A stretch of DNA of 14,670 bases, from the NCBI GenBank assembly GCA_036170915.1, contig JAVHQC010000013.1:67246-81915 (forward strand), read 5' to 3'. Under the pieces are notes generated by a model. The model was not told the origin of the DNA. It ran no database searches and was given only the letters and a program-made list of their open reading frames with translations. Numbering within the stretch: position 1 is the stretch's first letter; the number at the start of each line of letters is the position of its first letter. Positions 1-14,670 of the stretch are shown here, piece by piece. The position numbers were made by a program, and so were the translations under genes. The DNA comes from Cyanobacteria bacterium auto_48_18 (GTDB taxonomy: Bacteria > Cyanobacteriota > Vampirovibrionia > Obscuribacterales > Obscuribacteraceae).

Positions 1-170
1 TCGGACATTTACTTTTATACCAAAAAATATTTGGCCTTGCCACAGTTTTTTTCGAATTTCACAATCTTTAACATGGCTGTCAGCTTGACTCTCGGGCGCT
101 TTCTCCGAACCTTTATCTGTTCAGCTTTGGACATTAAGGCTGGCGCGGGTTTATTGCTTCTTAGCATCTG

Positions 171-194
171 TGATATGCTTGATAAAGCATATTA
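171..194 (+). promoter_or_regulatory. Putative operator (perfect 8-bp inverted repeat ATATGCTT-gata-AAGCATAT) overlapping an extended -10 element (TG-A-TATGCT) of the hipBA-like operon
   Basis: Arms at 173-180 and 185-192 are exact reverse complements. TGnTATGCT lies at 171-179, about 30-50 bp upstream of the antitoxin ATG (222). XRE antitoxins of hipBA modules autorepress through palindromic operators. Confidence 0.6.
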
Positions 195-221
195 TCTTTG
201 TTAAAGGGCTTTAAAAAGTAC

Positions 222-563
222 ATGGCTCGTCATAACAAGTTGTTGGAATCGCCACCGTTTGCAGTAGAGCAGGCTCTTGTTCAACTGGGAGATAACCTCC
301 GGCTGGCTAGAATTCGGCGCAGTATGACTATCGCCGATGCTGCAGAACGCATCGGCACAGGGCCTCGAGCGGTGATGGATGCCGAGAAAGGCAAACCGGC
401 AACCGGACTGGTGGTGTATGCAGCTTTGCTCTGGCTCTACAATCAACTTGACCAGTTGGGAGATGTGGCTGACCCATCTAAAGACAAGGAAGGTTTGATA
501 CTAGATTCGGTGAACAAGCGCCAGCGTGTGCGCAGAAATCGTGGTATGGATAATGACTTCTAA
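222..563 (+). CDS. XRE-family HTH transcriptional regulator / HipB-like antitoxin
   Basis: Cro/C1-type HTH signature LGDNLRLARIRRSMTIADAAERIGTGPRAVMDAEKG. The stop overlaps the start of the downstream HipA gene by 11 nt. ATG at 222 (MARHNK...) is preferred over the ORF-track TTG at 198. Confidence 0.85.
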   Translation: MARHNKLLESPPFAVEQALVQLGDNLRLARIRRSMTIADAAERIGTGPRAVMDAEKGKPATGLVVYAALLWLYNQLDQLGDVADPSKDKEGLILDSVNKRQRVRRNRGMDNDF

Positions 564-1818
564 AGAATCAAAATCTGAATGTTTTGTCTACATCACACTG
601 CCACAAGCAACTACTAGTGTCACTGCCGGTCGCTTTGAAATTACAAAGGACAAGCTCGGTAATAGCACCGGTAAATTCATTTACGGAAAAACATATTTAT
701 CACGCAGCGATGCAGTAGAAATAGACCCTGTTGAACTAAAGTTAGGCGAAAATTTATTCCGCACTGCACGCCTTGACGGGGTGTTCAGCTCACTTCGAGA
801 CGCTGGTCCCGATTTTTGGGGACGCTACGTTATTGAACGGCATTCAGGAAAAATAGCGCTGAGTGAAATCGATTACCTTCTGGAATCGCCCGATGATCGA
901 GCAGGGGCACTCGGATTTGGATTGAATCAAAAACCTCCGTCACCAATGAAAAAATATAATAAAACCCTTGATCTGGTGCGCCTTCAGCAGGCTGCAGACA
1001 AATTGCTCAGAGTAGAAGATGTGAGTACAGAGCTTGACTCCATTCAAGTTCAGGAATTGCTACTCCTTCAAACGTCGATGGGTGGAGCCAGGCCCAAGTC
1101 GGTTGTTGAGGATGAATCCGGTCTTTGGGTGGCCAAATTTTCGCGACCAGATGACCGCTGGAATAATCCGTTGGTGGAGCATGCAATGCTTGTACTCGCG
1201 CGGCAATGTGGAATTGATGCAGCGATGAGTCGTGTAGAAAATATTGGTGGCAAAGAAGTACTGCTGGTGCAAAGATTCGATCGCAGGAAAACCAGTCAAG
1301 GTTATGTGCGAGCAAGAATGGTTAGCGGCTTAACGCTGCTTCGAGCAGACGAATCGCCATTGCGGCGCGAAAGGTGGTCATACGTGTTGATGGCAGAAGA
1401 GTTACGCAGAGTGGTGGCAGAGCCCAAGCGAGATGCAGCAGAACTGTTTCGTCGTATTTGTTTTAACTCGCTTATTTCAAATATTGATGACCATCCTCGT
1501 AACCATGCACTTCTGGCCTTTGACAAAAGTTGGAAATTATCGCCCGCTTACGATCTGACACCCTCGTTGGCGATATCGCAAGAGCGGCGCGATCTGGCCT
1601 TAGAGTGCGGAAATCTTGGACGTTATGCCAACGCTAAAAATCTACTGAGCCAGTGCTCACGGTTTTTACTTGCAGAGGCTGATGCAAACCAAATCATTTC
1701 AAATATGGCTGCCCACGTCAAAGCAAACTGGCATAGTGTCGCGCGTTCACAAGGCGTAAGCGAGCGAGACGCACAAACCATCAAAGGAGCTTTCAATTAT
1801 CCTGGCTTTTCATTATAG
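553..1818 (+). CDS. hipA: Type II toxin-antitoxin HipA-family Ser/Thr kinase toxin
   Basis: HipA motifs: N-terminal region LRDAGPDFWGR, Gly-rich loop TSMGGARPK, VAKF, LLVQRFDR, catalytic DDHPRNH and LSPAYDL. Start placed at ATG 553 (MTSKES), which overlaps the antitoxin stop; the ORF track starts at 526. Confidence 0.92.
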   Translation: MTSKESKSECFVYITLPQATTSVTAGRFEITKDKLGNSTGKFIYGKTYLSRSDAVEIDPVELKLGENLFRTARLDGVFSSLRDAGPDFWGRYVIERHSGKIALSEIDYLLESPDDRAGALGFGLNQKPPSPMKKYNKTLDLVRLQQAADKLLRVEDVSTELDSIQVQELLLLQTSMGGARPKSVVEDESGLWVAKFSRPDDRWNNPLVEHAMLVLARQCGIDAAMSRVENIGGKEVLLVQRFDRRKTSQGYVRARMVSGLTLLRADESPLRRERWSYVLMAEELRRVVAEPKRDAAELFRRICFNSLISNIDDHPRNHALLAFDKSWKLSPAYDLTPSLAISQERRDLALECGNLGRYANAKNLLSQCSRFLLAEADANQIISNMAAHVKANWHSVARSQGVSERDAQTIKGAFNYPGFSL

Positions 1819-1932
1819 AGTTGGCTAGCCCTCCCAATTCGCCTTCGCGTTCACAGAACTTTCACAAAAGTACGATATGCCTTAAATGTTAGCTGGTTTA
1901 CATAGCAGGTCATTTGGCCAGGAGACCCGACC

Positions 1933-2319
1933 ATGAATCCCACGAGCAAAAGAGCGCTAGTTGTAGACAATCAAGTCGTTACTCGATTTGCCACCCGCGT
2001 TGTCACTGAAAGTCTTGGCTTTGAAGTCGATGAGGCTCAGAGCAGTGCCGATGCCGTCAAAAAAGTTGTCTCACAACAGTACCATTTAATTTTGCTTGAT
2101 TTTGATATGCCTGGAGCAAACGGAGCAGAATGCGCTCAGCAGATTTGCCAGTTAGATAATTTTTCGAAGGAAGACACAGCCATATTTTGTTTGAGCGCGA
2201 GCAGCGATCCGCAAGTCGAACAGAAATGCCTGGATGCCGGTATGGATGGATATATAAGGAAGCCCTGCCTTGAGTCGAGCCTGACCGCGGCCATAAGCGA
2301 ATGGAGCTCCGCTCGATAG
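1933..2319 (+). CDS. Stand-alone response regulator receiver (CheY-like) protein
   Basis: ALVVDNQ acidic pocket, ILLDFDMPGANG phosphoacceptor Asp, CLSA (S/T), AGMDGYIRKP (conserved Lys-Pro). GGAG RBS at 1921-1924. Confidence 0.92.
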   Translation: MNPTSKRALVVDNQVVTRFATRVVTESLGFEVDEAQSSADAVKKVVSQQYHLILLDFDMPGANGAECAQQICQLDNFSKEDTAIFCLSASSDPQVEQKCLDAGMDGYIRKPCLESSLTAAISEWSSAR

Positions 2320-2374
2320 TGCAAGTTTGAGCGTTGAGGAGAGGTACAATAGCGGTACATCTGGAGTACTCAGC

Positions 2375-3322
2375 GTGATTGCCATCGAAAAGGTTCGAGA
2401 CCTTGTAATCGAGCCACTCGGCGAAGACCGCCCGGCTTATGTTATTTCAGCAAGCGGGCTTGTCAGGATAGATAACCGTGTCCTAATCGTTGCCGATGAT
2501 GAATTTCATCTGGCAGTTTTTGATCTGAGGAGCAATAAGCCAGGCTCCTGGATCAAATTGCTACCTGGTGCGCTTACGAGCAACTATAAAGAGCGAAAAA
2601 AACAAAAGCCTGATTTAGAAACAATAACGCACATTCATCCAAGTGCTCACGCAACCGAGGGTGCACTGCTGGTGGTGCCATCGATGTCGCGCCCTAATCG
2701 TGTTACTGGAGCAATGCTCAGATTAGAAAAGAATCTTGTTGTTGGTGAATCGCCGGTGCCGATTGACTTTTCAGACATTCAGAAAAAACTTGCTGAAACA
2801 ATTAATGGTTTGAATGTAGAAGGCATTGCTATTCAGGAGAAGGTGACAAAAATCTTTCACCGCGGTAGTAAGAAGAAAGGAAAAAGTGCTGTAATTGAAT
2901 TAGATACGAAAGCCTTTTTGCACGATTTGCATGATACACACAAACCAATGAGCGCTTCTATTGCATCACTGCGAGAATATAATCTGGGTGATATTGATGG
3001 GGTCGACCTCGAGTTTACCGATGCAGTACCCATGCCTGATGGACGCATAATATTCTTGGCCACCGCTGAGGCCACTGATGATGAATATAAAGACGGCGCA
3101 AGTGTTGGTTCTGCATTGGGAATCATGGCCGCGAACGGTGATATTGAAAAAATCATTCGCATCACTGGGCGAGAAAAATTTGAAGGAGTTTGCGCAAACT
3201 ATGTCTCTATTGAATCTAGCAACGGCATCACCGCGCACACTTTAGAGATGCTTCTGGTTTCTGATACCGACAACGAAAAAATACCATCTAATCTTTACCG
3301 TGCATCTGTCAGTCTTAATTGA
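2375..3322 (+). CDS. Conserved hypothetical protein, DUF6929/DUF6910-like (probably beta-rich)
   Basis: Long ORF with motifs ISASGLV, IVADDE, KKQKPDLE, LNVEG, KFEGV and LLVSDTD, which I associate from memory with DUF6929/DUF6910-type proteins. GTG at 2375 has a GGAG RBS at 2363-2366; the ORF track starts at TTG 2327. Confidence 0.6.
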   Translation: MIAIEKVRDLVIEPLGEDRPAYVISASGLVRIDNRVLIVADDEFHLAVFDLRSNKPGSWIKLLPGALTSNYKERKKQKPDLETITHIHPSAHATEGALLVVPSMSRPNRVTGAMLRLEKNLVVGESPVPIDFSDIQKKLAETINGLNVEGIAIQEKVTKIFHRGSKKKGKSAVIELDTKAFLHDLHDTHKPMSASIASLREYNLGDIDGVDLEFTDAVPMPDGRIIFLATAEATDDEYKDGASVGSALGIMAANGDIEKIIRITGREKFEGVCANYVSIESSNGITAHTLEMLLVSDTDNEKIPSNLYRASVSLN

Positions 3323-3345
3323 TCGGTGCAAAGGCTGTGAGTCAC

Positions 3346-4392
3346 ATGATCGGAATAATTGGTGCTACTGGTTTCACCGGCAAACTTGTTGCCAGCGAAT
3401 TACATAAACGCCAGGCGAACTTTTTCATTGGTGGCAGAAATGAGCAGTCATTACGTGCACTCTCAGAAAGTTTAGGTGGAACTCCCTATCGCGTAATTGA
3501 TGTGCAAGATGGTGCCACATTTAGAGCCCTTGATGGCTGCACCACAATTATCAATTGCGCAGGGCCATTTACTGATTTTGGCGAACCTATTGTGCAAGAG
3601 GCTATTGCTAGGCGCGCGCATTATCTTGACACAACCGGCGAACAGGGCTTTATCAAACTTGTCTACGATAAGTATCACCAACAGGCAAAAGCTGCAGGCA
3701 TAGTTCTTGTGCCGGCGTGTGCTTACGAATATGCTATTGGTGATGCACTCGGCGGCCAGTTGTGTATTGATTATCCTCAATGCAGAAACATTGAAATGAT
3801 TTACAGCATGGAGGAAATGCACACCAGCCCCGGCACTCGCAAAAGCGTGGTGCGCGCCGTGGCGGCTCCAGGTTTTTCATTGAAAAACGGCAAATTTGTC
3901 GAAGGCAAGCCAGCAGCTATTGTGAAGAAAGCTCAAGTTGATGGGCGAACCGTTTCAATTATGTCTTTTCCTGCAGGAGAAGCGTTGATGCTGCCGCGCC
4001 ATACAGAAGTACAGAATGTTGATAGCTTTATAACGACTAAGGCACCACTTATGGTGCTTCAAGGCATGGCCGCCTTGGGGCAAATGGTAATGAATGTAGC
4101 CGGAGATTTCATCGTCGATAAGATGACTACTGGTGCGCCATCAATGGAACAGCGTCAAAACTCAAAGTTTTTAATTCAAGCAAGTACAAAAATCGATGCG
4201 ACGCCCCACAGCATCACACTAACTGGTGCTGATCCATATTTACTCACTGCGATAATCATCAGCGAGGCTGCGCTTAGTTTGCAGAATAACGCGAGAGAAC
4301 TGCATGGTGCCATATCGCCGGCGATGATTGGTGGCGCAGATTTTATTCGTAAGCTGTTGGAAGATGCGGGCGCTAAGTGGGTCGCTTCGTAA
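3346..4392 (+). CDS. Saccharopine dehydrogenase-like NAD(P)-binding oxidoreductase (trans-acting enoyl reductase-like)
   Basis: Rossmann motif IIGATGFTGKLV, GGRN, INCAGPF...GEP and HYLDTTGE. ATG 3346 chosen as start; GTG 3337 and TTG 3319 are alternatives. Confidence 0.85.
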   Translation: MIGIIGATGFTGKLVASELHKRQANFFIGGRNEQSLRALSESLGGTPYRVIDVQDGATFRALDGCTTIINCAGPFTDFGEPIVQEAIARRAHYLDTTGEQGFIKLVYDKYHQQAKAAGIVLVPACAYEYAIGDALGGQLCIDYPQCRNIEMIYSMEEMHTSPGTRKSVVRAVAAPGFSLKNGKFVEGKPAAIVKKAQVDGRTVSIMSFPAGEALMLPRHTEVQNVDSFITTKAPLMVLQGMAALGQMVMNVAGDFIVDKMTTGAPSMEQRQNSKFLIQASTKIDATPHSITLTGADPYLLTAIIISEAALSLQNNARELHGAISPAMIGGADFIRKLLEDAGAKWVAS

Positions 4393-4416
4393 GTTCGAGC
4401 AGTAAATCTATCTGCC

Positions 4417-4806
4417 CTACCGCTTAGTCGAATCTTTCACAATCTCCCGCTGCGGGCCGCTGTACGAATGCCAGTTGTGTTCTTGAAACAGCGGCTGAGG
4501 TGAGGCGAACGGTTTGTATTCTTGTGAGTTCAAAGACAGTTCAGTCTTTACTCTTATGCCACCCACCTGGCGAACTTCCAGAGATAGCACCGGCAAATGT
4601 TTTTCTGGTTCTTGCAGTCGATGTTGGGCGTTTAGCCCTTGCACCGCGGCGAGCACGTCTGAGCGCTCGCGGAAAGATGCGGCGCAGTTCAGTGATGACT
4701 CTAGTAATTTTGTATTTCCAGCTTCTGACTGGCGGGTAATTGTTTCAAGATCAAATGATTTTGAACCCGGCCGAATCGTACTGTCGCATTTGGCAATCTC
4801 GGTCAT
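4417..4806 (-). CDS. Hypothetical protein (129 aa)
   Basis: Strong Shine-Dalgarno AGGAGG 5 nt before the ATG on the minus strand (gccAGGAGGgttttATG). It fills the gap convergent with the oxidoreductase gene. No recognisable motif. Confidence 0.7.
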   Translation of the reverse strand: MTEIAKCDSTIRPGSKSFDLETITRQSEAGNTKLLESSLNCAASFRERSDVLAAVQGLNAQHRLQEPEKHLPVLSLEVRQVGGIRVKTELSLNSQEYKPFASPQPLFQEHNWHSYSGPQREIVKDSTKR

Positions 4807-4864
4807 AAAACCCTCCTGGCTGTCGATAGGTTCAGGCTATCTCACTGTCCAGGCAGATTGGGGT

Positions 4865-5050
4865 CAGAATATTGGCATATTCTGGGCAGTGGGCGCCCAT
4901 AAATGCCCACAGGTGGCGACCGTCCAAAAACGTGTCGAAAAAATCCCTTTTTTTCGACATATTCCATTGACCTGTCGATTCAATCGACATATGCCGGCCA
5001 GACACTTCCAAATCAGGCTTAGGCCGTCTGTGGCGCGTGCTAAGCAGATT
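4865..5050. repeat. Cluster of five consecutive inverted repeats in a divergent intergenic region
   Basis: CAGAATAT/ATATTCTG (4865-4884); GTGGGC/GCCCAC (4889-4910); TGTCGAAAAAA/TTTTTTCGACA (4933-4959); TGTCGATT-C-AATCGACA (4973-4989); AATC..GCTTAG/CTAAGC.GATT (5011-5050). Confidence 0.7.
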
Positions 5051-5113
5051 GTCATATGCAAAATCAAAAAATCTTGTACGATTTGTAGCTCATGGGTGGC
5101 GCGAGTTGAGCAT

Positions 5114-6445
5114 ATGAATTATCGATTAGTCTTGTGGTCGTTCCATTTATCGATAACATTGTGCCTGCTGCTCAATTTCGCTTCTAGTGCCAGTGCCGCT
5201 GACAGCGCGTCGGCCGAAAGATTGATCAGGGTTCCGCTCTATTTCATCACAGACAGAAACCTGCAACCAAGCAAAAGTGGCGAGACCCATTTTGGCCCTC
5301 ACCGCAAGTATATAAATGACTGCAAGCACGACCCATTTATGGGCACGGTCTATTGTGTTGTAGAAAATGTAGATAATAAACCTCTCACCAGTCACCTTCA
5401 AGAGTTAGGCTGGGCAAAGGCCGAAGCCAAAGACAAGTTGGGTGCGATTACCACGGCGCCTTTGAACGACGGAAATTTCGAAAAAATCCAGTCTGACTTT
5501 TACGAAAAAGTGCAGGCCAAAGCGTTACTCACTGATGACAAAAATCTTTTGATGTTCGCGCATGGTTACAACATGACTTTTGTCAACGCAGCTCGCATAG
5601 CCGCTGACCTTGCCTACAATTCTGAGCGACCACTGATTTTTTATTCATGGCCATCAGTGGGCAAATTGCGTTCTTACGACACTGACGAAACAAACGTAGA
5701 ATGGAGCCAGGAGCACTTTAACGATGCCATATTGCGCATTGAAAAAATGTGCACTGACAATTCGCTCAAGCTTCGATTGATTGCGCACAGCATGGGAAAT
5801 CGGCTTGTAGTCCGGGCAATTCCACTGCTGCGAGAGAAACCGCATGTGGTGGAAGCAGCATTGATTTGTCCAGACGTAGATGACGGTTTAGTTCAGCATT
5901 ACGTCAGGCAGTATGTGAGCCCAAAAGGCACCACTATTCTGCGCATTTATATGTCGCGTCGTGATAAGGCTCTGGCACTTTCGCAGCTGGTACATGGCGG
6001 CTACACACGGCTGGGTGAGCAAGCAGATGCACTGGGTGGATGGGTAACCAAGACACTGACGGCCAAAAATGACAGCACTGCGCCTGCGACTAAAGCCGAA
6101 GATACTGAACTAACGAAAATGCTGGCAGAAAATCGCAAACGCATGCAGACAATCGATTTTACAAATATCGACACCGGATTCATCGGCCACACCGTGCCGG
6201 CGAAGTTGGTCTGCGATATGTCATTCACGAATGCACCACCAGCAGGGCTTGAGTTCAACATTGAAAAATCAGGATTGCGCAGCGGATTAAGCAACTTCTT
6301 CACTAGAGTTACCAGACTCAAACCTACAAGTGAAGCCACTATTCCTGGTGATGTTTTGCATGTGGTGCGCGTCAATGGTGCTAAGGCGAAAGACGCGCAG
6401 TTAGCCGAGACGCAAATCAGTAAATCAAAAGCTGGGGAAATTTGA
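5114..6445 (+). CDS. Secreted alpha/beta hydrolase, DUF900 (COG4782 esterase/lipase-like)
   Basis: Signal-peptide-like N-terminus ending ASSASA-A from ATG 5114. Motifs YFITDR, FAHGYN, YSWPS, nucleophile elbow IAHSMGNR, CPDVD, SRRDKAL and a C-terminal GH. The ORF-track extension to 4514 overlaps another gene and is not used. Confidence 0.85.
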   Translation: MNYRLVLWSFHLSITLCLLLNFASSASAADSASAERLIRVPLYFITDRNLQPSKSGETHFGPHRKYINDCKHDPFMGTVYCVVENVDNKPLTSHLQELGWAKAEAKDKLGAITTAPLNDGNFEKIQSDFYEKVQAKALLTDDKNLLMFAHGYNMTFVNAARIAADLAYNSERPLIFYSWPSVGKLRSYDTDETNVEWSQEHFNDAILRIEKMCTDNSLKLRLIAHSMGNRLVVRAIPLLREKPHVVEAALICPDVDDGLVQHYVRQYVSPKGTTILRIYMSRRDKALALSQLVHGGYTRLGEQADALGGWVTKTLTAKNDSTAPATKAEDTELTKMLAENRKRMQTIDFTNIDTGFIGHTVPAKLVCDMSFTNAPPAGLEFNIEKSGLRSGLSNFFTRVTRLKPTSEATIPGDVLHVVRVNGAKAKDAQLAETQISKSKAGEI

Positions 6446-6517
6446 TTTTTGAATACCACTATGAGCAAACGCCATGGTCGATAAGCTCGGCAAACTTACA
6501 ATTTCATTCCGAATTTA

Positions 6518-8059
6518 TTAATTTGCCTCCGGTTTTTCCTGCATAGTGGAAGTGACAAGCAACGCAATCAAATCTGCGAGCGGTTCGATGTTTTGATTTA
6601 CGCTGGCCTGCTCAAGAGCAGCTAAATAATCATCACGGCGTTCCACCGGTATCACTGTCCAGGGATAGCCCGCAGAGGCAAGCATTACATTCATGAGAAA
6701 CCGCCCTGTGCGCCCGTTTCCATCCATATACGGATGTATATAGACGAACATGAAATGACCAAGTACCACTCGCACCGCTGGCTCTTTTTCTTCGCGCAAA
6801 AGATCAAATAGCGCTGGCATCAACTCTCTAATAACATCCCTATTTGGTGGCACATGCTTAGAGTGGCGAATGTAAACTTGATCAGTCCGATAGCCAGCTA
6901 AATCAGAAGGTCTAAGAAGCCCGATTTGAACGCTCGGAGCAAAGAGTTCGCGGTACCATGTGCCATGATCATCATCTGCAACTTCTCCGGCGTTGTCGCC
7001 TTGGAGTACCCGCGCTAGACTCTCTCTGACAGCCTGGTGCGCCTGCCAGTATCCTCGCGCAGCCAAAGTATTTTTTTTCTCCCGATCACTTTCATCGATA
7101 TCTGGATTCCAATTTCCTTTTTTGACTTTTTCAATAAGCTCTCGACTAACTTTGTAGCCTTCGATAGATAATGAGTGGTATGCGTCGGTAACGTAGTTAT
7201 CTTGCACCATTTTTAGATAGGCTTTGTGGTTTTTGGGAAGTTCATTAGCAAGAGGGAACCGCTGCAGGACCGGCTCGCGCATGGTTTGCCACATCAGTTT
7301 GATTCGGCCGACATATGGGGATCGTTCTCTTTTTTTGAAAAAAATTGGTGTGGGCTCTGTAAAGGGATCCTCTTCTCGGCAGTCGTAGCCAGCCGACTTC
7401 ATTGTGCTCAGAATGTCGTCAGCCAGCCGCGTTCGTCCAATGTTTCTAAAAGCGCCGGCAAGTCGCCCCGCCACAATAGAATGGCCTCCATTTAGCAATA
7501 CAGCCAACAAGTCAGACGCATTTGAAAACGAGGAAAGTGCTGCGCGCGCGTCTGTGGGATTTTGACGAAAAGTATTGCTAGAGCAAAACATTAGGGCTGT
7601 CGGCAGCGAATACACATTGAGACCCTCAACTCTCTGAATGTGTTCTTTGGCGACAGTAGTCAGTCGAACATCTAGAATCGAAGTACGGTGCAATAAAGGT
7701 GTTGTGTTGTTTTTTGCTTCTGGAGACCGCACAACAAGTTGAGCTGGAACAACTTTATTGCCCACCTGGAGCAATAAAGATTGTTCGGGTGATATGCACC
7801 ACTCATCGCCAAAACGCTCGTCCAAATACTGCGCAGCAAAAGGCCAAAACGATGCAAACCAGGCTGTACTCTCACCTGCTGGCTGATCGGGGCGAGTTGG
7901 AATGTACCAACCTTTCATTACCTCTTGCAAAAAGCCGTTCGCCAGCAACCGTTCACGATCAGCTCGTAGTAAATCACTGCTTCGTAAGGCGACTTTCCCT
8001 GCAGCCTGGAAAGCTTCCAAAACCTCTAGTGACTTAGCAAGCTTTTCCGCGGGAGTCAA
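6518..8059 (-). CDS. Fic-family protein (class II, autoinhibited) with an N-terminal wHTH/AbiEi-like region
   Basis: Canonical Fic motif HPYMDGNGRTGR (6701-6736) and inhibitory motif SLSIEG, matching (S/T)xxxE(G/N), at 7157-7174. TTG start with AAAGG upstream. Confidence 0.9.
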   Translation of the reverse strand: MTPAEKLAKSLEVLEAFQAAGKVALRSSDLLRADRERLLANGFLQEVMKGWYIPTRPDQPAGESTAWFASFWPFAAQYLDERFGDEWCISPEQSLLLQVGNKVVPAQLVVRSPEAKNNTTPLLHRTSILDVRLTTVAKEHIQRVEGLNVYSLPTALMFCSSNTFRQNPTDARAALSSFSNASDLLAVLLNGGHSIVAGRLAGAFRNIGRTRLADDILSTMKSAGYDCREEDPFTEPTPIFFKKRERSPYVGRIKLMWQTMREPVLQRFPLANELPKNHKAYLKMVQDNYVTDAYHSLSIEGYKVSRELIEKVKKGNWNPDIDESDREKKNTLAARGYWQAHQAVRESLARVLQGDNAGEVADDDHGTWYRELFAPSVQIGLLRPSDLAGYRTDQVYIRHSKHVPPNRDVIRELMPALFDLLREEKEPAVRVVLGHFMFVYIHPYMDGNGRTGRFLMNVMLASAGYPWTVIPVERRDDYLAALEQASVNQNIEPLADLIALLVTSTMQEKPEAN

Positions 8060-8069
8060 AATCGGACCT

Positions 8070-8156
8070 TTTTTAGTTTATCGCGTTGTAGCAGTTCTAG
8101 TTTATCATGCGTATGATTTTTAGTCTATTGTGTTGCGCAGATTTTAGTTTATTGTG
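8070..8156. repeat. Four phased direct repeats (TAGTYTAT core, 23-24 bp period) immediately upstream of the minus-strand Fic gene; probable operator array
   Basis: TAGTTTATC at 8074, TAGTTTATC at 8098, TAGTCTATT at 8121 and TAGTTTATT at 8145. Units 1-2 and 3-4 form a higher-order repeat of about 47 bp. Confidence 0.8.
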
Positions 8157-8334
8157 CCGACATCTGCGCCGATTGCGGGTCTGCTACTCTAGCGCTCTCT
8201 TTGTGCGAGAATGTACTCTGTAATGCACACTCAGCGATGCTTGACTACTGTAGCCCTGGTATCCGTGGCTTTCCGGAAGTAAATTGGGTCCAAAGCGAGC
8301 TCCAATAAGTTTTTCCGTAGTGAACTGAGGGAAT

Positions 8335-11300
8335 ATGCATCAACCTAAATCAGCATCCGTACCTGATCTGTCCCAATCTCAGTGTGCCGAAGAGAAAATA
8401 CACATTCCTGGTGCTATCCAACCTCATGGCGTTCTTATCGCTGTCATTGAGCTAACCCTGTCGATTGTTCAAGTAAGCGAATCTGCATTCACCATATTTG
8501 GTATCGCATCCCAAGACTTGATTGGCCAACCGCTCAAGTCACTCATCGGTAGCGAGCAGGAAGCTGAGCTATCGCGACGGCTTTTATCCGACATAGTTCT
8601 CCTGAATCCGCTGCGTCTCGCTGTTAACTGCAAGAGTGGTAAAACTGAGTTTGAGGCAGTGGCTCATCGATCGGATGGTCTTCTCATTATTGAGTTTGAA
8701 GAAGCCGCATGTCTTCAGCCAGAACAATCTCTTGATTTTTTCCGTACAAGTAACAAGGCAATCGCGCAAGTACTGGCGTGCACCAGCCGACAACAGCTGC
8801 TTAAATCAGTTGCAGATTTTGTGCGCACGTTGACCGGTTTCGACCGCATTATGATCTATTTGTTTGACACAGAGTGGAATGGAACAGTATTGGCCGAAAG
8901 CAAAGCAGCTGAAGCAAAAAGTTATCTCGGCTTGAAGTTTCCCGCTGGTGACATTCCCGCTCAGGCACGGGAGCTTTATAAGCGTAATCGCTTGCGGCTA
9001 CTGGTAGATGTTAATGCTGTGCCCTCGCCTTTGCATCCTTCTAACAACCCGCTCACTTCTTCAGCACTCGACCTGAGCGGATCGATTTTGCGGGCAATGT
9101 CGCCTGTGCATGTCGAGTATTTAAAAAACATGGAAGTGGCTGCATCGATGTCACTTTCATTAATCAGCAATGGTGAGTTGCGAGGACTGATCGCCTGTCA
9201 TCACACTAGTGCCAAATTTGTAGATTATCGCGTCAGGCAGGCTTGCGATTTCCTCGCCCAATTGGTCTCTCTGCAAATCGCTGCCATAGAAGAGCGCGAA
9301 ACATTTAAGAAATTAGCAGAGCTCAAAGACGCGCGCAATGACTTGCTTTTGCATGTTTCTGACCAGGTCGATTTACCTCTGGCAATCGCCGGCTCTGGCA
9401 GGCTATTGCAAATAGTTGGGGCCAGAGGTGCGGCGGTGGTTTGGAATGAGCGATGTTTTCTGGTTGGAAAAACTCCAGATCAGCGACAAATCGCGGGGCT
9501 CGTTGCCGACCTGGCAGATACTAGTTTACCGGTGTTCGTCAGTGACAACACATCAAAACACTTACCGTCTGCCCAATCTGTCGCAAGTTCTGCAAGCGGC
9601 ATGCTGGCGATTCGCATAGCGACAAGCGGTTCAAAATGGTTGTTATGGTTTCGTCCAGAACAATTAGATGAAGTGAGTTGGGCCGGCAAACAGGAGGAAC
9701 CTGGCGACGCCGGAATGCATCTACATCCGCGCAAGTCTTTTGCGCTCTGGAAAGAAAGGGCGATCGGCAAGTCGGTGCCCTGGTTGAGCTGCGAAGTGCA
9801 AAGTGCTCTCGAATTGCGAACAGATATTTTGGAGATAACACTTTCGATTTTAGAGAAAAAGCGTGCCACTGATTTAGAAAGACAAGTTAAAGAATCAGAT
9901 TTACTTTCACAAGAACTGCTTCTGGCGCGCGATGCGGCTCGGCAAGCGTCGCAACAAAAAACTGAAATGGTCTCGGTGGTGAGTCATGACTTGAGAGCGC
10001 CGCTGACTTCCATCAGAGGGGCGCTGTCTCTTCTCGACAGCGGTGTCTGTGATGCGCCTGAGGCTGCGGAGCTTGTAACGATAGCCTTCACCAGCTGTGA
10101 CTATTTACTTAATTTGATTAACAATCTGTTGAATCTCGACACCATCGAGTCTGGCGGCATTACCATTGAAAAACTCGAAATTTCTACTAGCAAACTAATT
10201 GACGACGCCTTTCAACTTGTTCGCGCCTCTGCCGAATCACAGGGCATTACGCTAGTAGCAGAAGTTGAATCAGTGACAGTCATAGCAGACAAAGAGCGAT
10301 TACTCCAAGTTCTTGTTAATTTGATCTCCAACGCTATTAAGTTCTCACCTGCACAATCACAAATTGTTGTGTCCGGTCAATCAAGCCGTGCAGGCACCAC
10401 CATTAGGGTCACAGATCATGGCCGCGGAATTCCTCTCGAGTTCAGACAGTCAATTTTTGAAAAGTTTAAACAGGTTGAGGACTCGGACCGCAGCCAGAAG
10501 GGAGGCGCCGGTTTAGGACTTGCAATTTGTAAAACTATTGTCGAGGCGCATGGTGGTTCTATCGGAGTCGAGAGCGAAGTGGACAAGGGCAGTACGTTCT
10601 GGTTCACTTTACCAACCGACGAGTTTTTAAGTATCAGTGGTGAAGCTGCCGCATCTTCTGATGAGAGTAGTTTACGTGCTAAATTGGCGGTTTCCGAACA
10701 GACGCTTTCTGAACGCACTCGTGAGCGCGACGACTTCGAACTGAGGCTCATAGAGAGTGATCGCGAACTGGCAGCTGTCCACTCGGAATTTGCTGAAACT
10801 ACCCGCAAGCGCGCTGCCAATTTGGCAATGCTGGCAGTAAATGTATCGCCGGTAGATACTGAACTGAATGAGAGCAGTGAAAGTTTAACTGAACCTACAG
10901 AAAATCATGCACTATCGAAGCCTGAGCTGAAAGCTATTCTGCATGAGCGGGCATGCTTTGTGGCCGCTTTTAATGATTTTAGAGACCCTATTACAAGTGC
11001 CACTCAGTTGTTGGAATATATTGCCGCCGGAAAAGTCTCACGAAAACGGCAGGCCGAAATATTGACGCAGATAATTGAGGCAAATAAGAGCATGCTCTCT
11101 GGAGCTGATCATTTAGCAGAAGTCGCCTTAGAGTTGTCACTAAGGACACGCCAGTTGGCGGAACGAACAGAAGAACTTGCTGATTCTAATGCTGAATTAA
11201 AAGCCAGGATGCAACAGCGAGAAGATTTTGTGGCGGCCTTGACTCATGATTTGAAAAACCCGCTCATTGGCGCCACTAAAATTCTAGAGCTTATTGCTGC

Positions 11301-11745
11301 CGGGTCATTGCGTGAACGGCAAGATGAGCAAGACAAGATCTTGAATCTAGTGATTGAATCAAACAAGAGCATGCTTCGAATGATATGGAACATGCTAGAT
11401 GTTTATCGGCAAGAATCGGGCTCTCTTATACCAGTCATTGAATCGGTTGATGTGTCAGATCTCTTGAACCAGTGCTTACAAGAGTTTGCTTTCAGCATCC
11501 AAGATAAAAAACTGAAACTAATTCTTGATACATCTGCTGAACTTCCGTCGATTCAGACCGACAGAATTTTGTTACGAAGAGTTTTGTCTAATTTATTAGA
11601 CAACGCTGTGAAGTTTTCGCCGAAAGGTGGTGAACTGACTGTAGGCGGTACTTTTAATGAAGAACAGTTGCTCATATCTGTTAAGGACGCTGGACCAGGC
11701 ATGTCAGAAACGCAAATGGAACAAATATCTCAGCGTTTCTGGTAA
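8335..11745 (+). CDS. bphP: Bacteriophytochrome histidine kinase (PAS-GAF-PHY-HisKA-HATPase) extended by a second, truncated kinase module
   Basis: N-terminal Cys17 in CAEEKIHIPGAIQPHG; GAF motifs GFDRIMIY, FPAGDIPAQARELY and SPVHVEYLKNM; PHY motifs WFRPE, WAG and HPRKSF. First kinase: SHDLRAPL (H551), NAIKFS, DHGRGI, GAGLGL. Second kinase: THDLKNPL (H971), NAVKFS, DAGPGM. GAGG RBS at 8327-8330. Confidence 0.93.
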   Translation: MHQPKSASVPDLSQSQCAEEKIHIPGAIQPHGVLIAVIELTLSIVQVSESAFTIFGIASQDLIGQPLKSLIGSEQEAELSRRLLSDIVLLNPLRLAVNCKSGKTEFEAVAHRSDGLLIIEFEEAACLQPEQSLDFFRTSNKAIAQVLACTSRQQLLKSVADFVRTLTGFDRIMIYLFDTEWNGTVLAESKAAEAKSYLGLKFPAGDIPAQARELYKRNRLRLLVDVNAVPSPLHPSNNPLTSSALDLSGSILRAMSPVHVEYLKNMEVAASMSLSLISNGELRGLIACHHTSAKFVDYRVRQACDFLAQLVSLQIAAIEERETFKKLAELKDARNDLLLHVSDQVDLPLAIAGSGRLLQIVGARGAAVVWNERCFLVGKTPDQRQIAGLVADLADTSLPVFVSDNTSKHLPSAQSVASSASGMLAIRIATSGSKWLLWFRPEQLDEVSWAGKQEEPGDAGMHLHPRKSFALWKERAIGKSVPWLSCEVQSALELRTDILEITLSILEKKRATDLERQVKESDLLSQELLLARDAARQASQQKTEMVSVVSHDLRAPLTSIRGALSLLDSGVCDAPEAAELVTIAFTSCDYLLNLINNLLNLDTIESGGITIEKLEISTSKLIDDAFQLVRASAESQGITLVAEVESVTVIADKERLLQVLVNLISNAIKFSPAQSQIVVSGQSSRAGTTIRVTDHGRGIPLEFRQSIFEKFKQVEDSDRSQKGGAGLGLAICKTIVEAHGGSIGVESEVDKGSTFWFTLPTDEFLSISGEAAASSDESSLRAKLAVSEQTLSERTRERDDFELRLIESDRELAAVHSEFAETTRKRAANLAMLAVNVSPVDTELNESSESLTEPTENHALSKPELKAILHERACFVAAFNDFRDPITSATQLLEYIAAGKVSRKRQAEILTQIIEANKSMLSGADHLAEVALELSLRTRQLAERTEELADSNAELKARMQQREDFVAALTHDLKNPLIGATKILELIAAGSLRERQDEQDKILNLVIESNKSMLRMIWNMLDVYRQESGSLIPVIESVDVSDLLNQCLQEFAFSIQDKKLKLILDTSAELPSIQTDRILLRRVLSNLLDNAVKFSPKGGELTVGGTFNEEQLLISVKDAGPGMSETQMEQISQRFW

Positions 11746-11907
11746 ACAAAACACGGTCGAGAGAAAGGTATAGGCACAGGTTTGGGCTTGTTTTCGTCGA
11801 AAACTATTATGGCCGCACTTGGTGGCCGAATAGAGTGCGCGAGCACCGAGAATGGTGGCACTACATTCACTGTCATCATGCAATTAAATACACTGCTCAA
11901 TGGCTGA
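11746..11907 (+). pseudogene. In-frame C-terminal remnant of the second HATPase domain, lying beyond a premature TAA
   Basis: Reading on in frame past TAA 11743-11745 gives TKHGREKGIGTGLGLFSSKTIMAALGGRIECASTENGGTTFTVIMQLNTLLNG* (53 aa), which contains the G2 box GTGLGL and the GTTF strand. Confidence 0.9.
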
Positions 11908-12014
11908 ATGTAAAAATCCGGGAATTTGCAAAGTTAGTAACTATAATTTGATTATGACGGTCGACTTTGAATCGTCTCGAACTTCTTTGTGTTTCATTTC
12001 TGAGGTTTTAGTTA

Positions 12015-12809
12015 GTGCGCATTTTAGGTGTTGATTTGGCCTGGGGTGAAGGCACTGCAAACAAGCAACCCAATGAAACTGGCGTAATAGCAATTGAAAG
12101 CAATGGAAAAATTCTTGATGCCGGTTGGACCACCGGAGTCGATGCGACATTCAATTGGATAAATAAGTGGAGCGGTTCCGACGCCCTGGCAATGATTGAT
12201 GCACCATTGGTAGTGAATAACGACAGCGGTCAGCGCTTGTGTGAAAAACAAGTTGGACAAAGATATTATCCATGGAAAATAGCGGCAAACAGTTCGAATC
12301 GAAACTTAAAATGCCTGGCTGGTGTAAGTCTAAGAGAACGTCTTGAGAGAGAAAATTCTTGGAGTTATGACACCGGCCACAGTGGCCCTCCATCAGACGG
12401 TCTTCATTTATACGAAGTTTATCCCTATACAACCATTGTGGGCATCGAAGAGCTAAATTACGGTGTTCGGCCAGTGTACAAACGCAAGCCAAAAAAGATG
12501 GATGTCGCCGATTTTAAGCTGGTCAGAGGAGCCGCCTGTCAGTTGTTACTGCGTCAATTTTCTGAGCTAAAAATTGGCAACGCAAAAATAGACTTTAACT
12601 CTCATCAGACAACTCGCGAGTTATTGAATTACAGCGATTTTTCAACCTTGAGCGCTAAAGAATATAAGCATAGAGAAGATCTCATTGACGCTATTATTTG
12701 CGCCTGGACAGGTCTGCTTTGGATGAATTTTGGATTTGATCGCTGCCAGGTATTGGGCGATGCAGAAGCTACAATAATTGCACCGGCCAGACCCTCACCG
12801 CGACGGTGA
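12015..12809 (+). CDS. DUF429 family predicted nuclease (RNase H fold)
   Basis: Motifs ILGVDLAW, IDAPL, R.CE, EVYP and EDLIDAIICA are typical of DUF429/COG4328. GTG start with GAGG at 12002-12005. Confidence 0.85.
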   Translation: MRILGVDLAWGEGTANKQPNETGVIAIESNGKILDAGWTTGVDATFNWINKWSGSDALAMIDAPLVVNNDSGQRLCEKQVGQRYYPWKIAANSSNRNLKCLAGVSLRERLERENSWSYDTGHSGPPSDGLHLYEVYPYTTIVGIEELNYGVRPVYKRKPKKMDVADFKLVRGAACQLLLRQFSELKIGNAKIDFNSHQTTRELLNYSDFSTLSAKEYKHREDLIDAIICAWTGLLWMNFGFDRCQVLGDAEATIIAPARPSPRR

Positions 12810-12858
12810 TTTCCCTTTTCTTCTTGTTCAAAGAGCTGGGCATCGCATAAAAGGCCTT

Positions 12859-12989
12859 TAGTTGCCTAAACGATACTTAGTTGCCTTAAATGTCGCATAG
12901 TTGCCTAAATTGACAAAATAGTTGCCTAGTGTGTGCATTCTTGCCTAAATAGGGTATATGATTGCCTAGAGTGGCATATTTTTGCCGAC
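12859..12989 (+). repeat. Seven phased direct repeats (consensus TAGTTGCCTA, 19-21 bp period) upstream of the HTH-Fic gene; iteron- or operator-like array
   Basis: TTGCC cores at 12862, 12881, 12901, 12922, 12941, 12962 and 12982 (periods 19, 20, 21, 19, 21, 20). The first four are TAGTTGCCT and the last three degenerate towards the gene. A perfect TTGACA lies within the array at 12910-12915. Confidence 0.9.
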
Positions 12990-13022
12990 AGATTAACTGA
13001 AGCTCTATAGGATAGGCTGATT

Positions 13023-14393
13023 GTGGCTAGGCAGATACCAGAAGAAGATCTGGAAGGTATTGAGGCGATACTCAAGGCTCATCCTGCTGGGGCCGACCTA
13101 AAGTTTATAAGCGCTGCCATGGGAGGCAATATCCCACACCGGACGCTGCAATATCGCTTGCGCTATCTTGCCGAGCGGGGAAGAGTCGTCACTGAAGGCC
13201 GACTTCGTGGCATGAAATATCTTCCGGCATCCGCTGTCGATACGGCGACAGAAGCAGAATCGTTGGCATTGTCGCGGGCCGCTCACGACATTCAGAAAAA
13301 TGTTTCGCGTCCCGTACTTTCACGGAAGATTGTTGGCTACAACAGGGACTTTTTGGATTCTTATAGACCGAACAAAAGTGCGTATTTTTCGGAAGCTGAG
13401 CGCAGACGACTTCATGAAATTGGATCAGTGCAAACTGGACACCTGCCGGCAGGCACATATGCGCGAAACATTTTGGATCGATTACTCATTGATCTTTCAT
13501 GGAATTCAAGCCGCTTAGAAGGCAGTACTTACAGCATTCTGGACACTAGACGATTGATCGCCTTCGGCAAGGAGGCACAGGGAAAAGATCGTGTTGAAGC
13601 GCAGATGATTCTGAACCACAAGGATGCAATTGAATTCCTTGTTGATAACGCTGACGAGATCGGATTCAACCGGTCTACCGTTCGGAACTTGCACGGTGTT
13701 TTGGCAAACAACCTTTTGCCGGATCCGCAAGCGGCTGGCCGTCTTCGTCAAATCGAGGTCGAAATCGGGCAATCTACCTTTCAACCGCTTGTGGTGCCAC
13801 AGCTTATCGAAGAATGTTTCAACCAAATTTTAGATACAGCAATGGCTATCTCTGATCCTTTTGAGCAGTCGTTCTTTGTCATGGTTCATTTGCCTTACCT
13901 TCAGCCCTTCGAGGACGTGAACAAACGAGTTTCACGCCTGGCAGCCAACATTCCACTAATTAAGGCTAATCTAATTCCGCTTACGTTCGTTGATGTGCCA
14001 AAAGACCAATACGTGCAGGCAATTCTTGGGGTATACGAGCTGAACAAAGTAGAACTACTCAGAGACATTTATCTCTGGGCTTATAAGCGCTCAGCTGAAC
14101 GCTATGCCGCAGTTCGCCAGTCACTCGGAGAACCCGATCCGTTTCGTCTCAAGCATCGAAATGCCCTGCGCGAAGTCGTCCGCACTATCGTAAAAGAGCA
14201 GTTCGATCGCCCAACAGCTTTCAGATATTTAGAGACATGGACAATAGAAAACTTAGTAGAAGACGACCGCGATGAGTTCCAACGCGTCGCTGAAGATGAG
14301 ATTCTGGCTCTACATGAAGGTAATTTTGCTCGCTATCAAGTGCGCTCTTCGGAGTTTGAGGCATGGCAAAAAGTATGGGAGCGGAAATCGTAG
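13023..14393 (+). CDS. Fic-family protein with N-terminal winged-HTH and a non-canonical active site
   Basis: N-terminal wHTH-like segment (IPHRTLQYRLRYLAERGRV...G..RGMKY), inhibitory motif SSRLEG (13506-13523), AGRLRQ, and Fic-loop variant QPFEDVNKRVSR (13902-13937). GTG start. Confidence 0.88.
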   Translation: MARQIPEEDLEGIEAILKAHPAGADLKFISAAMGGNIPHRTLQYRLRYLAERGRVVTEGRLRGMKYLPASAVDTATEAESLALSRAAHDIQKNVSRPVLSRKIVGYNRDFLDSYRPNKSAYFSEAERRRLHEIGSVQTGHLPAGTYARNILDRLLIDLSWNSSRLEGSTYSILDTRRLIAFGKEAQGKDRVEAQMILNHKDAIEFLVDNADEIGFNRSTVRNLHGVLANNLLPDPQAAGRLRQIEVEIGQSTFQPLVVPQLIEECFNQILDTAMAISDPFEQSFFVMVHLPYLQPFEDVNKRVSRLAANIPLIKANLIPLTFVDVPKDQYVQAILGVYELNKVELLRDIYLWAYKRSAERYAAVRQSLGEPDPFRLKHRNALREVVRTIVKEQFDRPTAFRYLETWTIENLVEDDRDEFQRVAEDEILALHEGNFARYQVRSSEFEAWQKVWERKS

Positions 14394-14546
14394 AGTCGAC
14401 TTCTCACCATGGTGTTTGCGCGCAGTTATTACCGCTGTGGAGCTCAAGATTCTCGTGCCAATATAGTGCTACCCTAAAAACAGCGCCGATTTGAGAACAT
14501 CTCAGCTTGCAGGCGCTTTATAAATTTAGCTAAAGCGAGGACCACC

Positions 14547-14670
14547 ATGCAACCACCAGCTCATCGTCCACCCACGCCCGAACAACTCGAAGCCTGGCGA
14601 CTCACCAGCCTCGAACGTGTGCGTCCGGTCCTCCCCGTGGTAGCGGAAATTTCGGCATTTTGGTTTCATT
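14547..14670 (+). CDS. 5' part of a hypothetical protein running off the window (MQPPAHRPPTPEQLEAWRLTSLERVRPVLPVVAEISAFWFH...)
   Basis: GAGG RBS at 14537-14540, 6 nt before the ATG at 14547. The frame stays open to the window end. Too short to assign a function. Confidence 0.55.
   Translation, partial: MQPPAHRPPTPEQLEAWRLTSLERVRPVLPVVAEISAFWFH

Follow-up and report, generated by a model that had tools for sequence, protein, structure and literature searches.

Autoregulation through repeats is seen in AbiE and type II toxin–antitoxin systems, mobile stress or defence modules in which a winged-helix protein represses the promoter that its gene is transcribed from. These systems comprise two genes, including a separate antitoxin, whereas the module described below is a single gene of putative toxicity. 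Among Fic proteins, CccR (YPK_0951) of Yersinia pseudotuberculosis, in which Fic is joined to a helix-turn-helix (HTH), represses its own promoter and binds two inverted 10-bp repeats that are 26 bp apart and lie near −35 and −10 (PMC9755527). Our locus resembles the published description of CccR in that a Fic domain is fused to an HTH and, in its family, repeated boxes lie near −35 and −10, and its gene may likewise be repressed by its own product (PMC9755527). As described, CccR has a C-terminal HTH, a catalytic histidine (H192) and a site made of two inverted repeats, whereas our protein has an N-terminal winged helix and a glutamine in place of the histidine, and its putative site consists of seven direct boxes with a 20-bp period (PMC9755527). 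The CccR-type combination of a C-terminal HTH and inverted repeats 26 bp apart is absent here. Since autorepression by an HTH-fused Fic protein is already known from CccR, the surprise in proposing it for this locus is limited.

Two other groups are useful for comparison. Doc clade D2 of Khater and Mohanty, a Gln-substituted Fic clade with the motif Qx[F/Y]x[D/E][G/V]NKR, is given as of unknown function and was flagged in 2015 as possibly so (PMC4454073). The protein studied here fits this motif, with Gln for His, and its assignment to D2 was made by the motif match. D2 proteins are described as usually single-domain, whereas our protein and most of its homologues carry a winged helix, and the portions of that account dealing with the clade mention neither a winged helix nor upstream repeats (PMC4454073). 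In CbFic2 of Coxiella burnetii, DNA binding affects the Fic enzyme through the HTH (PMC10628234). This protein is similar to ours in being Class II, with an inhibitory helix and an HTH of the winged-helix class, but its HTH is C-terminal, its motif is the canonical HPFDDGNGRIGR, its DNA binding was to random DNA and the relevant sections of the report describe no operator (PMC10628234). A search of the open-access literature found no account of an array operator or of regulation in the Gln-Fic family, and no later study of the Gln-substituted clade.

The Fic protein and its surroundings

The window, by which we mean the whole 14,670-nucleotide stretch of DNA that was analysed, contains the following genes and coding features of interest:

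12015..12809, same strand as the Fic gene: DUF429 gene (Pfam)
13023..14393, + strand: winged-HTH (wHTH)-Fic gene, 456 aa, GTG start (Pfam, predicted structure)
13041..13226, + strand: N-terminal winged helix-turn-helix, approximately residues 7–68 (predicted structure, fold and Pfam comparisons)
13137..13175, + strand: predicted recognition helix, residues 39–51, HRTLQYRLRYLAE; covariation of residue 40 with base 4 of the box and of residue 44 with base 2
13506..13523, + strand: inhibitory-helix-type motif SSRLEG; E166 present in 205/205 homologues
13902..13937, + strand: non-canonical Fic motif QPFEDVNKRVSR; Gln294 replaces the catalytic His, as in 204/205 homologues

The protein belongs to the Fic/Doc family, matching PF02661 at 34.1 bits against a cut-off of 24. 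Its AlphaFold model (mean pLDDT 85.7) has three helices and a beta hairpin over residues 7–68, followed by the Fido fold, and Foldseek places the Fic domain closest to FICD-type structures (E 2.4e-8). Sequence identity to structure 7xux, which we take to be CccR, is 15%. Modelled alone, the N-terminal domain (pLDDT 76) gives its best Z, 10.3, to TtgV (2xrn; rmsd 2.0, 64 residues aligned), a score tied with those of many wHTH proteins. Chains of Z-alpha, a domain that binds Z-DNA of alternating purines and pyrimidines, are among the ties (Z 10.1–10.2), and boxes such as TTGCCT and TGGCCG are not alternating purine–pyrimidine. In homologues, the N-terminal domain matches the Pfam families HTH_20, Penicillinase_R and their relatives.

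The canonical AMPylating motif, HxFx(D/E)GNGRxxR with its catalytic His, does not describe QPFEDVNKRVSR; Arg305 is nevertheless present in 205/205 homologues and Lys301 in 203/205. Class II Fic proteins are defined in part by an inhibitory helix N-terminal to the core, and a motif of the form (S/T)xxxE(G/N) was found in that position, where SSRLEG aligns with the inhibitory Glu of FICD. Our guess is that the Gln-substituted Fic domain switches DNA binding on or off by binding a nucleotide or by oligomerising. The NCBIfam models gave no match to the protein. Matches to the PADLOC models PDC-S04 and SoFic (best 56 bits) span the Fic core only and were not taken as a sign of a defence role.

The gene content of the window suggests an accessory island with many toxin–antitoxin-type genes. 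It carries an HTH and HipA-like kinase pair at 198–1818 (+) and a second, unrelated Fic gene at 6518–8059 (−), which encodes 513 aa and has the canonical His motif. The DUF429 protein matches the PADLOC candidate PDC-S44 at 123 bits. A bacteriophytochrome-type kinase (8335–11888, +) combines PAS–GAF–PHY with two HisKA/HATPase modules; its final ATPase domain is interrupted by an in-frame stop at 11743–11745, beyond which the frame stays open to 11888. The related locus L112 has a sense codon in place of the stop, which is either a nonsense change or an assembly error. Downstream of the Fic gene, a SAM_alpha (SAM-II type) riboswitch-like match at 14473–14550 (+) covers the full model length at 30.7 bits (gathering threshold 36; E 2.3e-5). 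It directly precedes an ORF that starts at 14547 and runs off the contig end (41 residues, no Pfam match). The SAM_alpha family was named for the Alphaproteobacteria, which makes a copy in this lineage worth recording.

Array architecture and inheritance

The elements upstream of the Fic gene are these:

12857..12991, + strand: seven units of about 20 bp, each with a TTGCC(T) box; candidate Fic-gene operator (repeat count; homology to L082 from 12858)
12862..12867, + strand: box 1, TTGCCT
12881..12886, + strand: box 2, TTGCCT
12901..12906, + strand: box 3, TTGCCT
12922..12927, + strand: box 4, TTGCCT
12941..12946, + strand: box 5, TTGCCT
12962..12967, + strand: box 6, TTGCCT
12982..12987, + strand: box 7, TTGCCG, degenerate; 41 bp ahead of the start codon (−41; about −37 for the last direct box in the family)
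12957..12962, + strand: TATGAT, the top −10-like hexamer (5/6), with a putative promoter role; TATAAT at the same register in L082–L084, L115 and L002
13009..13016, + strand: putative Shine–Dalgarno-like AGGATAGG (sequence)

The original prediction described seven TTGCC-core repeats, 19–21 bp apart and ending about 35 bp before the GTG, and this description was borne out. The seven cores start at 12862, 12881, 12901, 12922, 12941, 12962 and 12982, with steps of 19, 20, 21, 19, 21 and 20, and the GTG at 13023 is 36 bp past the end of the last core. Other parts of it had to be revised. The period is 20.0 bp on average and not 21 bp (it is exactly 20 bp in L082 and L084), and with 10.5 bp per helical turn this mean makes the boxes drift out of line with one helix face by about 6 bp in six steps, contrary to the helical phasing first proposed. 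The units are not all copies of one sequence, since the exact TAGTTGCCTA is present in only 3/7, and what had been read as variable linkers share the consensus AAAGT-GGyAy-ATAr across 33 units from five genomes. In those units the five core bases are conserved in 32–33/33, whereas most linker bases reach about 40–75%. Decay towards the gene holds for unit 7 with its TTGCCG, but with a box PWM built from four relatives unit 6 still reaches 18.5 bits, the top unit having 18.8.

The array is the only place in the 4.94-Mb genome where TTGCCTA is found at least three times inside 140 bp. The same PWM finds 804 genome positions of at least 10 bits, and a phased chain of strong matches at the array locus only; elsewhere there are isolated high scorers and just two weak phased pairs, which bears on the question of a regulon. 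A Logan contig, probably from the source run, is identical to the window over 12600–13300. All seven boxes are direct, with zero full inverted boxes. Read as TTGCC-N6-GGCA, the 33 units have G24, G17, C14 and A22 at bases 11–14, which is suggestive of a palindromic unit, although descent from the family's TGTG/−10 unit would also explain these bases.

Relatives of this locus show which gene the array belongs to, DUF429 or Fic. The nearest named relatives are Obscuribacterales MAGs. In a genome of the same genus (G232, locus L112), 82% identity to the window extends over 10486–12819, DUF429 included, and beyond the equivalent of 12819 lies unrelated DNA with neither array nor Fic. In L082 the complementary segment is found: 84% identity covers window positions 12858–14387, that is, from array start through gene end, and the Fic proteins are 85% identical. 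TTGCCT arrays are also present in L083, L084, L095 and L115. A tblastn search of DUF429 against loci L001–L110 matched only the window's own locus, and DUF429 is found in 2/104 family genomes. Among the upstream neighbours of 63 homologues, which are mutually unrelated, DUF429 was found 0 times at E<=1e-8, a borderline threshold at which the window's own copy scores only 4.5e-9. Because DUF429 exists without the array in L112, the array exists without DUF429 in relatives and the upstream neighbours are unrelated, the array and the Fic gene are co-inherited as a one-gene module. A tie between array and DUF429 was ruled out, as each occurs without the other in relatives.

This one-gene module is patchily distributed. 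The Fic gene was found in 15/96 other genomes of its family, homologues are spread over many bacterial phyla and 27 plasmid records carry one. Such mobility, together with unrelated upstream neighbours and an iteron-like 20-bp period with AT-rich linkers, would suit replication-origin iterons or a mobile-element end read by some other protein. We regard this as very improbable. The ten window proteins scanned include no replication initiator or transposase family and hence no cognate Rep gene beside the array, and the gene's other end shows no repeat enrichment, the count there (17/177) being at background as opposed to what a two-ended element would give. The box sequence also tracks the helix of the Fic protein, as described below.

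The position of the array between co-oriented DUF429 and Fic genes allows a further possibility, namely that it is transcribed as a repeat RNA serving as a type III-like antitoxin for Fic or as short guides, made of repeats and spacers, for the nuclease-like DUF429 protein. Type III toxin–antitoxin RNAs are structured repeats of the ToxI/CptI/TenpI type. No such RNA was found by Rfam, where the array stayed without a match even at a threshold as loose as E 5, or by the fold test, in which the array's z-score was +0.48. No terminator-like site separates the array from the Fic gene, the sole one (12795–12809) being upstream of the array, and the gene downstream is a Fic gene where a type III system would have an endoribonuclease toxin. 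A CRISPR-like arrangement calls for unique spacers and a linked nuclease, but the linkers share one consensus and DUF429 separates from the array, as L112 and the relatives show. In addition, the majority of boxes coincide with the predicted promoter or precede it, and inverted boxes are present in 109/114 loci of the main clade of homologues. Repeat RNA, one of the alternatives first put forward, thus has very little probability left.

Promoters, copy number and proposed autorepression across homologues

Genomes, metagenomes and plasmids supplied the homologue loci, along with one viral contig (of two scans of viral contigs, the first gave 1 locus and the second none). A match was found at 269 loci, of which 241 were usable and 187 less than 90% identical. 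The 28 loci dropped comprised 14 in which no winged helix was detected, most of them truncated or frameshifted, 7 with an internal stop, 3 with a short upstream region, 3 with no start and 1 with a short protein. Boxes were scored as at least four copies of an 8-mer, with one mismatch and on either strand, within −150 to −1. By this measure 171/187 non-redundant homologues have an array, compared with 10–13% in controls (17/177 downstream, 23/175 at −400 to −251 and 18/187 in dinucleotide shuffles), and the expectation that arrays would be conserved upstream of homologues was upheld. Of 591 same-strand spacings, 313 fall at 19–22 bp and 42 at 38–43 bp. Two homologues with altered helices, L208 and L282, have no boxes adjoining the start; in L208 a repeat of roughly 21 bp, now decayed and lying at about −300 to −190, resembles the window-clade linker without a box. 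A subfamily of about 350 aa (L097–L110, L286–L288) shares the Gln motif and the winged helix and has just 2–4 boxes of different sequence, often one inverted and two direct.

In the main clade, the boxes are interleaved with a sigma-70-type promoter (−35 TTGAtt, 17 bp, −10 TTTAAT). In order, the consensus has a box, TTGAtt, a second box and TGn-TTTAAT, with which a third box overlaps, followed by an inverted box and the ribosome site, so that one box precedes the −35, one sits in the spacer and one lies across the −10 and start site. Both hexamers reach at least 4/6 in 36/78 anchored main-clade loci, against 0/78 when the test was shifted one unit upstream. At least one inverted box is present in 109/114 of these loci and in none of six rows of the TTGCCT clade, to which the window belongs. 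In the window, each unit closes with a −10-like hexamer overlapping the box, and the final base of TATGAT is the opening T of box 6, just as the family −10 ends on the last direct box; no −35 above 2/6 was found for it at 16–18 bp. The TTGACA to which the original prediction had drawn attention is indeed present, at 12910–12915. It has no −10 partner at 16–18 bp, which ruled it out as a promoter −35, and it does not recur at the equivalent register in L082–L084 and L115.

Taken together, these observations make it probable that the array is a multi-site operator, which the N-terminal winged helix of the Fic protein would bind to repress its own gene. One winged helix would occupy each box, and the occupied boxes would block RNA polymerase, so that the gene would repress itself; this negative feedback would keep a possibly toxic or signalling Fic domain scarce. 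The operator model is built on the co-inheritance of array and Fic gene, the overlap of boxes and promoter across the family, the covariation of box and helix and the winged-helix fold. Its first version also had an iteron-like character, cooperative binding along one face of the DNA and an emphasis on TTGACA, none of which gained support. Several observations run against it: the window array has no recognisable −35, L095 has a broken gene and yet one of the longest arrays (13), intact boxes persist at the locus L006/L197 although its protein no longer has the winged helix, and the TTGCCT change occurred with an unchanged helix. If correct, the operator link would give an unstudied Fic subfamily a testable function and a direct assay.

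In the window's lineage, tandem copies of a −10-plus-box unit seem to have taken the place of the ancestral cassette of 3–4 boxes, and the longer arrays among relatives contain chains of 4–15 units. L088 and L089 each have 15 units and L095 has 13, all in near-perfect repeats of 20–21 bp; L095 also shows an apparent three-unit higher-order repeat, and its Fic frame is broken by a stop near residue 162. The form of these three arrays suggests ongoing slippage or unequal recombination. Additional copies might make repression tighter or sequester protein, and a number of them may be neutral. Arrays of up to 13–15 copies exceed the need for promoter occlusion, and this raises the possibility that the boxes are bound mainly as a scaffold or sink, with phased DNA oligomerising the Fic domains and so switching their activity, or titrating the protein, and with repression secondary or absent. 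A precedent exists in CbFic2, the activity of which is reported to be stimulated by DNA of about 20 bp via HTH-dependent dimerisation, but the assays of that protein used random DNA, its HTH is C-terminal and it has the canonical His (PMC10628234). Since the main-clade boxes sit exactly around −35 and −10, which is the geometry of a repressor, we consider a scaffold improbable.

Covariation of the boxes with the recognition helix

If the winged helix reads the boxes, the two might be expected to change together, and the proposal that they covary was supported, even though independent contrasts are few. Helices of the form RTLQ[Y/F/H] pair with the box TTGCG(C/T), RxLQR with TGGCGC or TGTCGC, R[S/T]VRRW with TGGCCG, RTL[S/N]RW with TGGCTG and RTLRFW with TTGCCG. 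In addition, [P/S/T]T[V/I]WR pairs with TGAAAC, xTLNRD with TGATA and a KR pair in the helix with TGAGCT, while Lys40 pairs with TGTCC in three separate lineages. Among the 170/190 long homologues in which boxes were callable, box base 2 is G with Arg44 in 44/45 and T with any other residue in 125/125, the discordant locus being L252. Column 44 is the top predictor of base 2 among all 456, with 1 error against 14 for the next. The calls came from a third box caller; two earlier ones, which called 132/187 (with mis-framing of palindromes) and 116/190, gave the same residue-44 trend.

In trees built from only the Fic core, the residue-44/base-2 trait switches 6–7 times, including within shallow clades (L020/L029 versus L138; L005/L047/L290 versus L065/L190; also L259 versus L255). 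Independent contrasts on well-supported branches were all concordant and non-significant, at 4 (p=0.125), 3 (p=0.25) and 5 (p=0.0625). For base 4, C goes with R or K at residue 40, with agreement in 200/201 rows after 4/205 were dropped, and column 40 ties with two Fic-core columns. Box classes were set post hoc and 33 rows of the residue-40 set were hand-framed, with a TG start as the frame for most of the distant ones, which makes this comparison partly circular. A frame-free test avoids both post hoc classes and hand framing. In 111 thinned rows, with core identity removed, the top 7 of 355 six-residue segments for shared repeated 6-mers all lie in residues 38–49, where r is 0.13–0.22; elsewhere the mean is 0.01 (sd 0.05, best 0.126), and the best value in the downstream control is 0.095. 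The pairs are non-independent, and the test was therefore used for ranking only.

The window's own clade has the box TTGCCT, yet its helix core, RTLQYRL, is that of relatives with TTGCGC. In the sister rows L002 and L114, TTGCGC and TTGCCT boxes are mixed. Elsewhere in the wHTH, M64 is found in 6/6 clade members versus 0/118 other rows and F28 in 6/6 versus 2/118, and S30 and K27 are likewise peculiar to the clade. Residues of this type, which arose once, could explain the new box. A change of box under the same helix is also what might be seen if the array were a relic, expanded by neutral slippage, with TTGCCT poorly read or only the last two or three copies of importance. The homology of entire units, linkers included, would fit a relic, as would a copy number of 4–15, the near-perfect tandems of L088 and L089 and the long array before the broken L095 gene. 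Selection on every box, on the other hand, is expected to give the strong conservation of the core relative to the linker described above, and the clade-specific M64 and F28 could account for the new box. A relic therefore seems to us unlikely, a shade more so than a scaffold.

An operator read by the winged helix remains the preferred explanation, and it can be extended tentatively to the whole group. On this extension, which we hold to be speculative and more doubtful than the operator itself, Gln-Fic proteins of Doc clade D2 would be widespread one-gene switches in which a nucleotide- or stress-sensing Fic domain assembles along operators phased at 20 bp, with a code of residue 44/base 2 and residue 40/base 4 that has repeatedly re-evolved and a copy number of 4–15 that tunes the window lineage. 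An apparent recognition code has uses of its own. Cognate helix–box pairs can be read from single loci in many phyla and on plasmids, and so provide a clean natural data set for protein–DNA recognition. If the code is true, the D2 winged helices amount to a natural library of orthogonal repressor–operator pairs.

In the Rhodothermales rows L043 and L229, Arg40 has been lost and the proximal boxes are altered, a pattern that could reflect a switch of specificity or decay once binding was lost. Within 200 bp upstream in L043/L227 and L050/L228, the distal boxes are the ancestral TTGCGC and the four proximal ones are TTGTTC or TTGTCC. The helix of these proteins has changed to TTLRYRL, and the arrays are apparently in mid-transition.
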